Source: a virus (lineage: Duplodnaviria; Caudoviricetes). From it: a DNA stretch of 64,000 nucleotides. Under the pieces are notes generated by a model. The model searched no databases. It was not told where the DNA came from and was given only the letters and a program-made list of their open reading frames with translations. Shown here piece after piece: positions 1 through 64,000 of the stretch. How positions within the stretch are numbered: the stretch's first letter is position 1; each line of letters opens with the position of its first letter. A program made the position numbers and the translations under genes. Where the stretch lies: IMG/VR virus record IMGVR_UViG_3300033555_000001, positions 246,729-310,728 of that record; one strand, written 5' to 3'.

Positions 1-197
1 CAAATGCTGATTATTTGCTCAGCATAAAAGAGGGTGCGATTCCGGTAGAGCAAGTAAAAGATCTTTTAATCTACCTGGAAGAAGCGTCTACAGCAGCGCT
101 TGAAGCTTCTTCCCTGCCGGAAGTAACCCCAGCGCTGAGAAAAGAAGCCAGCTTAGTCTTGTTCGACTTTCTTGAACGCGAGTACCACGGCCGCTGA
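1..197 (+). CDS. 3' end of a gene truncated by the window edge, probably a phage nucleotidyltransferase (RlaP/PF10127-like C-terminus)
   Basis: Frame is open from the window start (NADYLLSIKEG...V...SSLP...FL). This resembles the LLxIKxG...SxLP C-terminal helical segment of that family. Confidence 0.45.
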   Translation, partial: NADYLLSIKEGAIPVEQVKDLLIYLEEASTAALEASSLPEVTPALRKEASLVLFDFLEREYHGR

Positions 198-620
198 GCT
201 CTTGGGTTTTACTTCAACACCTGCTGGAACACGTGAAGCCCGCCGTCTGCGCACACGGATTGGGGTGGTAAGGTCGTATTCAAACGATCGCCCAACCAAC
301 CGTGTCACGTACGCTAGGTCAAAAGTCTTATAAATTTTACGGACAGTATCTGTGAGACCCAGTCTTGAGAGTTCAAACGAGAGTGGGTACTCGTTATTTG
401 ATGTTTCCAGCCATTTCTCTGCGACTAAAATAAACGCGCTTAGATCAACACCCTCTTGCTGCGCATAATCCAGCACATAAGCCGTTATTGAATCCGCGCT
501 GATGTTATCAACAATAACAAGATACTTATCCCGTCTGTGTTCTAGCATGCTGAGCAAATGCAAGTTCCCACGATCCGACACGTGTTCGATAATCAGTGAG
601 GGTATTTTTTTCTTACTCAT
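153..620 (-). CDS. conserved phage hypothetical protein
   Basis: 155-aa ORF with a TAAATA box upstream on the minus strand (653-658). Confidence 0.7.
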   Translation of the reverse strand: MSKKKIPSLIIEHVSDRGNLHLLSMLEHRRDKYLVIVDNISADSITAYVLDYAQQEGVDLSAFILVAEKWLETSNNEYPLSFELSRLGLTDTVRKIYKTFDLAYVTRLVGRSFEYDLTTPIRVRRRRASRVPAGVEVKPKSSAAVVLAFKKVEQD

Positions 621-691
621 TCTATTCCTTGCAGCTTAGACGCTAGAATTGATATTTACTCGACCCGGCTGGCGTTACAAATTCAAAAACA

Positions 692-750
692 CCGTTACAA
701 TTTAACTTGTACACTTTCTCAGGATGAGTATATAATTCATCTATCAGCTT
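692..750 (+). promoter_or_regulatory. early promoter cassette (CCGTTACA...TTGTAC-N18-TATAAT)
   Basis: TTGTAC at 707-712 and TATAAT at 731-736; near-identical copy at 3307-3360. Confidence 0.75.
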
Positions 751-761
751 AAGGAACTAAC

Positions 762-1019
762 ATGAACTTTGAAGACTACAAAAATAATCTGCCATATCCA
801 TCTGACAGCACACCTGAATCGTTCATGCATCGCGTGGCATATGATGCTGAGGATTCTAGAATCGTGGCCAAATTTAAAGAAGATTTCTTTAACGAGCTTG
901 ACATTCAAAACAACCCTAAAAAAGAGCTCTTGTTTTTAACGTGCAATGACCGCGGGCACAGTGGCGGGTACCGCGGGATCATGAATTGCGGTTATGACTT
1001 TGTTGAGCTCATTAAGTAA
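762..1019 (+). CDS. hypothetical protein
   Basis: AAGGA RBS, directly downstream of the promoter cassette. Confidence 0.75.
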   Translation: MNFEDYKNNLPYPSDSTPESFMHRVAYDAEDSRIVAKFKEDFFNELDIQNNPKKELLFLTCNDRGHSGGYRGIMNCGYDFVELIK

Positions 1020-1040
1020 TTTTACAAGATTGGAGATAAC

Positions 1041-1328
1041 GTGGATAATATCAAACGTGCACGCGTTGAGAATGAAAACCAAATACCACACGCTCAACTA
1101 AACATTCCGAAGTTGAAACGTGTACTTGCTGACTGGATCAACGTAAATTCAGATACGATTGAAGTTGAAAACAAAGGTGACGACGTATATGTTTTTGGCT
1201 CTGAACTTGCTACTCTTAGACTGCTTAAGGGTTTCCGGTCAGACCTTCGATGTGGGCAGGGGTTTGGCATGGCACGCGGTAAATTCTACTTTAAACTTGA
1301 GATAGAATTGGCATTAGAACTTTGCTGA
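1041..1328 (+). CDS. hypothetical protein
   Basis: GGAG RBS, GTG start. Confidence 0.7.
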   Translation: MDNIKRARVENENQIPHAQLNIPKLKRVLADWINVNSDTIEVENKGDDVYVFGSELATLRLLKGFRSDLRCGQGFGMARGKFYFKLEIELALELC

Positions 1329-1341
1329 TTTTGAGGATACT

Positions 1342-1533
1342 ATGAACATTTTTAACTTTGGGCATCCCGCACAACACCTGGCTTTTTGGAATACCGAACA
1401 GTCAAAGATCGACGAGATGGCAGCCAAGTACGACGCCTTGGTTGGCGCAGATCCTGTCAAAAAGCGGCTATTAGATGACTTGCTTTTCTGGGCTCGTGCT
1501 GAAGCAATTAACGATGAACTGTATTCTGATTAA
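1342..1533 (+). CDS. hypothetical protein
   Basis: GAGG RBS. Confidence 0.65.
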   Translation: MNIFNFGHPAQHLAFWNTEQSKIDEMAAKYDALVGADPVKKRLLDDLLFWARAEAINDELYSD

Positions 1534-1537
1534 GCAG

Positions 1538-1610
1538 CCGTTACACTCTGTTACAATTTAAAATGTACATTTTCTCAGGTTCAGCATATAATTACTCATC
1601 GACTACAGAA
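1538..1610 (+). promoter_or_regulatory. early promoter cassette copy
   Basis: CCGTTACA...GTTACAATTT...ATGTAC...TATAAT(1587-1592)...CTCATCGACT. Confidence 0.7.
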
Positions 1611-1623
1611 TTGGAGAAATAAA

Positions 1624-2001
1624 ATGCTGACTAAATCAACAGTTCAAGAAATTCAAGCAGATCTTTCCGCAGCCCTGAAAGCAGTCGCAGAGAAACATAA
1701 CTTGTCGATGAGCGGTACAAAAATTTCTTACACCAGCACGGACTTTAAGTTAACATGCAGCTTTGGCGACAAGACCGCCACGGGCGGAGTTGAGGTTGAT
1801 CCGGTTTTATTTCGTAATTTGCAGCGCAACGGTTTTATGCACGGCCTTGATACTACCATGATTAACCGCGAAATCAGTACTCCACAGGGTGTTGGCACAA
1901 TGCAAGGCTTGCGCGGCGCAAAAGCAGTAATTAAGATCAAGAGCACCGGCAAGTCTTATTTGTTCCCAGCTGCTTGGGTAGCACGTGAGATGAACAAGTA
2001 A
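1624..2001 (+). CDS. hypothetical protein
   Basis: GGAG RBS, 125 aa. Confidence 0.75.
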   Translation: MLTKSTVQEIQADLSAALKAVAEKHNLSMSGTKISYTSTDFKLTCSFGDKTATGGVEVDPVLFRNLQRNGFMHGLDTTMINREISTPQGVGTMQGLRGAKAVIKIKSTGKSYLFPAAWVAREMNK

Positions 2002-2046
2002 ATTTATATCTTATAATCTGCACAACATTTTAATAAGGATTTTAAA

Positions 2047-2637
2047 ATGACTGACGCGACCGTGAAGCTGTTAACTCCAGCTCTTATTAAAAAAGTAGAG
2101 GCCAAGGTAGAGAGTGTGCTTGAGCTGGCTCGCAAAGAATATCCAACGCACACGTTTGAAATGCCGGAAATCAGGTACGACGTGAAGAACACAGATGGTG
2201 GTCTGGCTTATGGCAAGAAGTGGCTAATCAGGCTTAATCTGATCCTGTGTTATGAGAATGAGGAGCACTTCATTAACAGCACTGTGCCACACGAGGTCGC
2301 GCACCTGGTGGCACGCCGTGTGCACGGCTTCTTCCGTAAGAATCCAGACGGCACAGATCTTACTTGCCAAAAAACAGGTAAGCTTAAAAAAGTTCGATCA
2401 CATGGCCCTGAATGGGCAGAGGTTATGAAGCTGTTTAGCTTAGAGCCAGCCCGCTGCCACAGCTATGATGTCTCATCAATTCAGAAACCGGCTAGAAGCA
2501 AGCGCGGTGCCGTTGTTCAGGCAAATGATTTAGGGTTGATGCTGCGCAGATTGCAGAACGGTATCAAGCGCTTACCAGAAGTCGCCAAAGAAGATTTCCA
2601 AGGCTGGCTTGCAGAACATATTGCAACCAATCAGTAA
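2047..2637 (+). CDS. SprT-like zinc metalloprotease
   Basis: HEVAH (HExxH) followed by HGPEW, C-H-x-Y and IRLN, the pattern of the SprT family. Confidence 0.85.
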   Translation: MTDATVKLLTPALIKKVEAKVESVLELARKEYPTHTFEMPEIRYDVKNTDGGLAYGKKWLIRLNLILCYENEEHFINSTVPHEVAHLVARRVHGFFRKNPDGTDLTCQKTGKLKKVRSHGPEWAEVMKLFSLEPARCHSYDVSSIQKPARSKRGAVVQANDLGLMLRRLQNGIKRLPEVAKEDFQGWLAEHIATNQ

Positions 2638-2871
2638 CTAAAACAGGAGAACATGTGATGGGTGGAATTGGAGCAGTAGTTTGGATACTAGTTGGAGCTG
2701 TACAAATTGCACCATCGTCGGGATCTGTTGCACCAAGCGCACTGACATTTCTATCGCGCTCGGACTGTGAGGTGGTGCTGCGAGCAACAGTTGATGTAGC
2801 ACAATATTCTAAATTAAAGTGCGTTGAGACACGCACACGATAGCAGCATAGTATATAACCTGGAGATTGTA

Positions 2872-3306
2872 ATGATTAAGACAGTTATTGCTCTACTGAT
2901 TTTGTCTGGCTCGGTGCTTGGCAACATCTCTCACGCGGCTCCTGCCACCCCTGTTGCGCCAACTGTAGAGTTACTTGGTAGTGAAAAGGTAAATGCTAAT
3001 CTACAAAATCAAACGCTTAAGTGCACCAGCGTGATTGTGCAAAAGCTGATCACGGTTACCAAACAACCCGTGCTAAACATTGAAGTAACTATTACTGGAT
3101 TCTCTGACGTGCGAGAGTTTACAATCAGCGAAACAAAATTCACGCTTGACGGCTATCCTTCTTCAAGCGTCTGTGCCGCAACAGTTGAAGGTCCACAGCA
3201 GGCGCTCATTCAGCTGCAAGATGGTGCACACACGTGGACTGAAAAAGGTGGTTGGGTTTTCAAGCGTCAGGCACTACAGCGCCAGCGATCTAAACTTCAG
3301 ATGTAA
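2872..3306 (+). CDS. exported hypothetical protein
   Basis: GGAG RBS before ATG 2872; signal-peptide-like N-terminus. Confidence 0.65.
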   Translation: MIKTVIALLILSGSVLGNISHAAPATPVAPTVELLGSEKVNANLQNQTLKCTSVIVQKLITVTKQPVLNIEVTITGFSDVREFTISETKFTLDGYPSSSVCAATVEGPQQALIQLQDGAHTWTEKGGWVFKRQALQRQRSKLQM

Positions 3307-3365
3307 CCGTTACGCTTTAACTTGTACACTTTTCAGGATGAGTATATAATTCATCTATCGACTCT
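3307..3365 (+). promoter_or_regulatory. early promoter cassette copy
   Basis: Near-identical to 692-750; TTGTAC 3322-3327, TATAAT 3345-3350. Confidence 0.75.
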
Positions 3366-3376
3366 AGGAGAATAAC

Positions 3377-3652
3377 ATGACTTCAAAGCAAATCAAATTG
3401 CAGCTCGAGGCACTCGAGAACAATCATGCTATTATGCAAGATTTACTAGAGCAAATAGAAGCATTAAAGAGTCGTGTCCCAACCGCGGCACAACAGCTTA
3501 AAAATGCTGAAGATGCCAGAGACGCAAAACGCTATCGGATGATCAGAACTGACCGCCCGCAACACTACGCAGCCGTGCTAACAGATCGAGGCTACAAACA
3601 AATGAGCGGAAAGGCGCTAGACGAGGAAGTTGATAAAATGGTAATTTATTAA
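3377..3652 (+). CDS. hypothetical protein
   Basis: AGGAG RBS. Confidence 0.7.
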   Translation: MTSKQIKLQLEALENNHAIMQDLLEQIEALKSRVPTAAQQLKNAEDARDAKRYRMIRTDRPQHYAAVLTDRGYKQMSGKALDEEVDKMVIY

Positions 3653-3921
3653 CCGTTACACTCTTTTCTGCACTTTTTCAGGATTACAGGATATAATTAT
3701 CTTGTTGATCCTGACACCGCTAAGAAAGGTTAAAATGAACAAGCCCATAGTTTCTTATACTGGAAGTCTAGGAAGTTACGCACGAGTGCGGCAGCTTGCC
3801 TCGGCACCAATTCCATTGTGGGCACAGGATATTCGCCGCGAAGATCCAACGCTAGAAGAAATGCAGCTTGTTAAAAACCAAGAAGCCGCGGACCTGGCGC
3901 TCCGCTCGTCATTTGATTTGA

Positions 3922-4191
3922 GTGCTTACGTTTAAGGCTAATATGAAATTCCATAACATTATGTGGATGGGTTGCCTCTACGCTGGTTATAAAATGTTCG
4001 CCGAGGGCTCGGATGGAGAGTGGCTCTTGTGCATGGGATTATTTTTCCTGTTTATGGTTATTGGCATGTTTGCTAACATGTCGTACGATGACAAAATGAA
4101 TAAAGACAATCCTGACTGGATTACTTGGCCTCGTGCGCTTGGGATTTACTTTTTATTCAGAATTGTTCTCTGGCCCTTTACTCGCAAGTAA
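3922..4191 (+). CDS. small membrane protein
   Basis: Three hydrophobic segments. Confidence 0.6.
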   Translation: MLTFKANMKFHNIMWMGCLYAGYKMFAEGSDGEWLLCMGLFFLFMVIGMFANMSYDDKMNKDNPDWITWPRALGIYFLFRIVLWPFTRK

Positions 4192-4209
4192 CCGTTAAGA
4201 GAAAATAAA

Positions 4210-4554
4210 ATGATGAACCCAAAAATTAAAGCTCTGTGGGTAGCCGCACTCAGGAGCGGTGATTACAAGCAGGCTACTCAAGAACTTCGCCGTGGAAATG
4301 CGTTCTGTTGTCTAGGAGTGCTGTGTAATTTGCACGCCATTGCTCATCCGAAAATCGCTATATTAGAAACAAGCCGGGCACAATATCTCGGTAATAACAG
4401 TATATTACACGACTCAGTTATGGCCTGGGCTGGCTTGACCTGGGATATAGGTGATGAGGTAATCATTGATGGTTCATCTAGAGCATTAGCTGGACATAAT
4501 GATATTGGTAAAACCTTCAAGCAAATTGCAGCCGCAATTGAGGAACAACTATGA
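4210..4554 (+). CDS. phage protein, paralog 1 of 3 (ALRSGxYKQ...CCLGVLC family)
   Basis: Shares WVAALRS, FCCLGVLCNLHAIAHP, HND and AIEEQL with the next two ORFs. Confidence 0.85.
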   Translation: MMNPKIKALWVAALRSGDYKQATQELRRGNAFCCLGVLCNLHAIAHPKIAILETSRAQYLGNNSILHDSVMAWAGLTWDIGDEVIIDGSSRALAGHNDIGKTFKQIAAAIEEQL

Positions 4555-4892
4555 ACCCAGAAATTAAAGCTCAGTGGGTTGCCGCTCTTCGCAGTAAAGA
4601 CTATAAGCAGACTACTCAGCAACTGCGCCGTGGAAATAAATTCTGCTGTTTAGGCGTGCTGTGTAACTTGCACGCTATCGCTCATCCAGAAATTGCGGCA
4701 AAAGAAACTGACCCAAGATCGTACTTTCACAGTGATGACGTACTGCCAAAACAAGTTATGAAGTGGGCCGGTTTAAAGTTTGCATATGGCGGCGCAGTAA
4801 CGATCAACGGTGAAGTTGACACACTTGACTCTCACAACGACAATGGTGTGTCCTTTAACGTGATAGCAACAGCAATTGAGGAACAGCTGTGA
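4551..4892 (+). CDS. phage protein, paralog 2 of 3
   Basis: Tandem paralog with overlapping stop/start. Confidence 0.85.
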   Translation: MNPEIKAQWVAALRSKDYKQTTQQLRRGNKFCCLGVLCNLHAIAHPEIAAKETDPRSYFHSDDVLPKQVMKWAGLKFAYGGAVTINGEVDTLDSHNDNGVSFNVIATAIEEQL

Positions 4893-5230
4893 ATCCAGAA
4901 ATTAAAGCGAAGTGGGTTGCTGCCCTTAGAAGCGGTGATTACAAGCAAGGTCATTTTCAGCTGCGAAAGAACAATGAGTTTTGTTGCCTAGGAGTGCTGT
5001 GTAACTTGCACGCCATTGCTCATCCAGAAATTGCGGCAAAAGAAACTGACCCAAGGAGTTATATGGGGTGTGATGGCTTTTTGCCAGCAGCGGTAACAAA
5101 GTGGGCAGGACGTGACACAGGCAGCGAAAAAATCACCATTGACGGCCACGAGGCACAGCTGGTAACTCACAACGATACCTTTAAACACACGTTTGATCAA
5201 ATTGCTGATGCAATTGAGGAACAGCTTTAA
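4889..5230 (+). CDS. phage protein, paralog 3 of 3
   Basis: Tandem paralog with overlapping stop/start (GTGA). Confidence 0.85.
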   Translation: MNPEIKAKWVAALRSGDYKQGHFQLRKNNEFCCLGVLCNLHAIAHPEIAAKETDPRSYMGCDGFLPAAVTKWAGRDTGSEKITIDGHEAQLVTHNDTFKHTFDQIADAIEEQL

Positions 5231-5380
5231 TGGGCATACCTCTTGTAAAGTTTGCTCTTGAAGCTGAGCAAATCAGCGTACTTAAGGCATAACTTTAGTC
5301 CGCCGTTAAATTGTAACGGTGGTGTACATTCCCGGCAGGGGTGTGATAAAATGTCTCTATTGAATTAACGAAAGAGAAAC

Positions 5381-6745
5381 ATGACCGCAGCCTTTGTTCG
5401 AGTTCTAAAAGAATGTGAATCTGCGGGAGGGGCCGGCTCCAAGGATGTTATTAAGCAATCTTTGATAACACTTGATGAAGATGGTCGTAAACTCTTTGAA
5501 TATGCGATGGATCCTTTCCTGGTATTTGGTGTCAAGAAATTTGACGAGCCCCAGCACTTTGCGGACACAGACGCCTGCACAGACCGGTTCTTAGAATTAC
5601 TAGACTTGCTTGCGGCTCGCAAAATTACCGGCAACGCGGCCAGAGAGTGGGTAACCAACATTCTTTCGCAGTACACAGAAGACACAGCAAAATATCTCTC
5701 TAGAGTTATTGACAAAGACCTGCAAGCTGGATTCTCGCTGGAAACTTTTAATAAAATTGCCGCAAAAGAAGGTTGGTCGCTTATTCGCGATTTTACCGTG
5801 CAACTCGCGGACAAGTGCGCCGATGCTGATGAGTTCGAGCGCTACATTACTTTTCCATGTCAAGCAGATGTAAAATATGATGGTGAGAGAAATATTGCCT
5901 TTCAGCTCCTGGAAGAATCTAACTTTGCACCGGCTGGTTCCTCATATCGTTCACGCTCTGGTAAAATTGCCGCGCACATGAATGGTTTGTTTGATGAAGA
6001 GCTTGCACGAATCAGGGAATACCTGGGCTATGATTTTGTCCTTGATGGTGAGCGTATGGCAAAGGACTATATTGAAACCATTAACGCTAAAAAGTCCGGT
6101 GCTGAAGGAGAAGCTGGAAAAGCCAACATGCGATTCCGTGCATTCTTCCTAATGCCACTTGCCGATTGGATTGCGCAGAAAACTGAAATCACAACCCGCC
6201 AAAATCGAGAAGCACTGCAAGAAATTCTGGCCGCGTGTAAATGCGAAAAGATTATTTTATCAGAGGGCCGGGAAGTTACAGACTATGCTGATATGATTGC
6301 GCACTGCGATGAAGTCACGGCGCCTGGATTTGATAATCAACCTAAAGGACACGAGGGTTTGATCTTGAAAGACTGGAATAGCACGTACGAGTGGGATCGC
6401 TCGCATGCCTGGACAAAAGTTAAAAAGTTTTACGACGCAGACGCTCGCATCTTAAGCTGGGAGCTTGGTAAAAAGCGTAACGCTGCACGCATGGGCCGGG
6501 TAAACGTGGGTGGCTGGCTGGAAGATGGCACGTATTTTGAGTGCGGCGTTGGCAGTGGTTGGGGTGATAAAGATCGTGATGATTGCGCCGCTAACTTTGA
6601 CGAGAAGTGGTTAGGCAAGACGGTTGTTGTAAAGTATCAAGAGGTTTCTAAGGGCAAAAATAAAGATCATGCCTCGCTGCGCTTTCCAACTGTTGATCAG
6701 GCTAAGTTGTTCCGTGACGACAAAATTGTTCCACTGAAAGATTAA
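5381..6745 (+). CDS. lig: ATP-dependent DNA ligase
   Basis: Motif I KYDGER, motif III LDGE, motif IV EGLILK, motif V WTKVK, C-terminal OB fold with LRFP. Confidence 0.93.
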   Translation: MTAAFVRVLKECESAGGAGSKDVIKQSLITLDEDGRKLFEYAMDPFLVFGVKKFDEPQHFADTDACTDRFLELLDLLAARKITGNAAREWVTNILSQYTEDTAKYLSRVIDKDLQAGFSLETFNKIAAKEGWSLIRDFTVQLADKCADADEFERYITFPCQADVKYDGERNIAFQLLEESNFAPAGSSYRSRSGKIAAHMNGLFDEELARIREYLGYDFVLDGERMAKDYIETINAKKSGAEGEAGKANMRFRAFFLMPLADWIAQKTEITTRQNREALQEILAACKCEKIILSEGREVTDYADMIAHCDEVTAPGFDNQPKGHEGLILKDWNSTYEWDRSHAWTKVKKFYDADARILSWELGKKRNAARMGRVNVGGWLEDGTYFECGVGSGWGDKDRDDCAANFDEKWLGKTVVVKYQEVSKGKNKDHASLRFPTVDQAKLFRDDKIVPLKD

Positions 6746-6747
6746 CC

Positions 6748-7248
6748 GTGAATCTGTTCAAGCTCTATGCTAATCCTGAAGAGCTTGACAGTTATGAAGA
6801 GGCGCATGAGCTTGTCCCACTTTTAATGTGGGAAAAATACTGGCACAATCCAGCCGAACTAAAAAAGAGAGAACACGTAATCACAAAAGATGCAAATGTG
6901 TCTTATATGTACGCGCGGTTCATTATAGGCGAAAGATTTGAAGCTGCTGAAGCCATGATTGCAACGTGCGCGGCCTCGGCTTATGAATATGCTTTCTTTG
7001 TTTTAGAGTCAAGATTTGAAGCAGGTGAAGCTGCAATTGCTACCTCAACTAGCTATGCTTATGGATATGCAAAATACGTTTTAAAAGCAAGATTTGAAGC
7101 CGGTGAAGCCGCAATTGCAAAGCATTGCCCAACCTCTTATTGTTATGCAACTAAGATTATTAAAACTCGTTTCCCCGCTGGTGAAGTCGTAATCGCTAAA
7201 GATCAGCGGTTGTCGCAAAAGTATAATGATTTTATTGCACAGTTATAA
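6748..7248 (+). CDS. 26-aa repeat protein (diverged paralog of the 8932-12013 array)
   Basis: MNLFKLYANPEELD N-terminus and RFEAGEAAIA repeats. Confidence 0.85.
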   Translation: MNLFKLYANPEELDSYEEAHELVPLLMWEKYWHNPAELKKREHVITKDANVSYMYARFIIGERFEAAEAMIATCAASAYEYAFFVLESRFEAGEAAIATSTSYAYGYAKYVLKARFEAGEAAIAKHCPTSYCYATKIIKTRFPAGEVVIAKDQRLSQKYNDFIAQL

Positions 7249-7264
7249 TATGAAAGATAGACAA

Positions 7265-7738
7265 ATGAAAAACAAATCGCCGTGGATCTCTACGGCAGAC
7301 AGGCTGCCCGAAATTAATACACCCGTGCTCTTTGTGCACTCTGGCACAATATACGATGGTGTAGTCTGGTGGTATAAAGATAAGAATATAGTGAGTTATG
7401 TTTTTGCTGTGGGCACAGCTCAAGGTGGTGACCAACTCTTTCAAGCAGCAGAGGTCCAGCACTGGATGCCACGCCCAGTAATTCCAGTTCAAACTGAACG
7501 CTTGCTGCACAGCGAAATGATTGTCAGTACACCTCATTTATCAAAAATACTCAAGCTGTTTAAGAAAAAGAATCATCAGTCTGCAGGGTACTCTTTTGAG
7601 TTCGAAGACTGTGGCACAATTAAAGAGGCCTGCAAAGCAAGGCCGGACTTAGTGCCTGATGGATATGAAGATCAGCATGAACTAAACGTTAGCGGTGGTG
7701 TGCTCCAGGTGTACCGTGACTGTCTGATTAAACCCTAA
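7265..7738 (+). CDS. DUF551-like domain protein
   Basis: WIS..DRLP...V.HWMP pattern in the N-terminal half. Confidence 0.6.
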   Translation: MKNKSPWISTADRLPEINTPVLFVHSGTIYDGVVWWYKDKNIVSYVFAVGTAQGGDQLFQAAEVQHWMPRPVIPVQTERLLHSEMIVSTPHLSKILKLFKKKNHQSAGYSFEFEDCGTIKEACKARPDLVPDGYEDQHELNVSGGVLQVYRDCLIKP

Positions 7739-7890
7739 TAGCGCCCATTAATCAAGCCTAATAAATTTAACCGGGCCACCCGAGCCCTCCCGCATCTATA
7801 TAACCCGCTGGTCCCAAGAACAAAACGATTTAGAACTAAAGAATCAATCCCGGCTATTTGTAAATAAGAGGTGAACAAAAAGAGCCAATC

Positions 7891-8064
7891 ATGAAGCTGT
7901 ACGATTTTTCAGTCCATGCAAAAAGACGAGACGCTAACCAGTCTGCGGAGCGTGTCTGCGCACTGCGCACTAAGTTAAACGAACCTGGAGCGGTAATTGA
8001 ACTTAAAGCACGTGTGCAGTGCTGGCTTGTGCTGCACGAAGAAATACTTAAGATGGCCTCTTAA
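7891..8064 (+). CDS. small putative late protein (MKLYDFSVHAK..., 57 aa)
   Basis: TAAATA at 7861-7866, then an ORF below the track cut-off. Confidence 0.45.
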   Translation: MKLYDFSVHAKRRDANQSAERVCALRTKLNEPGAVIELKARVQCWLVLHEEILKMAS

Positions 8065-8132
8065 CCCGAAGAACTGCTCTGCACTATCATAAAAAGATTT
8101 AAAATATAGTAACTCTTCTTGAAAGACTTACT

Positions 8133-8948
8133 ATGCTGATGCGCATTGCCTCTGACCTGCACCTCGAACAATGGGCCGACATGGATGTTGCCGCCCTTGA
8201 GATTAATCACCTTCCAAAAGACGACAGGGATCTGGGCTCAGTTCTTGTGCTAGCAGGCGATATCTCTTCTTCTCCTACACAGCTCGTTGCTTTCATTAAA
8301 CAAGTTGAACAGCGGTTCAAGCACGTAATCTATCTCGCCGGGAATCATGAGTGGTACCGCCATGAGGTAACCGCCGTAGTTCCTTATACTGAAAGCCTGT
8401 TTAAAGAATATACGGTTAACACCTCACGGGAATTGGGCGGTGTTGGTGTCAAGATTATTGAAGGCACCAAATTTATCTTTGGCACGCTGTGGGCCGATGG
8501 TGGCAGTACTGCTTTTGACCGCATGGCCGTTGAGCGCGGGCTGTGGGACTTTAATATCATCCGAGTAAATGGCTTGCGCTTTACTGTGGCGCGCATGCAG
8601 GCAATTCACAAGGCTCAAAAAGCACAAATTATTGCTGCTCTTAAAGAACCGTTTGACGGTGTTACTGTTGTTGCAACTCACCACATGCCATCTTATCGGT
8701 TGTGCCATCCTCGCTTTGGCACTGACATTAACGGCGGGTTTGCATCGAACTGTGAGGATATTCTGGCATATGATATGGCACCGGACTTCTGGGTTTTTGG
8801 CCATACGCACGATGTGATTGATACTAAGATCTTTAACACACGGTGTATTTCTAACCCGTCTGGTTATCGCAATGAAAAAGATACGTGTTACAACGATTAC
8901 TGTATGGGTCCAAAGTTTTTTGAGCTAGAAACTACTTCAGTGACTTAA
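8133..8948 (+). CDS. calcineurin-like metallophosphoesterase
   Basis: SDLH, AGD, GNHE, THH and GHTH motifs. Confidence 0.92.
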   Translation: MLMRIASDLHLEQWADMDVAALEINHLPKDDRDLGSVLVLAGDISSSPTQLVAFIKQVEQRFKHVIYLAGNHEWYRHEVTAVVPYTESLFKEYTVNTSRELGGVGVKIIEGTKFIFGTLWADGGSTAFDRMAVERGLWDFNIIRVNGLRFTVARMQAIHKAQKAQIIAALKEPFDGVTVVATHHMPSYRLCHPRFGTDINGGFASNCEDILAYDMAPDFWVFGHTHDVIDTKIFNTRCISNPSGYRNEKDTCYNDYCMGPKFFELETTSVT

Positions 8949-9513
8949 TAAAATTATTGTATTCCTCGGCATACTCTTGTGACTTAGCAATTGCCGCTTC
9001 ACCTGCAGGAAACCTTCCCTTGAGCACGTACATTGCGTAAGATAAGGAAGAGTCCGCGTCAGCAGCTATTGCCGCCTCGCCTGCAGGAAACCTGCCTTCA
9101 ATCGCGTACTCCGCGTAATTTAAGGATTCGTTCGGGTCAGCAGCTATTGCCGCTTCACCCGCTGGAAACCTGCCATCAAGTACACTCACCGCATAAAAAC
9201 CGGCCCATTCTGCACTCTTAGCTATTGCTGCCTCACCAGCTGGAAATCTGCCTTTGAGCACGTTACCTGCATAATTACATGACCGTCCTGCACTCTTAGC
9301 TATTGCCGCTTCACCAGCAGGAAACCTGCCTTCAAGCACGCGGCTTGCATAATAGTAAGCTGTATTAGCATCTTTAGCAAACAGTGCTTCTCTCTTTTTT
9401 AATTCCTCTTTATCGTCTTCATATTTCTTCCAAACAATAGAAGGAACATGATCCTGTGCATGGTCATAGTGATCAAGAGATGTTGGCTTTGAATGTAGGT
9501 TGTACAGGTTCAT
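8932..9513 (-). CDS. 26-aa repeat protein (5 GRFPAGEAAIA units)
   Basis: Repeat visible in protein and DNA (78-bp period). Confidence 0.9.
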   Translation of the reverse strand: MNLYNLHSKPTSLDHYDHAQDHVPSIVWKKYEDDKEELKKREALFAKDANTAYYYASRVLEGRFPAGEAAIAKSAGRSCNYAGNVLKGRFPAGEAAIAKSAEWAGFYAVSVLDGRFPAGEAAIAADPNESLNYAEYAIEGRFPAGEAAIAADADSSLSYAMYVLKGRFPAGEAAIAKSQEYAEEYNNFIKSLK

Positions 9514-10091
9514 TTTAGTTTCTTAACGAAATCATTGTATTTCTCGGCATACTCTTGTGACTTAGCTATTGTCTTCTCACCCGCTGGAAACCTGCCTTTC
9601 AGCACGTACATTGCGTAAGTTAAGGAAGCTTCTGCACTAGTAGCAATTGCCGCTTCGCCTGCAGGAAACCTGCCCTCAAGTATATGCGCCGCATATTGAT
9701 ACGACCTGTTTGCACTAGTAGCAATTGCTGCTTCACCTGCCGGAAACCTGCCTTCAAGCACGTGACTTGCATATTGATACGACCATTCTACATTAGTAGC
9801 AATTGCCGCTTCTCCAGCTGGGAACCTGCCTTGTGTAACATACTGTGCGTACATAAATGCGTATTCAGGGTCTTTAGCAATTGCAGCTTCGCCCGCAGGA
9901 AATCTACCTTCAAGCGCGTCGTATGCGTAATAGTAAGCAGTTTTAGCATCTTTAGCAAGAATAGCTTCTCTCTTTTTTAATTCAGCTGGCTTATTTTTAT
10001 ATTTCTTCCATACCAAATACGGAACATGATCAGCTGCCACATCATGGTGATCAAGGGATTCAGGTTTTGCGTGAAGTTTATAGAGGTTCAT
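9510..10091 (-). CDS. 26-aa repeat protein (5 units)
   Basis: Same repeat; 4-nt stop/start overlap. Confidence 0.9.
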   Translation of the reverse strand: MNLYKLHAKPESLDHHDVAADHVPYLVWKKYKNKPAELKKREAILAKDAKTAYYYAYDALEGRFPAGEAAIAKDPEYAFMYAQYVTQGRFPAGEAAIATNVEWSYQYASHVLEGRFPAGEAAIATSANRSYQYAAHILEGRFPAGEAAIATSAEASLTYAMYVLKGRFPAGEKTIAKSQEYAEKYNDFVKKLK

Positions 10092-10591
10092 TTTAACGTC
10101 GACAAAAATTTATTGTATTCACTTGAATACTCTTGCGATTTTGCAATTGTAGCTTCACCAGCGGGGAACCTGCCCTTAAGTACGTACACTGCGTAATTTA
10201 AGGATTCGTACGCATCAGTAGCAATAGCTGCCTCTCCAGCAAGAAATCTATCTTTGAGCACGTACAGTGCGTAAGTTAAGGAATCGCGCGCACTAGTAGC
10301 AATTGCCGCTTCACCTGCTGGAAATCTTCCTTTATGTACGTACCGTGCGTAATTAACTGACCAGTTTGCACTAGTAGCAATTGCTGCTTCACCAGCAGGA
10401 AACCTGCCTTTTAACACGTACCGTGCGTACTCATAGGCAAATGGCGCATCTTTCGCAAGAACAGCTTCTCTTTTCTTTAACTCAGCTGGATTATTTTTGT
10501 ATTTCGCAAAAACAAGAGATGGTACAGTATCGTGTGCAAGATCATAATGGTCGAGAGACTCGGGTTTAGTGTGTAAGTTATATAGGTTCAT
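10088..10591 (-). CDS. 26-aa repeat protein (4 units)
   Basis: 167 aa = 193 - 26. Confidence 0.9.
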   Translation of the reverse strand: MNLYNLHTKPESLDHYDLAHDTVPSLVFAKYKNNPAELKKREAVLAKDAPFAYEYARYVLKGRFPAGEAAIATSANWSVNYARYVHKGRFPAGEAAIATSARDSLTYALYVLKDRFLAGEAAIATDAYESLNYAVYVLKGRFPAGEATIAKSQEYSSEYNKFLSTLK

Positions 10592-11169
10592 TTTAATTTG
10601 CTAATAAAAGTGTTGTACTCTTTTGCGTATTCAGGGTCTTTAGCAATTGCCGCCTCTCCAGCAGGAAACCTGTCTTTTAACACCCACTCCGCATAAGTTA
10701 AGGATTCGCTCGAGTCAGTAGCTATTGCCGCCTCTCCAGCTGGGAACCTGTCTTTTAACACGTGCAACGCATAATTACACGACTGGTATGCATCAGTAGC
10801 AATTGCTGCTTCACCAGCCGGAAATCTGCCCCTTAACACGTACAACGCATATTGACACGACTTGTATGCATCAGCAGCAATTGCTGCTTCACCTGCCGGA
10901 AACCTGCTCTGTATAACATACTGCGCGTACATAAATGCATGCTCAGGGTCTTTAGCAATTGCCGCTTCGCCCACCGGGAACCTGCCCTTTAACGCGTACC
11001 GCGCATATTGATACGCGTACTTAGCATCTTTCGCAAACAGCGCTTCCCTCTTTTTTAACTCAGCCGGGTCGTCTCTATATTTCTCCCAAACAATAGATGG
11101 AACACTATCTTGTGCGTGATCATGGTGGTCGAGAGACTCAGGCTTTGAATGGAGGTTGTACAGGTTCAT
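10588..11169 (-). CDS. 26-aa repeat protein (5 units)
   Basis: Same repeat. Confidence 0.9.
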   Translation of the reverse strand: MNLYNLHSKPESLDHHDHAQDSVPSIVWEKYRDDPAELKKREALFAKDAKYAYQYARYALKGRFPVGEAAIAKDPEHAFMYAQYVIQSRFPAGEAAIAADAYKSCQYALYVLRGRFPAGEAAIATDAYQSCNYALHVLKDRFPAGEAAIATDSSESLTYAEWVLKDRFPAGEAAIAKDPEYAKEYNTFISKLK

Positions 11170-11669
11170 TTTAACATTTTCAGCAATTTATCGTAGTCAG
11201 CAGAATACTCATCGTCAGCTCTTATTGCTGCTTCGCCCGCAGGAAATCTGCCCTCAATAATATCCCTTGCGTACAGATATGCATATTTTGCGTCCTTAGC
11301 AATTGCTGCTTCACCAGTGGGAAATCTGCCCTTTAAAATAAAGCGAGCGTACTCGTATGAGTGCTCTAAAATTTTAGCAATTGCTGCTTCGCCGGCAGGA
11401 AACCTGCCCCTTAACACGTACGTCGCGTACATAAATGCGTTTTGAGGGCTCTTAGCAATAGCCGCTTCACCAGCCGGAAATTTTCCTTGAAGAATATCAT
11501 AGGCGTATTCATACGCGTACTTTTGATCTTTCGCAAACAGCGCTTCTCTCTTTGTTAATTCCTTTGTATTGCCTTCATATTTGTCCCATGCAACTGATGG
11601 TACAGTATCATGCGCCACATCATGGTGATCAAGAGACTCGGGCTTTGAATGTAGGTTGTATAGGTTCAT
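11166..11669 (-). CDS. 26-aa repeat protein (4 units)
   Basis: Same repeat. Confidence 0.9.
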   Translation of the reverse strand: MNLYNLHSKPESLDHHDVAHDTVPSVAWDKYEGNTKELTKREALFAKDQKYAYEYAYDILQGKFPAGEAAIAKSPQNAFMYATYVLRGRFPAGEAAIAKILEHSYEYARFILKGRFPTGEAAIAKDAKYAYLYARDIIEGRFPAGEAAIRADDEYSADYDKLLKMLK

Positions 11670-12013
11670 TTTAGCGCGCCAATAAAATTGTTGTATTTTT
11701 TTGCTACTTCTGGATTTCTCGCAATAGCCGCTTCACCTGCCGGAAACCTGTCTTTTAAGACGTAAAAGGCATATTGATACGACCAGTACTCATCTGTAGC
11801 AATCACCGCTTCTCCAGCCGGAAATTTTCCTTGAAGAATGTTCCGTGCGTACCTGTAAGCAATTTCTGAATCTTTAGCAAGAGCAGCTTCTCTTTTCTTT
11901 AACTCAGCAGCGTCGTCTCTATATTTCTCCCAAACAATAGATGGAACACTATCTTGTGCCGCGGCGTGATGGTCGAGAGACTCTGGTTTAGCGTGCAGGT
12001 TATACAGGTTCAT
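11666..12013 (-). CDS. 26-aa repeat protein (2 units)
   Basis: 115 aa = 167 - 52. Confidence 0.9.
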   Translation of the reverse strand: MNLYNLHAKPESLDHHAAAQDSVPSIVWEKYRDDAAELKKREAALAKDSEIAYRYARNILQGKFPAGEAVIATDEYWSYQYAFYVLKDRFPAGEAAIARNPEVAKKYNNFIGALK

Positions 12014-12774
12014 TATTTTGGCAAATGTTCTTTGTAGTGTTTAGCAATTAATTTGTTGATAAACGCTGTATAGGCCGGAAGTTCGCTAAGAGCCTTGATC
12101 TCTGTAGCTTTAACCTCCACATCTCGCTCGTCCATGAATGATTCAGACTCATAGTGAAATTGGAATTTTCTGTCCTTGCCGCCAAGCTTGCTCATGATGA
12201 TCATGAGATCGCCATCTTTACTGTAATTGTCAAACTGGTTGTTGTCTTTTGCTGCAGTGCACCATTTTGTTCCGGAGCCGTACAAGCACGCTGCCTCTTC
12301 AGTACGCGGAATAATTACTTTAAAGCCAGGAGCCTCAAAGAATACTTCGGCATCTTTTTTGATGGCTGCAGCTTTAGCGTTGTTTGAAACTGGAATATCA
12401 GATTCATCAAACTGCTCCAGGGCGTCGTACAACTGCTCCAGCGATTTGTACTGGTTTAAATCTTTTACTTCAAGCTTTGATTTAAACTTATCAAACTTTT
12501 CAAGTTCGCCGCGAATACGACCGGCATCTTCAACTTTATAATGCCCAAGGATGTACTGTTTGGTAAGCCACACCGTGTTTACCTTTTTACCAATATCCGC
12601 GTTAGCACTTATAAAATTAACAAGCTCTAACTCATCCTTGATTTTCTTGGCGCTGCCGTCTTTTTCCATGGCAGCAAGAATTTTGTCCTTGAACTGGGCA
12701 GCGGTGAATTCGATGCGGCCTTCAACCAACATGTTTAAATAGAGTACTGGAGCGTGCAGTTCAACTAATTTCAT
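12013..12774 (-). CDS. phage protein with a YGxGTKWCT domain; first gene of the repeat operon
   Basis: ACLYGSGTKWCTAAK...F..Y...G.L..I motif; TAAATA box at 12802-12807 (minus strand). Confidence 0.8.
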   Translation of the reverse strand: MKLVELHAPVLYLNMLVEGRIEFTAAQFKDKILAAMEKDGSAKKIKDELELVNFISANADIGKKVNTVWLTKQYILGHYKVEDAGRIRGELEKFDKFKSKLEVKDLNQYKSLEQLYDALEQFDESDIPVSNNAKAAAIKKDAEVFFEAPGFKVIIPRTEEAACLYGSGTKWCTAAKDNNQFDNYSKDGDLMIIMSKLGGKDRKFQFHYESESFMDERDVEVKATEIKALSELPAYTAFINKLIAKHYKEHLPK

Positions 12775-12914
12775 TTTTAATCCTAGTAAGAAAAGTCTCA
12801 GTATTTAGCACGGCCAGAATCGATTACCACAGGTTTAACTTGAGCGCTGTGAGTGCTTTTTAATGTTATAGTACATGCAGAAATAAAATAACTTACACTG
12901 GACACGGCACTACA

Positions 12915-13346
12915 ATGGCTGAGATCATAGACTTTATCGCGCGACGAAATGAAAAGCTACGGGGAGCCCCAGCGGTAACAATCAGCGAGCTCTCTGCGCA
13001 GGCGACTCAATTTTTGCTGGGTGACTGGGAAAAGATGGCGCGGGCGAACCGGCTTAACGATTACTTTAGGCAATCTATGCCCTCGTCAGTTGATCAGTTT
13101 TCAAAGATTAACTACATGAATGACTTGAACGAGATTGCTAAGCTTGAACTTAATCTTGACTTGCGCCCCATGATTTTCTTTCCTGGCACAACTCACCGCA
13201 CCCAAATTGGCTGGGTCGTGCAGTTCAAACTCGCCAATACCACCGTGCTTACCCCAGAGCTGGCCAGTGAAGCCTACGCCAGATGCTTTTCTATTCTGTT
13301 ATTTTTAAGAGTAAAACGTGCAGCACTTGATGCAAGGTTAATATGA
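12915..13346 (+). CDS. hypothetical protein
   Basis: 143-aa ORF, divergent from the repeat operon. Confidence 0.7.
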   Translation: MAEIIDFIARRNEKLRGAPAVTISELSAQATQFLLGDWEKMARANRLNDYFRQSMPSSVDQFSKINYMNDLNEIAKLELNLDLRPMIFFPGTTHRTQIGWVVQFKLANTTVLTPELASEAYARCFSILLFLRVKRAALDARLI

Positions 13347-13552
13347 ACAAGAAACTTAAAGAAAATATTGTCGCGGTAATTGGCTGGACGCTGGTCGGTT
13401 ATGGTATTATTTGGGGCGGTCAAGTACTTATTTTGGTGCTCTGGGCCGCCGATATCTTGTAACACCAGTTACAAATTAATTATTTTCCCTCTTCATCCTG
13501 TGTTATTATGTCTCATACACCAGCGTGAGACATAATAACTCCAAAGGAAAAC

Positions 13553-13870
13553 ATGCAAACGACTATTACTGAATACAAAAATAGAACGTGTAGCCGTTGC
13601 GCCGGAAAAGGCGTCCTGCCCTCATACCAGCACAACAAAGGCGGCGAATGCTTTCGCTGCGGCGCCACAGGCGTTGACCCAACAATGCAAGAAACCTCTC
13701 GCGAAATGACCGGCGCAGAAATCATTGCGGCTCTCGCAACCGCCGGGTTCCCTGTAATTCGTACCGCAGCGGAGCCGACCGGAGAGACGTGGCTTGATGC
13801 ACTTTTCCCTTTTAAAGAATTCACGGCAGACGAAATTGCGGTCGCACGCCAGTTGCTGACGGCAATTTAA
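13553..13870 (+). CDS. protein with an N-terminal CxxCxGxG zinc-binding motif
   Basis: CSRCAGKG...CFRCGATG; AAGGA RBS. Confidence 0.75.
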   Translation: MQTTITEYKNRTCSRCAGKGVLPSYQHNKGGECFRCGATGVDPTMQETSREMTGAEIIAALATAGFPVIRTAAEPTGETWLDALFPFKEFTADEIAVARQLLTAI

Positions 13871-13974
13871 TTATTCTGACGCTCTGGGCCGGCATATCTT
13901 GTAACACTCGTTACAAATATTTTTTCTAATCCCGCAGTACTGTGTTACTATATCATTTCTAGCAATACGCAGAG

Positions 13975-14226
13975 ATGATCATGGAAGCATATACATTCAA
14001 AAAAGCAGTTGAGCAGCGTCTTCAGAAGTACAGAGACGAAGCAGAAGCCGCCGCCAAATCAGAGTTAAAAGCTACTGTTCCCGCTGACCTGCACCCGGAC
14101 ATTGGGGTGATTCACCGCGCAGACGGCACCTTTGGATACTATATTCATCTCAACAACCGCATGATACCGGGCGACGTCAAACATCTTACTGCTCTTTTAA
14201 AACTTGCCGGGAAAAATAATGGGTAG
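13975..14226 (+). CDS. hypothetical protein
   Basis: Follows a promoter-like cassette. Confidence 0.6.
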   Translation: MIMEAYTFKKAVEQRLQKYRDEAEAAAKSELKATVPADLHPDIGVIHRADGTFGYYIHLNNRMIPGDVKHLTALLKLAGKNNG

Positions 14227-14442
14227 AAAGACCAGATTTTTCGGTGCACTTGTTTTGCTGTTTGCGCTTGACATTATATTGAGACTACTACATTCAACTA
14301 TAACTGTTGTTGGCACAGGCGGAGAATTCTTATTTTTGGCGTGGCTCATGACGTGGCTTACTGACCGGGACGGAAAACAATGAAATTCTCGCTGACCCCT
14401 GACGCACCACCCGCGGAATACTAAACACTACTAACTCAGCCT

Positions 14443-14961
14443 ATGCTAATTTTCTACCGACAAGTTTCGCTGATTGAAGGATTTGTGCTCTCTGATCTAG
14501 ACAAAAACTCTCGAGTCGTTGGTGGCCGAGAAGTTTCACTTGCAGGTGGCATAGCTCTCTTTAACACACTGCGTAACAGGCCTATCAGCTGTTGGAAGTG
14601 CGGGTGTCAGGCGGACCGCTGGGTTGCAACACGATCACCTAAAGATCCATCACGTCCAGTTTTAAATTTATTTGCGACCAGACGTGGACGGCTAGTAATG
14701 ATGACCAGAGACCACATCATTCCAAAGAGTTTAGGTGGTATTGACTCAGTACAGAATTTACGGCCGGGCTGTGAAGTGTGTAATGGCGGACGCGGCTCTA
14801 AGATGAACAAGGCTGATAAGAAATTTATGACTGATCACCCAGAGCTAATTAGCGCCGCGAGAGTAGCCAAGGGATTAGAGAACAAGGCGCGTGCCGAGGC
14901 AGCTCTTGCCGAGCAGCAACTTAAAAATTTAAAAAAGAAATTACTCGGAGAAACAAAATGA
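14443..14961 (+). CDS. HNH endonuclease-domain protein
   Basis: CWKC, DHIIPKSLGG.D...NL..GCEVCN. Confidence 0.85.
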   Translation: MLIFYRQVSLIEGFVLSDLDKNSRVVGGREVSLAGGIALFNTLRNRPISCWKCGCQADRWVATRSPKDPSRPVLNLFATRRGRLVMMTRDHIIPKSLGGIDSVQNLRPGCEVCNGGRGSKMNKADKKFMTDHPELISAARVAKGLENKARAEAALAEQQLKNLKKKLLGETK

Positions 14962-16253
14962 CTGACGCTGTTGAAGACCCCTCAAATCTGCGCAAGCTAG
15001 TAACGTTCCGAAAAATCTCGGCGCTGCTGCCTATTGACGGGGCTGATGCTATTGAGCTTGCTCAGGTAGATGGCTGGCAAGTTGTGGTAAAGCGCGGTGA
15101 ATTTAAACCTGGCGACGCCTGTATCTATTTTGAAATTGATTCATTCCTTCCTGATGGAAATCCAGCCTGGCAATTCTTGGTAGATAAACAGCCGCGCATG
15201 TTCAATGGCGTCAAGGGCCACAAGCTGCGCACGATCAAGCTGCGCGGAGCGCTGTCCCAAGGATTCCTGCTGAAGCCAGAAATGCTGCCTGAAATCACGC
15301 AACTTGTCGCAGATTCAGAAGCGCTTGGGCTTAACACGCGTGAGTGTGATTTAAGCGCTTTTGTTGGCGTAGTAAAATTCGAGGCTCCACTGCCAGCATG
15401 TCTGCAGGGCACGGCAAAGGGACTGTTCCCATCTTTCCTGCGCAAGACTGATCAGGAGCGGTGCCAGAATCTTGTAGCTAAAATCTTTGGGTATGAGTCT
15501 GTAAAATACAGCCCATGTGATTGGATCAGTGTTGAAACTGCGCTGCCCGCAATTGGACAAGTCATTTCCCTCAAGGGGCCAGTTGATTTACCTGATTTCT
15601 ATTCAACTTATACTGGCGATGAGCAGCTGATGACACACTGGAAGCCAGTTGAAATCAGACCGCCGTTCTCAAGCCCAACTGATGTTTACGAGCGCTCGCT
15701 AAAACTAGACGGTTCGAGCATGACCGCCTACGTCAGAGAGGTGGACGGTGTAGTTGAAACTGGCGTGTGCTCCAGAAATCTGGAACTGAAAATTAGTGAA
15801 GAGAATAAAGACAATTCATTCATTCGTGCGTTCTTTGATCTTGGTATTCAAGCCGCGCTCTTGGAGTGCATGCGCCGCACTGGCTATGCGATTGCACTGC
15901 AGGGTGAACTAATGGGTCCTGGAATTCAGGGTAATCGTGAGGGTTTTAGCACGCACCAATTCTTTTTGTTTGACATTTATTTGATCAATGATGGGCGGTA
16001 CATGACCCCGGTGGAGCGCACCACGGTGCTTGCAGCACTACAGGAAGTATCACCGCTGATTCTGCATACTCCAATCTTGGGGGTTGGCACACTAGCCGAG
16101 ATGAACATTGCAAGTGTCAGAGATTTACTGGCCGCAGCAAAGGGGAGTTCAATCGCGCATAAAATTCGCGAGGGCGATGTGTACAAACGGATGGATGGCC
16201 AGTTCTCGTTTAAGGCGATTAATAACGACTTTTTGGCAAAAGAGGCAGACTAA
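14958..16253 (+). CDS. rnl: RNA ligase, Rnl2/DRB0094 family
   Basis: N-terminal RKLV...AD.IE...V.GWQVVVK.GEF.PGD..IYFEIDSFLP module; KLDGSS, LQGE, FDI, REG.V.K, FKAI motifs. Confidence 0.92.
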   Translation: MTDAVEDPSNLRKLVTFRKISALLPIDGADAIELAQVDGWQVVVKRGEFKPGDACIYFEIDSFLPDGNPAWQFLVDKQPRMFNGVKGHKLRTIKLRGALSQGFLLKPEMLPEITQLVADSEALGLNTRECDLSAFVGVVKFEAPLPACLQGTAKGLFPSFLRKTDQERCQNLVAKIFGYESVKYSPCDWISVETALPAIGQVISLKGPVDLPDFYSTYTGDEQLMTHWKPVEIRPPFSSPTDVYERSLKLDGSSMTAYVREVDGVVETGVCSRNLELKISEENKDNSFIRAFFDLGIQAALLECMRRTGYAIALQGELMGPGIQGNREGFSTHQFFLFDIYLINDGRYMTPVERTTVLAALQEVSPLILHTPILGVGTLAEMNIASVRDLLAAAKGSSIAHKIREGDVYKRMDGQFSFKAINNDFLAKEAD

Positions 16254-16492
16254 TGTACACATATACAAAATTCAATGCGCCGCCCGTCCCACCAGACACT
16301 TTCTTCACAGCTGAAGATCAACTAGCAGGTTTGGCATCACTTCCAGGATTTATATTTGGTTGTGTGGAAGAAGACAGGTGTATAGTGTTTAATAAATTTT
16401 TAAGTACTGATGTAGATCCTGATAACCTTCCACCAGGTATGAGTATCGTGAATTCAATTTTTACGCGAAATTCAGCGCGGCGTCAGTACTAG
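16253..16492 (+). CDS. hypothetical protein (paralog of 16567-16797)
   Basis: Shared AEDQLAGL...PGFI.G.VE motif. Confidence 0.7.
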   Translation: MYTYTKFNAPPVPPDTFFTAEDQLAGLASLPGFIFGCVEEDRCIVFNKFLSTDVDPDNLPPGMSIVNSIFTRNSARRQY

Positions 16493-16566
16493 ATACTGTT
16501 TTGATTGATACAGATCCGAACAATTTCCATCGATAAGCGTATCAGAATTATTTTAGAGGCAGACTA

Positions 16567-16797
16567 ATGATTACCGTTAAATTTGTCAGTGCGCCATTTG
16601 AAGATCAAGGCTTTTTTGAAGATCCAAACTTTATGGCAGAGGATCAACTTGCTGGACTGGAGTGCATGCCCGGTTTTATCATGGGCTATGTTGAAGGCAA
16701 CCGCTGTGTTTCTTACTTTGAACTGGAGTTCACGCAAGATACACCGCTGCCTGTTGGGATCACTCATGTAAACTTAGTTTTTGGAGGGCGACAATGA
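16567..16797 (+). CDS. hypothetical protein (paralog of 16253-16492)
   Basis: Shared motif; identical upstream GAGGCAGACTAATG. Confidence 0.7.
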   Translation: MITVKFVSAPFEDQGFFEDPNFMAEDQLAGLECMPGFIMGYVEGNRCVSYFELEFTQDTPLPVGITHVNLVFGGRQ

Positions 16798-17132
16798 TTA
16801 CCGCACAAGAAGCAAAAAGTATTGTTACTACTTCAAGGGGCCGCGTAGATATGTACATGGCCGAAATTGAATATCAAATTAGAAACGCTGCAGAGGCCGG
16901 GCAATCTTCAGTGGCGTTTCATCCAAAGATTGCAAATGAAGAGCTGTCTAAGGCCAGGGATCATGCACCAAAACAATCAGCACTACAGAACTTACTGATA
17001 GAGAAATTAGTAGGCTGCGGATTTAACGCTAAAGTCCAAGCTAATGGTGACGAGTACGTTCCGCGGAGTCTAGCGGATGAGGATGGCAATGGTCCCCGCT
17101 ATAGAAATTACAGTATCGTTATTCGTTGGTAA
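16794..17132 (+). CDS. hypothetical protein
   Basis: GGAGG RBS, ATGA overlap. Confidence 0.7.
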   Translation: MITAQEAKSIVTTSRGRVDMYMAEIEYQIRNAAEAGQSSVAFHPKIANEELSKARDHAPKQSALQNLLIEKLVGCGFNAKVQANGDEYVPRSLADEDGNGPRYRNYSIVIRW

Positions 17133-17222
17133 CTGTAACGAGAAACCGTTACACTCTTTTTGAACTTGATCCCGAAGAAGGGTGTATAATCATCTCATCG
17201 ACTACACTTACGGGATTTAATC

Positions 17223-17504
17223 ATGCTGCATACTGCTCAACCAGGCGTCAAATTTAACTTTAGCGCCAGCGATTGGGGTATTGATAAAGTCATTCAGCAC
17301 CCCACAGCTAACTGTAAGTACCAGGAACTAGAGGCAGTACAAATAGCGCGAGCGCTTAACACAGCACTGGCCGCTGAAATTAATCTTGGCGTTAGATCGC
17401 CGGCGGCTGTTGAAGAAGTAATGACGGTTGTGTTAAAATCATTCTTTGTACACAGACCACCCGTGCTGCAGTTCCTGAAAAAAGTGTTAAGCGCCTCTTA
17501 TTAA
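17223..17504 (+). CDS. hypothetical protein
   Basis: Follows a promoter cassette copy (about 17135-17200). Confidence 0.65.
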   Translation: MLHTAQPGVKFNFSASDWGIDKVIQHPTANCKYQELEAVQIARALNTALAAEINLGVRSPAAVEEVMTVVLKSFFVHRPPVLQFLKKVLSASY

Positions 17505-17519
17505 TTTACTGGTGAAACC

Positions 17520-17780
17520 ATGTCAATAGTTAAGAAAACTCCGAGCAAAATTGTTATTGATCTTGATGGGCCAATTGGTAATGCTTATGCACTGCTTGGA
17601 AATGCGGCCGAGTTTGCAAGGCAGTCAGGGTACAGCAAAGAAAAAATAGATAAGATGATTGTTGATATGCAATCCGCGGACTACGAACATTTAGTTCAGG
17701 TTTTTGACAAGCACTTTGGTCATGTTGTTACACTGCTGTATTCTGGCAATCTAGGAGGAACAAATGATTTGGATGCCTAA
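17520..17780 (+). CDS. conserved phage protein (IDLxGPxGNA family)
   Basis: IDLDGPIGNAYALLG...M.S.DYEHLV..FD..FG motif. Confidence 0.7.
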   Translation: MSIVKKTPSKIVIDLDGPIGNAYALLGNAAEFARQSGYSKEKIDKMIVDMQSADYEHLVQVFDKHFGHVVTLLYSGNLGGTNDLDA

Positions 17781-17972
17781 CAAGCCCGCAGTTGACGAGG
17801 CAAAACGCGAGAAGTTACTGACAGAGCGTGCAGCCCTTGAGGAAGACATTTTAGATCTGCGTGACCAACCAATTGGCCGCTCTAACGCCGCAGTTGTTGG
17901 CCGCCAGGAAGATCTGATTGCACTTGCGAAAAAGATTAAAATCATTGATCGCAAACTTGGTAGGAGTACAGA

Positions 17973-18353
17973 GTGAAATTATCATCACGCGGCGAAGCCA
18001 CAATTTTTGAACTGTTTCCAGCGCCAGATGATATGCTGTCAGTTCATGATCGCGCAGTTGTTGAGGCCGAGGCTGCAGCACTGGCTGAAGAACTAAAGCG
18101 GTATATGTCAGCAGCAGAACTTTCGGCAATCAAAGCAAGTACTGGTAATTTTGCACCTGAACTCCGGCACTTGGCTCGTGATATTCGAACTGAGTTTGAG
18201 CTTTGGGATCCTGATCACCACGTGACTGCAATTTGGAGACGCTCGCCCGCCACGTTTTTCCTGGGTTTAATAGAAGCCGAGTGTGATAACCACCCGTGCC
18301 ATCCAGATAACTTCAGCGCGTACGTGATCACAAAACTACAGGGCATGTTGTAA
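17973..18353 (+). CDS. hypothetical protein
   Basis: 126-aa ORF in a coupled run. Confidence 0.65.
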   Translation: MKLSSRGEATIFELFPAPDDMLSVHDRAVVEAEAAALAEELKRYMSAAELSAIKASTGNFAPELRHLARDIRTEFELWDPDHHVTAIWRRSPATFFLGLIEAECDNHPCHPDNFSAYVITKLQGML

Positions 18354-18427
18354 CACGTGTGATCCTGTTTATTCTACCGGCGCGCTGCAGGAGGCGTTAC
18401 AATAGAAGTTATTAACGGGAGAACACA

Positions 18428-18754
18428 ATGCAAAAACAGCGTGGAATGATTCTAATTGTAGTCTGCACAGCCGCGCTGTTGGTAACACTGGTATTTGGTA
18501 TTTCAATTGTCTCGTACCTGAGCGCTGCGAACTATGGTGATCGCACGGAGCAGGCAATTAAAGCCGCGGAGTTTAACAGCAATCAACCGCAATTGCTAGA
18601 CCAGCAGCAGGCCTATCAGACTGCACTCAACAGTGTATGGCAAGGTTTCTGGCTCAGACTTGCTGGCTATCCTAAGATTAACACTGCAAGCACAGACACA
18701 ACTATTGACACGTTTAAGGCCAAGCGTGATACTGGTATTCAACCGGCGAACTAG
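18428..18754 (+). CDS. membrane-anchored LemA-like phage protein (short)
   Basis: N-terminal TM segment; NYG.R.E and AY.TAL.S.WQGFWL.LAGYPKI. Confidence 0.55.
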   Translation: MQKQRGMILIVVCTAALLVTLVFGISIVSYLSAANYGDRTEQAIKAAEFNSNQPQLLDQQQAYQTALNSVWQGFWLRLAGYPKINTASTDTTIDTFKAKRDTGIQPAN

Positions 18755-18762
18755 GAGCTAAT

Positions 18763-19005
18763 ATGATACGCGTTAAAATTATTACCGCTGAGGAAAAATT
18801 CCACCGCACGGTGCTGGAGTTACCTCAAGTTCCTCATCGTGGGGACTATATCTCCTTGCGAACTGCAAACACAGTAGACGAAGAAGGCAGAGACATAGAG
18901 GAGCTAACAATGTTTACCGTTGACAGCGTTACTTATAACTACTCAGGTCACTCCGGCACACGTCAGTTTTTCAGCGGTGTTGAAATGGTACTCATTAAGG
19001 TTTAA
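18763..19005 (+). CDS. hypothetical protein
   Basis: AGGAG RBS. Confidence 0.7.
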   Translation: MIRVKIITAEEKFHRTVLELPQVPHRGDYISLRTANTVDEEGRDIEELTMFTVDSVTYNYSGHSGTRQFFSGVEMVLIKV

Positions 19006-19139
19006 GGTATTATGAAACAGCACCAGTATTTTGGATTACTTAGTTCAATCTATGTAGCTAATATTTTTGGGCCGACGGTATCCGTGGTGGCTGCCGGAAT
19101 ATTTGCTCTTATTTCCTTTTATTTTATGCACAAAGATCT

Positions 19140-19922
19140 ATGAATATTACTCGAGATAGCACCACGTATATTGACAGAATAACGGCGCACTGGTACCGAA
19201 CTATTAATACAGCCCGCTGTGGCGGAGCTACTGCAATTCAACTGCAGTGTCTTGAAAGCCTGTCATCAGAGTTTGGTGCTCACTCGGGCATGATGCTGCG
19301 TGACGAATGCTTTTGGACAACAGCGGTAGACAAAGACGGTGATGTGCTGTTAACATTTCCTGAATCCTTTTTCTTACTAGATGGTTCAGTAACCAGCGGC
19401 AGCCCGACCCAGCAAATACAAATCGACTACATGGGGGTTTTAACTTCTTTAGATCTAGTAACAAAGCACATCACCGTGTACAACCCTCGTGGCCAAAAAG
19501 AAGATGCTGAATTTAAAAACTACGAGCCACTCTGGGTGCTGTACAGCAGTGAGTTTAAACGATTCACGCAGCCCAGTATGCTCTTTCAATATTCACCAAG
19601 AATCGGTGATAAAGGAGGATACAACCTTACACTGCAAAACGGTGGCAACTCCTATGAACCATGCTTAATTGGGCCCATCACTGCAAAAGCTAAAGACTTT
19701 TCGTGTGACTTTGAAGTGCTGTCCGAGACAGTGATCAGGTACGAAGGTGAACTATATTCATATTCATTTGTTGCACGAGACCCAGTTACCGATGCGGCCG
19801 TGTACAGCCTGCAATGGCTGTCGGTGGCAAAAGTTGCTGGGCTGCGTCTTGTAAAGTATTTTACTGGCCGACCGCTGCAGGCCAGACCGGGTAAAACACA
19901 CTTTATCCATGCCGTACTGTAA
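19140..19922 (+). CDS. hypothetical protein
   Basis: 260-aa ORF, no recognised motif. Confidence 0.7.
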   Translation: MNITRDSTTYIDRITAHWYRTINTARCGGATAIQLQCLESLSSEFGAHSGMMLRDECFWTTAVDKDGDVLLTFPESFFLLDGSVTSGSPTQQIQIDYMGVLTSLDLVTKHITVYNPRGQKEDAEFKNYEPLWVLYSSEFKRFTQPSMLFQYSPRIGDKGGYNLTLQNGGNSYEPCLIGPITAKAKDFSCDFEVLSETVIRYEGELYSYSFVARDPVTDAAVYSLQWLSVAKVAGLRLVKYFTGRPLQARPGKTHFIHAVL

Positions 19923-20789
19923 CGTTACAATTTGACCGTTACACTTTAATCTACACTTATCTCAGGTTCATGATAGAATAACTCATCGACTAAATGCTGA
20001 GGATTATATGGGATACGTTGTTGGAATGTTGATTATTCTCTTTGTTGGAATTGTTTGGTCAGTCATTTACGATTTGAGCGAGTAACCATGAACATTATTG
20101 TTAAAATTCTGATGGAGCGAGATGAGTTAACTCTTGCTGAGGCGCAAGAAGAATTTCAAGCCGCGGTAGATCGTGTCTCTGAAGGCGAAGACCCAGAAGA
20201 AGTGCTCCATGATCTGGGTCTAGAGCCAGACTATTTCTTTGACCTTATTCCACTCTAAGAAAATCATGAACACTATCAGAACAGTTGGTGATCTAGTAAG
20301 AGCACTGTGAGTGCGAAGTAGGAATAGATCGTGAGCGAGCTAGCAACGTGTACCAGAACATTCGCATTGCGACACGTGTCGGTTATTAAAGTTCTTCTGA
20401 ACCTAGAGGCAGAAAATGATTAATGAAAACCTATTAACGTTTAGCGAAATTGAAGAAGCAATTTTGCGAGGCGAATATTTTGGTCGAGTAATCCCGCTGT
20501 TCAGAGACATGAAGGCCGCCGCACACGCGTTTTTTTGTGAACAGCAATTAAGTTCTGAGGAGACAAAACAAGCAATCACCCAATGCGGTGCATGTGAAGG
20601 TTCTCCATTGGAGAAAATAATCCGTGCATAATATGCGGTGGGTTAATGAGCGCAGAAGAATATAGTCTGCACCTTAAATCTGGTATGTAATTTCAGGTTG
20701 AAAGAACAATATGTGTACCTGATCCCTCTTTCAGGTTATAATGATTTTAGAGCACAAACTTTTTGTTTACAAACTTTATTGGAGTATCT

Positions 20790-21413
20790 ATGTCTAAAAT
20801 TCTTTATGTATCATCTTCAGTTCAAGCAGCGCTCATGACCACGGTTTTTATTCCTGAGCTGATTGATGGATTCTGGAAGAATCATCGTCCAGCCGGCCAC
20901 GGTGAAGTATGGCGCGACGTTGAAGTCAAAGTATCTGAAAACGGTTTGCTCGGCCCTGTTGGCTTTGATGCACCACGTAATTACAACTTCTTGAATCTTG
21001 ATTTTGCGCTGCCAAATGAAGCGCGCTTGGTTGCTGCCGCTCAAACAGCAAAACCAAATTCTAACTTTAAGTCAGTAAAGAAAGAGCTTATTGAGCTTGG
21101 TCGAATTGTAGGCGCTCGCCTGGCCAATCGTGACTCGCTGCCAGTAAAGCTCTTTCGCGGTAATCACAAAGAGGGTACTGTTACAGTATCATCGGCAAAA
21201 GCGCGTCAGGCAACTGATGCAATGATCAAAGCCGGTTCCTCAACAGTAATTTTTACAAGCGTTGTTACTCCAATTACAAGTGAGCGCAAAACCGCGGTAA
21301 AGAAGACGGTAAGTCGCACACCACAGGCGACTGATGTAGTTAAGCCAAAACAAGGTGAAGTCACAGTTACAAAAACTGCAGCTGGAGCCACTGTTCGGCG
21401 GGTAGCTGTATAA
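20790..21413 (+). CDS. hypothetical protein with a basic, low-complexity C-terminus
   Basis: GGAG RBS before ATG 20790. Confidence 0.7.
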   Translation: MSKILYVSSSVQAALMTTVFIPELIDGFWKNHRPAGHGEVWRDVEVKVSENGLLGPVGFDAPRNYNFLNLDFALPNEARLVAAAQTAKPNSNFKSVKKELIELGRIVGARLANRDSLPVKLFRGNHKEGTVTVSSAKARQATDAMIKAGSSTVIFTSVVTPITSERKTAVKKTVSRTPQATDVVKPKQGEVTVTKTAAGATVRRVAV

Positions 21414-21449
21414 CTCAAAGCAAACCTAACGCGCAATCAAGGGAATATT

Positions 21450-21725
21450 ATGGGCTGCTATATTAATCTAGGGCTTGCGGCTAAAGAATTATTTCTGGTT
21501 GCGCGTGGTCAGCGAGTATCGGCGGATGACGCATTTATAACAACAGATTCTTTGCCCGTGTGTTTGATTAATAACGGGCCGTTTACCTCGGCTGCAGTTG
21601 CATATAATGACAGTGAGCTGGCTGCGTTTAAGCGCGCCGATGGCCGAGAAAAAACTTGGTTTATGGTAAGCAAAGATGATTTGTATGATGTCTGTGATTT
21701 GGCTGATTACAATTATTACGAATAA
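21450..21725 (+). CDS. hypothetical protein
   Basis: 91-aa ORF with an RBS. Confidence 0.65.
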   Translation: MGCYINLGLAAKELFLVARGQRVSADDAFITTDSLPVCLINNGPFTSAAVAYNDSELAAFKRADGREKTWFMVSKDDLYDVCDLADYNYYE

Positions 21726-21824
21726 TTAGTTCTGCTGTTCAGCGCCGGAAATGATAAATAATAGATAACAACCCGCCAGAGCGATAGACGCTCTGCGCAA
21801 CACCCGCCCAACGAGGAGCTCGTA

Positions 21825-22991
21825 ATGGCAACAAGTAAAAAAGACGTCACCGTCTATATCGGAAGATTTTCTCCGTTTCACCGGGGTCATGCTGAAGTTT
21901 TAAAGCGTGCGATGCTGACCAGCAAATTAGTAATTGTGCTTGTTGGATCAACAGGTCAAGCGCGGAATCTAAAAAACCCATTTACGTACGAAGAGCGCGT
22001 AAGAGTGATCACGGCCACTGCCTTTGATTTTGTTGTAGCCGGTATTGTAGAGCACGGAAACCCTTCGTCAGTTCTTGGAGAGCTGGTAATTTTACCGCTG
22101 CCGGACCAGCCGTACAATGATGGGTTGTGGATTAGGAGCGTGCAGGAAAAAGTAAAACACGCAATAGATGCCTTTGCGGTTAAAACAGGACAGCTTCTTA
22201 CTGACGTATATCTCACCGGAAGCGACCGCGATGAGAGCACGTGGTATCTGAGCGCTTTTCCACAGTACAAGCAAGATTTGGTAGATGAACACCGGAATAC
22301 TAACGTGCTCTTAAGCGCCACAAGTGTGCGCGAAGTTCTGTTCAGCGGTGCTGCAAGTGTTACGGACGGTGTAAAGTTAGGTGTTAAAGTTCCTGACAGC
22401 ACGCGTAATTTTTTGCTAGAATTTATGAAGACGCCAGAGTGTAAGTTACTGCAACAAGAGCGGGCACACCTGGATGCCTACAAAAAATCCTGGAGTAGCG
22501 CTCCTTATCCCCCAACGTTTGTGACAACTGACGCAATCGTCGTGCAGTCCGGACACGTGCTCGTGGTAGAGCGTGGTGCATTTCCAGGTAAAGGTCTGTG
22601 GGCGCTGCCTGGTGGATTCTTAAATCAAAATGAACGGCTGGCCGATGGCTGCATTCGAGAGCTAATTGAGGAAACTGGAATCAAAGTTCCTGAAGCGCTG
22701 TTAAGAGCAGCAGTTAAAACCGCACCAAAGGAAATTTTTGACAATCCTGGTCGCTCGCTGCGGGGTCGTACAATTACTACTGCGTTTTTAATCAGGCTAG
22801 ACGATACTAAACCGCTGCCAAAAGTAAAAGGGCAGAACGCCCCTCTCAGCGAAACTGGCAATGAAGCGGTAGTAGAAACCGCAAAGGCATTTTGGCTGCC
22901 GCTGAGTACTGCACTTGACAAAACTGACATGTGGTTTGAAGATCATCACGCACTGCTCTCTTGGGCCGTGTCACAACTTAACTCAAGGTAA
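21825..22991 (+). CDS. nadM: bifunctional NMN adenylyltransferase / Nudix hydrolase (NadM-Nudix, NatV-like)
   Basis: GRFSPFHRGH (HxGH), SAT motif, Nudix box GGF...E.....C.RELIEETG, FEDH. Confidence 0.93.
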   Translation: MATSKKDVTVYIGRFSPFHRGHAEVLKRAMLTSKLVIVLVGSTGQARNLKNPFTYEERVRVITATAFDFVVAGIVEHGNPSSVLGELVILPLPDQPYNDGLWIRSVQEKVKHAIDAFAVKTGQLLTDVYLTGSDRDESTWYLSAFPQYKQDLVDEHRNTNVLLSATSVREVLFSGAASVTDGVKLGVKVPDSTRNFLLEFMKTPECKLLQQERAHLDAYKKSWSSAPYPPTFVTTDAIVVQSGHVLVVERGAFPGKGLWALPGGFLNQNERLADGCIRELIEETGIKVPEALLRAAVKTAPKEIFDNPGRSLRGRTITTAFLIRLDDTKPLPKVKGQNAPLSETGNEAVVETAKAFWLPLSTALDKTDMWFEDHHALLSWAVSQLNSR

Positions 22992-23181
22992 ATCATGACG
23001 CATCAAACAGAAACATATCTTTCATTTGCCGAAATAACTTCATTAATTAGGAAGTCGGTAAAAACCCCAGTCGGAACTGTTGCCACCTATGTAGAGATTC
23101 ATGTCGGTGATGGTACTTTATTTGGCATCAAAACCGTAACTGGTGCTACTGTTATATTTGAACCACTTGCAAAAGCCGCTG

Positions 23182-23823
23182 ATGAATAATACAGCTGAAT
23201 CCAATCCGCACGTTAACTTTATTGCTAAGTCTGAGTACTCAAACAGTCGGGTAAACAGTTCTAGCGATAATTTATATTTTTGCAAGTACTCAGTCATTAA
23301 TCCGACTGAGCTCTTTACACCTGGAGAATTTCCAGTTCCTGCGATTTTTGCACACTCACTTGCGCGCATTGGGACACCGTTTGATATTGGGCTCAGTATC
23401 ATAGCACCATTATGTGGAGGCCACAAGGTGACATCGGGCTCTGAGGCACGTCACCGAAATAAAACAGCTTTTGCCCTGACAGTTGCGCAGTGCAAAAAGA
23501 TGAGTGTTAAAGAATTGGCTCTGGCCCTTAGAAATATCCGATTTAATTATGTGACAACTCGCGCAGTAGAGCTTGGTTATACAGAAGAACTATACGCTGC
23601 GCTATTTCCAGTTGAACAAGAAGAATTTGATTACGGTTTAAGTCTTATCAACAATCTAAACTTTGCTGCGCAGGCGCAAGCAATTTTTGATACTGTGCGG
23701 TCAATTTCTACTGCGCCGGTAATCAGCCCAACAGATTCGGTCGTGATAGAAGTAAACGAAAGTGGGCTGCAGTCCGCGCAAATCAGCGGTCGCGAGTGGA
23801 CCTCTATCTATTTGGCCCGTTGA
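23182..23823 (+). CDS. hypothetical protein
   Basis: Long ORF between the two NAD genes. Confidence 0.6.
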   Translation: MNNTAESNPHVNFIAKSEYSNSRVNSSSDNLYFCKYSVINPTELFTPGEFPVPAIFAHSLARIGTPFDIGLSIIAPLCGGHKVTSGSEARHRNKTAFALTVAQCKKMSVKELALALRNIRFNYVTTRAVELGYTEELYAALFPVEQEEFDYGLSLINNLNFAAQAQAIFDTVRSISTAPVISPTDSVVIEVNESGLQSAQISGREWTSIYLAR

Positions 23824-23920
23824 AATGATCAGGTTATAATTAAAATACCAAGTGATCACAAATTACTGTGACCCCGGCGAGTGACAGACACAAACCGAAA
23901 CTAATGATAAGGAGTTTATC

Positions 23921-25450
23921 ATGAATAAAGTTACTGCACCAGTTTTACACGTTCTAGAAAAATCTAAAAAAGCTCGCGTGTTATATACCGCACGCCAACA
24001 GCCCAGATTTAATTTGGTGCTTGCGGTTGACAGCTATAAACTATCTCACGCATTTGCCTATCCTAAAAATATAGTTGGCATGGCCTCGTACATTGAAGCA
24101 CGTACTGGCGGCCGAGATATTATGATTCCCTTTGGTCGCCAAGCAGTGCTGCAGCGGTATCTGTCAGTACCAATTACGCAGGGTGATATTAACGATGCTG
24201 CTGATTTTGCAAGTACGCACGGTGAACCGTTTGCCCGCCGAGTCTGGGAACATATTTTACGTGAATACAACGGCTTTATGCCACTCACAATTCGTGGAGT
24301 TCCAGAGGGAACTCCCGTCCGCAGTGGTCACGCTATTACCACCATCATGTGCACTGATGCGTATGTTGCCGAAAATATTTTCTGGCTGTGTTCGTACTTT
24401 GAAACGCTGCTGTTACGCGGTGAATGGTACCCAACCACAATTGCCACTGACGACTACAAGATCAAGCGCCTGATTAAAAGCTACTATGTAAAAACTGGCG
24501 CTGACATGGCCATGCTAAATTTTGCGCTGCACGACTTTGGGGCACGTGGGGTTACTTGCCATGAGCAGGCGCAGATTGGCGGTGCTGCGCATCTGGTATC
24601 GTTTAAGGGCAGTGATACAATAGAGGGTATACAGTACGCCAATTACTGGTACGGCGCAGATATGGCAGCATTCAGTGTACCTGCAACTGAGCACAGCGTG
24701 CAGTGCGCGTTTGGCGCCGGTCAATTTGCAGCCGGCAGTGCTGACGCTGACACAGAGTACATGCGGCACGTGCTTAAAAACTTGGCTCACAAGGGTGGTA
24801 TTGTTTCTATGGTGATTGATGGATTTGATGTCTATCGCGCCACGGATATTTTGTGCGGGCGGCTTGTTGCAGAGATTAAAGCCACTGGAGCAAAAATAGT
24901 CTTTCGCCCAGACAGCGGCGATATGTATAAAATCATTCCGTATATTTTAGCAAAGCAAGAGGCTGCGTTTGGCGTAACAGTAAATGCGCACGGCTTTAAG
25001 AAAATTAATACGGTTGGGTTACTGCAAGGTGATGGTATTGACCATGAGGCCGTTGAAAAATTACTTGATCTGGTGACGGGGCTTGGGTACTCCGCCGATA
25101 ATATCGTGTTTGGTTCGGGTGGTGCACTGCTGCAAAAACGCAATCGTGATACTTACAAATTCGCGCAAAAAGCCTCTGCCGTACTTGTTGCAGTACCAGC
25201 CTCTCAAACAGAAGTTACTTACGAGTGGGTTGGTATTGCCAAAGATCCAATTACTGATCCAGGCAAGAAATCAAAAGAGGGGGTATTGACTCTGGCGCGG
25301 TCCCTTATTACTGGTGAGCACATGACAGTACGAATAGATACCGGGTCGCTGAGTACTGAATTTGAGGATGTGATGGTAGATGTTTATGATCACGGTAAAT
25401 TTTTTAACCTGACAACACTAGATGAGGTGCGTGCTCGCTGCGCGCAATAA
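23921..25450 (+). CDS. nadV: nicotinamide phosphoribosyltransferase
   Basis: DSYKLSH, LHDFGARG, SVPATEHS, RPDSG, FGSGG.LLQ, KDPITDPGKKSK.G. Confidence 0.95.
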   Translation: MNKVTAPVLHVLEKSKKARVLYTARQQPRFNLVLAVDSYKLSHAFAYPKNIVGMASYIEARTGGRDIMIPFGRQAVLQRYLSVPITQGDINDAADFASTHGEPFARRVWEHILREYNGFMPLTIRGVPEGTPVRSGHAITTIMCTDAYVAENIFWLCSYFETLLLRGEWYPTTIATDDYKIKRLIKSYYVKTGADMAMLNFALHDFGARGVTCHEQAQIGGAAHLVSFKGSDTIEGIQYANYWYGADMAAFSVPATEHSVQCAFGAGQFAAGSADADTEYMRHVLKNLAHKGGIVSMVIDGFDVYRATDILCGRLVAEIKATGAKIVFRPDSGDMYKIIPYILAKQEAAFGVTVNAHGFKKINTVGLLQGDGIDHEAVEKLLDLVTGLGYSADNIVFGSGGALLQKRNRDTYKFAQKASAVLVAVPASQTEVTYEWVGIAKDPITDPGKKSKEGVLTLARSLITGEHMTVRIDTGSLSTEFEDVMVDVYDHGKFFNLTTLDEVRARCAQ

Positions 25451-25451
25451 T

Positions 25452-25742
25452 ATGAGAACTTCAGTGGTTACAGTTAAGCGCAGCACTGACTGCAAAGATT
25501 TTGACAACTGGAAGTATTACTTTGACGCTAGTGTAGAGTTTACTCCCGGCAACGAAATTAAAATCAGCACGGCTGCCGGGCGCTGCACATATGCGGCGCC
25601 GGCAATTGAAGGAATTCATGAAGGTGAACTTGTTATACGCGCCATAGAAAAAGGCGCCAGCGGTACCGGCAATGGCCTACAACCGGTTTACATTACGATT
25701 TCGCCTACACTAGATTTGTATTATCCAGGAGAGAATAAATGA
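25452..25742 (+). CDS. hypothetical protein
   Basis: Follows nadV directly. Confidence 0.55.
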   Translation: MRTSVVTVKRSTDCKDFDNWKYYFDASVEFTPGNEIKISTAAGRCTYAAPAIEGIHEGELVIRAIEKGASGTGNGLQPVYITISPTLDLYYPGENK

Positions 25743-25975
25743 GTGAAACACTATACCTGAGCAGAAGAAATTTGCTCACGCTCTTAAACAAACTTGATCG
25801 TGCTAAATTAGGTGAGCCTTCAAACTGCGCAATTGTGAAATACCGGCAGGGCTCGGCTGAACTTCAACAAACAATGGACGCAGTAGTTGTTATTGCGGCT
25901 GAAAATGAAGATTTTTACGGTGCACAGAAAAGATTGGCTGGTGAAGTACACCCAGCCGATGATCCAGGACTTTAA
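25739..25975 (+). CDS. hypothetical protein
   Basis: GGAG RBS, ATGA overlap. Confidence 0.65.
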   Translation: MSETLYLSRRNLLTLLNKLDRAKLGEPSNCAIVKYRQGSAELQQTMDAVVVIAAENEDFYGAQKRLAGEVHPADDPGL

Positions 25976-26661
25976 TTACTGGGTGGGCGACCAGCCCAGA
26001 TTTCTGTGTTGAGGTAATCTCTGTTGTAGATGTTGAGCTGAAGTTCAAGTAGTTCACGGCGGATTCGCACAACGTCAGGGCTGGTAAGATCATTCATGTC
26101 AATATCAGTTACTACTACAATTGCCAGATTAATGTCCTTGTCAAAGGGCGGTAAGCTAGCGCGACAGACACTTTTTGCAATTGATTTTATTTTTGGTTCC
26201 CACTTTGGGATGTTTGTTTGTTCAATTTTGCCGCAAACAACTTGACCGCTTTTGGCTCTGCTTGAATTTCTAAGTGATTGTGCTGCATCTTTGTCGCGAT
26301 TAGCTGATGAAAAACCACGCCCACTGGCTTGGATTTCCGCGAAGTTTTCAAGCGCAGTATCAATTATTTTTACATTTGCCAGGGACCAAATCACCGGATA
26401 TTCGCGCTGCGTGTAGTTTAATTTTACCACCCACGCGCCAAGTACGTGATGTGCGTTTTTTAAACGCGCGTTTAATTCAAACTCTGACATTTTGCTCAGC
26501 TGGTTTTTAGGGCCCGGTAACACTTCAAGCGCGTACGAATTACTCTCGCCTTTAAATTTTGTTTTGAGGTACTCAGCACCCCATATTGCTGGGAAAATCG
26601 CTGCCGCAATAATCACTACCGTTACCAAAATTAGTACCACAGTGCTCTTTTCGATACGCAT
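25972..26661 (-). CDS. single-TM late protein, possibly a T4 gpT-like holin
   Basis: One N-terminal TM segment and a large C-terminal domain with two Cys (VVCG, VCRASLPP); GGAGG RBS; TAAATA at 26684-26689 (minus). The holin call is inference. Confidence 0.4.
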   Translation of the reverse strand: MRIEKSTVVLILVTVVIIAAAIFPAIWGAEYLKTKFKGESNSYALEVLPGPKNQLSKMSEFELNARLKNAHHVLGAWVVKLNYTQREYPVIWSLANVKIIDTALENFAEIQASGRGFSSANRDKDAAQSLRNSSRAKSGQVVCGKIEQTNIPKWEPKIKSIAKSVCRASLPPFDKDINLAIVVVTDIDMNDLTSPDVVRIRRELLELQLNIYNRDYLNTEIWAGRPPSN

Positions 26662-26749
26662 TATTTTCCTCCTAGTCAGATCTTATTTACACAAGTACAA
26701 TTTAACGGTGTATAATAGGCTAAATAATCGAAATTACCGTGGAGCGCAC

Positions 26750-27136
26750 ATGAAACTATTAGACATCAAGGGATTTAAACCAGCCACCATCGCCGAGGCC
26801 AAAATGGACGTGCGAGAATTCACCGTTGAAAAATGGGATTCCAATGGTCTAAATGATATTTATGTTGGACAATTTGACGTGCTTGTGCAGTACGAGTACA
26901 TTGCAGGCGGCAGCAATAGTCATGATTATGGCGACACTACTGCTGATGAGCCGTATGACGCCAGTGCCGAGGTTATTAAACTTACGGCGGCTGAAGAAGT
27001 GCAAATTGTAGACCTTGAGACTCAGGAAACTGAATACACATACCCAGCAGGAACAGAGCTACATCAGATCTTTGGTACTAGCCTTGAGATGGACAAGTAC
27101 TTTAAAGAACTTGCGATTGACGACGCACAGAGCTAA
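26750..27136 (+). CDS. acidic late protein
   Basis: TAAATA 26721-26726, GGAG RBS, ATG 26750. The track's longer ORF overlaps the divergent gene. Confidence 0.7.
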   Translation: MKLLDIKGFKPATIAEAKMDVREFTVEKWDSNGLNDIYVGQFDVLVQYEYIAGGSNSHDYGDTTADEPYDASAEVIKLTAAEEVQIVDLETQETEYTYPAGTELHQIFGTSLEMDKYFKELAIDDAQS

Positions 27137-27146
27137 AATTTAAACC

Positions 27147-27254
27147 GGCTCTTGAGGAAAGAATTCTAGACCCTGTGGCCACAGGGCGTAACCCAGTGAT
27201 GGACTCCCTCTTGGGCTTGGACTGAGAGACTCTAGAATTCTTTCCTCAAGAGCC
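27147..27254. repeat. 24-bp perfect inverted repeat enclosing a 16-bp palindrome
   Basis: GGCTCTTGAGGAAAGAATTCTAGA (27147-27170) / TCTAGAATTCTTTCCTCAAGAGCC (27231-27254); CCCTGTGGCCACAGGG at 27171-27186. Confidence 0.9.
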
Positions 27255-27261
27255 CTATCTA

Positions 27262-27678
27262 TTGGGTACAGCAATGTTAAAGCAATGGGCTCGCCACAGT
27301 GGTAACGGTTATGAGTGCTCGTCCCATGGCGACCATAGATTTTCAGCTCTTCACGCTAAATTGTCAGATGGGCGCAGCATTGAAGAAGCATATCAGTTAG
27401 ACGTCAAGGGCTATCGAGCAGTTTCTGATAGTTGGCGGACTGGAAAAGGCAAGCCTTCGCTCTCATCATTAACACGACAAGAACAGTGGATTAGCTATTT
27501 GGGCCTATGGGAACAGTGGGTTCAAGAAAATCCTGAGCTGCTAGCTGATTTAATGTTAAAATCAGAAGGTAAAGTGCTTACTGATAAGTTTGCTACTTCA
27601 GATATCAATCAGGCCAAGGCTCTTGCCACTATTATTTCTGAGAGGCTGAGCTTAAAAGCACTGCCATTTACCTTTTAG
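27262..27678 (+). CDS. conserved phage protein, possibly NADAR-like
   Basis: YECSS.GD.RFSAL.AKL.DGRSIEEAYQLDVKGY...LW.QW...NP. The NADAR link is inference. Confidence 0.6.
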   Translation: MGTAMLKQWARHSGNGYECSSHGDHRFSALHAKLSDGRSIEEAYQLDVKGYRAVSDSWRTGKGKPSLSSLTRQEQWISYLGLWEQWVQENPELLADLMLKSEGKVLTDKFATSDINQAKALATIISERLSLKALPFTF

Positions 27679-27699
27679 GAAAGAGCATAACCGTACAGG

Positions 27700-28110
27700 G
27701 TAATAACGAGTTTCATCATTGGAATAGTAAAACAGCGTAAACTCAGTTTTTGAAAAGTTGAACAGGACGGGAGAGTCGGAGCTCCCCACCTCCACCAAAA
27801 GCGCTCTAGTAAGTCTGCAACGCGATCAGACTTTGAAGGCGGGAAACTTGGACTAAGCGTGACGCCTCTAACAATTCTCTTAAGGGATTGATTTTGGGAG
27901 AGCCAAGTACTAGAGTGTTTTTGATGGGGGTGAATTGGAATCGACTGGCAAAATAGTAAACTACAGAGCGCTCGAGAGATGACCGACGTAATCGGCATAA
28001 AAACCTTAAATGCAAATGATAGCGCATTTTACGGAGACACACGCCTAGCAGCGTGATGCCCGCGAGGCTAACCACCTTGTCACCGAACGGTAGGTAAGAA
28101 GTTTTACCGC
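27700..28110 (+). ncRNA. ssrA: circularly permuted (two-piece) tmRNA
   Basis: Acceptor piece ends CACCTCC-A-CCA at 27797, upstream of the coding piece starting GGGGGTGAATTGGAATCGAC at 27926. Acceptor stem has G3.U70. Tag frame 28012-28056 reads ANDSAFYGDTRLAA*. The outer ends are approximate. Confidence 0.88.
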
Positions 28111-28113
28111 TTC

Positions 28114-28140
28114 AAAGGGCCTTAGGGTCCTTTGTTGTTT
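28114..28140 (+). terminator. intrinsic terminator after the tmRNA coding piece
   Basis: AAAGGGCC-TTA-GGGTCCTTT followed by a T-rich tract. Confidence 0.65.
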
Positions 28141-28209
28141 TCTGGTCCCAGAAATACAACCCTCCGCGCACCCGTAAATATCTTACTATAAATTAATACT
28201 GGAGAAATC

Positions 28210-28647
28210 ATGATCATAGATAATAGAGTTACCGCAAGCGTGCTGGATGACGCAGCACGGTGCGCGGCTGATGGTAAAAAAGTAGTTGTGCTAACGCAGC
28301 GCTTTTCGCAGACTTTCTGGATACTCGCCGAACTGCAGAGCAGAATGCATTATTTGGCTAGCACAGACATAACAATAATAGGTTTTTACAATATTGCGAA
28401 GCGTAGAATTATGGTAAGCACGGGTGGGTCCATTATGGTACGCGCAATGGATCAATCGCCAGATCAGTTACGTGGGCATACGATCGATAAGCTGTTTATT
28501 AATGCTTCATCAGATTTTAAGCTGCCACCAGAAGTACTTGAGCTGCAACACAGAATTATGAGCACGGCCAGTGTGACCGCGGAAGCTGAAGCGCTGGCCG
28601 TATCTGTTGATGCGGTCAAGCCAAGACGCAAATTTTCTTCACGCTGA
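28210..28647 (+). CDS. degenerate terminase-ATPase-like protein
   Basis: G.I...A....DQLRG.T.D.LFI resembles the strand leading to Walker B in terminase ATPases, but there is no Walker A and no DE. Confidence 0.45.
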   Translation: MIIDNRVTASVLDDAARCAADGKKVVVLTQRFSQTFWILAELQSRMHYLASTDITIIGFYNIAKRRIMVSTGGSIMVRAMDQSPDQLRGHTIDKLFINASSDFKLPPEVLELQHRIMSTASVTAEAEALAVSVDAVKPRRKFSSR

Positions 28648-28678
28648 TTAACCTAGTAAATTAGAGAAGGTAAAACTG

Positions 28679-29161
28679 ATGAAGTCAACGAATCACGGTG
28701 TGCAGCAAAGCGATCGAGCCACTTTCATGCAGCTTATAGCTGGCACAGTTATTAATTGTATTGAAAACGGCAAAGACGCAGTTGTACTCTGTGGTACCGA
28801 GATCGGCGCGCCTACTCCACATGAATTGGCTGAAGAGACGTTTAATATGTACACTACCGCCAACGGTTATCAGCCAGTCAAAGATCTTACGGGTCTAGCG
28901 CTGTGGGACATAAGAACGTGTAACATAGGTCAATTTGTTTCAACAGCTGATGTGAACTTTGATCAGTTCAATTCTCAAACCAGATTGTTGCACCATAAAG
29001 TTCGGCTTGCCATTATTACCACCACGGAAAATGATGATCAGCAAAAAATCTCTGAATTTTTATCAGTTATGGGAAAGCATTGCGCGAGTATTTCTTATCT
29101 CAGCTACAGTCCTGTAATAAAGCAATTTGAGAAAAAGCGCCGAATTTTTTCCTCACGCTAA
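28679..29161 (+). CDS. hypothetical protein
   Basis: Ends RRIFSSR like the preceding ORF (RRKFSSR). Confidence 0.6.
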   Translation: MKSTNHGVQQSDRATFMQLIAGTVINCIENGKDAVVLCGTEIGAPTPHELAEETFNMYTTANGYQPVKDLTGLALWDIRTCNIGQFVSTADVNFDQFNSQTRLLHHKVRLAIITTTENDDQQKISEFLSVMGKHCASISYLSYSPVIKQFEKKRRIFSSR

Positions 29162-29303
29162 TAGCGAATTTATAATGAAATATTCATTAAAGACCAGACC
29201 GGAATGAGACCGTTAAACACAGCGGGTCTTAAAACCGATGATGAAATAACTGCGGCGTTGTTTGGTACTTCGCAGGCTTAACCAACTCAAAAGGAAAAGA
29301 CAA

Positions 29304-29762
29304 ATGGGCGCCGCATCCTATCTTCTAGTTAGCACCCTGCTCACAGCAGGAGTCATTGCAGGTGTTCACGCCGTGCAGCAAGAACCACCAAAAGAAGAGG
29401 CGTGGGTGCTTATTGGCAGTACCCAATTTGTCAGATTTGACGTTCACCGTGCAACCATTGAGACGAATGCAGAGACGCAGTCCGTGCAATTTGTACTTCG
29501 CTCGCAGTTTAAAGTCGCAGAAGACGGCGTAAAGACTGTGCTGGAACCAACTGTAATTTTGTGCAAATCTCGCACTATGATTACCACTGGGCGCTCGCAC
29601 TATTCTGAGGCTCACAAAGAACTGCCCGCAAAACAGGGTGCTACCGTGTACGAAGACCCGGGGGTCAAAGGCCACGTTGTAACAGTGTTGATACAAATGG
29701 CGTGCGATCCAACTGATACCGTTACAGAAAAAAGAACTAAAAAATCAAACGTTAGTATATAA
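29304..29762 (+). CDS. exported hypothetical protein
   Basis: AAGGA RBS, signal peptide, two Cys. Confidence 0.6.
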   Translation: MGAASYLLVSTLLTAGVIAGVHAVQQEPPKEEAWVLIGSTQFVRFDVHRATIETNAETQSVQFVLRSQFKVAEDGVKTVLEPTVILCKSRTMITTGRSHYSEAHKELPAKQGATVYEDPGVKGHVVTVLIQMACDPTDTVTEKRTKKSNVSI

Positions 29763-29771
29763 TTACTTATT

Positions 29772-29847
29772 GCCGATGTAGCTGAGCGGTTACAGCAGAG
29801 GATTCTAAATCCTAAGATCCCCGGTTCGAATCCGGGCATCGGCACCA
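29772..29847 (+). tRNA. amber suppressor tRNA (anticodon CUA)
   Basis: Canonical 76-nt cloverleaf; anticodon arm GAGGA-TT-CTA-AA-TCCTA; T loop TTCGAAT; A73 and CCA. Confidence 0.92.
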
Positions 29848-30377
29848 TAGTTTAATTATAGCGAGGTCTATTATGCTTACCACCACAGCAATTGCCTTAG
29901 TTTATTTTGTATTCGTCACTGCGGTTTATTTCTGTATTATTGCCGTGATAGTAAAAGATGGTCGAACTAACACCACGCCCACAAAACGAAAATATAACTC
30001 AATCATCTTTTTCGCTGTTACCGTGTTCTATATTGTGTCAATGATTAGCAGCACGCTAACTTTCTGAGCAATTTAAACTTTAATTACGTTATAAGATATC
30101 TAAGAGACTCCATGTTAGAAGATCCTAAACACGACATACCAGCTGTAAAGACACGGGCAACTTTAGTAACAGTAAGCAAAATTAAAAGTGCTGCTCTCAG
30201 ACGCACTGTTATTGTTTTAACCTTTGTGCCAATGCTGACTGCTAATATAGTGTGTGTTGGTATTGCTGCGGTGAAGGGGCTGTTCAGAAATATAACTGTG
30301 GTATTTTCTACTGCGGTAAAACACTGGTAATTTTACTACTTTAAAATATAAGACGCTATTTTATACACGGGAAATCA

Positions 30378-30791
30378 ATGAGCGTTATAGCTAACTTTGT
30401 GAATCGTTTATTTCCGTCTTTGGCGCATCATTTTGCTTCATCGTGCACGCTGCAGGTTTCAAAAGCAAATGCTCAGCAGCTTGAGGCTCTTGATATTGAC
30501 AAGATACACATTGAATACCGGCCAATCATTGGCGCTCTAGTTCCACGCTTTTATTGGGGTGAAGGTGAAGGTGATCACTTTCTACCCGACGGTTATTTGC
30601 ATTTGCCGACGGTTCCAATGATCATAACGCGGAAGGGGCAAAACAGCTATTCAGTCCGCGCTTTTAAAGAACATCAATCGATGAGCGCTGTGGAGTTTAA
30701 TGGTTTTATCGCTCAGCTGATTATAGATGCAATTACCACGATCAATTATAAAAATTACCTGTTCGACAAACACGCGACAAAAACCTGGTAA
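30378..30791 (+). CDS. hypothetical protein
   Basis: 137-aa ORF. Confidence 0.55.
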   Translation: MSVIANFVNRLFPSLAHHFASSCTLQVSKANAQQLEALDIDKIHIEYRPIIGALVPRFYWGEGEGDHFLPDGYLHLPTVPMIITRKGQNSYSVRAFKEHQSMSAVEFNGFIAQLIIDAITTINYKNYLFDKHATKTW

Positions 30792-30961
30792 TTTTCCCGG
30801 ACGGCTCTAAACTTACCGGCGCAACTGAACAAAAAATGGATACGGTGTTTGCGGTTACAAAATAACCAGTACCTGTTAGTAACCTGAACTAATTTTATTT
30901 GATTCTGAAAACTGTATTAATATACAAGAGTACTAAAGATTAACCAACCACTGGAGTTAAC

Positions 30962-31312
30962 ATGAAGCACTAGATTGAAAATCAGAAAACATATTTGTAC
31001 GCAATCTCTCGCCGAGATATTCCTCTCGCGCAACAGGGAATTCAAGCAGCTCATGCTGGAATTGAATTTGCCTATCAGTACGGTCGCCCTGCCGATCACC
31101 ATTCCTCGTATATTCATTTAACTGTTCGCAACAAAGAACACCTTGAGCATCTCTGTGCGCAGCTTTTGGCGTGCGGCCAGCGTACGGCTGAATTCCACGA
31201 GCCATATCAAGATTGGGGCTTAACCGCAATTGCAACAATTTTAACAGAAGAAAATCGCCATTTACTTAAAGGCCTACAACTGTGGCGCCTACCAACTCAG
31301 GAGCAATCATGA
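30962..31312 (+). CDS. Pth2-fold (peptidyl-tRNA hydrolase-like) protein with an in-frame TAG at codon 4
   Basis: GGAG RBS then ATG AAG CAC TAG ATT GAA... in frame with YAISRRD....Q.IQAAHA...EFHEP...GLTAIA. Confidence 0.75.
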
Positions 31313-31749
31313 ACTATACAATTGTAGCACACAGGGAAACTGATTCAGGTACTGACCGACGCGGTGATTACTATCGTAACCCTGGCGATTTTTATTTTAG
31401 AGCATTTCAAGAAGATCAAAAAGGCGAGTTCATCAGCAAGTGGGCTGAGTTTAGTCTTGAAAATAATCACGATGATTTACACGTTATGATTAACGGGCTG
31501 ACAGAGGATGAATTCGCCGGCAGCACTGATCCGCTGGATGTTGCCAAATATTCTGAATTTGCAGCCATTACAGAATTAATGTATCTGAAGCGAGCGGTGC
31601 TTCATCATGAGCGTGCAGCAAAAGAAGCCGGTCGGCTGGGCCGTGAGACTGCTCAAAAAGCGGTGAATGAAATTAAAAACAAGCTTGTTGCTCGCCAACA
31701 GGCTGAAGCTGAAATAATCAGATTACAAAACTCGCTGAGGAACCTATGA
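31309..31749 (+). CDS. hypothetical protein
   Basis: AGGAG RBS, ATGA overlap. Confidence 0.7.
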   Translation: MNYTIVAHRETDSGTDRRGDYYRNPGDFYFRAFQEDQKGEFISKWAEFSLENNHDDLHVMINGLTEDEFAGSTDPLDVAKYSEFAAITELMYLKRAVLHHERAAKEAGRLGRETAQKAVNEIKNKLVARQQAEAEIIRLQNSLRNL

Positions 31750-32297
31750 AAATTACACTGAACCAAAATCCGCTGCACGCAGTTGTAGAACTAGATGAGC
31801 GTGAAATTGCAGCACTTAGACAAAAGCTGATCATTGCTGATCTCGAAGACAGATTGGCTGAAGCCAGCTTTAGATTAACGGACGGAAAATATTTTAACCT
31901 CGAACTAGCTCGCAAATCTACCAAGCTTAGCTTTCTAGATGAAGACGGTGCTACCGGTGAACACGCTCAGGAGATTGATAGGCGCCTCAAGTACTATGTT
32001 GAGGCACTCACTGAGGTGCACGGTGGTGACTGCACGTGTATTCCGGCCTCATGTATGAAGTGCCATGCTGAAGAGATGCTTGGAATTGACACCGCACCGT
32101 ACAGCAAGCACACTGGTAATTCTATTCAGTCTGCGTTTAGTAAACCTGGCACTACACTTGATGAAGCAATTGAGGTACTCCGCACGCCCATTGAGCCACA
32201 GAAAGGTTATGAACAGCACTTGGCGCGGTGGAATGTTCAAAGGGCACAGGCACTAATTGCCTTACTTGAACACCAGAAAATGCTATCTGTCACCTAA
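31746..32297 (+). CDS. hypothetical protein with a Cys cluster (GDCTC...C.KC)
   Basis: 183 aa; GAGG RBS. Confidence 0.7.
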   Translation: MKITLNQNPLHAVVELDEREIAALRQKLIIADLEDRLAEASFRLTDGKYFNLELARKSTKLSFLDEDGATGEHAQEIDRRLKYYVEALTEVHGGDCTCIPASCMKCHAEEMLGIDTAPYSKHTGNSIQSAFSKPGTTLDEAIEVLRTPIEPQKGYEQHLARWNVQRAQALIALLEHQKMLSVT

Positions 32298-32396
32298 TGC
32301 CTCTATAACGCGCTGTTTAGAAAAAGGACTATAATGTTATCTACAACAATATACCACGTATCACACATCACAAAAAATACCACAGGGAGAAATAGC

Positions 32397-32678
32397 ATGC
32401 AATTTACCACAAGAGAAGAATACCTGGCAGCAGTTGCGGCATGGAAACTAGAATACGCCAGTCTCGGCGCTGAAATACGTGCTCACCGAGAAGAGTTTAA
32501 AATGACCCAGCGTATCTTGTCAAGAGATGGAAGTAATTTTGGGCGCAACTTTGTGGCTATGTGGGAAGCCACCCTAAAAATGGGCGGGCTGCGGCAAAGA
32601 GCGACCGAGCTTCTTGAAGACCGGGCTGCCAGTAAAAAGGCCTCTTATTCAGCGTACCTACAAAGTCTGCTGCCGTGA
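32397..32678 (+). CDS. hypothetical protein
   Basis: GGAG RBS before ATG 32397. Confidence 0.65.
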   Translation: MQFTTREEYLAAVAAWKLEYASLGAEIRAHREEFKMTQRILSRDGSNFGRNFVAMWEATLKMGGLRQRATELLEDRAASKKASYSAYLQSLLP

Positions 32679-32752
32679 TCCCGAAATCTTGACGAGTGCT
32701 CCGCGGGATAGGCGTATAATCAATCATGCCTTATTTCTAACGGGCAATAAAA

Positions 32753-33058
32753 ATGAATCAGCAAAACGAACGAGTTTGGTATACCGCAAAGCTGCTCCCG
32801 GCAGCGCAGGCAATTTTTACTGAGGGTTTTTACCCTGAACCCAAGGCTCGTACGGGTAATCAATATGTGTACTTTACCCAAATCGATCCCACGCCGCTGA
32901 ACGCCAAAGTGCTTGTTGCCTCGCGCCTGGCAGAGAATTCATTTCGCATGCTGACTGCTGACTTGGCAAAATTTTGTCTTGAGCCCGGCGAAAAAGCAAC
33001 TCGCGCCGAAATGAAGCAGTTAAACGAACTCAGCGCGCACCTAGAAAGAAATGTCTAA
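32753..33058 (+). CDS. hypothetical protein
   Basis: 101-aa ORF after a TATAAT. Confidence 0.65.
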   Translation: MNQQNERVWYTAKLLPAAQAIFTEGFYPEPKARTGNQYVYFTQIDPTPLNAKVLVASRLAENSFRMLTADLAKFCLEPGEKATRAEMKQLNELSAHLERNV

Positions 33059-33569
33059 TACCGGGCGCCATCTTTTTATAGATTTAGAGGATACCGTCAT
33101 TGAGCCGGTACTCAACGGCTGGGGGCGCACAGCTCTCTTGAACATCGAAAAAGTAAAGCGCTTTATCAAAGAATTTAAACCAAATACCGTTAACATCTTT
33201 TCGTTTGCTATTTGGAATACAGCAGAACTTGATAAGTTTAATACACTGTGCCGCCCTGGATTAGAACAGGCACTTGGCATTAAATTTAACGCAATTCCTA
33301 CAGTAGATGACGACATTATTCCGATGTGCTGTAACGTGCTGGGCATTGGCCAGGGCGCTGTTGACTTTGACGACTGCAGCACTTTCTGGGGAAAGCACGA
33401 GGCGTTCAGATTGAATATGCGTCACCTGGCCAAGGCTTCACAGAGACCACTTGAGGTTGCATTTCTGGATGATGCAGTTTTTAACGAGAACTTTGAGTGG
33501 CCTGATCTGAAAATTTCCGGTCGTATAATCAATATTGATCTGATGCCTGATTGCGAGAGCGCTGCATGA
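33051..33569 (+). CDS. HAD-superfamily-like protein
   Basis: LFIDLEDTVI (motif I-like) and AFLDD (motif IV-like). Confidence 0.6.
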   Translation: MSNTGRHLFIDLEDTVIEPVLNGWGRTALLNIEKVKRFIKEFKPNTVNIFSFAIWNTAELDKFNTLCRPGLEQALGIKFNAIPTVDDDIIPMCCNVLGIGQGAVDFDDCSTFWGKHEAFRLNMRHLAKASQRPLEVAFLDDAVFNENFEWPDLKISGRIINIDLMPDCESAA

Positions 33570-34123
33570 AAACCTTTATTTTTGCTGCCTGTGTGCTGGC
33601 TGCTCCTGTTGCGCAGGCACAGCTGAGTGCTATCGCCCAGTATGATTTTAACAGGCAAGGTTCGCGGTCATGGACTGAAACCGCGCTTGGTATTGCGTTT
33701 GATACTGAGGTGGGCCGGGTGGACGCATCATTTATTAAAAACAGCGGCTTGCCCAATCAATCAACTGACGCGCACGGCTTTGAGCTTGGCTACAGCACGC
33801 AGCTTGACACAGCACTTGGTGCAGTAACCGGCCGGGTAGGATTTGGCCGCCGAAATTTAATTGACGGTAACCTTGGCTCTTTTACCGCAGTGCACCGGTA
33901 TTACACGCTGAGTCTGGAACACAGCGCCGCGTTGTCCTCTAACATTAACACGTTTATTAATTTCAGACATCGTAATGGGCTTAACTCCGCGCCAGTAGAT
34001 AACAGGCTCTCTGCAGGCTTTGATTTCTCTGTTGCCAGTATTACTGCCAGATTAGGCTATGGGGTAACCCGATCAAGCAGCACCTCGCACGGCATACACA
34101 CCTCAATCTCTTATAACTTTTAA
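33566..34123 (+). CDS. outer-membrane beta-barrel protein
   Basis: Signal peptide (AQA), alternating amphipathic strands, C-terminal SYNF beta-signal. Confidence 0.7.
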   Translation: MKTFIFAACVLAAPVAQAQLSAIAQYDFNRQGSRSWTETALGIAFDTEVGRVDASFIKNSGLPNQSTDAHGFELGYSTQLDTALGAVTGRVGFGRRNLIDGNLGSFTAVHRYYTLSLEHSAALSSNINTFINFRHRNGLNSAPVDNRLSAGFDFSVASITARLGYGVTRSSSTSHGIHTSISYNF

Positions 34124-34132
34124 GGACTCAAC

Positions 34133-34441
34133 ATGGACATCAGATCTTTTAAACTTACTACTGGCGAAGAGCTTGTTGCGCAATTACTTCAAGAAACAAG
34201 CCGCGGATTCCTGGTAAAGAGCCCGCTGATTGTGCACATGATGCGCACTCCAGAGGGTCCTACTTTGGCGTTTGCACAGTGGTCACTGGTTCAAAAGCAG
34301 GGTGTAGAAGTCGAGTTACTTACTAGCGCGCTGGTGTCAGCTCCAGTCCAGTTACTGGATGAAGTATCAGACAGCTATCTCCAGCAGACTACTGGAATTG
34401 CCCTGCCTCCAAAAGGCGGCAGCCAGATTTTGCTGAGCTAA
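34133..34441 (+). CDS. Sm-like-fold phage protein
   Basis: FKLTTGEELVA pattern. Confidence 0.55.
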   Translation: MDIRSFKLTTGEELVAQLLQETSRGFLVKSPLIVHMMRTPEGPTLAFAQWSLVQKQGVEVELLTSALVSAPVQLLDEVSDSYLQQTTGIALPPKGGSQILLS

Positions 34442-34442
34442 C

Positions 34443-34781
34443 ATGGCTGATATTAAAATGCTGGTTGCTGAGACCATTAAGCACTTGACAATTTTAGACG
34501 ATGCGCACGGTACTGATGTGACGGATTTTCTGGAGAGTAGTATTAATGAGGCCAAAGACACCGGCCTGATGGACGATCCTGTAGAAGCTGCAGAGTTTTT
34601 AGGTGAAGCTGTTGAATACACACCTGCGCAGCAGCGACAAAATCTGGCGAATTTTTTTGACGAGCAATTAATAACTTTGGAGGCGGAGAGCCTGTGCAGA
34701 ACTAGTGAACAACTAGAGCTGTGTCAAAAGCTCTTTTCATACCTGGTTGACCTCCTCAGCCCACCGCAGAAATCAGGTTAA
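34443..34781 (+). CDS. acidic hypothetical protein
   Basis: 112 aa. Confidence 0.6.
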   Translation: MADIKMLVAETIKHLTILDDAHGTDVTDFLESSINEAKDTGLMDDPVEAAEFLGEAVEYTPAQQRQNLANFFDEQLITLEAESLCRTSEQLELCQKLFSYLVDLLSPPQKSG

Positions 34782-34858
34782 CATTAAAGCAAATAGTATA
34801 AATAGAAATATAGTACGCGAGCGGCATCCTGCCACCCGCACATTTAAAAGGGCTTATC

Positions 34859-35038
34859 ATGGTCTCTATTGTCTTTACTCTTATTGTTATTGGCGTCTTG
34901 CTGTACTTGGTTGAGCGGTTTATTCCAATGGACGCTTCCATCAAAAACATCATTCGCATCGTTGTAGTTGTTGGTGTTGTCATTTGGCTGTTGCAAGTAC
35001 TTGGTATCATCAGCGGCATGCCGCGCTTTGGCGGGTAA
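34859..35038 (+). CDS. small two-TM membrane protein
   Basis: MVSIVFTLIVIGVLLYLVERFIPMDASIKNIIRIVVVVGVVIWLLQVLG...; TATAAATA at 34797-34804. Confidence 0.7.
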   Translation: MVSIVFTLIVIGVLLYLVERFIPMDASIKNIIRIVVVVGVVIWLLQVLGIISGMPRFGG

Positions 35039-35156
35039 CAACCCGAATTAAACTTTGAAAGAAGTTTACACGTTTGCTAAATAAGTGCTATAATGCTCTT
35101 GTAGCAGATTAATTGATTTACCCGCGGATCTCCGGTCCGCTCTCTTAACTAGGATT

Positions 35157-35261
35157 ATGAATACACTTAGCACATTACTAGCCGCGATATCAGGGACGAG
35201 TTTACTCGCCTCAATGTCACCCAGCGCGAGCACATATCCGCGAGTAAGGACTCTCAGCTAA
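35157..35261 (+). CDS. putative leader peptide (34 aa) upstream of the tRNA cluster
   Basis: AGGA RBS; followed by a 10-bp hairpin at 35283-35316. Confidence 0.5.
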   Translation: MNTLSTLLAAISGTSLLASMSPSASTYPRVRTLS

Positions 35262-35606
35262 AAATCATAATTTGATTACAGCCTCGAGGGTCCTGATGAA
35301 AGTCACGACCCTCGAGTTGCATCCGAAAGAAATTGCTGGACCTGGCGAAATAAATTGTACATGTAATAGAAGTAGAGTTATAATGAATCTCTGAACGCTG
35401 CGAACAACATCCAGCGAGTAACAAGATCTTTAACAACTTAGAACACTATTTGAGACTTAGAGATAGGTCTCATTTCAAAGCAGTTTTACACTGTGGTGCG
35501 AGTACGGCTGATAGCCAAATGTCTGCACCATGTTGAATCTTCTGCCAAAGATGATCCGCTGCCTGGCAGGGCTATGGTTAGTTTAACTGCTTTGAAATGA
35601 AAATAT

Positions 35607-35693
35607 GTTGTATCGTCAGAGTTGGAGAGCTGAAGCGGTCTGTAAAATCGTTCGCGCACGCGTGAGTAGGTTCGAATCCTACATACAACACCA
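35607..35693 (+). tRNA. tRNA-Tyr(GUA)
   Basis: Loop CTGTAAA, long variable arm, A73 and CCA. Confidence 0.9.
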
Positions 35694-35751
35694 GATTATT
35701 TGGTAGATGCGAAAATGCAAAAACCGCGGAGTAAAAATTAAAGGAAAATAA

Positions 35752-35985
35752 ATGAATATCTTAAGTCTACAAGAACAAATCTTAAGTCTACAAGAACACA
35801 GAGATGGTTTCTACGTGGTGAGTAACGTGGTGAGTGATGACGTTGGCGACACGATTTGCGTTACTGTTTTCAGACACAACGGTGAAAAATGGGTACGAAA
35901 AATTGGTTACCCAGGTGTTTTACCAACTCTTCCATTTGTTGATATAATGATGAATGAAGATCCACAACTTAAGACTTACGACTAG
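35752..35985 (+). CDS. hypothetical protein
   Basis: AAGGA RBS. Confidence 0.55.
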   Translation: MNILSLQEQILSLQEHRDGFYVVSNVVSDDVGDTICVTVFRHNGEKWVRKIGYPGVLPTLPFVDIMMNEDPQLKTYD

Positions 35986-36152
35986 AATTTTGCCAAGCGA
36001 GTAGCTCTCACTTGACGAATGTCGGGAGTAATTACCCTGACGAACTCTAAAGCTGATGAAATGGTAAACGTGGCTCCGATCAGGAGCCGAGCACACCGCA
36101 AGGTCCTCTTACAGGTTCGAGTCCTGTCCACCAGAGTTCAATGAGATTTTAA

Positions 36153-36248
36153 CCGTACTGATGAGCTCTGTAGAGAGCGAAACGAACAGTGAACAGCCGA
36201 TCGAGCGCTTGGTGGCAGCTCTCGACGCAGTAGCTGTCTCGTATACGG
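36153..36248 (+). ncRNA. hammerhead ribozyme (type I, extended stem III)
   Basis: CCGTA-CTGATGA-GCTCT(GTAG)AGAGC-GAAAC...TCGTA^TACGG; GUA cleavage triplet, predicted cut at 36243/36244. Confidence 0.88.
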
Positions 36249-36318
36249 GCTTGCCTAATGGGTAGGGAAACGCACTTGCAATGCGATGCTAGGAGATCGT
36301 TACTCCTCAGGTCCACCA
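36247..36318 (+). tRNA. atypical tRNA-Ala(UGC)
   Basis: G3.U70, A73, CCA, loop CTTGCAA; shortened 8-10 linker and non-canonical T loop. Confidence 0.65.
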
Positions 36319-36327
36319 GAATTTATT

Positions 36328-36413
36328 GTTGTTTTAGCTTAAGAAGAGCGTCGGGTCTGCCAATATTATTGGTGGACCGGGAGGAGTAGGTTCAAGTCCT
36401 ACAGACAGCACCA
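36328..36413 (+). tRNA. tRNA-like RNA with an extended anticodon arm
   Basis: Acceptor stem, D arm, canonical T arm and CCA are present; about 12 extra nt follow CTGCCA. Confidence 0.5.
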
Positions 36414-36426
36414 GTTTTACAATTAA

Positions 36427-36500
36427 CAGAGATTATGATAGTGGTAGTCGTCCTCGTCTGGACCGAGGAAGCGGAAATTCGATTTTTCCATCTCTGACCA
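36427..36500 (+). tRNA. atypical tRNA-Pro(UGG)
   Basis: C1-G72, A73, CCA; CCTCG-TCTGGAC-CGAGG arm. Confidence 0.7.
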
Positions 36501-36766
36501 ATTTTTACTACAGCACCTATTGTTCTGCACTCGCAAGAGTGGTCAGTAGCATCTGCCGAGGGTAATAATGTCAGTGAGAGTTGGTACTCTCTAGGGGTGA
36601 AAGAAGATGGTGGAACCAACTGCGACATGTGGAATGAGGCATGCGAGCGTTTCAAATCTCCTCAAAGTTAAGTCACTCACCAAGTGACAAATCTTTCTAG
36701 GGTGAAAAATCGCGCGTATCTAACGGATTTAGTAACCTCGGTCTGGTGTAATGCCAGTCAGAATAT

Positions 36767-36839
36767 GCAGGATTTCTCCTGAGAGAGAACTCACCCTTCC
36801 AAGGTGATGGACCTGGTTTGAATCCAGGATCCTGCTCCA
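36767..36839 (+). tRNA. tRNA-Gly(UCC)
   Basis: TCACC-CTTCCAA-GGTGA; C2-G71, U73, CCA. Confidence 0.85.
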
Positions 36840-37044
36840 CTATTAGAAGGATGGTGAGGTCGCACCTCACAAAGTCTCGGCTACTATAACTGCGCCGTCG
36901 GTTATTTTAAGGCGGCAAATAGAGACACCGGATCAAATCTTCGACCTAGTTGATCTACACAATCACACAAGTTAGTTCACTCTAAAGAACTGATTTGCTT
37001 AGCAGGTTTCGGTTCCCTGAGCTTGATAAAACCGTCAGATCAAC

Positions 37045-37121
37045 AGCGGGTTAGAGAAGAAGTCATCTCGCCGGCCTCATAAGCCGGAAATCACGTGGAG
37101 CATTTCCCGTACCCGCTACCA
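37045..37121 (+). tRNA. tRNA-Met(CAU)
   Basis: CCGGC-CTCATAA-GCCGG; degenerate T arm; CCA. Confidence 0.75.
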
Positions 37122-37208
37122 ATATGTTAACCTGCAATACTAGTAATAGTTTACGCGTTTTATTGTATAATTACTCATCTTACTGCAGCGCTAACTAGGA
37201 GAAATACC

Positions 37209-37394
37209 ATGGCCGAAGGACAAGCAACAAAGGAAGCAACGCCGCCGCGTCTCAAGCTTCCAAAGAACTACAAGTGTTCCAAAGAGCTCAAGACTATTTT
37301 TGCCCTTTGTAATTTGTCAGGCGGTGAGAAGCGCGCCATGATGGTGGCACACGCTGCTTCGCTGGTCAAGCAAGTAACACGCGTTAAGTCGTAA
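37209..37394 (+). CDS. small basic hypothetical protein
   Basis: AGGAG RBS. Confidence 0.65.
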   Translation: MAEGQATKEATPPRLKLPKNYKCSKELKTIFALCNLSGGEKRAMMVAHAASLVKQVTRVKS

Positions 37395-37406
37395 TACGGG
37401 GAAATT

Positions 37407-37715
37407 ATGAAGCACTTACTTTTAGCACTGTGTTTACTCCCAGGTATCTCTAGTGCTTCAACCTTTAGTAATGAGGCAGTACCAGTACATGTGTCATGTG
37501 TTAGCAATTTAAAATCCGCGCATTGCGTGCTTGAGAATAAATTAGCTAAGCAAATTACCTGTGAAATACTTGTCAGCGCTGTTACCACTCATGTGGTACT
37601 CCGTAAAAGGGTATTTCAGAACATTCAACCAGGATACTTTGCTACCGTTCAAGTTCTTGCCACACCTGGCACAGCGCTTAAACACTCTACTGGAACTGCA
37701 CTCTGTATTTTGTAA
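37407..37715 (+). CDS. exported Cys-containing protein
   Basis: Signal peptide. Confidence 0.6.
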   Translation: MKHLLLALCLLPGISSASTFSNEAVPVHVSCVSNLKSAHCVLENKLAKQITCEILVSAVTTHVVLRKRVFQNIQPGYFATVQVLATPGTALKHSTGTALCIL

Positions 37716-37733
37716 AAGTTAAAACCGAATAAA

Positions 37734-37810
37734 GCCGGGCTGGCGCAATTGGCAGACGCGTATGCCTTAGGAGCATAATGTTCTCGGTTCGAGTCCGAGG
37801 TCCGGCACCA
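37734..37810 (+). tRNA. tRNA-Leu(UAG) with a short variable arm
   Basis: TATGC-CTTAGGA-GCATA; Leu-type D arm; CCA. Confidence 0.88.
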
Positions 37811-37814
37811 ATAT

Positions 37815-37953
37815 GGATATCCCGGGATGGGGAATAATTAAGCAAGTAATTTAACCGGCGTTATTTCCGAGAGAATTACTTGGTGCGCACGTGACGACGT
37901 GTTAGCGACAAGTCTTAATTTTTCTAGCGGTTCAAGTCCGCTAATATCCGCCA
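37815..37953 (+). ncRNA. 139-nt tRNA-like RNA with a large internal domain
   Basis: GGATAT/ATATCC acceptor, canonical T arm, G73 and CCA; internal stems AATTAAG/CTTAATT and CAAGTAATT/AATTACTTG. Confidence 0.55.
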
Positions 37954-38073
37954 AATTCGCCGAATGTGGTAGGCGTTTTCAGCGGAGTAACGTTCGAAGC
38001 TGATAGCTAAGTCAAAAACAACTCTTCGGGATTATCAGACTAAATCTCAATAAATTCTAGTACCAGAATAAAT

Positions 38074-38149
38074 GCCGGTTTAGCTCAGTTGTTAGAGCGT
38101 CTGATTTGTAATCAGGATGTCGTGGGTTCGAATCCTGCAACCGGCACCA
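38074..38149 (+). tRNA. tRNA-Thr(UGU)
   Basis: Canonical cloverleaf, loop TTTGTAA, CCA. Confidence 0.93.
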
Positions 38150-38328
38150 AGTCTTAACTCAAGCAGTTCGAGCCCGCTAATATTTGCCATTCAATATTAA
38201 TATAATAACAACATAATAGCGCTAAATAGTAGCGTGCTGGTTCAAGTCCAGCACAAGAACATAGCGCAGCCCCCGGAACTGCGTCTGTATAAGTTAAATC
38301 CGGGCTAATTTAACTTACGAGGTTAAAA

Positions 38329-39255
38329 ATGAAAGTTCTACTCTTGGCGCTCCTGTTCAGTGCTTCGGTGGCAGCCGCACCAAAAAATACCACCGCAAAA
38401 ATTCCAGTACAAGACCGACCAGAGTTTCAGGAAACGCTGAACTTGCAAATCCTCCTGGATCGGGCTCATTTTTCAACGGGTGAAATTGACGGTGTTCCAA
38501 GCGTTAAAATTACGCGAGCACTCAAAGCATTTCAGGAACAAAATAATTTAGAAATTACCGGAGTGCCTGACGCTGGAACTACGCAAGCGCTAAACGCGAC
38601 GGCCGAGAATATGCTGATCGACTATACGTTAACTGCAGCTGATTTAGATGTCAAGTTAGTAAAGAGTATACCTCGCACCATGCTGGCAAAGAGTAAACTA
38701 CAACGCCTGCGCTATACTTCACTCTCTGAAGCACTGAGTGAACGTTTTCAGGTAAGCCCTAATGTTTTTAAATTTCTGAATCCAACTGCAACATTCTCTG
38801 TTGGCAGCACCGTTAAAATTCCGGCAGTGGGAGGACCTCTCGCGGCTCAAGTAAGCTCAATAGTGGTCAGTAAAGCAAACAGCTCACTCACTCTGCGAGA
38901 TGCGCAGAATAAAATTGTCGGGTATTACCCAGTAACACTTGGTGCTCAAGTATCTCCATCGCCGAGTGGAACTTTAAAAGTTAAGTCAATCACAAAGAAT
39001 CCGTATTACAATTACGATCCAGAGCGCTTTGAGAGTAAAGGCACAACAATTAAAGTAACGCTTCCACCAGGTCCAAACAACCCAGTAGGTTTAGTCTGGA
39101 TTGCGCTGTCAAAGCGGCACTATGGAATTCATGGAACGCCCGATCCGTCTAAGATTTCAAAGACGAATTCACACGGCTGTATTAGATTAGTAAACTGGGA
39201 TGCACTTGAAGTTGCAGATGCTGTTGCAGCGGGCGTGCCAGTTTTGATAGAATAA
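38329..39255 (+). CDS. L,D-transpeptidase (YkuD family) with a peptidoglycan-binding domain
   Basis: Signal peptide; IDG...T..AL..FQ PG-binding motif; GPNNPVG...YGIHGT...SHGCIRL. Confidence 0.92.
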   Translation: MKVLLLALLFSASVAAAPKNTTAKIPVQDRPEFQETLNLQILLDRAHFSTGEIDGVPSVKITRALKAFQEQNNLEITGVPDAGTTQALNATAENMLIDYTLTAADLDVKLVKSIPRTMLAKSKLQRLRYTSLSEALSERFQVSPNVFKFLNPTATFSVGSTVKIPAVGGPLAAQVSSIVVSKANSSLTLRDAQNKIVGYYPVTLGAQVSPSPSGTLKVKSITKNPYYNYDPERFESKGTTIKVTLPPGPNNPVGLVWIALSKRHYGIHGTPDPSKISKTNSHGCIRLVNWDALEVADAVAAGVPVLIE

Positions 39256-39259
39256 AAAC

Positions 39260-39333
39260 GCCCCGTTAGCCGAGTGATAAGGCCCTTACTTGTAGTAAGG
39301 AGATCGTCTGTTTGATTCAGACACGGGGCACCA
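39260..39333 (+). tRNA. tRNA-Thr(UGU), second copy
   Basis: CCTTA-CTTGTAG-TAAGG; GCCCCGT/ACGGGGC; CCA. Confidence 0.8.
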
Positions 39334-39337
39334 AGTT

Positions 39338-39455
39338 CTAGTGTTAGCATAGTGGAAGTGCAACCCTCTAGGGTAGGATTCCGTTCGATTCGGATGCGAG
39401 TATGGTAACCGTAAATCCGCAAGGGGAGGCGTCAGTTCGAATCTGGCACACTGGA
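39338..39455 (+). tRNA. tRNA-Pro-like gene with a 47-nt insertion at position 37/38
   Basis: C1-G72, A73; full D and T arms; C32 T33 AGG G37, then insert 39374-39420, then A38 AGGGG. Confidence 0.6.
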
Positions 39456-39463
39456 AATAATAT

Positions 39464-39558
39464 GGTAAACGGCGCTGGTGCGCGGCGAATTCTTATAAAA
39501 TTCGGAGATCGGGCAGATCGCCTGGAACGGCTGGGTTCGAATCCCAGGTTTACTACCA
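39464..39558 (+). tRNA. tRNA with a UAU (Ile) anticodon and long variable arm
   Basis: GAATT-CTTATAA-AATTC; CCA. Confidence 0.75.
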
Positions 39559-39566
39559 AAACATAT

Positions 39567-39651
39567 GCGCCGTTGGTGGAACGGTAGACACACCGGGTTT
39601 AAGCCCCGACGAGCATGTCTCATGAGAGTTCGAATCTCTCACGGCGCACCA
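39567..39651 (+). tRNA. tRNA-Leu(UAA)
   Basis: Loop TTTAAGC, long variable arm, CCA. Confidence 0.9.
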
Positions 39652-39712
39652 TCTTCAGGATCACTAAAAATTACGCAGTGTTATAATGATTTCCTAACCT
39701 GGGAGGTTTATC

Positions 39713-40390
39713 ATGGCTGAAACTGTTTTTACTGATATGAGCGCAACGCAAAATCGCGTACTGCGAAATACATACTGGTTGTTAGCGCTCTCGTTACTGC
39801 CAACAATTGCTGGTGCTTGGGCAGGTGTTGCATTTGGTTTTAGCGCACTGTTAATCGGCAGCCCAATTCTATCTTTTGTATTATTTCTGGCGGTCGCGTT
39901 TGGATTCATCTTTGCGATTAACGCAACAAAAGATTCGGCGCTTGGAGTACCAATCCTGTTAGCCTTTACATTCTTCATGGGGCTGATCATGTCACCGCTG
40001 ATTGGCACTGTGCTAGGCATGAAAAACGGCGTTAGCTTGGTATCGCTTGCCGCTGGCGGAACAGCTCTTATCTTTGCAGTAATGGCGATTGTGTCTTCAA
40101 CGCTGAAACGTGATATTTCGGGCTGGGGAAAATATCTAACCATTGGTGTAGTCTGTTTGATTGTAGCAATGTTAGCAAATATGTGGTTCAAGCTGCCGCT
40201 CTTTGCACTGATAATTTCGGTTATTGCGGTGGTAATTTTTTCAGCCTTTTTGCTGTACGATTTGAAGCGAATCGTTGATGGAGGCGAAACAAACTACGTC
40301 ATGGCTACGCTTGCAATTTATCTTGATTTAGTTAATATCTTTCAGAATCTGCTCGCTGTTCTTGGGCTGACCGCCGGAAACGACGATTAG
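39713..40390 (+). CDS. yccA: Bax inhibitor-1/YccA family membrane protein
   Basis: NRVLRNTY.LL..SL, about 7 TM segments, LLYD...I..GGETNYV.ATL.IYLD..NIF..LL. Confidence 0.92.
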   Translation: MAETVFTDMSATQNRVLRNTYWLLALSLLPTIAGAWAGVAFGFSALLIGSPILSFVLFLAVAFGFIFAINATKDSALGVPILLAFTFFMGLIMSPLIGTVLGMKNGVSLVSLAAGGTALIFAVMAIVSSTLKRDISGWGKYLTIGVVCLIVAMLANMWFKLPLFALIISVIAVVIFSAFLLYDLKRIVDGGETNYVMATLAIYLDLVNIFQNLLAVLGLTAGNDD

Positions 40391-40396
40391 AAATTT

Positions 40397-40484
40397 GGAG
40401 ACGTGGTAGAGTGGCCTAATGCACTCGGTTGCTAACCGAGAGGGTGTAACAGCCCCGTGAGTTCGAATCTCACCGTCTCCGCCA
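40397..40484 (+). tRNA. tRNA-Ser(GCU)
   Basis: CTCGG-TTGCTAA-CCGAG, long variable arm, G73 and CCA. Confidence 0.93.
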
Positions 40485-40516
40485 GAATTAAAATTCTATA
40501 ATATTAGAAAACTAAA

Positions 40517-40864
40517 ATGAAAAATATCTTTTTAGGACTTGGCTTATATCTTTTGTCTATAAGCATAAATGCACAAACGCTTTATACTGTAGATAATGCT
40601 TACTCTGATCTGCACAGTACCCCCGTTAAATACCAAGGAGCTGTCGGTTATATTATGGGCGTAATACATACTGAATTTTTATCGGATCCACTGGTGTGTA
40701 CCCCGCATAAATACACACTTGATGAATATAGAGATGCAAGTTATAAAACTGCATCACTGATGGTTGCGGTTTTAAAAACGCCAGCACCAATGATTCAGAG
40801 AAAAGAACCAGTCATAATTTTTATTTCTAACAACATGCAAAAATTGTTTCCTTGCACAAAATAG
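40517..40864 (+). CDS. exported protein with weak Rap1a/Tai-like resemblance
   Basis: Signal peptide; GYIMGV...C.P...FPC. Confidence 0.45.
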   Translation: MKNIFLGLGLYLLSISINAQTLYTVDNAYSDLHSTPVKYQGAVGYIMGVIHTEFLSDPLVCTPHKYTLDEYRDASYKTASLMVAVLKTPAPMIQRKEPVIIFISNNMQKLFPCTK

Positions 40865-40950
40865 AAAGTTTTCCCTGATGGTGATGGGGTCCGTTTCGAA
40901 AGCGGTTCTATCGGCTAATACCGATAAGGGTTCGATTCCCTAACTTTCTG
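40863..40950 (+). tRNA. tRNA-Ser(CGA), no encoded CCA
   Basis: Loop TTCGAAA, long variable arm, G73. Confidence 0.75.
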
Positions 40951-41096
40951 GGCTGAATTTATAAACCCTGATTTAACCAAATTGTTGATACAGAATGGAG
41001 TACTATTAAGTATGTTTCTTATCACACTTTTAGTGTTTTATGCAGGTGTAGTTACCGGATTGTTTATCTCCAGTTGGAGAAAGTAGTACAGAATAT

Positions 41097-41188
41097 GGAA
41101 ACTAAACCTTGATGGTGATAGGTCCCGCTTGGAAAGCGGGTAGAGCGGTTAATAGCCGCTTTCGGTTCGATTCCGATGGTTTCCGCCA
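41097..41188 (+). tRNA. tRNA-Ser(GGA)
   Basis: CCCGC-TTGGAAA-GCGGG, long variable arm, G73 and CCA. Confidence 0.9.
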
Positions 41189-41512
41189 AGTTGAGTGGTT
41201 CTCTGGTTAGCGCCGGAGACGTGGTAGACTGCGCAGTCATGTCTGATCCGTTGCAACGGTGAGGATTTCTAAGTTGATGGTAGGTCTGTTCGACTCAGAC
41301 CCAACATTAGGCCGCACTCATTCAAATAAGGGTAGTATGAAAAGAGTAAAATCTGAAAGTGAATTACGACCTGGAGAGTTTGATCTAGAGAGGATGAAGG
41401 CTACTCTAGCAGGTCCTACATTTGAACTGCCATCAGGACTCACATTCGAAGAATTTCAGGCTGTGATGGCCGCAGTGGCAAAAGAGCACTACCCGCTAAA
41501 ATAACATTTGCA

Positions 41513-41704
41513 ATGGTAAACACTATGAATGACAGGGTTAAATCAGCCGTTGACGCAGTCTTCAAAGAAGTTGAAGCCATGACTGAAGAAGAATTTCGTG
41601 CAGAACTGGCTAAACACAACCCACTCACTGAAGTCACTCTTGAAGATTTTAACGAGTGCAATGAGTTCTTTAAACAAGGCCAGATTGCAGTAAGTAAGTT
41701 GTAA
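41513..41704 (+). CDS. hypothetical protein
   Basis: 63 aa. Confidence 0.55.
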   Translation: MVNTMNDRVKSAVDAVFKEVEAMTEEEFRAELAKHNPLTEVTLEDFNECNEFFKQGQIAVSKL

Positions 41705-41761
41705 AATTTGCAATAGTTTATAAATACTCCTGAACACTTTGTTCTAATTCAGGAGACTATT

Positions 41762-42106
41762 ATGAATACGCCAGTAAAGCCAGAAGAAGTAATTGATGCT
41801 GATCTTAAAGATACGTTCTCAAACGAGAGCAATTCAGCAGATCCAGTTGAACCTCAAGATGCAGAAAAGCTGAACAATATTAGGAACACGCAACCAGCGG
41901 CAGAAGATACAATTGGACGTGACACAGTTGGCCAAGGTCAACCAACAGCGCAAAAGGTAAATCAGGAAGAATCCTTGCCACCAAGCGCAGTTCCAGTTGA
42001 AAAGAATTTTGCCAAGACTGGAGAGTTCTTTGACCCAATGAAAAGTGAGCGCGCAATAGTAGGAAAAGACAGCGCCAACAATGGTGCCGAAAAGACACCC
42101 GAATAG
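41762..42106 (+). CDS. acidic, low-complexity late protein
   Basis: TATAAATA at 41719-41726; AGGAG RBS. Confidence 0.75.
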   Translation: MNTPVKPEEVIDADLKDTFSNESNSADPVEPQDAEKLNNIRNTQPAAEDTIGRDTVGQGQPTAQKVNQEESLPPSAVPVEKNFAKTGEFFDPMKSERAIVGKDSANNGAEKTPE

Positions 42107-42123
42107 TGTTCTAAATGTTTTAC

Positions 42124-42213
42124 GGAAGCTGGAGTGCATGGTGCACAAGCTGCCTTGAAAACAGTTCCACTGGCATATACCCGGTGATGATTCGATTTCA
42201 TCAGTTTCCGCCA
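42124..42213 (+). tRNA. tRNA-Ser(UGA)
   Basis: Loop CTTGAAA, long variable arm, G73 and CCA. Confidence 0.85.
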
Positions 42214-42236
42214 ATATTTTATAACCAGAAGAAATC

Positions 42237-42638
42237 ATGAACCACGATCTCTCAATCAGCACGCACAAGCAAGTCATTGTTATGCGTAAAGACCTCAACA
42301 TGAGGAAAGGCAAAATGTGCGCGCAAGCGGCCCACGCCTCAATGGCCGCTATTCTTGACCTGGGATCTTATTCTGGATCCCAATTCGTGCTTGATCTAGA
42401 CGGCCGCACAGCCCCTTGGCTAGCCGGCAATTTCAAAAAAGTGTGTGTTTCAGTCGACTCCGAAGAGGAGCTCATTGCGCTGTACAACCTAGCACGCTCT
42501 CAAAATATCATTTGCGCTCTGATCAAAGACGCTGGTCTGACCGAGTTTGGCGGCGTTCCCACCTTTACCTGCATTGCAGTTGGCCCAGACACAGAGGATC
42601 GTGTTAACGCTATTACTGGCAATCTCAAACTACTGTAA
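42237..42638 (+). CDS. pth2: peptidyl-tRNA hydrolase, Pth2 type
   Basis: KQVIV.R.DL.M.KGK..AQ.AHA...KKV...DAG.TEF...T.TC.A.GP. Confidence 0.93.
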   Translation: MNHDLSISTHKQVIVMRKDLNMRKGKMCAQAAHASMAAILDLGSYSGSQFVLDLDGRTAPWLAGNFKKVCVSVDSEEELIALYNLARSQNIICALIKDAGLTEFGGVPTFTCIAVGPDTEDRVNAITGNLKLL

Positions 42639-42693
42639 CCACATTTTAGTTGTACTATAATTCTGCGTTGGTTTATAATCTCTTGAATACGCC

Positions 42694-43083
42694 TTGGAGA
42701 GTAAAATGACACCGCAAGAATTTGAAACAGCAGTACAGACTGACCCAAAAGCTGCAGTGCTCTCGCTGATTAACACAGCTCGTGAAGCTAAAGATGGTGA
42801 AGATTTTGACGAAGCTGAATTTATTGGCAACGCCATTCAAGATGACCTTGAGATCGGTGAAATTGCGGGTGTGACTTTTGAAGAGGTTAACCGTGAGGGT
42901 ACTTGCGAGGGCGGTGGTGAGTACTCTGAATTAGTATATGCGCTCTCCAGAGATGGCCAAGAGCCATTTGCTCACATCAGAATTACCGGATTTTACTCGT
43001 CCTTTAATGGCACTGAGTGGGACGACAGCGTTGAGCTTGTGAAGCCAGTAGAAGTTATGGTTACTCAATACGAGCCGCTTTAA
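42694..43083 (+). CDS. acidic phage protein (paralog of the next gene)
   Basis: EGGGE...G.YSS.NGTEWD motif. Confidence 0.75.
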   Translation: MESKMTPQEFETAVQTDPKAAVLSLINTAREAKDGEDFDEAEFIGNAIQDDLEIGEIAGVTFEEVNREGTCEGGGEYSELVYALSRDGQEPFAHIRITGFYSSFNGTEWDDSVELVKPVEVMVTQYEPL

Positions 43084-43089
43084 AACATC

Positions 43090-43491
43090 ATGGCTAAAAA
43101 ATTCATAACTCAGCTTAACGAAGATCCAACAGCTGCGGTCATTAATGCAGTCAATAATTATTTAAAAAGTATTCCAGGCAATCAAAAACCTCTAAGTGGT
43201 GTGCACTACTATCTAGTCGAGCTCCTCGAAGCCGATTATGATATGGGCGATATTAATTTTAAGCTTGTGCAGTCTGTGGGCGGTGACGAAGATGAAGGTC
43301 CTTACGTTTCACGAGTTTTTGAAATCACTGAACGGCAGTACGAGGTTGATGGAAGTTACAATCGGCAGATCGCGCACATTCTGTTGACTGGCCACTTCAA
43401 TTCGTGGGAAGGCACTGAGTGGGATGACAAAGTAGTGATAGTCTATCCAAAACAAGTAATGGTAGTTGAGTATACAACTTCGGCAACCTAA
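43090..43491 (+). CDS. acidic phage protein (paralog of the previous gene)
   Basis: GGDEDEG...G.FNS.EGTEWD motif. Confidence 0.75.
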   Translation: MAKKFITQLNEDPTAAVINAVNNYLKSIPGNQKPLSGVHYYLVELLEADYDMGDINFKLVQSVGGDEDEGPYVSRVFEITERQYEVDGSYNRQIAHILLTGHFNSWEGTEWDDKVVIVYPKQVMVVEYTTSAT

Positions 43492-43511
43492 GCAATCACC
43501 GAAAGAACGCT

Positions 43512-43997
43512 GTGACTAATAAACAAGTAATGCAGCAAGCGCTTGATTTGCTTCTAAGCTACAAACCACATTCATTGTTTCAGGCAAAAGAGTACGGAAT
43601 GGTGATTGCTTCCCTGCGCGAAGCAATCGCGCAACCAGCCCGCCCAGTGCAAGCGGAGCCGGTGGCATGGGAGTGGCGTAAGCGAATGAGCGGAGGAATG
43701 TACAACGGCTCACCTTACATGGTATGGTCGGAATGGGAGCCCTTAGTGCCACCCTATATGGATGCTCGAGGATTTTCAAAAACAGACCCTGAGAACTATG
43801 AAATCCGCCCATTGTTTTTAAGTGCGAACTCCCCCGCCTCGCAACCAGCAAAATTACCCCCGATGCCTGAGCAAGCAGTTATTGATACTCATTTGCCAAC
43901 CGGGGTAAAACTTTACGGCTACACCGCCGATCAAATGTACGCCTACGCTCTTGAAGCCATTGAGCAGCAAGTTCAGACATCCGAAAGTAACTCATGA
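43512..43997 (+). CDS. mosaic small phage protein (QAEPVAW, Ead/Ea22-like segments)
   Basis: M.QAL.L, EPVAW and GYTADQM.AYA segments typical of mosaic early phage genes. Confidence 0.55.
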   Translation: MTNKQVMQQALDLLLSYKPHSLFQAKEYGMVIASLREAIAQPARPVQAEPVAWEWRKRMSGGMYNGSPYMVWSEWEPLVPPYMDARGFSKTDPENYEIRPLFLSANSPASQPAKLPPMPEQAVIDTHLPTGVKLYGYTADQMYAYALEAIEQQVQTSESNS

Positions 43998-44293
43998 CTG
44001 ACCAAGAGATTCATGAAGAGGCACTGGCAGTATGGCAAACTAAAAACACCTGGGGATTAAGCCGAGACGATTTCATTCGTCTGTCGTACTTCCACGGATG
44101 TATCGAACAGGGTAGCGATGGCAGCGGCCCTATCAATGGATCAAACGACAAGCCAGACGATGTTATTTATGTCTCACCTAGTGGATGTGTTTTGACGCGC
44201 TCCATGGTGGGTCATTGGTTTGTTAACAGCAATGCCTTTATACATGGCTACTCTGTTGGCCGTACGGCACATATAACGGAAATCAACACATGA
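43994..44293 (+). CDS. hypothetical protein
   Basis: ATGA overlap. Confidence 0.6.
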   Translation: MTDQEIHEEALAVWQTKNTWGLSRDDFIRLSYFHGCIEQGSDGSGPINGSNDKPDDVIYVSPSGCVLTRSMVGHWFVNSNAFIHGYSVGRTAHITEINT

Positions 44294-44767
44294 CTGACAA
44301 AGAGGTAATGCTACTGACGAGACCGGTTACACGAATTTTAGTTGGCCGCATTGCGCAAATAACACCCCGTGAAAAACTGGCTAATTATTGGCAGCACTCT
44401 ATAACCAGTTCCCTGCCAGGGTAGAGTTACCAAACACACTGCTGTAATGCATTAACTTACTAATTAAAAACACATCATGACTATTCGACGATTTAAAGTA
44501 ATCGACAGCTCAAACATTAACATGGGCGTCAGTTTCCAAGGTCAAGTACTGGACTATGTTAGGGACAGCTCTATACCCCACCACGTGGTGCTTAAGCAGC
44601 CTGACTTTGACGCTCATGGCCGCCCGCGAGCAGGACTAGTGACGTTTGACTTGCGCAACGTCAAGGAGCAGCCGTGATCTTTACTGTTCAGGTCCGTACA
44701 CCTTGCTTGAACGGTGTAATTTGTTATTGACTCGCCAGCACTACCACCAGCACAAAAATAGCGCATC

Positions 44768-45553
44768 GTGAAAAACTGGCTAATTATTGGCAGCACTGCA
44801 GCATATCACTGGTTCCCTGATCACAGAGAGCCCAGTGATATTGATGTTCTGACGCCAGCAAAAATATCCGGTAATCACAGCACTCTTTGTGTAGTTGACG
44901 CGCAGTGGCACACCGCCGCCCAATACCTCATTGATCTAAACAGCAATCCGGTATTCATGGATCCCGATTTGCTCTTTACTCTTAAAGTTTCGCACGCGCA
45001 TTGGGACGTTAAATTCAACAAGACGCTCTATGACATTTCTTTTCTAAAGAACCACGGCGCTAAACTGCACACGGAGGCTTATCAAAAGCTGCTGCCAGTT
45101 TGGGATGCGGTGCATGGTAAAAAATTCGTTAACTTGAATCAGCCAGTTGAGCGGTTCTTCAGCGATGCGGTAACACGAGAGTACAATCACGAACGGTTAC
45201 ACGAGCTTGTCGCATTCTATGATCGTCCTCTACACGAGCAAATTAGACCTGATCGCGGTAGCGCTTGGTGTTCTAAAGAATTATTTGCCGGCCTTAGCCC
45301 TGAAGATCAGGCTAAAACTGCGCTCGAAGAAATAATGGCGGTGGCCATTGAGCGGGGTCGCCTGAGCACAAGCAGCAAGCGCAGTGAGGTGCTCAGAGCC
45401 GTACACCAATCTCATCACAGGCTCATCACCTCAATGACTGCTGGGTGGTTTGCGCTGTACCTGATCTTAAACGCTAGAGAATTGCTGTCTGATCTAAGAC
45501 TTACTTGGGAACCTGTATTATTACGCGCACTGGAGAGATTAAAAAATGAATAA
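44768..45553 (+). CDS. conserved phage protein with a nucleotidyltransferase-like N-terminus
   Basis: IIGS.A...F...R.P.D.D; LFTLKVSH..W; FF.DAV.R.Y.HE.LHE. Confidence 0.7.
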   Translation: MKNWLIIGSTAAYHWFPDHREPSDIDVLTPAKISGNHSTLCVVDAQWHTAAQYLIDLNSNPVFMDPDLLFTLKVSHAHWDVKFNKTLYDISFLKNHGAKLHTEAYQKLLPVWDAVHGKKFVNLNQPVERFFSDAVTREYNHERLHELVAFYDRPLHEQIRPDRGSAWCSKELFAGLSPEDQAKTALEEIMAVAIERGRLSTSSKRSEVLRAVHQSHHRLITSMTAGWFALYLILNARELLSDLRLTWEPVLLRALERLKNE

Positions 45554-45770
45554 ATTAACTGAGCGTGAAGCGTTTGAAGCCCACCTGTTAGCCAGAGGAT
45601 TTAGCACTGCGGCCATACAGCGCGATGCGGACGGCGCGTACTTTTCCATAGACGCGCGACTACAACGCCGGACTTGGTTAGACGCGGTGCAGTGGATCAA
45701 TACGGCTAATAATATTCCTGCTAATATCTAATTTTCTAAGAGCATGATACAATAGCCTGTACACACAAAT

Positions 45771-46022
45771 ATGGGATCAGCTATGAAAACTAATTTGAAC
45801 AAAAGTCTTCAGGAATCACTAACTCGTATGGAGATGCCTGATCTGACTGGACTCTCCCTAACCGAAAAACTTGAAGTAGTTCTGCAGTTTGCTCGCCAAT
45901 TAAACGCTGAGGCTGATAACATGTTGTTGAACGCAGAAAAGGCGCTCTATGAGAGTCAGCCACGCTCCCAAGCAGCGTACGGGGATTTAATTGCTAGACT
46001 ACAAGCTAGCACTAAACCGTAA
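45771..46022 (+). CDS. hypothetical protein
   Basis: 83 aa. Confidence 0.55.
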   Translation: MGSAMKTNLNKSLQESLTRMEMPDLTGLSLTEKLEVVLQFARQLNAEADNMLLNAEKALYESQPRSQAAYGDLIARLQASTKP

Positions 46023-46067
46023 GCTTATTTGGCCAGCGCAGCGCCAGGTGCAGCAGTTAAATAAGGC

Positions 46068-46859
46068 ATGAAAAAAATACTTGCCCTTTTACTCTTTCTA
46101 TTACCCCTCTCTGCAATTGGCGCTCAGCAGCCACCGCTGCCAATTGCAGAGTGCTCCGCCCGCGCACTGGGCTTTCCAAGCACAAAAAAGAAACAAACTA
46201 GTTTAGTTTGCAGAACTGGTTACGTATTACAGCACGACAATTTGGCAAAGATACCGCTCTGGGTATCCTATACTCTTACTGCCGAACGCAGCACAGGATG
46301 CTACAAGCGATCAAATCAATTTATGCCTGACGCCAGCCTGCCGCCTGGCAGCACCGCAATTACAAAAGATTACGCCAAAAGCGGCTATGACATAGGGCAC
46401 ATGGCGCCAAGTGGAGATATGAGTTGGGATCAGCAAGTTGAGCGTGATTCTTTTATCTTGAGTAACATGGCACCACAGCTCCCGGGTTTTAATCGTGGTG
46501 TTTGGAAAAGATTAGAAGATTACACTCGTGGCTGGGCTATTAGCCGTAAGACTAATCTCTTAATTTACACTGGGCCAGTTTTTAACCGGGCGCAAAATTT
46601 AACTATTGGCGCTAACAGGGTAACGGTGCCGCACGCCTTCTATAAAATAATTATTGACCTTTCTACAAAGGAGACCCAGGTTTATTTATTTCCGCATCAA
46701 AAATCAAATCTTGAGCTCCACACATTTATTACAAGCTTAGCAGAAGTACAACATCAAACTGGCCTGGTGTTCCCTGTACCAGCTAATCCAATATATACTG
46801 GCACATGGCCAGTTCTCTACAAAAACGCCGTGCAGTTCAAGCGCAAAAAGTGCCATTAG
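46068..46859 (+). CDS. DNA/RNA non-specific endonuclease (Serratia Nuc/NucA family), exported
   Basis: Signal peptide; YDIGHMAP, SF.LSNM.PQ...FNRG.W..LE, VP..FYK. Confidence 0.92.
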   Translation: MKKILALLLFLLPLSAIGAQQPPLPIAECSARALGFPSTKKKQTSLVCRTGYVLQHDNLAKIPLWVSYTLTAERSTGCYKRSNQFMPDASLPPGSTAITKDYAKSGYDIGHMAPSGDMSWDQQVERDSFILSNMAPQLPGFNRGVWKRLEDYTRGWAISRKTNLLIYTGPVFNRAQNLTIGANRVTVPHAFYKIIIDLSTKETQVYLFPHQKSNLELHTFITSLAEVQHQTGLVFPVPANPIYTGTWPVLYKNAVQFKRKKCH

Positions 46860-46963
46860 AATAACATTGCTTTACGTTTATTTTTGCTAAATAACCTTAA
46901 CGGACGATAAAGTTCGCTCACCAATTCGGCGCACCAGCGCTGCGTTAATTCAAGGAGATACTT

Positions 46964-47419
46964 ATGTCAAACGACGTTAAAATTGTACCACTGCCAGAAC
47001 CAGTCGGCCAAACTGGCGTTCTTCCTGCAGATGGAATCACTGTAGATCAAAGCACGACAACAATGCCAGACGCGCACAAAACTGTACCAGGCGTGGGAAC
47101 AGTTGAATTTACAAACCCAGTCCCAAGCCAGAACAAGCCGCTTGTTGACAAAGTTGCTGGCCGCGACGCAGTAGATGCTGATCAAGGTTCAACTCCAACT
47201 GTTGACTTGATGAAAACTACTGGTTCCCTTTGGGCACGTAATGAAGAAGCTGCACGTGTAGCCTTTGAAGAAAATAACCCAGCCTTTGAAGTCAATCGTC
47301 TTCGCGCAGAAGCATTGGCTCTAGAGCAAAAAGGATCTGTGATTTATGATGCAGATGCTAAAAAAGCCGCTCTTGGTAACCTTGGTGCTGGTAAGCCAGC
47401 AGCCAAATCCAAGAAGTAA
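46964..47419 (+). CDS. late hypothetical protein
   Basis: TAAATA 46888-46893; AAGGAG RBS. Confidence 0.75.
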   Translation: MSNDVKIVPLPEPVGQTGVLPADGITVDQSTTTMPDAHKTVPGVGTVEFTNPVPSQNKPLVDKVAGRDAVDADQGSTPTVDLMKTTGSLWARNEEAARVAFEENNPAFEVNRLRAEALALEQKGSVIYDADAKKAALGNLGAGKPAAKSKK

Positions 47420-47447
47420 TTATAACTAACTCAATTAGGAGATTATT

Positions 47448-47600
47448 ATGGTTGACAAAAAAGATAACATGACACCAACGCCAGTTCAAAAAGACATGAT
47501 CAAGAACTCGACACCAGATGCAAAGGTTCCTTCCAAGGATTCGCGCGATGGTAAGTTGGGTGGCGATACAGTGCCAACTACGCCTGCAAAAGCAAAGTAA
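47448..47600 (+). CDS. small K/P/T-rich protein (50 aa)
   Basis: AGGAG RBS; lies between the previous gene and the terminator. Confidence 0.6.
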   Translation: MVDKKDNMTPTPVQKDMIKNSTPDAKVPSKDSRDGKLGGDTVPTTPAKAK

Positions 47601-47619
47601 TTAGTTTCTTAGCATGATC

Positions 47620-47647
47620 TGATGGGTCCTTCGGGACCCATTTTTGT
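47620..47647 (+). terminator. intrinsic terminator
   Basis: GATGGGTCC-TTCG-GGACCCAT followed by TTTT. Confidence 0.9.
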
Positions 47648-47733
47648 TTTCATGAACCTGGCATTTTTAAATACAGGTTTTCTGAGTTCATGTTAAGATG
47701 ATAGTTCTTGATGCGAAACGGTTAGGAACCACA

Positions 47734-48039
47734 ATGTCGCTTAAACCTCTACAAACACGAGTTATTGACAAAATTTTTAACGGTGGCGAGCAGCGATTTT
47801 ACCCGCAGTATAGAGAGTCTGGTCTGATGATGTTATTCGGATGGGTATCGGTGTATGTTCCCTTCCCCGAGTCTACTAATTTTGTAGGACGGACGCGAGA
47901 TATAAGAACTGAATTTGAGCGCGGTTTTTATTCTCTTGAAGCTGCTAAAAATGTTCTTACAGCGATTGAGGACACACGAGCTAAGAAATACAGGGAACAA
48001 GTAAAGAACGAACGTGTTATCACGTTTTATGGTAACTAA
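47734..48039 (+). CDS. FYPQY-motif protein, paralog 1
   Basis: RVI.K.FNGGEQRFYPQYR. Confidence 0.7.
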   Translation: MSLKPLQTRVIDKIFNGGEQRFYPQYRESGLMMLFGWVSVYVPFPESTNFVGRTRDIRTEFERGFYSLEAAKNVLTAIEDTRAKKYREQVKNERVITFYGN

Positions 48040-48051
48040 TTGGGAGCCGCA

Positions 48052-48357
48052 ATGTCGTATAAGCCACTAAAGACTAGGATTATCGCCAAGATCTTCAACA
48101 ACGGCGAACAACGATTTTATCCGCAGTACCGCAAGCCAGGATTTATGAGGGTGTTTGGTTGGGAAACTATTAGTCGCAGACCGGGCCGTTCTGAATTTGA
48201 AGGCAAGTCGAGACACGCGCCTTCAGAATATGATGCCGAATTAGTCAGCGGATTTGTTGTTTTTGAAGAAGCAAAAGCTGCGCTGCAGGCACTTGAAAAT
48301 CAGCACATTGCTGATTGGGCCGTGGGCGTAAAAAGCACAAAAGTTATTAGCAGGTAA
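48052..48357 (+). CDS. FYPQY-motif protein, paralog 2
   Basis: RII.K.FNNGEQRFYPQYR. Confidence 0.7.
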   Translation: MSYKPLKTRIIAKIFNNGEQRFYPQYRKPGFMRVFGWETISRRPGRSEFEGKSRHAPSEYDAELVSGFVVFEEAKAALQALENQHIADWAVGVKSTKVISR

Positions 48358-48382
48358 CCTGTCATTATTCTGGAGTTCAAAA

Positions 48383-48616
48383 ATGCCGCTGTTTAAGAAA
48401 ACTAGAATTATTGAGGAAGTACTTCAGAACGGATCAGTTCTGTATTATCCTCAGTATCGAGTTTTATTTGTTTGGTTTAAATTCAGCCAAGGCGCCGGAT
48501 ATATTGCTGAATTCAACTCGCTTGGTGAAGCTCACGGGTTTCTATCAGAGAAATATTGTAAAGTTGGATCGCGCGCACATGCTTGGACAGTAAAAAGTAA
48601 ACGGGTCGTTAGCTAG
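48383..48616 (+). CDS. FYPQY-motif protein, paralog 3
   Basis: RII.....NG...YYPQYR. Confidence 0.7.
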   Translation: MPLFKKTRIIEEVLQNGSVLYYPQYRVLFVWFKFSQGAGYIAEFNSLGEAHGFLSEKYCKVGSRAHAWTVKSKRVVS

Positions 48617-48641
48617 TACGCGGCTCAACCGACCTAAAACC

Positions 48642-49154
48642 ATGATTGATTGTATTATGAAACTTGATAAGTGCACTTTTGGTCACACCCCAGCGGCGCT
48701 CTATCTTGCGTTACTTTTAGCTGAGAGCGACAACAAAAATTTACTGCGCAAAGTAGCCAAGGTGCTGTCAGAAACTCGAAAAGTTCTCAGGGAGCTTGAA
48801 GCATCTCACCAGTATCAGAGCGCAATGAGCACCCAAACTTTTGGAATTATGCTTGAGCTGGTGCACGAGCAAACTAAAGTACGAGTTGCAGGCTTAGTTA
48901 ACGATAAATTTATCGGACAAATTGTGCAGAATATTTTGACTGGGGAAATTCGAACCCTGAAGAAAAGGTGTTCTGCCGCGGCCGTCAAACAGCGTCAGTT
49001 CAATCGAGGTCTAAAGTCTGGGCAATCTCCAATGGACGCCAGAGCAGAAGTATTATCGGATGAATATAATAAAGCGGGAGAACTTAAGGCGCGCAGTGCA
49101 AAACACCTTGCAAAACGCGGTAAGCAGAATACATTATACTTGGAGGCACTATGA
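48642..49154 (+). CDS. hypothetical protein
   Basis: 170 aa. Confidence 0.6.
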   Translation: MIDCIMKLDKCTFGHTPAALYLALLLAESDNKNLLRKVAKVLSETRKVLRELEASHQYQSAMSTQTFGIMLELVHEQTKVRVAGLVNDKFIGQIVQNILTGEIRTLKKRCSAAAVKQRQFNRGLKSGQSPMDARAEVLSDEYNKAGELKARSAKHLAKRGKQNTLYLEAL

Positions 49155-49666
49155 AAAAAGAAGTTAAAGCTGCAGTAAAAGTTAAAGCAGTAAAAGTTAA
49201 AGCAACTGAAAACCTTCTATCAGAAAAAGTTCTTTCAGCCAGATACAAAGAATTAAAGAAAGCTGAAAAAACTGCAACTAAAGCGGAAAAAACACCTGCA
49301 AAAAAGGTAGCGAAAAAGACGGCAGAGCCTAAAGTTGTTGAGGTTAAAAAAGTTATTGCTGAGCCACAGCCAGTTGTACAACTTGGTGCTGTTGTTCAGG
49401 CCCCGGCGGAAGCCGCTCCAAAGGTTGGTAAGCATCGATTACCTACTATTGAAGAAGAGCTTCAAGCTTTTAAGCGTGCAATATGGGCGATAAATCTTCA
49501 CCGCACAATCACCATGAATGAAAAAGAAATTTTTAAGATCTTAGAGCGTTTTGACCATTGGGTCGGTGCGCACTCCGATTTTAATGGCGAACGACGTCAT
49601 GAGGAAATTCAGGCAAATGTAAACAACGCGTTTTGGGAATTTATTGCCGGAACTGCGCCAGAGTAA
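49151..49666 (+). CDS. protein with a K/A-rich, histone-like N-terminus
   Basis: GGAGG RBS; KKAEKTATKAEKTPAKK. Confidence 0.7.
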   Translation: MKKEVKAAVKVKAVKVKATENLLSEKVLSARYKELKKAEKTATKAEKTPAKKVAKKTAEPKVVEVKKVIAEPQPVVQLGAVVQAPAEAAPKVGKHRLPTIEEELQAFKRAIWAINLHRTITMNEKEIFKILERFDHWVGAHSDFNGERRHEEIQANVNNAFWEFIAGTAPE

Positions 49667-50001
49667 TGAGCGCTGAAATTGCCGATCTGTGGGAGATTTT
49701 AGTGCCCACAGAGATTAGACTGCGACCTGGTAAATTTTACCGCACAAAGTATCATAGGGTTTGGGATGCTAAAGTGCGCGCTATAACGGGTGGTTTGACT
49801 GTACTGACGCCAGCAAAAGGTCACTGGGTTTCTCCAACTGGAGAAACATTTATTGAGCGAATGATACCAGTAAGAATTGTTGCAAATAGAACTCAAATTG
49901 ATCAGATTATCGATCACACTCTAGAGTACTACGATCAGCTTGCAGTAATGTGTTATAAGGTCAGCAGCGAAGTAATCATTAAACACAGGGCACAGCAATG
50001 A
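49666..50001 (+). CDS. conserved phage protein
   Basis: LWEILVPT...HR.WD.KVR.I.GGLT...P.KG.W...ERMIPVRI. Confidence 0.7.
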   Translation: MSAEIADLWEILVPTEIRLRPGKFYRTKYHRVWDAKVRAITGGLTVLTPAKGHWVSPTGETFIERMIPVRIVANRTQIDQIIDHTLEYYDQLAVMCYKVSSEVIIKHRAQQ

Positions 50002-50297
50002 GTTTTAAGCATCCGCAAATGACGCTGCGAGACGAACTGACATGGAATTACTATCCATGCCCTGGGTGTATTGGGCATGGGAAAATTGTCGGGAAGAGGC
50101 GCGCCAAGATTTTATTTGCGCGCTATCAGGGTTCACCAAAAGGTCACATGTTTGCAAACAAGTCATATGCAATGTACTGGCGGAGCCACCCACAAGAGTA
50201 TCAGGCACTCATGGGTGGCATCGGGCGAGGCCGAATGAAATCAGGGCCGAGCAGTCGAATCAAACTACAGCAAAAATTTAAGCCACAAGTTAGCTGA
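49998..50297 (+). CDS. basic hypothetical protein
   Basis: ATGA overlap; CPGC. Confidence 0.55.
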   Translation: MSFKHPQMTLRDELTWNYYPCPGCIGHGKIVGKRRAKILFARYQGSPKGHMFANKSYAMYWRSHPQEYQALMGGIGRGRMKSGPSSRIKLQQKFKPQVS

Positions 50298-51308
50298 CTG
50301 ATTTGCATACTTAATCAGTGACGCACGATTCTGTTCAATAAAAAATACCTTGTTTGACATAATTGCCTCAAGCGCTTGCATTGAGGCAATGTGATCTGTA
50401 GGCGTAGAGGTCAGCGGATACAGCCATGGAATTTCAGAGCTGCCAAGTACTGGTCGCCCAACAAGCACGGCATCAGCTGCGACAATATTGAATGTTTCGC
50501 TGATTGAATCCTGCAGCAGCACGTCAATCTCGGCGAGGGATTGTAAGAACAGCTCCCTGGATTCCCAGCCATGTTCAACAAGTTCAAATTCATCGGCTGG
50601 CAAGTGCTTGAACATTCCGGCCACGTTTCGGTACGGGCCCTGTCCACTGGCGTCTACTCGGCTGTTTACATGTAACCGTAACTTTTTATTGATTAACTTT
50701 GCATATTGAATTGCGTTCAGCGCTTGTTGTACGTGGTTTTTTAAAACTCGGTACGCGCCAAACAACCCTACGTTTATTGTATCAATTGTTCTTAAATCCA
50801 GGTCGCTTTGACTGTACGGCTGAAACACTGTTGGATAACAATTTGGCAGGTACGGGATGCTGTTGTTGACATTGCATGCAATCGCGAGTTTTTTAATTTG
50901 GTCTACTACGCGAGGGCTGTTTGGCGCAACCGTAGTACCCATTTTAAGGTACTCCATAATCCAGTCAAACGCAATACCTTCACTTGCCAGGAATGGAATT
51001 TCAGAGTGAACTCGCACAACCCATTCTCTATCGGCGTGTCTGGCCAGACTCTGCAGTTCTGCAATTTTTTCTGGAACTACCCACAGTCCCTCAATAAACA
51101 CAATTGACGGGTTGTATCGCATGACTAACCGGTCTATTGAGTTACCATCGATCGCAAGAGCAATCATTGCTGGATAGCCTCGGGCGTTGAGCGTATCGAC
51201 AACAAACTTTGCCGAGTTCCACATGCCGGTGGCAATTTGGTAGGACCCAGAGTAACTTGGATCTTCTGAATAATCTTCTCGAATTTTTAGTAGAAATAGG
51301 GCTGACAT
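50265..51308 (-). CDS. GT-B fold glycosyltransferase-like protein
   Basis: VGLFG..R..KNH..Q and SISETFNIVAADA...G.P..GS.EI; TAAATA at 51331-51336 (minus). Confidence 0.7.
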   Translation of the reverse strand: MSALFLLKIREDYSEDPSYSGSYQIATGMWNSAKFVVDTLNARGYPAMIALAIDGNSIDRLVMRYNPSIVFIEGLWVVPEKIAELQSLARHADREWVVRVHSEIPFLASEGIAFDWIMEYLKMGTTVAPNSPRVVDQIKKLAIACNVNNSIPYLPNCYPTVFQPYSQSDLDLRTIDTINVGLFGAYRVLKNHVQQALNAIQYAKLINKKLRLHVNSRVDASGQGPYRNVAGMFKHLPADEFELVEHGWESRELFLQSLAEIDVLLQDSISETFNIVAADAVLVGRPVLGSSEIPWLYPLTSTPTDHIASMQALEAIMSNKVFFIEQNRASLIKYANQSANLWLKFLL

Positions 51309-51394
51309 AGGTACCTTTTTGTTAACCTCCTATTTAGGATCTCTGGTGATGTTAACAGGTATATAATTTGTGTATCATAATTAAAAGGCCGCGT

Positions 51395-52096
51395 ATGGAA
51401 CTCTATCAGCTAGTTTTGGGATTTGGAGCGTTGAGTGTAGGAGCTCTTATATTTTACGGTGTGATCATGCTTGCAATGTTGGGTGCCGTAAGTGCAGACC
51501 GGCATATGGAGACGCAGTCATTAAAGTGGTGGATATTTACTTTTGTTGTGACCTCAGCAACCGCGCATGTGTTCTTTGCTGACTATTCACACGCTGTCCT
51601 GAGCACTCTAGTGTTGCTGGCATTGGGTCAGTACTTGTTAATTGGGATCGCTTATTCAGTGCTCGCATTTGTGCTTGAAGTACGCAAATCTGCTGCGCTG
51701 CACAAACGCGATTGGGCCGAGTGCCTGCATTCTAAGAATTTTTACAACCAGCCTTCTAGATTTGAAATGATGAAAGCAGTTCACGAAAAAGGCGCGGTGA
51801 GTGGGTACTGGAATGATGTGCATAGTTTTGCAGATTGGTTCTGCACTACCTATGCGCGAAGTGACAACTTAATTAGGCTTAAGCTGGATGTTGATGGTGT
51901 TACACCGACTCCATACGTGAATAAGCCGGTGCTTGTCAGACATGCTGGAGCGTGGATTTTGTTTTGGCCGTTTTATTTGATCACGCTTATTATCGGCGAT
52001 GTGCTGGTAAAGGGAGTAAAGTATTTTGTGGACCTGATCGTCACGCTCTCCGGGGGTTTTGTGCGAGCCGTGTTTAGCGACTCATTTAAATTATAG
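51395..52096 (+). CDS. membrane protein
   Basis: Three N-terminal TM segments and one C-terminal hydrophobic segment. Confidence 0.7.
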   Translation: MELYQLVLGFGALSVGALIFYGVIMLAMLGAVSADRHMETQSLKWWIFTFVVTSATAHVFFADYSHAVLSTLVLLALGQYLLIGIAYSVLAFVLEVRKSAALHKRDWAECLHSKNFYNQPSRFEMMKAVHEKGAVSGYWNDVHSFADWFCTTYARSDNLIRLKLDVDGVTPTPYVNKPVLVRHAGAWILFWPFYLITLIIGDVLVKGVKYFVDLIVTLSGGFVRAVFSDSFKL

Positions 52097-52105
52097 AATG
52101 GTGCT

Positions 52106-53035
52106 ATGAAGAATCCTGTCCTCACGCTTGAACCAAATACGCGCGGTCGAGATCTTGTCATTGGCGACCTGCACGGTTCATTGAGCGCGTTGGTTAACAT
52201 GCTGCACAATCTAAATTTCAATCCTGAAGTTGACAGGGTAATTAGTGTTGGCGATTTAGTCGACCGTGGGCCTGATTCATTAGGTTGTTTAGAGCTACTC
52301 AGGGAACCTTGGTTCCATGCTACTCTTGCAAATCATGAGTTCATGATGCTGGAAGCATTTGATGGTGGTTATTCTGGCGCGTACTGGATTCCGAACGGTG
52401 GCTCTTGGGGTGCTTCAGCACTCTCTGACTGGCAAGCGCTCTATCATAAAGAGACGCCAGTCTTTAAAACCTCTCAGCAAGTATTTGATCTTCTTCCACT
52501 GGTGCGGGAGATGCCGTTCTTAATCACGATTAACATGACTAGCGGCAAAAAATACCACGTGCTGCACGCAGAGTTACCGCCTGGCTACAACAATTTAACT
52601 GATGCTGATTTGAGTTCTCCAGATAGAGTACAGGAACTTGCTACTACTTTTGACGGCCTGAACGGTGAAGCGTTCCTGTGGAGCCGAAATATCTTTAATC
52701 AATTTCACGGTGCAGACCTCAGGAACTGTAATTACGACAAAATTAAACGATCAGTGCAGCACAAATACAGCAGTGGTACCGGGCCGTTTAACGACAAACT
52801 GTCTCATATCATTAGCGGCCACACCATTATGCAGGCCCCACTTACAATTTTGGGTCAGACTAATATTGACACTTGCGCGTACGGCTCCTACAGCTCTGGT
52901 AATAATCACGCCAAATCCTGGGCCGGCCTGACGTGCATTAATCTAGCAGAGTGGAAGTTTTACCACGCAACAGAGACTACATTCAGGGAGAGCACTCCAA
53001 TAACAGTAAATAGTACGCACCTCGCACACTCTTAA
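52106..53035 (+). CDS. Ser/Thr protein phosphatase (lambda NinI/PrpA-like)
   Basis: GDLHG, GDLVDRGP, NHE, HA and GHT motifs. Confidence 0.9.
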   Translation: MKNPVLTLEPNTRGRDLVIGDLHGSLSALVNMLHNLNFNPEVDRVISVGDLVDRGPDSLGCLELLREPWFHATLANHEFMMLEAFDGGYSGAYWIPNGGSWGASALSDWQALYHKETPVFKTSQQVFDLLPLVREMPFLITINMTSGKKYHVLHAELPPGYNNLTDADLSSPDRVQELATTFDGLNGEAFLWSRNIFNQFHGADLRNCNYDKIKRSVQHKYSSGTGPFNDKLSHIISGHTIMQAPLTILGQTNIDTCAYGSYSSGNNHAKSWAGLTCINLAEWKFYHATETTFRESTPITVNSTHLAHS

Positions 53036-53044
53036 GGGAATACT

Positions 53045-53251
53045 ATGCAACTGATTACTGAAGCAACCATGGACGAAGAAGTTAGCGTGCAGCTGGGTAA
53101 GCTCCAGACTGTAATTCAAAAGCTGGAAAAAATGGCGGATAAGTTTGAAGCTGAAAAGATTCGCCCAATTCGCTCGCAAAACACAGCACTGATTTACGCC
53201 ACGGCTGATCTTGAAAAACTACGTAATAGATTTGGAGCTCTCTTAAAATGA
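53045..53251 (+). CDS. hypothetical protein
   Basis: RBS; coiled-coil-like. Confidence 0.6.
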   Translation: MQLITEATMDEEVSVQLGKLQTVIQKLEKMADKFEAEKIRPIRSQNTALIYATADLEKLRNRFGALLK

Positions 53252-53505
53252 CCGAACTACGTATTCCATGCTCACCGGATCAAGAGGATGTGGTAGTGGA
53301 TCACATGCTCTCCGGGGCGGCGCTTGGGATGCAACCAGACGAACGTGCCTGGATTATGGCGCACGTTCGTAAACATAATTCACGCGCTCGCGTACTCTCG
53401 GCAGACCTTGATCTGGAAACTGCTGAGTGGGTTTTACAACTCCAAATGTAACCACGATAAACACGCCGCTGGATTAAAAAGGGTATAAAATGTCTTATCA
53501 ACCCT

Positions 53506-53892
53506 ATGAGATCCTATATGCTAACCGAACAAGACAAAGAAGACTGCGCAATCTTGCTTAAGCGCTCGCTCTTAAACACAACTCTTGCAGGCTTTGGTCG
53601 CGATGGTTTTGGCCAGTTCGGCCAGTGCGACGCTGCACAACATTACCCGGTTAAAGAGATCACAGTCCTGATGCACCCGAGATCCAATGGTGGTATCGCC
53701 CTCATCGAACTGCAGGGGTATCACAGCGGTGATCACGGTCATCTCATGACTGACCGCAACATTGAAATTTCAATCAATAAACTCCTCAAAGACAACTCAA
53801 TCGACCCAGGTTGCTGGGCATGGGCGGACGAGAAATTTCAGGGCGAAGATTTTATTGTGATTCACTTTGACGCGGACTTTCTCTTAAACTAG
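53506..53892 (+). CDS. hypothetical protein
   Basis: 128 aa. Confidence 0.65.
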   Translation: MRSYMLTEQDKEDCAILLKRSLLNTTLAGFGRDGFGQFGQCDAAQHYPVKEITVLMHPRSNGGIALIELQGYHSGDHGHLMTDRNIEISINKLLKDNSIDPGCWAWADEKFQGEDFIVIHFDADFLLN

Positions 53893-53939
53893 TATACAAA
53901 ATCCAGGTTCTGTGTTACAGTACTTGAACTGGAGGATTT

Positions 53940-54473
53940 ATGGACAACTCAGAATTATTGATAGTGCACGCCGCAGATGCACATAAAGAACTCTTCCCGT
54001 TACGTAAAATTTTTAGTGAGTGTGAGGGATATTACATCAACCGAAACAAAATAGTGTTTAGGGAACTTTCAGGACGATTTGAAAGTATTTCAGAGACTTT
54101 AGTTGGAAAGAGTAATTTTTATATTTTCACTTCTATAAGCGGAGCCGCTGATGGCCCCCTTGGCCCTCCGTTCTTGACCCGAAACCGTTTGCTTCGCGAG
54201 TTGCACTATAATAGTGAATGGGGCGAATTTTTAAAAGCTGCCGACCTGGAGCCTGAGCCGGCACAGAATGTTAGCGCCAGCGATTTTGTCGGCAAGTTCG
54301 TAGTAGGGTGCTGTAGTGAAGGTGAGAAAATGGAGGTGTTGCCTGGTGCGTGTTTGCTGTTAAAAGCGCAGGAGCGCATCAATGAGCAAGCGCTAATTAA
54401 TCCAAATAAAACGTACTTTCTTTTAGAAGTTAAAAGCTCTGCTAAACAAGTCGCAGGAGTTGTCTGGAGCTAA
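53940..54473 (+). CDS. hypothetical protein
   Basis: GGAGG RBS. Confidence 0.65.
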   Translation: MDNSELLIVHAADAHKELFPLRKIFSECEGYYINRNKIVFRELSGRFESISETLVGKSNFYIFTSISGAADGPLGPPFLTRNRLLRELHYNSEWGEFLKAADLEPEPAQNVSASDFVGKFVVGCCSEGEKMEVLPGACLLLKAQERINEQALINPNKTYFLLEVKSSAKQVAGVVWS

Positions 54474-54539
54474 CGTGAATGTAGCTAATTTTAAAAGCAG
54501 AGCGCACGTATTGCACGCGCATCTTGCGGGGGTTATGGT

Positions 54540-55697
54540 ATGAATAACATGGTGTGGCCTGAAGGCTGTGAAGTATTCCTTGTGGGTGGCGCGGTAAGAG
54601 ATAAGCTCCTAGGCCTCAAGCCCAAAGATCTTGATTGGGTCATTGTTGGAGCCGAGCAGTCCTGCATTGAAGAGCGGTTACTTCGTGCGGGCTTTACGCA
54701 AGTAGGCGCTGATTTCCCTGTATTTTTACACCCTACAACTGGCGATCAATACGCACTGGCGCGAACTGAGCGCAAGACTGGTGTTGGTTACCACGGCTTT
54801 GATGTTGCAGCTGATGCCACAGTTACCCTGGAACAGGATCTCTGCCGTCGCGATCTTACTATTAATTCAATGGCGATGAGCAGCACGGGAGAGCTCATTG
54901 ATCCGTATGGCGGGCTTAAAGATTTGCGCAATCATGTACTGCGGCACACCAGCCCTGCGTTCTCTGAGGATCCACTGCGCGTACTGAGACTTGCCAGATT
55001 TGATGCTCGCTTTAAAGACTTTAGGGTGGCAGCAGAGACTCGTGAACTGTGCAAAGCATTGGCGGAATCTGGCGAGTTAAACAATCTTGCCACTGAGCGA
55101 ATTTGGACTGAAGTTGAAAATGGTTTAAGGGAAAAGCACCCCGCAAAATTTTTCGAGGCACTTGACGAGTGTGGTGCGCTAGAGCACTGCACAATATTGA
55201 GAACTGCTTTTGGTTCCTCACTTACTGCAGAGCAGCGTAAAGTCTGTGTGGTTCTTGAAACCATTAAGCCAGCTGACAGGCTAGCAGTTGGAGTAGCCGC
55301 ACTGTCACCACGCCTGGCACAGGCTGAAGAACTGTGTGTAAGTAAACGCGTCATGGACTGCTATCAGAATATTCAGCTCTTATTGCGGAGTCGCTATACT
55401 GCGCAGGCTTTTGCCAAGGTTCTCAAGTGCTCTGGAGCTCTCAGAGAAGGGCCGTCTTTTAACGACATGTGTCTCTCCGCGGCGGTGCTGGAACTTGCTG
55501 GCCATGCTGAATCAAAATTTACGCCGCGACAGCTTTGGGTTGGAGTAGGAGTTTATCGTCGAGTGCGATCAGCGCAGTTCCAGCAATTGACTGGTAAAGA
55601 GCTTGGTACTGCAATTGATCAGGCGCGAGTGCATAACTTGCACGTAGCAATGGGTATCCCAGAACTCTGTGAGGTCAGCGCCGCACAGAACTTATAA
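54540..55697 (+). CDS. cca: tRNA nucleotidyltransferase (class II CCA-adding enzyme)
   Basis: VGGAVRD.LLG...[49 protein letters not shown]. Confidence 0.93.
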
Positions 55698-55714
55698 TTA
55701 ATGTACTTACTTAT

Positions 55715-55978
55715 TTGGAGCTCAAGATGACTATTTCCTCTGGTACTAAAATCTTAATCTTAAGAGTAATTTTCTTTTCGTGCTTGCTGATTGGATTTTT
55801 CCTGGCACCGGTCTGGGTGCTGCTGTTAGGTACTGCAGCGCTTGTGTACGTTGAAATAGACGGTGCAGAGCAAGATGCGCTCAGAGAACTTCGGCACAAG
55901 ATTGAAAAGCTTAATGGTGAAGTATCTGAAGCTGAACTTGCCATGCGGCGTGCCAATCATGGTCTTGACAGTTATTAA
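55715..55978 (+). CDS. small membrane protein with a coiled-coil tail
   Basis: Hydrophobic N-terminal half. Confidence 0.55.
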   Translation: MELKMTISSGTKILILRVIFFSCLLIGFFLAPVWVLLLGTAALVYVEIDGAEQDALRELRHKIEKLNGEVSEAELAMRRANHGLDSY

Positions 55979-56018
55979 CCCGTTATCCAACACTCTCAGA
56001 TAAAGTTGCTAAATAAGC

Positions 56019-56534
56019 ATGTCTACACCTCTACCCTGTTTACTTAACATTTACCTTGATTCAGATGGGGTAGTGTGTGATTTTGACGCAGCACTTGCTA
56101 GATCAGGCCTCTCAGTAGAAGTTTTCAAGCACCAACCCGGAACTTATCTTTGGTTAGATATAATGCCTGGGGCCACTGAGTCGCTGAATATCCTCAAGGC
56201 GCTTGATGATGAAGACAAATTGCGAGTTTGGATTCTTACAAAGACTCCCAGCCGCGCTCCGTACGCCTACACGGAGAAAGTACTGTGGTACCGCCAGCAT
56301 TTTCCATGGCTGGAGGACCGTGTTATTCTTACTCAAGATAAACACTTGATGGGCACTGAGCGCGATATTTTGTTGGATGATCGACCGCACAAAGCAAACG
56401 CTGATAAATTTCGGGGTGAGTTCATGTTGTTTGATCCGCTGCACTCAAGAGACGGCTGGGCTGCCTTAATTCAAACCGTGAAAACGCGGTTGTTTCATCA
56501 GGCTTTTGCAGAGTGCGAATTTAAAAAAGAATAA
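56019..56534 (+). CDS. 5'(3')-deoxyribonucleotidase-like HAD protein
   Basis: DSDGVVCDF, ILT, EK..W...HF, K...G...LLDDRP.N. Confidence 0.85.
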   Translation: MSTPLPCLLNIYLDSDGVVCDFDAALARSGLSVEVFKHQPGTYLWLDIMPGATESLNILKALDDEDKLRVWILTKTPSRAPYAYTEKVLWYRQHFPWLEDRVILTQDKHLMGTERDILLDDRPHKANADKFRGEFMLFDPLHSRDGWAALIQTVKTRLFHQAFAECEFKKE

Positions 56535-56655
56535 GCGTAACAGTTACATGGGGAAACCTGAAAATAGTTACAATTTAATTAACATAAGTAACAGAAATAG
56601 AGTACTATCTATTACCGAAACATTGGTAAAACTTAAACCCCACAAGGAGTATATC

Positions 56656-57450
56656 TTGAATAAAACAGTTATTGCTTTAGCCATCCTGGCAGCATCAGGA
56701 TCTTCGTTTGCAACAGATCCGGTATTTTCCGGTTCAGCCGCAGTATCAGGCGCGATTCGCAACTCGGTCACATCTTCTGCCTCAGTAGTTGGTGTTGGCA
56801 CATCTTACTCGGCAGCAGGATCAACTGCGGCTTCGTCTGCAGATGCGGCATTTACAACTCGCGGTACTCACACAACCACGGACGGTGTTACTACTGTCAC
56901 AGCAGATTCAAGCGTTAAGGGTCAAACTGACACAAAAGTAACTGGTTATTCGTATAACTCGTCAACTGGTACAGGAACAGGATCTGCAACTTCAACTGGT
57001 TGGTCGGATGCCGGATCCAATGCACACGTAACAACCACTATTCAAGGCATGCCAGGCCAGACCCTGTCTCTTAGTGGTGCCAGTGACAGTGGACGTCCAA
57101 ACCATGCCAATGGCTCTGACGTTGCAATGTCTGTTGGGACAAATCAGGGAACGTCTGCAGGAGCCATGAGCGGTGGTGATTACGACGCAACTGGTAATCT
57201 TACGGTTAAATTTGGCGATGGCTTTGTTGCTGGCTCTGTGTCTGATACCAAAAACGCTTCGTCGTACGCAGGAACTGGTCAAGCGCCAATTGGCAACTTC
57301 TCTGGCACATACGTTAATGCAACCACTCTTAACGCCAGCACAATGTCTAATGCTGGTGCTAACGGTAGCTTTACAATGTCAACAACTACGCCTGGGGCGT
57401 TTGTGCCGCCGGCAGATGATAGCGATGATAGCGATGATAGCGACAGCTAA
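56656..57450 (+). CDS. secreted Ser/Thr/Gly/Ala-rich protein
   Basis: AAGGAG RBS before TTG 56656; signal peptide; low-complexity beta-rich body. Confidence 0.7.
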   Translation: MNKTVIALAILAASGSSFATDPVFSGSAAVSGAIRNSVTSSASVVGVGTSYSAAGSTAASSADAAFTTRGTHTTTDGVTTVTADSSVKGQTDTKVTGYSYNSSTGTGTGSATSTGWSDAGSNAHVTTTIQGMPGQTLSLSGASDSGRPNHANGSDVAMSVGTNQGTSAGAMSGGDYDATGNLTVKFGDGFVAGSVSDTKNASSYAGTGQAPIGNFSGTYVNATTLNASTMSNAGANGSFTMSTTTPGAFVPPADDSDDSDDSDS

Positions 57451-57507
57451 GACGAGCTAAGAGCCTTAACTGGCTCTTATTTTAATAATAATAATTAAGG
57501 ATTAAAA

Positions 57508-58110
57508 ATGAAAAAGATTCTCTTTATGGTGTTGGCAGCCGCGACAACTTTCGCGTCTGCTACCGAAGCACCGCAAGGAATGACACCAACACTGAGTTCT
57601 ACCACCGCTTCTACACAAAGTCAGGAACAGTCCTCTGTTTCTGCAGCCATGAACGCTGGTAATGCGCAGTCAATTACTTTTACATCACCCGAAGTTTCAA
57701 CTTCAAATGTAAACTCCACCGTAAATGGTCGGCAGGAGCAGGTAGTTTCAGGTGGTACTAATAGCACAGTCCGTCAAGAGTTTGGTTCGCAAACTATTCG
57801 CAACACACCGTCAGTAAGCGGTCAAGCACTTGTTTCGTCAAACGACACGTGCATGGGTTCGGCAAGCGGCTCAGTTAACGGACCAGGTTTTGGCTTGTCG
57901 CTAGGCAAGACTTATACTGATGCAAACTGCGTGCTGTTGAAAAATAGCCGTGAGCTCTGGAACATGGGTATGAAAGCGGCTGCAATGGCGCTAATGTGCA
58001 AAGACCCAGATAACCGCGATGCGCTTGAAGTCACCGGTTATACTTGCCCACCGTCCCACCAGCACAATAGCCGCACAATGCAAGCGTCGCACGACGTGTC
58101 CGGAAACTAA
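57508..58110 (+). CDS. secreted protein (CMGS.SG...D.NC..LK...EL..MGMK.AA family)
   Basis: Signal peptide; four Cys in the C-terminal domain. Confidence 0.75.
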   Translation: MKKILFMVLAAATTFASATEAPQGMTPTLSSTTASTQSQEQSSVSAAMNAGNAQSITFTSPEVSTSNVNSTVNGRQEQVVSGGTNSTVRQEFGSQTIRNTPSVSGQALVSSNDTCMGSASGSVNGPGFGLSLGKTYTDANCVLLKNSRELWNMGMKAAAMALMCKDPDNRDALEVTGYTCPPSHQHNSRTMQASHDVSGN

Positions 58111-58119
58111 GGAGGCCCT

Positions 58120-58521
58120 ATGAAGAAGCTGCTCGCAATCTCTGCACTGCTCTTCGCATCGGCTTCCTTTGCTCAGACGGTCACACTTGAGAATGAAATT
58201 CTCGGATCTGGTCAGCCAGGTCAAACGGTTCCTGAAGTTGTTGTACCAGTAAACATTCGCGAAGGCATCTATCATGGTCAGCAGTACATGCCAGGATATC
58301 CAACCGCTGGTGTAATCTGGGCCCGCGTAATTGAAGTTCCCTGTATGAAAGTCAGTACAGGTCTGAAGTGTGATGGATATACCTGGAAACCAGCTTTCGG
58401 CCGCGCAGAATATTTGTTTGTAAAGCCAATGGTTACTACAGTTGCGGTGCCAGAAACTGTTGTTGTAGAAGTTCCAGTTGTTGTGCTGAAAGAAGTTCAA
58501 GTAAAGAAAAAGAAGGAATAA
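58120..58521 (+). CDS. secreted protein (PGYPTA..IW.RV.EVPC family)
   Basis: GGAGG RBS; signal peptide; CDGY.W.P..GR.EYLF. Confidence 0.75.
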   Translation: MKKLLAISALLFASASFAQTVTLENEILGSGQPGQTVPEVVVPVNIREGIYHGQQYMPGYPTAGVIWARVIEVPCMKVSTGLKCDGYTWKPAFGRAEYLFVKPMVTTVAVPETVVVEVPVVVLKEVQVKKKKE

Positions 58522-58806
58522 TAAGTTCCCGTTAATAGCCGCCAAGTGCGGCTATTATTTTGCCCGGACACTGCGCACCAGTGATTGACTTTCTCCAAGG
58601 CTTGTTAATAATTAAACAGTGCCGCCTTGGAGAAAAGTAATGATAATTTATATTGCATGCGTGGTCTTGATTTATTTTTTGCTGTGTGCTGTCGTGCGTC
58701 AAACTCAACACAGACCTAATATTAGATTCTTAATTAATTTGCTCTTTGGTTGGTTTATAATTGCAGCAGTAGCTGGTTTCTTTTTAATTAGTTTTAGGGC
58801 ATTCTA

Positions 58807-59148
58807 ATGGTTATCGTTGATATTGCATTGGCCACAATTTGTTTCATGGGTACATGTCACAACGCGTTAATTGGGAACGACACACCACGTGGCGAGTTCA
58901 CTCTTATTCAGCGGCTGACTGAAACTCCTGGATATGGTGGTGATGTGCTGCAGTTCAAAGAGACGGAAGAGGACGTGTACGCCATTCACCGAGTTTACTT
59001 GCTACACCCAGCTCAGCGCCGTGCTCAGCGGCTCAAGAGCAAGAATATTGCAGATCGCACAATTACTAAAGGCTGCATTAATGTTTCGCCCGAAGTTTAT
59101 GAGGCACTTGTAGAGTGCTGTTCAACTGATACTGTGGAAATTAAATAA
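58807..59148 (+). CDS. small L,D-transpeptidase-like (YkuD-fold) protein
   Basis: IG..TP.G.F...AIHRV...TKGCINV. Confidence 0.65.
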   Translation: MVIVDIALATICFMGTCHNALIGNDTPRGEFTLIQRLTETPGYGGDVLQFKETEEDVYAIHRVYLLHPAQRRAQRLKSKNIADRTITKGCINVSPEVYEALVECCSTDTVEIK

Positions 59149-59363
59149 TGCCAAATTATACTGCTACGAACACTGGCCCTTTCAAACCGAAATTACCAGC
59201 TCACCCTGATGATTTGCAGCGTTTACGTAAATCAAATAACCCAAACAACGAACGTGTTGGTCACTTCACAGGCCGCTGTGGGCACTGCGGTTCTTCAAGC
59301 CTGTGGGATGATAATTTAGCCTATGGTTGCAATTCCTGCGGTGCCCTATTATCTGGAAACTAG
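59148..59363 (+). CDS. small zinc-ribbon protein
   Basis: CGHCG...CNSCG. Confidence 0.65.
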   Translation: MPNYTATNTGPFKPKLPAHPDDLQRLRKSNNPNNERVGHFTGRCGHCGSSSLWDDNLAYGCNSCGALLSGN

Positions 59364-59440
59364 ATCGAGAATCTTCAATATACAAAATCTGTATCTCCAG
59401 TGTACTTTCGCCGGCGGTGTGATATTATGCCCTCATACCC

Positions 59441-59647
59441 TTGGAGAACAACATGTACAGAGATGATGACAAATCTGATTATTATATCTGGGAACGAAAC
59501 GACGGGTGCACCGGTTGTACTCGGTACAAGCCAAAAGACTGGTTGACTTCCACGGGGCCAGTTAGTTTTAAGGTGTTGCAAGTAACCAACAACTGGCCAG
59601 ATGCCCAGAAATTCTTGCAGAACCGTACAGCAAACACTGCCGCTTAA
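59441..59647 (+). CDS. hypothetical protein
   Basis: GGAG RBS near the ATG at 59453. Confidence 0.55.
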   Translation: MENNMYRDDDKSDYYIWERNDGCTGCTRYKPKDWLTSTGPVSFKVLQVTNNWPDAQKFLQNRTANTAA

Positions 59648-59662
59648 TACACTTAAATTAAT

Positions 59663-60076
59663 ATGTCAATCATTAAAATCTACTCTAGCAAGTCTAAGCC
59701 TGCAAAGAAAAAGCCCGGCTGGCGTGAAGCTGAGCAGCAAGAAGCAGAATGGCTGCAGGGTATTCAGCGCATGTCTCTGTCAGGCGCCAAGAGCAAAGCC
59801 GTACAGGCTAAGAAGCCGGCACCCTCGAAGATTCCGGTGATTGCCGAACATCTGAGGAATAAAGCACCTAGTCTTATTAGTACGGGTGGATCCTGCACCA
59901 AACCGGTTGCTCGTCCAGAAATCATGTACCGCGATAATCCGGAAATGTTAGAGCGAGAGCTCAAAGCCCGCGAACGTAAATTTTGCACTGCACCGGCGTA
60001 CAACAAAGGAAATGACGTCTACATCACTGACGAAATGATGAAGGATATTACCGCTGGACTAACTCGACGCCGATAG
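59663..60076 (+). CDS. conserved basic phage protein (APAYNKG motif)
   Basis: APAYNKG near the C-terminus, as recalled from T4-like phage hypotheticals. Confidence 0.65.
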   Translation: MSIIKIYSSKSKPAKKKPGWREAEQQEAEWLQGIQRMSLSGAKSKAVQAKKPAPSKIPVIAEHLRNKAPSLISTGGSCTKPVARPEIMYRDNPEMLERELKARERKFCTAPAYNKGNDVYITDEMMKDITAGLTRRR

Positions 60077-60296
60077 GAATAATCATGACTGCACTAAACA
60101 TCGCGGTAAAACCTAACTTCAATCAACACACTGATAATGCCGTCAAATTCCCAACATCATTTCAGGTGCTACCGCGGCCAGGTGACAGCATAGTAGGCTA
60201 CCGCATGACCACGAATAAATTGGAGGGGTTTGAGTTCCCCGTGCTTAAGGTAGTACATTCTTCTACTCAGATTTATCTTGTTGTTGGCGAAGCTGA

Positions 60297-60503
60297 GTGA
60301 GTGTTCTTGCAAAAATTGCGCGCGATCTGTTGCTTGGTAAATTACCGGCGGCAGCCGCGGCAGATCTAGAAAAGAGCCGGTTAGCAGTTTGCCAGGCCTG
60401 TCCAGAATTTACTAAGATGTCTAGACAGTGCCGAATGTGTTCATGTTTTATGGATTTAAAAGTAAAGCTGCTTGACGCCTCTTGCCCGATAGAAAAATGG
60501 TGA
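60297..60503 (+). CDS. small Cys-rich zinc-binding protein
   Basis: R...C..CP......C..C.C....K..L....CP..KW. Confidence 0.7.
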   Translation: MSVLAKIARDLLLGKLPAAAAADLEKSRLAVCQACPEFTKMSRQCRMCSCFMDLKVKLLDASCPIEKW

Positions 60504-60509
60504 ACAAAA

Positions 60510-61238
60510 ATGATATTTGCAAAATTACACACTGGCTCAGTACCCCTCAACGCAGTTGAAACGGTGAGCGGTCGGTACGTGGATGTTACTAATCCACAGA
60601 AAAATGACATCTGTTTATCAGATATCGCATGGGCGCTGAGCCGCCAAACCCGATTTGCAGGGCATACGCTCTCGGACGAAATTTGGTCAGTTGGCCAGCA
60701 CTCGCTGTTTGTGCACGACTTGCTTGATGCTGCGCTCGACGTCGATACTAAAACGTGCTTAAGCCGATCACTGGTAAGCTTTTTATTGCAGCGAGGCCAC
60801 ACGGATATTCTGCAAAAAATACGCAATGATGGAACGCTGGATCTTAGAGTGCGGCTGGGCGCACTGTTACACGACGCCAGCGAGGCGTACTTGGTGGACC
60901 TGCCTACCCCAGTTAAAAAGCACCCCAAGATTAAAGAGCAGTACGTGCTAATGGAGCGCAACATCTCTGCAAAGATCGACGAGGCTTTTGGGCTAGAGCC
61001 GCTTTGCAAGGGGGCCGGATCTGTTATTCTGTGGGCAGACTTAATGGCACTGCAAATAGAGGCAATTGCGCTTATGCCAAGTCGCGGTCGTGAGTGGAAT
61101 GTTGATTTTCCAGAACTAGACATTGATGAAATAGTTTTGTTCCCAGAGATAAAGCGCTGGAAAGAAAACTATAATCATTTTCTGAATACCGGTAATTACT
61201 TGATCCGAGCAATTAAGAATCAAACGCTGCAAGTATAG
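60510..61238 (+). CDS. HD-domain 5'-deoxynucleotidase (YfbR-like)
   Basis: DIA.ALS...RFAGH, SV.QHS, LLHDASEAYL.DLP.P.K, AD..AL..E. Confidence 0.88.
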   Translation: MIFAKLHTGSVPLNAVETVSGRYVDVTNPQKNDICLSDIAWALSRQTRFAGHTLSDEIWSVGQHSLFVHDLLDAALDVDTKTCLSRSLVSFLLQRGHTDILQKIRNDGTLDLRVRLGALLHDASEAYLVDLPTPVKKHPKIKEQYVLMERNISAKIDEAFGLEPLCKGAGSVILWADLMALQIEAIALMPSRGREWNVDFPELDIDEIVLFPEIKRWKENYNHFLNTGNYLIRAIKNQTLQV

Positions 61239-61333
61239 AGGCATTAGGTGACAAATAGCGTTTACAGGGTCTAAGTTAGACCCTGTTTTGTTTCCAGGCA
61301 CGCTAAATAGATAACTATCTTAATGGAGCTACT

Positions 61334-61900
61334 ATGTCTGACCTAAATCGTTTAAAAGAACTTGCTGCCTTGCTGCGCTCTAAGCCAGAATCAGTTGTTG
61401 AGTCCCATAAAACGCGCTCTGGCGCTCTTGTTGAGGAAAATAAAGATCTCCAAGAAATGTCAGCAGCCAACAAGTTCAGCTCTGGCGCCATGAAAGCCAG
61501 CGCCGCTAAGATGATGGTAAAGTCCTTTATGGCAGGTGAAGACACATTTGATATGCCTAACGGCGACAAATTCACAGCAGTAAAGAGCCTTACAGTAAAA
61601 ACATTAGAGGCTGGACAAATTGTGATGGGTTCGTACGATGCCAGCAATCAAGGTGCACATTTGTACGCTGTGCTGGGCTTCAACGACGGCAATGACAATG
61701 ATGCGGTGCAGCACAAATCAGTAAAAGAACTGCTGGCTAAGGCTGGTGTAAAATCTCTTCGCGACATTGACGGCGCGCACATGGTTGTAAAAGATCTTTC
61801 AAGCGGTGAAGAAGGCGGTTGGTTTTACCAGTATAAAGGCCGGTTTGTACGCGGTTCTGGCGCGGAACCACTAACGTTTACGCTTGTAGAAAAAGTGTAA
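61334..61900 (+). CDS. late protein, putative virion internal protein
   Basis: TAAATA 61304-61309; N-terminal RLKELA. Confidence 0.7.
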   Translation: MSDLNRLKELAALLRSKPESVVESHKTRSGALVEENKDLQEMSAANKFSSGAMKASAAKMMVKSFMAGEDTFDMPNGDKFTAVKSLTVKTLEAGQIVMGSYDASNQGAHLYAVLGFNDGNDNDAVQHKSVKELLAKAGVKSLRDIDGAHMVVKDLSSGEEGGWFYQYKGRFVRGSGAEPLTFTLVEKV

Positions 61901-62700
61901 TGCGAATCAGAGACCTAAACGAAGCCACTGTTGTAAACTTTGCCGATCGAGCAGAGGCAACTCTTAGTGGCATTGGCTCAGCGGCCAAGCGTGCGCTGGG
62001 CTCGTTTAAAAATGCAGCTGAAAAGGCCGATGCTGACGCAAAGGACACAGCCAAAAAAGCTGCTGATGCGCTCACTAAGAAAAAAACCGCTGGTGGAGAA
62101 GTTGCTGCTGCACCTACAACAATTGCCTCAATTATACTTTCTCGTCAACCTGATGAAAATGACTTGCCAGAGCTTGAAGGTTTTGATGCGTTGCAGTTTG
62201 AAAATCTACAAAACGCACTTGTAAAAATGCTTACACGCATGAACAGGTTTACCAAGACGCTCACAAGAGAATTGGAAAATGCAGATTTTGTAAATGATCA
62301 AGACAAAGGAGACATTCCAATCCGCCTTAAAAAGCGTGAAAAAAATATTATTGAGGCCTCTGACAACATGCTCTCCGCTGATAAAAACGGTGAGCACGAG
62401 GCGTGGACGCTGGCTCTTACTGATGATGATGGGACCACCGGCGCAAAATCACTGCTTGACATGCTGTACTCAATTTCGCAGCGGAATGGCGCGCAAAATC
62501 TTGCTGGCGCCGGATCTCCTGGTACAGGAGCGGGGCGTGAGCGTGCAACGGGTATGAATCTAGTAAACATGCTTGGTGCGCAGCAATTTATCTTAGAACA
62601 GCGCTTGCTGTTATTAAAACCAATTTTTGTACGGTTAGCCAGTAAGCCTGTGACCGCCGAGTGTCTCCAACGCCTTGGCAAATTAGCAAAGCGCCTCTAA
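61900..62700 (+). CDS. late protein, putative virion internal protein
   Basis: MRIRDLNE N-terminus; coupled to the previous gene. Confidence 0.7.
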   Translation: MRIRDLNEATVVNFADRAEATLSGIGSAAKRALGSFKNAAEKADADAKDTAKKAADALTKKKTAGGEVAAAPTTIASIILSRQPDENDLPELEGFDALQFENLQNALVKMLTRMNRFTKTLTRELENADFVNDQDKGDIPIRLKKREKNIIEASDNMLSADKNGEHEAWTLALTDDDGTTGAKSLLDMLYSISQRNGAQNLAGAGSPGTGAGRERATGMNLVNMLGAQQFILEQRLLLLKPIFVRLASKPVTAECLQRLGKLAKRL

Positions 62701-62813
62701 CCAGGGCTGTACTTTCTAGCAACGCTGTACATGATATAAATACTACTGACCACCCGGTCAACCTACAGAGTTTAATTTGGGCTCTTGCTCTGTGAGCCGT
62801 ACAAGGAGAAGTA

Positions 62814-63635
62814 ATGATGTATAACGACAAGCTCGTTGTCGCCGTCAAGGCGCAAGGTAAGATTCTACGCGAGCATAAAGACACCGCGCTGATGCCCTTC
62901 GGTACAGAGTACTCCATTCTGATTAAAAACAAAAACACTGTTCGAGCGCTAGTACGCGTTGAAATCGACGGCACAGATGTAACCGGCGGCACTCAACTTA
63001 TTGTTGGCCCCAACAGTTCGATTGATCTAGAGCGGTTTATTAAAAACGGGAACTTAAAAGAGGGCAATAGATTTAAATTTATTGAGCGCACACAAAAGAT
63101 TGAAGAGCATCGTGGGATCGGCGCCGAAGACGGACTTGTCAGAGTTGAGTTTGAATTTGAGCGAGCCATGACAACGACGCTGACTGTCAACAACTTCAAC
63201 AACGTACATCATTATGTAAACCCATGGCCTAATCCGCTGCGTGGTATGCCACCTTACTATGCCCAGACATCAGATGCGATTGGGCCGACCAGCGCAGACT
63301 CGTTGCCACTTGGGGTGTTTGCCGGTTATGCTCAATGCGCTAATTTATCGGCGGAATCCAGTGTAGCCAGCGCCACCCTGACCACCTCGGCAAATGAAGT
63401 AGGCATTACAGTACCAGGATCCGTATCCGACCAGCAGTTTACAGTTGGCGGCTGGTTTCCAACAGACGGGGTTCAGCACGTGATTATCATGAAGCTGCGC
63501 GGCGAAGTTAAGGGTGAGGCTATTGTTGAGCCGGTAACCGTCAAGACTAAATCCGCGTGCAGCACCTGTGGCACCAAAAACAAGGGTCCGGCAAAGTTCT
63601 GTCAGGAGTGTGGAACTGCTCTGAATATAGTATAG
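62814..63635 (+). CDS. conserved phage protein with a C-terminal double zinc ribbon
   Basis: PFG.EYSI..KN....RA.V...IDG; CSTCG...FCQECG; TATAAATA at 62735-62742. Confidence 0.8.
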   Translation: MMYNDKLVVAVKAQGKILREHKDTALMPFGTEYSILIKNKNTVRALVRVEIDGTDVTGGTQLIVGPNSSIDLERFIKNGNLKEGNRFKFIERTQKIEEHRGIGAEDGLVRVEFEFERAMTTTLTVNNFNNVHHYVNPWPNPLRGMPPYYAQTSDAIGPTSADSLPLGVFAGYAQCANLSAESSVASATLTTSANEVGITVPGSVSDQQFTVGGWFPTDGVQHVIIMKLRGEVKGEAIVEPVTVKTKSACSTCGTKNKGPAKFCQECGTALNIV

Positions 63636-63703
63636 GTATTAACGTCATGAGTCAGATCACGCAGCGCGTCTAAATAGCCTCTATACTACAAGGATTCTAC
63701 CTC

Positions 63704-64000
63704 ATGACGCTGCCAGTATTCCCAAATCCTATTTCGCTGGACTCTATTAGAGCAGAGTTTGGCGGATCCTATCCTATTAGCTTGAGCTCCTATTATGCAG
63801 GCGGCCCGTTTGTGTCGGCTGGCACAGTTGGGTTTCCTAGCAACGTGCAGGTTGCTATTCCAGCTGGCGGCCCAATTAGCCTGTCTAACTTTCACGGTGC
63901 CAGCGCTGTTCTCACAGGCCAAGCTGCAAGTGCAGCCACCAACACAGTTCTCCTGGCTCAGCTCCCAGCACAGGCCACATGGGTGCGATTTCATCTGGTT
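63704..64000 (+). CDS. 5' part of a virion/tail-fibre-associated protein (truncated by the window edge)
   Basis: MTLP....ISL..I..EFGG..PISLS.YYAGG...G.ISLSNFHG; TAAATA at 63671-63676. Confidence 0.7.
   Translation, partial: MTLPVFPNPISLDSIRAEFGGSYPISLSSYYAGGPFVSAGTVGFPSNVQVAIPAGGPISLSNFHGASAVLTGQAASAATNTVLLAQLPAQATWVRFHLV

Follow-up and report, generated by a model that had tools for sequence, protein, structure and literature searches.

A probable circularly permuted tmRNA gene with an eight-nucleotide T loop in an uncultured jumbo myovirus

The window analyzed here, the final 64 kb of a 310,728-bp IMG/VR virus record estimated to be 87% complete, harbors what is likely a true tmRNA (ssrA) gene in circularly permuted form, kept by selection in an uncultured jumbo myovirus and working via host factors; this is the best explanation of the evidence presented below. 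The Rfam model tmRNA_permuted (RF04321) matched positions 27734-28056 of the plus strand at 104.9 bits (gathering score 47; E 2e-19 in the 64-kb window), in an alignment spanning model positions 1-213 of 213, and the match was reproduced on the whole 310,728-bp record. Score and E value lie far beyond chance, so the observation is real, and that the locus is a real gene we regard as almost certain. A functional two-piece tmRNA dependent on host SmpB would be its probable product, by analogy with bacterial two-piece tmRNAs. A first-pass annotation of this DNA had claimed a phage-encoded circularly permuted tmRNA and had named the Rfam two-piece models as a means of verifying it; the RF04321 match, the phage record and its gene for a T4-type (gp23-type) major capsid protein (303.6 bits) together bear this claim out.

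The alpha model RF01849 passed marginally, with 55.4 bits against a threshold of 50, and covered model positions 40-241 of 355 only, and for the beta model RF01850 (threshold 84 bits) the locus is absent among the matches listed, which leave out lower-scoring matches of the same clan. Two minus-strand open reading frames cross the locus (27675-27998 and 27806-28075); they were judged spurious because they overlap a high-scoring structured RNA.

The gene is circularly permuted on one strand, the T arm, the 3' strand of the acceptor stem and the CCA lying upstream of the acceptor 5' strand and the tag. A script parse of the locus returned the same parts as direct reading, and both agree with the earlier claim that a 3' half ending at 27797 precedes a 5' half beginning at 27926. 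The parts are as follows.

27727-27733, plus strand: GTAAAAC, possibly extending the acceptor piece on its 5' side and complementary to 28101-28107 (read from the sequence).
27734-27768, plus strand: acceptor-piece strands of P2 (AGCGU ... CAG) and a GAC linker before the T arm (RF04321 alignment, model positions 1-35).
27769-27786, plus strand: T arm, with a 5-bp stem GGGAG/CUCCC and the 8-nt loop AGUCGGAG (reading, Rfam and script parse).
27787-27797, plus strand: acceptor 3' strand CACCUCC (27787-27793), discriminator A (27794) and encoded CCA (27795-27797) (reading, Rfam and parse).
27798-27925, plus strand: stem-closed intervening segment of 128 nt, presumed to be excised, with a UGAU end before G1 (fold).
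27926-27944, plus strand: start of the coding piece, with the acceptor 5' strand GGGGGUG (27926-27932) and the D-loop analogue AAUUGGAAUCGA (reading, Rfam and parse).
27945-27973, plus strand: coding-piece strands of P2 (CUG ... GCGCU), ambiguous in register in the middle (Rfam alignment).
27978-27998, plus strand: conserved PK1-region motif GAUGACCGACGUAAUCGGCAU with the hairpin CCGA/UCGG, common to several viral loci, the metagenome locus L024 and phage DLP_6.
28012-28056, plus strand: tag frame, with the resume codon GCA at 28012, the tag ANDSAFYGDTRLAA and the stop TGA at 28054-28056 (reading, Rfam and ARAGORN at -ps80).
28057-28112, plus strand: 3' region of the coding piece, including GUUUUAC at 28101-28107 (read from the sequence).
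28113-28144, plus strand: intrinsic terminator, a 9-bp stem followed by a U tract, the likely 3' end of the precursor (sequence).

The acceptor strands, read from GGGGGTG and CACCTCC in the DNA, form the 7-bp stem with G3.U70 that had been noted before; with A73 and the CCA that follow, the alanine identity set is complete. In the T arm, GGGAG at 27769-27773 pairs with CTCCC at 27782-27786 around the loop AGTCGGAG of 8 nt at 27774-27781, and the D-loop-like DNA AATTGGAATCGA follows GGGGGTG. The tag comprises 14 codons, from GCA at 28012 to GCG at 28053, and its resume context CUUAAAU-GCA, with an alanine resume codon, fits the conserved UAAAU-GCA; the peptide has a hydrophobic C-terminus. Rfam, direct reading and ARAGORN at -ps80 agree on ANDSAFYGDTRLAA and thus on the LAA degron at its end described in the first pass. 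Genetic code 11 fits the genome (93% ORF cover), and the tag is accordingly terminated by its TGA. A tRNA with a CUA anticodon, encoded 1.7 kb downstream (29772-29847), is a suppressor, with no sign of recoding; stop-codon recoding through this tRNA was rejected, as reading TAG or TGA as sense adds <1% ORF cover.

The two pieces would be joined by the acceptor stem and by P2, the register of which varies with the method. The pairing first proposed for P2 (AAACT/AGTTT and GAG/CTC) stands as a possible alternative register, but the Rfam alignment supports CAG/CUG as the inner and AGCGU/GCGCU as the outer helix, with a mismatched middle, several non-standard pairs marked and other registers available, and a minimum-free-energy cofold favors a third register that differs from both. 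A further helix had been proposed between GTAAAAC and GTTTTAC to hold the pieces together; the latter had been located correctly at 28101-28107, but the former lies at 27727-27733 and not at 27726-27732. By our estimate, ~0.1 perfect 7-mer complements are expected by chance between two such short flanks, so the complementarity is not significant alone. An analogous flank helix of different sequence occupies the same place in one of the related loci (L017).

The 128-nt spacer between the two pieces has a predicted folding energy of -39 kcal/mol (z -2.26) and is closed by a helix of about 20 bp. A small gene or a known RNA inside it was considered and rejected, since 27798-27925 contains no ORF longer than ~10 codons and has no Rfam match at E<=1. 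Across the relatives described below, the spacers measure 26-156 nt and are not conserved in sequence, and all are stem-closed; in every spacer the closing helix starts just after the CCA and ends ~4 bases (typically UGAU) before G1. The interval separating the RNA from the upstream gene gave no sigma-70-like promoter. Of the sequencing runs listed, only an ice metagenome, probably the source sample, contains the whole stretch, and no RNA run is among them.

The T loop of a typical tmRNA has 7 nt and follows the pattern UUCRANN. Direct reading, the script parse and the Infernal alignment, in which one base is inserted, all confirm the loop of 8 nt reported in the first pass. The consensus loop of the Rfam alpha model, GGCgGUA, likewise lacks a U54/A58 pair, so that two-piece tmRNAs deviating from UUCRANN have a precedent. 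In an 8-nt loop without the canonical U54...A58, aminoacylation, binding of EF-Tu and SmpB, and docking of the T loop with the D loop could be affected.

The first-pass annotation had warned that standard tools may miss such a gene, and ARAGORN was indeed silent at default settings and at -ps95, -ps90 and -ps85; at -ps80 it reported a 'Permuted' tmRNA with the same tag, together with a false call on the other strand. Of the tmRNA genes tested at default settings, it recovered three of five with a 7-nt loop, none of six with an 8-nt loop and not the one with a 6-nt loop. Because every tmRNA tested with a loop of other than 7 nt was missed, surveys that depend on ARAGORN, among them PMC7162821 and PMC9004378, probably undercount phage tmRNAs.

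The 19-mer of the T arm recurs exactly in eight other tmRNA loci, seven of them from metagenomes (two with the same sequence) and one on a 144-kb viral contig. Three of these loci (L021, L023 and L025) match the one-piece model RF00023 and a fourth (L033) reads as one-piece, and L024 is permuted. Terminal stretches of 23 bases (5') and 39 bases (3') are identical between L021 and the present gene, which have unrelated bodies and tags. An assembly error behind the 8-nt loop was rejected, because the identical T arm recurs in eight independent contigs, and its letter-for-letter conservation in these tmRNA loci makes the 8-nt loop a lineage trait. A different 8-nt loop, UAUCAUAU, is found in L034 and its copies, and L040 has a loop of 6 nt.

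By exact matching, the same 19-mer occurs in 185,579 bacterial and archaeal species genomes at two sites only, both G+C-rich and without tmRNA context. No tmRNA with this T arm was found in these genomes (one per species) or in 50,697 deposited phage genomes, the best match among the latter being the annotated permuted tmRNA of Maribacter phage Panino, which has a 7-nt loop. Tentatively, GGGAG-AGUCGGAG-CUCCC may mark a phage-restricted tRNA-like domain, letter-identical on unrelated bodies and in both gene orders; either a module would then have been exchanged between phages or the permutation would have arisen within a phage lineage. If such a domain exists, the T loop is possibly adaptive, altering recognition by T-loop-modifying enzymes, nucleases, SmpB or EF-Tu of the host. 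The conserved 8-nt loop offers a natural test case for the tolerance of tmRNA to T-loop geometry, and in open-access text we found no description of a conserved 8-nt-loop T arm common to one-piece and two-piece phage tmRNAs.

Permuted tmRNA genes were detected in 12 further distinct phage and metagenome sequences, 16 loci in all. One lies in a complete phage genome of 342,591 bp with terminal repeats (L012/G002), where a homologue of phrog_9995 (55% identity) is followed by the permuted tmRNA and then by tRNAs; this tmRNA scores 105.8 bits with RF04321 and 113.9 bits with the beta model RF01850, which L034 (124.5) and Stenotrophomonas phage DLP_6 (103.7) pass as well. By capsid protein, the nearest isolates are Ralstonia phage RsoM2USA (54% identity) and Xanthomonas phages XacN1 (50%) and Xoo-sp13 (47%), along with the Stenotrophomonas phages CM1 and RAS14, and the Asteriusvirus group comes next at 41%. 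RF04321 matches RsoM2USA at 96.7 bits, XacN1 at 123.2 bits in two copies and Xoo-sp13 at 65.7 bits, with no match in RAS14 or PBECO4; the three GenBank records with matches, all of which were checked, carry no tmRNA feature at these loci. DLP_6 contains a permuted tmRNA that is likewise unannotated (136.8 bits). The phrog_9995 gene is widespread, phiKZ-like phages included, and synteny through it among isolates was set aside as uninformative.

The motif GATGACCGAC-N-TAATCGGCAT, which precedes the resume codon, is common to DLP_6, L015/L017, L024 and L034-L040, the last being seven viral contigs with three distinct sequences. A 20-mer of the start of the coding piece recurs in nine viral contigs with one-piece or permuted tmRNAs. 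Without exception, the 12 related tmRNAs that were parsed, nine of them permuted and three one-piece, keep G3.U70, while their acceptor and T stems covary freely. The exact 33-mer of T arm and acceptor strand was not found in viral contigs, nor did a degenerate pattern scan of viral contigs reveal further members with a YGDTRLAA tag. With regard to a bacterial donor, the 23-mer of the PK1 region has no exact match in the 185,579 bacterial and archaeal species genomes (one genome each), and the 19-mer sites lack tmRNA context, so that no plausible donor host is seen, in scans for exact matches that pass over diverged relatives; a bacterial donor was therefore rejected as a candidate.

The closest relative, L024, lies on a 4.9-kb metagenome contig (Ga0208117_101657) with phage-family genes. 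Its acceptor piece, the segment from G1 to the resume codon and its tag are 75-81% identical to those of the present gene (74-78% in a further comparison of the functional parts), while identity in the spacer and 3' region approaches the random level (42-57% with free gapping). The tags ANDSAFYGDTRLAA and, in L024, ANDALYGDTRLAA are separated by eight substitutions, of which seven affect third positions and are synonymous and the eighth replaces F by L, and one codon is inserted or deleted. Within the stems, G5-C68 is exchanged for A5-U68, and the innermost P2 pairs CAG/CUG for CUG/CAG. Synonymous changes in the tag and compensatory changes in the stems are what is expected of a translated tag and a folded tRNA-like domain, not of a decoy or of decay.

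These comparisons bear on the possibility that a tmRNA gene was captured from a bacterium or another phage and persists as a decaying or neutral passenger that is no longer functional. The non-canonical T loop, the mismatches in P2, the marginal alpha_tmRNA score and the length of the spacer, 128 nt versus 26-31 nt in L012 and DLP_6, would all suit such a passenger. However, a T arm kept letter for letter in eight other, independent tmRNA loci with diverged bodies implies constraint, the differences from L024 are of the compensatory and synonymous kind, and long stem-closed spacers are also found in XacN1, Xoo-sp13, L017 and L024. We therefore regard a non-functional passenger as improbable and a selectively maintained tmRNA gene as the better reading.

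The genome around the gene is rich in tRNA genes. The record has 25 of them, in two clusters, and ARAGORN located 11 in the window; the tmRNA gene heads a tRNA-rich block in which small ORFs and then tRNAs follow downstream. Upstream lie genes for an NMN adenylyltransferase/Nudix fusion and NAMPT (NAD salvage), followed by the phrog_9995 gene, and a PTH2 peptidyl-tRNA hydrolase is encoded at 42267-42635 of the window. No tyrosine integrase was found in the record. This absence bears on another origin for the locus, namely as a stretch of host ssrA serving as attP or acquired through imprecise excision, for which there is precedent in that tmRNA genes are frequent integration sites and their fragments common in phages (PMC4383910, PMC9004378). 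Such an integration-site remnant would hardly be expected to retain both gene halves and a complete tag as this locus does, nor does it suit a phage with a T4-type capsid gene whose nearest relatives are large phages; moreover, in exact-match scans the 23-mer is unmatched in the species genomes and the 19-mer occurs there only at two non-tmRNA sites. This origin is thus very improbable.

The first-pass annotation had seen no SmpB in the window, and a search with PF01668 extended this to the whole record (310,728 bp, 87% complete), the control search being positive in 10 bacterial genomes; no SmpB was found in four relatives either, two of which are complete genomes. A phage without smpB does not carry the whole tmRNA-SmpB system, and its RNA must rely on host SmpB. 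Alternatively, instead of tagging proteins, the RNA could act mainly as a decoy or inhibitor, its tRNA-like domain soaking up host SmpB, EF-Tu or AlaRS and thereby shutting down or redirecting host trans-translation. The missing phage SmpB and an 8-nt T loop that could weaken normal function are consistent with this idea, as is the tRNA-like-domain-only tmRNA of mycobacteriophage DS6A, which reportedly inhibits tmRNA strongly, perhaps by titrating SmpB (PMC4131195, PMC11915505). A decoy needs no tag frame, however, and here the tag is intact, with seven synonymous changes against one non-synonymous change relative to L024, and members of the phage family retain the resume-codon context as well as the PK1-region motif. 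We consider a decoy unlikely and favor a tmRNA that tags proteins.

For such a tmRNA, the processing and tagging route of bacterial two-piece tmRNAs, summarized in PMC11915505, provides a model. By analogy, a single precursor, possibly arising by read-through from the upstream gene, would end at the terminator at 28113-28144, and the acceptor stem would form across the stem-closed spacer hairpin. Host RNase P would then be expected to cut 5' of G27926, and the spacer would be trimmed back to the CCA at 27797. The products would be an acceptor piece of ~64-71 nt and, joined to it through the acceptor stem and P2, a coding piece of ~219 nt. Host AlaRS presumably charges the RNA through G3.U70 and A73, and host SmpB and EF-Tu would bring it to ribosomes stalled on broken mRNAs. 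Translation would resume at GCA 28012 and add ANDSAFYGDTRLAA, whose LAA end, a ClpX recognition element, would direct the product to host ClpXP-type proteolysis. We conjecture that the phage benefits by keeping ribosomes free during message breakdown in infection, alongside its own tRNAs and the Pth2-type hydrolase. The conjectured benefit agrees with the neighboring tRNA set, with the hydrolase and with suggestions published for other phages (PMC9004378, PMC7162821).

It has been reported that huge phages carry tmRNAs (PMC7162821), lists of phage tmRNAs go back to 2014 or earlier (Hudson et al. 2014, PMC4131195), and the 2025 tmRNA database holds 79 unique bacteriophage sequences (PMC11915505). 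Buchholz et al. (2022) surveyed 18,146 phage genomes, in which 53 of the 133 unique tmRNAs are two-piece, and found a two-piece tmRNA in 17 of 47 Melnitz-like contigs (PMC9004378). The statement in the first-pass annotation that the known phage tmRNAs are one-piece is accordingly out of date, given the 53 of 133 that are two-piece (PMC9004378), the permuted tmRNA of Maribacter phage Panino annotated in GenBank and the 12 further sequences described here. Novelty had been made to depend on permuted phage tmRNAs not being well documented already; as they are (PMC9004378), the premise for the high interest of the locus fails. A phage two-piece tmRNA is one more example of a documented class and alone changes little. 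We found no experimental work on the function of a phage tmRNA in the open-access literature, and the XacN1/RsoM2USA jumbo group includes cultured, tractable members that offer an experimental handle on the role of phage tmRNAs.

Among known systems, the Melnitz two-piece tmRNA (PMC9004378) is likewise encoded by a permuted ssrA gene in a large T4-like lytic phage with its own tRNAs, and for both genes the presumed role is to maintain or exploit host translation. The Melnitz gene is of the alpha type, comes from a marine phage and is followed by a glutamine riboswitch, whereas an Rfam search found no such riboswitch downstream of the present gene. In addition, the genes of Buchholz et al. (PMC9004378) were detected by ARAGORN, which at default settings misses the one described here.

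The cultured phages XacN1, RsoM2USA and Xoo-sp13 belong by capsid protein to the same jumbo-phage group (47-54% identity) and, like DLP_6, have RF04321 matches. XacN1 and Xoo-sp13 resemble the present gene in their long stem-closed spacers, and DLP_6 in its PK1-region motif. In contrast to the 8-nt loop found here, the T loops of all four are canonical with 7 nt; the XacN1 tag ANANTFDYALAA differs from ANDSAFYGDTRLAA, as do the tags of the other three, and the genes are about 55-67% identical to the present one by an approximate parse. L024 stands closer, with the identical 8-nt-loop T arm, the same PK1-region motif and a stem-closed spacer of 111 nt, but differs in one compensatory acceptor pair, in having one tag codon fewer, and in an unrelated spacer and 3' region.

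The bacterial two-piece tmRNAs (RF01849 alpha, RF01850 beta and RF01851 cyanobacterial) show the same permutation, the same architecture of the tRNA-like domain and a tag of the form AND...LAA. Unlike these, the present gene passes only the general permuted model comfortably, has an 8-nt T loop, lacks an accompanying SmpB gene and contains a spacer of 128 nt, compared with 27 nt in the Rfam model consensus. The alphaproteobacterial (Caulobacter) two-piece tmRNA was reportedly described by Keiler et al. in 2000, and the betaproteobacterial one is said to go back to Sharkady and Williams in 2004. Finally, the one-piece phage tmRNAs of the mycobacteriophage Bxz1 group and of Bacillus phage G (PMC4131195) also occur in large, tRNA-rich phages, but have the standard gene order, whereas the halves of the present gene are permuted.

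Permuted tmRNA genes are carried by cultured phages, namely XacN1, RsoM2USA and Xoo-sp13, the nearest cultured relatives by capsid protein, and the Stenotrophomonas phage DLP_6. Each of the following exceeds the Rfam threshold, and a tmRNA feature is absent at these loci in the GenBank records of all four phages:

AP018399.1 37231-37530, XacN1 copy 1 (L049/L052)
AP018399.1 356026-356325, XacN1 copy 2 (L049/L052)
MG752970.1 331728-331923, RsoM2USA (L050)
MN047793.1 39030-39373, Xoo-sp13 (L051)
KU682439.2 102838-103059, DLP_6 (L016)

The 8-nt-loop T arm of the window's permuted gene is shared by one-piece tmRNAs at three phage or metagenome loci:

L021 7654-8049, one-piece tmRNA
L023 4229-4655, one-piece tmRNA
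L025 614-1013, one-piece tmRNA

The tags of these one-piece genes appear unusually long, examples being a frame of 29 codons with a TAA end in L025 and, in L021 and L023, frames that close with V in place of AA. An 'ATP-dependent protease' homologue of 633 aa (phrog_4871) lies 3.8 kb downstream of the tmRNA in L021.

Around the permuted gene and elsewhere in the phage record (G000), the following genes were located:

window 21825-25450, NAD-salvage gene pair, a short way upstream of the tmRNA
window 29772-29847, well-formed tRNA with CUA anticodon (Rfam tRNA model, 70.3 bits)
window 36328-36410, tRNA-like gene (Rfam, 37.4 bits)
window 37045-37118, tRNA-like gene (Rfam, 48.6 bits)
window 42267-42635 (G000:288995-289363), PTH2-family peptidyl-tRNA hydrolase (109.9 bits)
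G000:C1:90156-90638, beyond the window, ClpP-family protease domain (PF00574, 100.5 bits)

The NAD-salvage pair comprises a NadR-like cytidylyltransferase-like/Nudix fusion (phrog_395) and a nicotinamide phosphoribosyltransferase (phrog_448). Both tRNA-like genes are missing from the ARAGORN list, and the tRNA block therefore exceeds the 11 tRNAs called by ARAGORN in the window. The CUA-anticodon tRNA, labeled 'Pyl' by ARAGORN, looks like an amber suppressor rather than a sign of genome-wide TAG recoding, because code 11 fits the phage genome well. The PTH2 gene lies where the tRNA block ends on the side away from the tmRNA, and the two genes frame a module for sustaining translation. The PF00574 domain may belong to a genuine ClpP or else to a head-maturation protease, and it bears on the tmRNA because the LAA at the tag end is a ClpX degron.

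Phage tmRNAs seem to vary with unusual freedom in the length of their T loop, as permuted genes on two other viral loci illustrate:

L040 5304-5580, permuted tmRNA with a 6-nt T loop (GUGGUG) and a D loop without GG
L034 3273-3530, permuted tmRNA with an 8-nt T loop (UAUCAUAU) that differs from the loop of the window gene

One viral contig has a 67-nt match to the one-piece model RF00023 (53.7 bits), at L003 234-300.

In the L003 match the acceptor 5' strand leads directly into the T arm, and it looks like a tRNA-like domain only, an appearance in which it resembles the DS6A mini-tmRNA.

What the first reader, a model, noticed from the sequence alone, without database searches (positions are those of the whole stretch)
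29772..31312. Amber suppressor tRNA plus a Pth2-like gene gated by an in-frame TAG at codon 4
Seen: a canonical tRNA with a CUA anticodon (29772-29847). About 1.1 kb downstream, a promoter-like region and GGAG RBS precede ATG AAG CAC TAG ATT GAA AAT CAG AAA ACA TAT TTG TAC GCA..., which continues in frame into a Pth2-fold ORF. The track's TTG start (30995) has no RBS. TAG still ends many genes here (e.g. 18754, 27678, 40390, 46859) and long genes are open in code 11, so the genome is not globally recoded. Inference: a conditional read-through switch. Full-length Pth-like protein would be made only when the suppressor outcompetes RF1. Otherwise the MKH minigene, of a type known from lambda bar minigenes to cause peptidyl-tRNA drop-off, is translated. 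This could form a feedback loop sensing termination or peptidyl-tRNA stress. The tRNA body is Phe-like with A73, so the inserted amino acid is uncertain.
Basis: partly seen in the sequence, partly recalled or inferred. Interest (0 to 1): 0.85.

Follow-up and report, generated by a model that had tools for sequence, protein, structure and literature searches.

The report
Suppressor-tRNA-gated Pth2-like phage gene
A giant phage carries a tRNA that reads the stop codon UAG and, 1.1 kb downstream, a small tRNA-hydrolase-like gene whose fourth codon is UAG; this early stop recurs in dozens of distant phages and matches their suppressor tRNA, so the enzyme is probably made only when that tRNA is active.

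Summary
A canonical tRNA(CUA) lies at 29772-29847. The sequence GGAG-N5-ATG AAG CAC TAG runs in frame into a 105-codon Pth2-fold ORF (30962-31312).

The TAG is neither an error nor decay. 46 distinct homologous loci keep SD-ATG, 0-5 codons and then a stop, always in frame. They include the cultured jumbo phages GAP32, BF, fHe-Yen9-04, XbC2, ME3, RsoM2USA and XacN1.

The stop type matches the phage's suppressor tRNA:
- TAG goes with CUA in every locus where a suppressor was seen.
- TGA goes with UCA in two metagenomic phages and in Agrobacterium phage Atu_ph07, whose tRNA lies 232 kb away.

The base after the gate is a purine in 46/46 loci (A in 42). After real TAG terminators of this genome, A follows in 10/42.

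The genome is not recoded. It also has an ungated canonical Pth2 (42237-42638) and a two-piece tmRNA (27734-28056) just upstream.

Best reading: a read-through switch that ties a specialised Pth2-like enzyme to suppressor activity. Its substrate and purpose are inferred, not shown.

I found no published description. The XacN1 authors reported that they could not find targets for their suppressors.

This scan has already noted the same cassette in at least 28 other genomes.

The parts
27734..28056 (+). Two-piece (permuted) tmRNA; tag reading frame ANDSAFYGDTRLAA ending in UGA. It lies upstream on the same strand and recurs upstream of the suppressor tRNA in 7 of 12 related loci.
   Evidence: Rfam RF04321 at 104.9 bits, E 2e-21. 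Related loci. Tag frames and their stops.
29772..29847 (+). Amber suppressor tRNA: anticodon CUA, U33, A37, A38, A73, encoded CCA, 5-nt variable loop.
   Evidence: ARAGORN. Rfam 70.3 bits. Sequence read. It is the only CUA tRNA among the genome's 25 tRNAs.
29873..30791 (+). Three small ORFs (64, 72 and 137 aa) between the tRNA and the gated gene. They are not conserved in related loci and are probably filler rather than part of the module.
   Evidence: the ORF listing. No Pfam or PHROG hit for the 137-aa ORF. No tblastn match for any of the three in the related loci.
30953..30956 (+). Shine-Dalgarno GGAG, 5 nt before the ATG of the mini-ORF.
   Evidence: Sequence. An SD-like run at the same place in all 46 distinct homologous loci.
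30962..30970 (+). Start codon and two sense codons (ATG AAG CAC = Met-Lys-His) before the gate.
   Evidence: Sequence. Homologues have ATG plus 0-5 codons here.
30971..30973 (+). Gate: in-frame TAG followed by A (TAG ATT).
   Evidence: Sequence. Across the 46 loci the gate is TAG or TGA and the following base is A in 42 and G in 4. After real TAG terminators of this genome, A follows in 10/42.
30974..31312 (+). Body of the Pth2-like protein: 112 codons plus the TGA stop. Full-length product is 116 aa counted from ATG 30962. It has a Pth2 fold but lacks the Pth2 catalytic lysine.
   Evidence: AlphaFold2 model, pLDDT 93. Foldseek top hits are all Pth2 structures, TM about 0.7. Profile against PDB Pth2, E 1.6e-6. 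30 of 70 family members hit PF01981. Residue mapping.
31309..31749 (+). Downstream 146-aa gene. Its ATG overlaps the Pth2-like TGA (ATGA) and it has its own AGGAG. It lies directly downstream in 14 related loci. Function unknown.
   Evidence: No Pfam or PHROG family.
42237..42638 (+). Second, canonical Pth2 gene (133 aa, with the RKGK lysine motif and DAG motif), not gated, next to the main tRNA cluster.
   Evidence: PF01981 at 109.9 bits, E 1.9e-32. ORF and sequence. hhalign to the gated family, E 2e-6.

Best explanation
This is a two-part translational switch carried by a standard-code jumbo phage.

Step 1: ribosomes start at the SD-ATG at 30962 and meet UAG at codon 4.

Step 2: if release factor 1 wins, only Met-Lys-His is made. 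If the phage's own tRNA(CUA) (29772-29847) decodes the UAG, translation continues into a 116-aa Pth2-fold protein. Output of this protein therefore reports the activity of the suppressor tRNA relative to termination. This step rests on covariation and conservation; it has not been tested experimentally.

Step 3: the gate sits in the N-terminal tail before the first beta-strand. The identity of the inserted residue should therefore not matter, and failed attempts cost only a tripeptide (inferred).

Step 4: the gated protein is a specialised paralogue of peptidyl-tRNA hydrolase 2. The phage also has an ungated canonical Pth2. I infer that the gated enzyme acts on a tRNA ester linked to suppressor action. 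One option is peptidyl-tRNAs produced when ribosomes read through stops and stall, which fits the adjacent phage tmRNA. The other is the acylated suppressor tRNA itself, which would give negative feedback. Either way, enzyme supply scales with suppression. The substrate is not shown.
For: Conservation:
- 46 distinct loci keep SD-ATG, 0-5 codons and then an in-frame stop, 9-14 codons before the conserved Arg17. Their proteins are 32-76% identical to this one.
- The set includes seven cultured phages: fHe-Yen9-04, BF, GAP32, XbC2, ME3, RsoM2USA and XacN1.
- Database homologues that appear to have Gln at this position translate only 'with_TAG=Q'.

Covariation:
- Every TAG-gated locus where a suppressor tRNA was seen has tRNA(CUA). 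It usually lies 0.1-2.8 kb upstream on the same strand. In one complete genome it lies 55 kb away.
- Both TGA-gated loci (L024, L025) have tRNA(UCA) instead.
- In Atu_ph07 a canonical Pth2 gene starts ATG-5 codons-TGA. The phage's only suppressor is tRNA(UCA), 232 kb away (PMC6102473).
- On the protein tree the two TGA cases are nested separately among TAG cases. None of 200 bootstrap trees unites them.

No alternative start: the first canonical in-frame start after the gate ranges from 0 to 95 codons downstream or is absent. In many loci it would delete strand 1 and helix 1. GenBank leaves the gene unannotated or truncated.

Context: the base after the gate is a purine in 46/46 loci and A in 42. 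After real TAG terminators, A follows in 10/42 (Fisher p 4.5e-11, not corrected for relatedness). All suppressor tRNAs have Y33-anticodon-A37-A38 loops.

No genome recoding.

Fold.

Surroundings: tmRNA upstream here and in 7 of 12 related loci; ungated canonical Pth2 in the same genome.
Against: - Nothing is experimental. Expression, processing, charging and the inserted amino acid of the tRNA are all unknown.
- TAG ends about 14% of this phage's long ORFs, so an efficient suppressor should have side effects.
- The Pth2 catalytic lysine is replaced (Gln24 here, variable across the family), so hydrolase activity is uncertain.
- One clade has an ungated full copy next to CUA tRNAs, although a gated 46-residue stub remains upstream.
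- 28 of 46 gates are followed by ATT or ATC, which are weak start codons in bacteria. Reinitiation is therefore not excluded for those loci.
- The covariation rests on only two or three TGA/UCA events.
- Several short TAG-gated contigs show no suppressor tRNA within the sequence available.
Confidence: 0.75

Rival explanations
1. Termination-reinitiation. The mini-ORF is a leader. After release at the stop, the ribosome restarts at the adjacent codon (often AUU or AUC) or nearby, without any suppressor tRNA. The tRNA is merely a neighbour.
For: 28 of 46 gates are followed by ATT or ATC. AUU is a known weak bacterial start codon (my own knowledge, e.g. infC). In this window a TTG lies 7 codons after the gate.
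Against: - 18 of 46 gates are followed by AAC, AAT, ACA, ACC, GTT, GTC, GTG or AGC.
- A leader needs no fixed frame, yet the ATG is in frame in all loci.
- Reinitiation does not predict that the stop type follows the suppressor anticodon. This holds even in Atu_ph07, where the tRNA is 232 kb away.
Confidence: 0.08
2. The phage is partly recoded (code 15-like). The TAG in this gene is just one of many reassigned codons, as in crAss-like and Lak phages.
For: Phage suppressor tRNAs are typical of recoded phages (bioRxiv 10.1101/2021.08.26.457843; PMC13037316). Gene callers chose code 15 for short contigs carrying this gene.
Against: - ORFs of at least 100 aa already cover 88% of the genome under code 11. 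Reading TAG as sense adds no more than reading TGA or TAA as sense.
- TAG closes long frames.
- In-frame TAGs with coding sequence on both sides are not clearly enriched over TAA and TGA. The most striking one is a real stop before the tail sheath gene.
- TAG-gated starts are not enriched.
Confidence: 0.04
3. The early stop is a plain attenuator. It keeps a potentially toxic tRNA esterase at very low levels through background near-cognate read-through. The suppressor tRNA serves another purpose.
For: Early stops give low-level leak. The enzyme class acts on charged tRNAs, so excess could be harmful (inference).
Against: A weak SD or a weak start codon would do the same job. An attenuator does not explain the switch from TAG to TGA together with the tRNA anticodon. 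It also does not explain the purine after the gate, which in E. coli favours suppressor tRNAs (my recollection of Bossi 1983 and Miller and Albertini 1983, not checked here).
Confidence: 0.06
4. The TAG is a sequencing or assembly error, or the gene is a decaying pseudogene.
For: It is a single metagenome assembly (ice metagenome). The gene is unannotated in several GenBank phages.
Against: The same feature occurs in 46 distinct sequences from isolates and metagenomes. The body of the gene stays intact and conserved, and the fold is predicted with confidence.
Confidence: 0.01

Closest known systems
Archaeal/eukaryotic peptidyl-tRNA hydrolase 2 (Pth2, Pfam PF01981; PDB 1wn2, 2zv3, 3erj, 1xty, human Bit1/PTRH2 1q7s)
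   Same: Same fold (TM about 0.7). Profile-level homology (E 1.6e-6). Shared motif residues: Arg17, Asp19, Gln28, His31, an acidic residue at 80 and Thr88.
   Different: The lysine of the GK motif is absent, with a two-residue deletion and Gln24 in its place. By my recollection of Fromant et al. 2005 this lysine is catalytic in S. solfataricus Pth2. The single sequence does not reach the Pfam threshold. The gene is stop-gated, whereas the phage's canonical Pth2 paralogue is not.
Stop-codon recoding in phages with phage-encoded suppressor tRNAs (code 15 TAG to Gln, code 4 TGA to Trp; crAss-like, Lak and gut jumbo phages)
   Same: A phage-encoded suppressor tRNA decodes in-frame stops in phage genes. 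Translation of those genes is proposed to depend on the tRNA (bioRxiv 10.1101/2021.08.26.457843).
   Different: Here the genome keeps the standard code and TAG still terminates genes. Only one gene with a conserved gate was identified, the stop is always within the first seven codons, and the gated gene encodes a tRNA-acting enzyme rather than a structural or lysis protein.
prfB (RF2) autoregulation through an early in-frame UGA
   Same: A gene of the termination and recycling machinery carries an early in-frame stop, and its decoding outcome sets the protein's level.
   Different: prfB uses a +1 frameshift and senses its own product. Here the frame is unchanged and the sensed component is a separate tRNA. 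No frameshift is needed.
Lambda bar minigenes and other 2-4-codon minigenes that cause peptidyl-tRNA drop-off
   Same: An SD-ATG followed by a few codons and a stop. Genetically tied to peptidyl-tRNA hydrolase (my own knowledge).
   Different: The mini-ORF here is always in frame with a downstream enzyme gene. Its length (1-6 codons) and last sense codon vary. The conserved features are the stop type and the following purine.
'Orphan' suppressor tRNAs of cultured standard-code jumbo phages (XacN1, RsoM2USA, Atu_ph07, ME3, GAP32)
   Same: The same kind of tRNA in the same kind of phage. This genome's tail sheath is 55% identical to that of RsoM2USA.
   Different: Published work found no target. 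[quoted passage not shown] RsoM2USA and Atu_ph07: only general remarks. Here a conserved gated gene is identified in each of these phages.

Membership tests
Pth2 (PF01981) | Pth2 alpha/beta fold | tested here: met
   AF2 model, pLDDT 93, pTM 0.85. The top 13 Foldseek PDB hits are Pth2 structures or the Pth2-like Atu0240, with TM 0.64-0.72.
Pth2 (PF01981) | Sequence match to the family model above the curated threshold | tested here: inconclusive
   P0001 alone gives no PF01981 hit. 30 of 70 family members hit it, best E 7e-9. The family profile hits PDB Pth2 chains at E 1.6e-6.
Pth2 (PF01981) | Catalytic Lys of the G-K motif (Lys18 of S. solfataricus Pth2, from memory) | tested here: not met
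   A two-residue deletion, with Gln24 aligned to the Lys. The column reads Q 38, H 10, D 7, A 5 of 70.
Pth2 (PF01981) | Catalytic acidic residue of the D-A-G motif (Asp86 of S. solfataricus Pth2, from memory) | tested here: inconclusive
   Glu80 aligns with it. The column reads E in 64 and D in 6 of 70. This is a conservative change of unknown effect.
Pth2 (PF01981) | Hydrolysis of peptidyl-tRNA | not testable with these tools
   Needs an enzyme assay or complementation of a pth(ts) strain.
Functional amber suppressor tRNA | Canonical cloverleaf, CUA anticodon, U33, purine 37, CCA end | tested here: met
   The same loop pattern is seen in more than 40 related suppressor tRNAs.
Functional amber suppressor tRNA | Expressed, aminoacylated and able to compete with RF1 | not testable with these tools
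   No run on record as RNA holds the stretch. The amino-acid identity could not be deduced: best similarity to another tRNA of the phage is 67%.
Recoded (code 15) phage genome | Many genes interrupted by in-frame TAG, and TAG rare or absent as a terminator | tested here: not met
Suppressor-gated Pth2 cassette (as defined here and in earlier notes of this scan) | SD-ATG, then an in-frame stop within the first few codons, then a Pth2-fold body | tested here: met
Suppressor-gated Pth2 cassette (as defined here and in earlier notes of this scan) | Gate codon cognate to a suppressor tRNA encoded by the same genome | tested here: met
   TAG gate and the genome's single tRNA(CUA), 1.1 kb upstream. 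Family-wide covariation.
prfB-type programmed frameshift | Shift of reading frame at the early stop | tested here: not met
   The body is in the same frame as the ATG in all loci.

The most novel reading that the evidence does not exclude
The cassette is a self-contained homeostat or sensor of termination capacity. The Pth2-like paralogue has lost the general catalytic lysine and co-exists with an ordinary Pth2. In this reading it acts specifically on the acylated or peptidyl form of the suppressor tRNA. Suppression would then induce its own antagonist and be held at a set point. Together with the adjacent phage tmRNA, this would let a standard-code phage run a controlled level of stop-codon read-through. 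Such a level could be used against the host, or could represent the first evolutionary step towards genome recoding.
Probability: 0.2. Interest if true: 0.92.

Novelty: new variant of a known kind. Interest (0 to 1): 0.8.

Why it matters
Suppressor tRNAs are common in large phages that otherwise use the standard genetic code, and their purpose has been an open question. The XacN1 authors searched for targets and found none (PMC5852040).

A conserved gene whose early stop switches type together with the tRNA anticodon gives these tRNAs a concrete, testable target. The target is present in phages that already grow in the laboratory: XacN1, RsoM2USA, Atu_ph07, GAP32, BF, ME3 and XbC2.

The finding has three further consequences:
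- It corrects the annotation of a gene that is missing or truncated in GenBank records.
- It shows a natural 'lock and key' translational switch of the kind synthetic biologists build with amber codons.
- It may represent an intermediate stage on the way to full stop-codon reassignment.

The linkage with a phage tmRNA and a second Pth2 points to a phage-borne toolkit for termination and ribosome rescue.

Tried and rejected
- Nucleotide search against the phage collection found nothing. Protein-level search was needed.
- Pfam on the single protein gave no family.
- The diverse alignment A2 could not seed locus scans. A1 was used instead.
- A genome-wide scan for other SD-ATG-short-TAG starts found no enrichment. 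It gave two unconfirmed candidates (G000 210444-210812 and 125464-125153). The first has no PHROG family.
- A scan for internal in-frame TAGs was inconclusive at first. The best case (G000 204525) turned out to be a true stop before the tail sheath gene.
- A 7-base anticodon-loop pattern search was too unspecific to be useful.
- Comparing the suppressor with the phage's other 24 tRNAs gave no clear parent, so the inserted amino acid stays open.
- No release factor, SmpB or Pth1 gene was found in the genome. The record is about 87% complete.
- The sigma-70 promoter scan did not support the promoter-like region.
- The bacterial genome collection gave one phage-like 2.7-kb contig with the same gate and tRNA(CUA), and one distant ungated Bacteroidetes homologue.
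Full report
**What is there**

The window is the last 64 kb of a 310,728-bp virus record from an ice metagenome. It is a jumbo myovirus. Its tail sheath is 55% identical to that of Ralstonia phage RsoM2USA and about 50% identical to those of XacN1, Xoo-sp13 and Stenotrophomonas phages.

- ARAGORN finds a 76-nt tRNA with anticodon CUA at 29772-29847.
- Rfam scores it 70.3 bits, the best tRNA score in the region.
- It is the only CUA tRNA among the genome's 25 tRNAs.
- 1.1 kb downstream, GGAG (30953-30956) is followed after 5 nt by ATG AAG CAC TAG ATT... This is in frame with the ORF that a standard gene caller would start at TTG 30995 and that ends at 31312.

**The early stop is conserved**

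tblastn of the read-through product against cultured phages found about 35-41% identical matches in jumbo phages of Erwinia, Yersinia, Serratia, Cronobacter, Pectobacterium, Xanthomonas, Ralstonia and Acinetobacter. Most lay in stretches with no annotated gene, or a truncated one.

Reading the DNA shows the same structure in each:

| Phage | Start of the gene |
|---|---|
| fHe-Yen9-04 | ATG TCT CAC TAG ATT |
| BF | ATG ACG CAC TAG AAT |
| GAP32 | ATG GCA CAA TAG AAT |
| ME3 | ATG ACT TAG ATT |
| XbC2 | ATG GCT CAC TAG AAT |
| RsoM2USA | ATG TTG TAG ATT |

In XacN1 the Pth2-like domain is the C-terminal half of ORF364. That gene too is preceded by GAGGA-N8-ATG AAG TAG ACC, four codons before the annotated ATG.

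61 loci from IMG/VR and metagenomes give, together with the phages above, 46 distinct sequences. All have SD-ATG, 0-5 sense codons and an in-frame stop, then 9-14 codons to the conserved Arg17.

Many database homologues seem to have Gln at this site. For the three I checked, the DNA has TAG and the product translates only 'with_TAG=Q'.

The one clade with an ungated full copy keeps a gated 46-residue stub directly upstream.

**The stop follows the tRNA**

- In every TAG-gated locus where a suppressor tRNA was seen, it is tRNA(CUA). It usually lies 0.1-2.8 kb upstream on the same strand, and there are often two in tandem.
- One such tRNA was missed by ARAGORN but found by Rfam, 240 nt upstream.
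- In another complete genome the tRNA lies 55 kb away.
- The two loci whose gate is TGA (L024, L025) carry tRNA(UCA) instead.
- On the protein tree these two are nested separately among TAG-gated relatives and are never united in 200 bootstrap trees.
- A third, fully independent case is Agrobacterium phage Atu_ph07. A canonical Pth2 gene, annotated from an internal ATG, really begins AAAGG-N7-ATG-5 codons-TGA. The phage's only suppressor is tRNA(UCA), 232 kb away (also PMC6102473). Physical hitch-hiking therefore cannot explain the match.
- I saw no mismatched pair.

**Other support for read-through**

- The first canonical in-frame start after the gate lies anywhere from 0 to 95 codons downstream, or is absent. 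Using it would often remove strand 1 and helix 1 of the fold.
- The base after the gate is A in 42 and G in 4 of 46 loci. After the 42 real TAG terminators of long ORFs in this genome, A follows in only 10. From memory, a 3' purine, especially A, favours amber suppression in E. coli (Bossi 1983; Miller and Albertini 1983); I did not check those papers.
- All the suppressor tRNAs have pyrimidine-33, A37 and A38.

**The genome is not recoded**

- ORFs of at least 100 aa already cover 88% of it under code 11. Reading TAG as sense adds no more than reading TGA or TAA as sense. The same holds around the TGA-gated loci.
- TAG ends 42 of 291 long ORFs.
- The most striking in-frame TAG (G000 204525) is a true stop before the tail sheath gene.
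- Early-TAG starts are not enriched.

**The protein**

- The AlphaFold2 model is confident (pLDDT 93). The first ten residues, which include the gate, have a lower mean of 79.
- All strong PDB matches are Pth2 proteins.
- The family profile matches them by sequence (E 1.6e-6), and 30 of 70 members hit PF01981.
- Arg17, Asp19, Gln28, His31, Glu80 and Thr88 are conserved and shared with Pth2. The lysine of the Pth2 G-K motif is deleted or replaced.
- The same genome has a canonical, ungated Pth2 with that lysine at 42237-42638, beside the main tRNA cluster.

The gated protein is therefore a specialised paralogue, not the phage's general peptidyl-tRNA hydrolase.

**Surroundings**

- A note of this scan led me to check 27.7-28.1 kb. 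Rfam confirms a two-piece tmRNA there (104.9 bits) with tag ANDSAFYGDTRLAA and a UGA stop.
- A permuted tmRNA lies upstream of the suppressor tRNA in 7 of 12 related loci.
- In no case does its tag end with the stop that the phage's suppressor reads. UAA is the usual tag stop anyway, so this is weak evidence.
- No release factor, SmpB or Pth1 gene was found.
- Two or three genes downstream of the gated gene are syntenic in many loci but have no known family.
- The three small ORFs between the tRNA and the gated gene are not conserved.

**Mechanism**

- Supported by comparative evidence only: the gene cannot be translated in full without decoding of its early stop, and the stop co-varies with the phage's suppressor anticodon.
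- Inferred: the suppressor tRNA competes with the release factor at the gate, so the amount of Pth2-like protein tracks suppressor activity.
- Inferred further: the enzyme handles a tRNA ester tied to suppression. It could clean up peptidyl-tRNAs from ribosomes that read through and stall, a job shared with the neighbouring tmRNA. Or it could act on the suppressor tRNA itself as negative feedback.
- I put about 0.85 on the gating step and much less on either functional reading.

**What is known**

In the searchable literature I found reports of these suppressor tRNAs but no target for them.
- The RsoM2USA and Atu_ph07 papers make only general remarks.
- Work on recoded phages concerns genome-wide reassignment.

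This scan has noted the same cassette before in at least 28 other genomes, including TAA-gated cases that I did not test.

My contribution here:
- the case in this genome;
- the verified Atu_ph07 TGA/UCA pair in a canonical Pth2;
- the XacN1 and RsoM2USA targets;
- the purine rule after the gate, set against real terminators;
- the ungated canonical paralogue;
- the recurrent tmRNA linkage.

**Verdict**

This is a real, conserved and apparently unpublished translational switch. The purpose of the enzyme remains open.

Noticed in passing
window 27734-28056 (+): Phage-encoded two-piece (permuted) tmRNA: Rfam RF04321 at 104.9 bits, tag ANDSAFYGDTRLAA with a UGA stop. ARAGORN did not call it. Similar tmRNAs lie upstream of the suppressor tRNA in 7 of 12 related phage loci. 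No SmpB gene was found in the genome.
   Followed up: partly
window 42237-42638 (+): Canonical, ungated Pth2 (PF01981, 110 bits) directly after the main tRNA cluster. The phage therefore has two Pth2-family genes.
   Followed up: partly
L028:5310-6300 (also L027, L029, L067, L075): In one clade a gated 46-residue N-terminal stub of the gene (MKA-stop-VPSKSYLY...) is followed about 560 nt later by a full-length ungated copy with a divergent N-terminal third. This looks like a partial replacement or duplication.
   Followed up: partly
L079:1148-1223 (contig of L017/L018): A tRNA(CUA) with an aberrant T-arm (GTAGGCA loop). Rfam scores it 43 bits and ARAGORN misses it. It lies 240 nt upstream of the gated gene.
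   Followed up: no
L013, L016, L033, L040, L049, L055, L028: Many relatives carry two different CUA tRNAs in tandem: one with A73 and a G1-C72 pair, the other with G73 and C1 or U1. They may be charged with two different amino acids.
   Followed up: no
L090:1757-2596 (XacN1 ORF364); proteins P0152, P0177, P0184, P0255: In XacN1 and some metagenomic relatives the Pth2-like domain is fused behind an N-terminal domain of about 160 aa with no Pfam family. In XacN1 the gate sits at the start of the fusion.
   Followed up: partly
window 31309-32678 (+): Three genes downstream of the gated gene (146, 183 and 114 aa) are syntenic in 14-22 related loci but have no family. The 183-aa protein has a weak match (E 0.005) to part of the NpmA 16S rRNA methyltransferase model. 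The first gene overlaps the Pth2-like stop (ATGA).
   Followed up: no
G000:C1:210444-210812 (+) and 125464-125153 (-), outside the window: Two further ORFs with SD-ATG, a few codons and an in-frame TAG. No family was found for the first. This number is what chance would give.
   Followed up: partly
window 36328-36410 and 37045-37118 (+): Rfam calls two tRNAs here that ARAGORN did not list. ARAGORN in turn lists several that Rfam missed at the gathering score. The tRNA cluster holds unusual tRNA-like genes.
   Followed up: no

What the first reader, a model, noticed from the sequence alone, without database searches (positions are those of the whole stretch)
36153..36318. Hammerhead ribozyme interlocked with the 5' end of a tRNA-Ala
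Seen: a complete hammerhead core (CUGAUGA 36158-36164; stem II GCUCU/AGAGC; GAAA 36179-36182; stem III ACGA/UCGU with a roughly 50-nt branched extension; GUA triplet). The 3' strand of stem I (UACGG, 36244-36248) includes G1-G2 of the downstream tRNA, so ribozyme folding and acceptor-stem formation are mutually exclusive. Cleavage would leave a 3-nt leader with a 5'-OH. Established: HDV-like theta ribozymes process phage tRNA 3' trailers. A hammerhead acting on the 5' leader would be the mirror-image strategy, which I have not seen described. The upstream product would carry a 2',3'-cyclic phosphate, a possible substrate for RNA repair enzymes (inference).
Basis: partly seen in the sequence, partly recalled or inferred. 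Interest (0 to 1): 0.85.

Follow-up and report, generated by a model that had tools for sequence, protein, structure and literature searches.

The report
Hammerhead ribozyme fused to phage tRNA
A self-cutting hammerhead RNA sits directly in front of an alanine tRNA gene in a giant phage's tRNA cluster. Related phages keep it with compensating mutations, and other phages place hammerheads at or just before a tRNA's first base, a habit I could not find described in any paper.

Summary
Window 36153-36248 holds a complete type I hammerhead (HH) with every core nucleotide. It is the only one in the 311-kb phage genome; shuffled genomes give 0.04. The predicted cut lies between 36243 and 36244, 3 nt before G1 of a noncanonical tRNA-Ala(UGC) at 36247-36318, and stem I includes G1-G2.

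Six distinct homologues come from phage and metagenome contigs, four of the records being 234-343 kb. They keep the fold: 97% of cells paired, 12 of 18 pairs with double changes, 0 of 500 shuffles as high. All sit in the same slot of a tRNA array, after tRNA-Leu(GAG) where one is called. They lie 3-19 nt before whatever tRNA or tRNA-like gene follows, so the G1-G2 overlap is specific to one lineage. All carry a 55-61-nt stem III domain with an invariant GAA/AGUA internal loop.

A separate IMG/VR scan found about 10 other HH-tRNA junctions that cut exactly at +1 of tRNA-Tyr or at G-1 of tRNA-His.

The most likely role is a cis-acting cut that frees the tRNA's 5' side. Here RNase P would still have to remove 3 nt. 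No RNA data exist, and cleavage is untested.

Seven paper searches found only engineered equivalents. Earlier notes of this scan reported similar arrangements on other DNA.

The parts
36153..36157 (+). Hammerhead stem I, 5' strand (CCGUA)
   Evidence: Pairs with 36244-48 in the MFE fold. Two of the five pairs covary in homologues: CCGUA/UACGG versus ACGCA/UGCGU.
36158..36164 (+). Hammerhead core CUGAUGA (C3-A9)
   Evidence: Sequence. CUGAUGA is unchanged in all six aligned homologues. The X2 variant reads CUGACGA, a change at the free position N7.
36165..36178 (+). Stem II hairpin GCUCU-GUAG-AGAGC, with G10.1-C11.1 as the first pair
   Evidence: MFE fold. Four of its five pairs show compensatory double changes across homologues.
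36179..36182 (+). Hammerhead core GAAA (G12 A13 A14 A15.1)
   Evidence: Sequence. Invariant in the homologues.
36182..36242 (+). Stem III domain of 61 nt. The basal helix is ACGA-ACAG / CUGU-C-UCGU, continued as an irregular hairpin.
   Evidence: Folds. Six of the eight basal pairs show double changes in homologues. The 22-nt apical segment GAGCGCUUGGUGGCAGCUCUCG is identical in L029.
36191..36193 (+). GAA strand of a conserved internal loop (candidate loop E / sarcin-ricin-type module)
   Evidence: GAA(C/A)A is present in all six aligned homologues and in the X2 variant, in the same register relative to the basal helix. The assignment to a three-dimensional motif is inference.
36229..36232 (+). 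AGUA strand of the same internal loop
   Evidence: Invariant columns in alignments A2 and A6.
36209..36217 (+). Apical loop UUGGUGGCA. UGGUGG at 36210-15 is complementary to the tRNA 3' end CCACCA.
   Evidence: Duplex energy -9.6 kcal/mol; chance about 0.003-0.016 for a 9-nt loop. Conserved in L029 and the X3 variant, but not in L005, L087, L089 or L077. Weak, post hoc idea.
36243..36244 (+). Predicted self-cleavage site, GUA|U. The upstream product would end in a 2',3'-cyclic phosphate and the downstream product would start with a 5'-OH.
   Evidence: The position follows from the hammerhead consensus (H17 = A36243). The end chemistry is established hammerhead knowledge. Not tested.
36244..36248 (+). 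Stem I, 3' strand (UACGG): a 3-nt leader UAC plus G1-G2 of the tRNA
   Evidence: Leader variants UAU and UUU occur in metagenome contigs.
36247..36318 (+). Noncanonical tRNA-Ala(UGC). It has G3:U70, A73, an encoded CCA, a shortened D-arm and the T-loop AUCGUUA.
   Evidence: Rfam tRNA 27.0 bits, below the gathering score of 29. Its orthologues in L029 and L005 are called tRNA-Ala(tgc) by ARAGORN. ARAGORN calls no tRNA-Ala anywhere in this genome, so this is the only candidate.

Best explanation
This is an active type I hammerhead ribozyme built into a polycistronic tRNA-array transcript of a jumbo phage.

Proposed mechanism:
1. As the transcript emerges, the hammerhead is complete once UACGG (36244-48) is made. 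That is about 60 nt before the 3' acceptor strand exists.
2. It cuts between A36243 and U36244.
3. The ribozyme, ending in a 2',3'-cyclic phosphate, stays on the upstream RNA.
4. The 5-bp stem I then falls apart, and G1-G2 are free to close the acceptor stem.
5. This leaves a pre-tRNA-Ala with a 5'-OH and the 3-nt leader UAC, which host RNase P would then remove.

The job of the ribozyme is to sever the downstream tRNA block from the upstream RNA at a fixed slot of the array, without relying on host endonucleases.

Shown: the motif, its rarity, its conservation with covariation, its fixed position just 5' of tRNA-type genes, and the competition for G1-G2.

Inferred: that it cleaves, co-transcriptional timing, trimming by RNase P, and the benefit to the phage.
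For: - The core is complete and the MFE is the hammerhead fold.
- It is the only such motif in 311 kb, against 0.04 expected.
- Six distinct homologues (window, L029, L005/L003, L087, L089, L077/L090) match model R1 at 57-112 bits. 97.2% of cells are paired, 12 of 18 pairs have changes on both sides, 0 of 500 shuffles reach this, and slid controls give 25-39% paired.
- Two further variants in glacier-metagenome contigs have a fully re-paired stem III, ACGUUCGAG/CUCGAACGU.
- In every homologue the cut lies 3-19 nt upstream of a tRNA or tRNA-like RNA on the same strand. In L029, L005, L089 and L077/L090 it lies in the slot between tRNA-Leu(GAG) and tRNA-Pro(UGG).
- Type I topology puts the cut at the ribozyme's 3' end, which is the arrangement needed to define a downstream 5' end (established knowledge).
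- In the window's transcript, stem I stays in the MFE until 66 nt past its end. The two full-length states are nearly isoenergetic.
- Independent hammerheads in other phage contigs cut exactly at +1 of tRNA-Tyr, at G-1 of tRNA-His, or 1 nt before tRNA-Gly. Their stem I 5' strands covary with each tRNA's 5' end.
Against: - There is no RNA evidence. No RNA run holds this DNA.
- Rfam's hammerhead models do not reach threshold. The best is a local 12.8-bit match to HH9, because of the 61-nt stem III insert.
- Stem I is only 5 bp, and I found no consistent stem I/II tertiary contact or pseudoknot. Perreault et al. (PMC3088659) show such contacts are needed for fast cleavage at physiological Mg2+.
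- A 3-nt leader does not bypass RNase P, so the advantage is unclear.
- The stem III domain is more conserved than cleavage alone requires, which hints at an additional or different role.
- The window's tRNA-Ala is below Rfam's threshold.
Confidence: 0.68

Rival explanations
1. The hammerhead is active, but the selected product is the upstream fragment. That fragment is a roughly 95-nt RNA carrying the conserved stem III domain (GAA/AGUA loop and apical hairpin) and a 2',3'-cyclic phosphate end. It would work as a stable small RNA or a protein-binding RNA, possibly as the trailer of the upstream tRNA. On this view, nearness to the next tRNA is only a result of tight packing.
For: - The stem III domain shows sequence conservation beyond base pairing. 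GAA(C/A)A and AGUA are invariant in all homologues, and 22 nt are identical between the window and L029 while the helices around them have diverged.
- The distance to the next tRNA varies from 3 to 19 nt, and the identity of that tRNA varies.
- In L029 the hammerhead starts 5 nt after the CCA of tRNA-Leu(GAG).
Against: - In all homologues the cut is followed within 19 nt by a tRNA-type RNA.
- Unrelated short-stem-III hammerheads cut exactly at tRNA +1, which shows selection on the downstream end in those cases.
- A cyclic-phosphate trailer on the upstream tRNA would hinder its 3' maturation rather than help it.
Confidence: 0.17
2. The element is a conformational switch that regulates tRNA output. 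Cleavage happens only while stem I wins over the competing helix. That helix is the acceptor stem here, and a leader-trailer helix in L077 and L089. Alternatively, cleavage happens only when a factor binds the stem III domain, or when its UGGUGG loop pairs with a tRNA 3' end (CCACCA), in the manner of a T-box.
For: - The pairings are mutually exclusive and have near-equal predicted stability.
- In L077/L090 and L089 the stem I 3' strand can instead pair with the tRNA trailer (my own reading of the printed sequences).
- The apical loop is complementary to CCACCA: 6 bp, -9.6 kcal/mol, chance 0.003-0.016.
Against: - The UGGUGG loop is absent from L005, L087, L089 and L077.
- The complementarity was found post hoc. 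The chance of a 6-mer match anywhere in the hammerhead is 0.085.
- Competition between folds is expected for any ribozyme placed this close to a tRNA. No ligand or factor is known.
Confidence: 0.12
3. The motif is a chance match or a dead relic that no longer cleaves.
For: No Rfam hit reaches threshold, stem I is short, and there are no expression data.
Against: The expected number per genome is 0.04. All core nucleotides are kept in eight variants while 12 of 18 helix pairs change on both sides.
Confidence: 0.03

Closest known systems
Type I hammerhead ribozymes of phages and bacteria (Rfam RF00163, clan CL00010; Perreault et al. 2011, PMC3088659)
   Same: The catalytic core is identical (CUGAUGA, GAAA, A15.1-U16.1, H17), with three helices and stem I open. 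The CCGUA/UACGG stem I is shared with ordinary phage hammerheads that lie in front of ORFs (L008, L011, L015, L025, L026).
   Different: - It carries a 55-61-nt stem III domain with a conserved GAA/AGUA loop.
- I found no loop II / 3'-tail pseudoknot like those of the ORF-leader hammerheads.
- It lies inside a tRNA array, and its stem I 3' strand runs into the tRNA.
- It scores below the thresholds of Rfam's hammerhead models.
Theta (minimal HDV-like) ribozymes next to phage tRNAs (Kienbeck et al. 2024, PMC10879173)
   Same: Both are small self-cleaving ribozymes encoded next to phage tRNA genes, and both are proposed to process the tRNA precursor in cis.
   Different: - It belongs to a different ribozyme class.
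- It lies on the opposite side: the 5' leader, not the 3' trailer.
- Its hosts are jumbo phages from ice, glacier and other environmental metagenomes, not gut phages.
- The theta paper does not mention hammerheads.
Engineered hammerhead-tRNA 'transzyme' constructs for in vitro tRNA production (used for example in PMC3675464; the original design by Fechter et al. 1998 is from my own knowledge)
   Same: A type I hammerhead is placed 5' of a tRNA, and stem I is formed with the tRNA's own 5' nucleotides. Cleavage yields a tRNA with a 5'-OH.
   Different: Those constructs are artificial and cut exactly at +1. The window's natural version cuts at -3 and overlaps the tRNA by only 2 nt. The natural tRNA-Tyr and tRNA-His cases in IMG/VR are the closer natural counterparts.
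RNase P processing of tRNA 5' leaders
   Same: Both make an endonucleolytic cut on the 5' side of a tRNA.
   Different: RNase P acts in trans and leaves a 5'-phosphate at +1. The hammerhead acts in cis and leaves a 5'-OH, here 3 nt upstream, so it supplements RNase P and does not replace it.
Loop E / sarcin-ricin (bulged-G) internal-loop module
   Same: AGUA lies opposite GAA in the register expected for the module, next to a regular helix, in all homologues.
   Different: Only the sequence pattern was seen. No three-dimensional or biochemical evidence exists. I do not know of such a module in stem III of a hammerhead.

Membership tests
Hammerhead ribozyme (type I) | Conserved core nucleotides: C3 U4 G5 A6 N7 G8 A9; G12 A13 A14; the A15.1-U16.1 pair; H17 not G | tested here: met
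   CUGAUGA 36158-64, GAAA 36179-82, A36182-U36242, A36243. The core is kept in all homologues.
Hammerhead ribozyme (type I) | Three helices around the core, with stems II and III closed and stem I open | tested here: met
   The MFE is this fold. 97.2% of cells are paired, and 12 of 18 pairs have double changes.
Hammerhead ribozyme (type I) | Match to the curated Rfam covariance model at or above the gathering score | tested here: not met
   There is no RF00163 hit. The best match is local, 12.8 bits to RF02275 (gathering 52) over the core and stem II. The 61-nt stem III insert explains the failure. The short-stem-III hammerheads before tRNAs in L051 score 20.8 and 16.7 bits against a gathering score of 34.
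Hammerhead ribozyme (type I) | [quoted passage not shown] | tested here: inconclusive
   Only 3-4-bp complementarities exist between loop II and the downstream RNA, and they are not consistent across homologues (my reading). The requirement itself is documented in PMC3088659.
Hammerhead ribozyme (type I) | Site-specific self-cleavage that gives 2',3'-cyclic phosphate and 5'-OH ends | not testable with these tools
   No RNA run holds this DNA.
tRNA (tRNA-Ala) | Cloverleaf recognised by tRNA models | tested here: not met
   Rfam RF00005 gives 27.0 bits against a gathering score of 29, and ARAGORN makes no call. ARAGORN does call the orthologues in L029 and L005. The D-arm is shortened and the T-loop is AUCGUUA.
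tRNA (tRNA-Ala) | Alanine identity and usable ends: G3:U70, A73, 3' CCA, a 7-nt anticodon loop with UGC | tested here: met
   Read directly from the sequence: G36249 pairs with U36312, A36315, CCA 36316-18, loop CUUGCAA 36275-81. Whether AlaRS charges it cannot be tested here.
Theta / HDV-like ribozymes | Nested double-pseudoknot HDV fold with a catalytic C, cleaving at its own 5' end, 3' of a tRNA | tested here: not met
   No HDV-like match appears in the Rfam scans. The element is a hammerhead on the 5' side. The relation is a functional analogy only.
Loop E / sarcin-ricin module | AGUA/GAA internal loop that forms a bulged-G S-turn | tested here: inconclusive
   The sequence pattern is invariant in all homologues. 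The three-dimensional structure cannot be tested here.

The most novel reading that the evidence does not exclude
Phages use hammerhead ribozymes as a general, cis-acting pathway for making tRNA 5' ends, the mirror image of theta ribozymes at 3' ends.

In some arrays the ribozyme's stem I is the tRNA's own acceptor 5' strand, and the cut falls exactly at the mature end: +1 of tRNA-Tyr, or G-1 of tRNA-His. That would make maturation independent of RNase P and yield 5'-OH tRNAs.

In the window's clade, a variant with a loop-E-bearing stem III domain cuts 3-19 nt upstream at a fixed slot of the array. The phages' own end-healing enzymes (an ORF with a weak HD match and an AAA_33 kinase domain, and an Rnl1-like ligase) may then act on the resulting ends.
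Probability: 0.5. Interest if true: 0.88.

Novelty: new variant of a known kind. Interest (0 to 1): 0.78.

Why it matters
What bacterial and phage hammerheads are for has stayed an open question since they were found to be widespread (PMC6155905; PMC3088659). This locus offers a concrete, testable job: cutting tRNA precursors on the 5' side.

RNase P is regarded as the near-universal maker of tRNA 5' ends. Natural ribozyme-tRNA fusions that assist it (this locus), or apparently replace it (the tRNA-Tyr and tRNA-His cases), would be a second RNA-based route. They would also complete the picture begun by theta ribozymes at the 3' side.

The conserved stem III domain with its GAA/AGUA loop is a new structural variation of a much-studied ribozyme.

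In practical terms, nature appears to have arrived at the same design that biochemists use to make tRNAs in vitro.

Tried and rejected
- Rfam at gathering and at permissive E-values gave no usable hammerhead hit for the window.
- BLAST of 35500-37500 against 50,697 GenBank phage records found only short pieces of other tRNAs. The tRNA-Tyr junction of L050 also has no cultured-phage relative.
- Two pattern scans of 185,579 prokaryote genomes found nothing.
- The search for sequencing runs found only three DNA metagenomes and no RNA run. Laying their contigs gave variants but no ends.
- A scan anchored on the D-loop word TAGCTCAG returned only chance hits in coding DNA.
- RtcB (PF01139) is absent from G000, G001 and G002.
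- A loop II / downstream pseudoknot was considered (AACC/GGUU in L029, AACU/AGUU in L005, UAG/CUA in the window). I judged it too short and too inconsistent.
- Pairing of the apical loop UGGUGG with the tRNA 3' CCACCA was considered. I downgraded it because the loop is not kept in L005, L087, L089 or L077.
- A second hammerhead that could make a circular RNA was sought. There is none in the genome.
- A homologue of the 116-nt L005 insert was sought in this genome. There is none.
- L009, a hammerhead with a long stem III before a structured RNA, is not homologous in the insert.

Full report
WHAT IS IN THE SEQUENCE

The window is the last 64 kb of a single 310,728-bp virus record (45% G+C; CheckV completeness 87%). 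The region around the finding is a dense array of tRNAs and tRNA-like genes, all on the + strand.

- Stem I: CCGUA 36153-57 pairs with UACGG 36244-48.
- Core: CUGAUGA 36158-64.
- Stem II: GCUCU-GUAG-AGAGC 36165-78.
- GAAA: 36179-82.
- Stem III: opens with A36182-U36242, then CGA/UCG and ACAG/CUGU with C36238 bulged.
- H17 is A36243.

The predicted cut is therefore between 36243 and 36244. Folded alone, 36150-36250 adopts exactly this structure as its minimum-free-energy fold.

A scanner I wrote for all three hammerhead topologies finds this one motif and no other in the whole genome on both strands. One hundred block-shuffled genomes give 0.04 type I motifs per genome, and none with the observed stem lengths.

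Rfam's hammerhead models do not detect it. The best result is a local 12.8-bit match to HH9 that covers the core and stem II. That is expected, because stem III carries a 61-nt domain.

THE tRNA

G1 is 36247. The gene has G3:U70, A73, an encoded CCA (36316-18) and the anticodon loop CUUGCAA. It also has a shortened D-arm and an unusual T-loop (AUCGUUA).

It scores 27.0 bits with Rfam's tRNA model, below the gathering score of 29, and ARAGORN misses it. ARAGORN does call its orthologues in related contigs tRNA-Ala(UGC). ARAGORN calls no tRNA-Ala anywhere in this genome, so this is the only candidate.

RELATIVES AND COVARIATION

Pattern scans of IMG/VR and JGI metagenomes, followed by a covariance model (R1), recovered these homologues:
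- L029, a metagenome contig.
- L003 and L005, from 234-kb and 332-kb records, identical to each other here.
- L087, from a 343-kb record.
- L089, from a 343-kb record.
- L077 and L090, identical to each other.

R1 scores range from 57 to 112 bits. Each complete record searched holds exactly one strong copy.

On the six distinct sequences, 97.2% of cells in the 18 modelled pairs are standard pairs, and 12 pairs carry changes on both sides. None of 500 column shuffles reaches these values, and sliding the partners by 1-3 columns drops pairing to 25-39%. That alignment was fitted to the model, but the slid controls and a direct reading of the sequences agree.

Contigs from two further glacier or ice metagenomes add two variants:
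- One has the core CUGACGA, stem II GCUC-GUAA-GAGC, and a completely re-paired stem III (ACGUUCGAG/CUCGAACGU).
- The other has the leader UUU in place of UAC.

The fold is therefore clearly under selection.

WHAT IS CONSERVED AND WHAT IS NOT

The conserved features are:
- The core.
- The type I topology.
- A stem III domain of 55-61 nt with an invariant internal loop, GAA(C/A)A opposite AGUA.
- The position of the element in the array.

The internal loop sits in the register of a loop E / sarcin-ricin module. That reading is my inference from the sequence pattern.

On position: where more sequence is held, the hammerhead lies after tRNA-Leu(GAG) and before tRNA-Pro(UGG).

The RNA that follows the cut varies:

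| Source | Leader left by the cut | RNA that follows |
|---|---|---|
| Window, L029, X3 variant | 3 nt | tRNA-Ala |
| L005 | about 3 nt | 116-nt tRNA-like RNA ending in ACCA, inserted between the hammerhead and tRNA-Ala |
| X2 variant | 3 nt | a different tRNA-like 5' end |
| L077/L090 | 7 nt | tRNA-like RNA |
| L089 | 18 nt | tRNA-Pro |
| L087 | 19 nt | tRNA-Thr(UGU) |

The rows without their own citation rest.

The overlap with G1-G2 and the link to tRNA-Ala are therefore features of one lineage. The constant feature is a cut a few nucleotides upstream of a tRNA-type RNA.

In L077 and L089 the stem I 3' strand can alternatively pair with the tRNA trailer (my reading). Competition between stem I and a downstream helix therefore recurs in a different form.

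FOLDING COMPETITION IN THE WINDOW

With ViennaRNA, the state with stem I enforced and the state with the acceptor stem enforced differ by only 0.5 kcal/mol in the window and 1.5 kcal/mol in L029, both in favour of the hammerhead. tRNA tertiary structure is ignored in this model.

In growing transcripts of the window, stem I stays in the MFE until 66 nt past its end, that is, until the 3' acceptor strand appears. This fits cleavage during transcription followed by release of G1-G2. It is a model, not a measurement.

A WIDER PATTERN

I scanned IMG/VR for a hammerhead core followed at tRNA distance by a canonical T-loop. The scan returned 21 loci. In these my scanner and ARAGORN find complete type I hammerheads placed as follows:
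- Exactly at +1 of tRNA-Tyr(GUA): L044, L050, L051 (second unit), L052, L060 and L063. L051 (first unit) and L062 look the same, but ARAGORN does not call a tRNA there. Rfam places a tRNA start at 2361 in L062, directly after the cut.
- One nucleotide before the ARAGORN start of tRNA-His: L055. This leaves a G that pairs with C73, which is the mature G-1.
- One nucleotide before tRNA-Gly: L057.

The stem I 5' strands differ from case to case and match each tRNA's own 5' end: CCUGU/GCAGG, CUGGC/GCCAG, UCCGC/GCGGG, CUACC/GGUAG, ACCCUC/GGGGGU, CCACC/GGUGG.

Rfam's Hammerhead_1 model aligns end to end with the two L051 units, but below threshold: 20.8 and 16.7 bits against 34.

In L049 a hammerhead is followed by a match to the Y-RNA-like family YrlA (69.7 bits, gathering score 69).

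Hammerheads that define the 5' side of tRNAs or tRNA-like RNAs are therefore a recurrent feature of phage tRNA arrays. The window's family is a distinct variant of that theme.

CONTEXT IN THE GENOME

- G000 and its relative G002 encode a T4 Rnl1-like RNA ligase (PF09511).
- Both encode a Thg1-like protein (PF04446).
- G000 has a 375-aa ORF with a weak N-terminal HD match and an AAA_33 kinase domain. This is an architecture like the HD-Pnk end-healing enzymes, a comparison from my own knowledge.
- Neither genome encodes RtcB.

Such enzymes act on 5'-OH and cyclic-phosphate ends, but nothing links them to this site.

A sigma-70-like promoter match at 35919-35948 lies about 200 nt upstream. It is a consensus match only.

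LITERATURE

Seven full-text searches found no description of a natural hammerhead at a tRNA 5' end. They found:
- Theta ribozymes at phage tRNA 3' trailers (PMC10879173, which does not mention hammerheads).
- The survey by Perreault et al. (PMC3088659).
- Engineered hammerhead-tRNA constructs (for example PMC3675464).

Papers from subscription journals are not covered by the library, so absence is not proven.

EARLIER NOTES OF THIS SCAN

Other windows of this scan carry notes on:
- Hammerheads heading structured RNAs in phage tRNA arrays.
- A hammerhead heading a Y-RNA array.
- One first-reader note of a hammerhead at +1 of tRNA-Tyr.

I treated these as leads. My own IMG/VR results show the same arrangement independently.

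VERDICT

The element is a real hammerhead under selection. Its most likely role is a cis cut that frees the 5' side of the following tRNA within the array, with RNase P still needed here.

Three things remain unexplained: the role of the conserved stem III domain, how a hammerhead with a 5-bp stem I reaches useful rates, and why this slot of the array needs a ribozyme.

Cleavage itself is untested.

Noticed in passing
window 35471-35599: A roughly 130-nt structured RNA closed by a 15-bp stem ends 7 nt before tRNA-Tyr(GUA) at 35607. It folds at -51.1 kcal/mol (z = -3.9; 0 of 200 shuffles fold as well) and has no Rfam match. In other phages this position before tRNA-Tyr is held by a hammerhead, so this could be another kind of processing element.
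   Followed up: partly
window 35986-36140: A tRNA-like element just upstream of the hammerhead. It has a canonical T-arm (ACAGG-UUCGAGU-CCUGU) followed by CCACCA, and a GAACUCU/AGAGUUC closing stem (z = -2.8). Neither ARAGORN nor Rfam calls it. A diverged copy lies on a glacier-metagenome contig (record 2).
   Followed up: partly
window 27734-28056: A permuted (two-piece) tmRNA gene: Rfam RF04321, 104.9 bits.
   Followed up: no
window 29772-29847: A canonical tRNA with a CUA anticodon, that is, an amber suppressor. ARAGORN labels it 'Pyl'; Rfam tRNA gives 70.3 bits.
   Followed up: no
window 36328-36410: A tRNA 9 nt after tRNA-Ala that has about 22 nt where the model expects 9 in the anticodon region (Rfam tRNA 37.4 bits). 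It may carry an intron or lack a working anticodon.
   Followed up: no
L055 (IMGVR_UViG_3300047160_005224), minus strand, oriented coordinates 1186-1319: The hammerhead cut leaves exactly one extra G before tRNA-His(GUG), and that G pairs with C73. The ribozyme would therefore produce the mature G-1 end that bacteria normally obtain from an unusual RNase P cut.
   Followed up: partly
L051 6477-6756 (IMGVR_UViG_3300027834_000005, a 347-kb contig): Two hammerhead-tRNA-Tyr units lie in tandem. Each hammerhead forms its stem I with the first 5 nt of its own tRNA.
   Followed up: partly
L049 6037-6224: A type I hammerhead is followed within about 11 nt by a match to the Y-RNA-like family YrlA (RF02553, 69.7 bits, gathering score 69), inside a tRNA array.
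   Followed up: no
L005 6019-6134: A 116-nt tRNA-like RNA lies between the hammerhead and tRNA-Ala in this relative only. It has an acceptor-like stem, a long arm with a UGCA tetraloop where the anticodon arm would be, a variable-arm-like hairpin, a T-arm-like hairpin and a 3' ACCA (z = -2.45). It has no homologue in the window's genome.
   Followed up: partly
L089 and L077/L090 (oriented sequences): The leader left by the hammerhead cut, which includes the stem I 3' strand, is complementary to the trailer of the following tRNA or tRNA-like RNA. This extends the acceptor stem by 7 to about 16 bp and competes with stem I.
   Followed up: no
G000:C1:85561-86169, 101029-101427 and 222668-223792 (outside the window): The phage encodes a T4 Rnl1-like RNA ligase, a Thg1-like protein, and a 375-aa ORF with a weak HD match and an AAA_33 kinase domain. 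G002 has counterparts. Neither has RtcB.
   Followed up: partly
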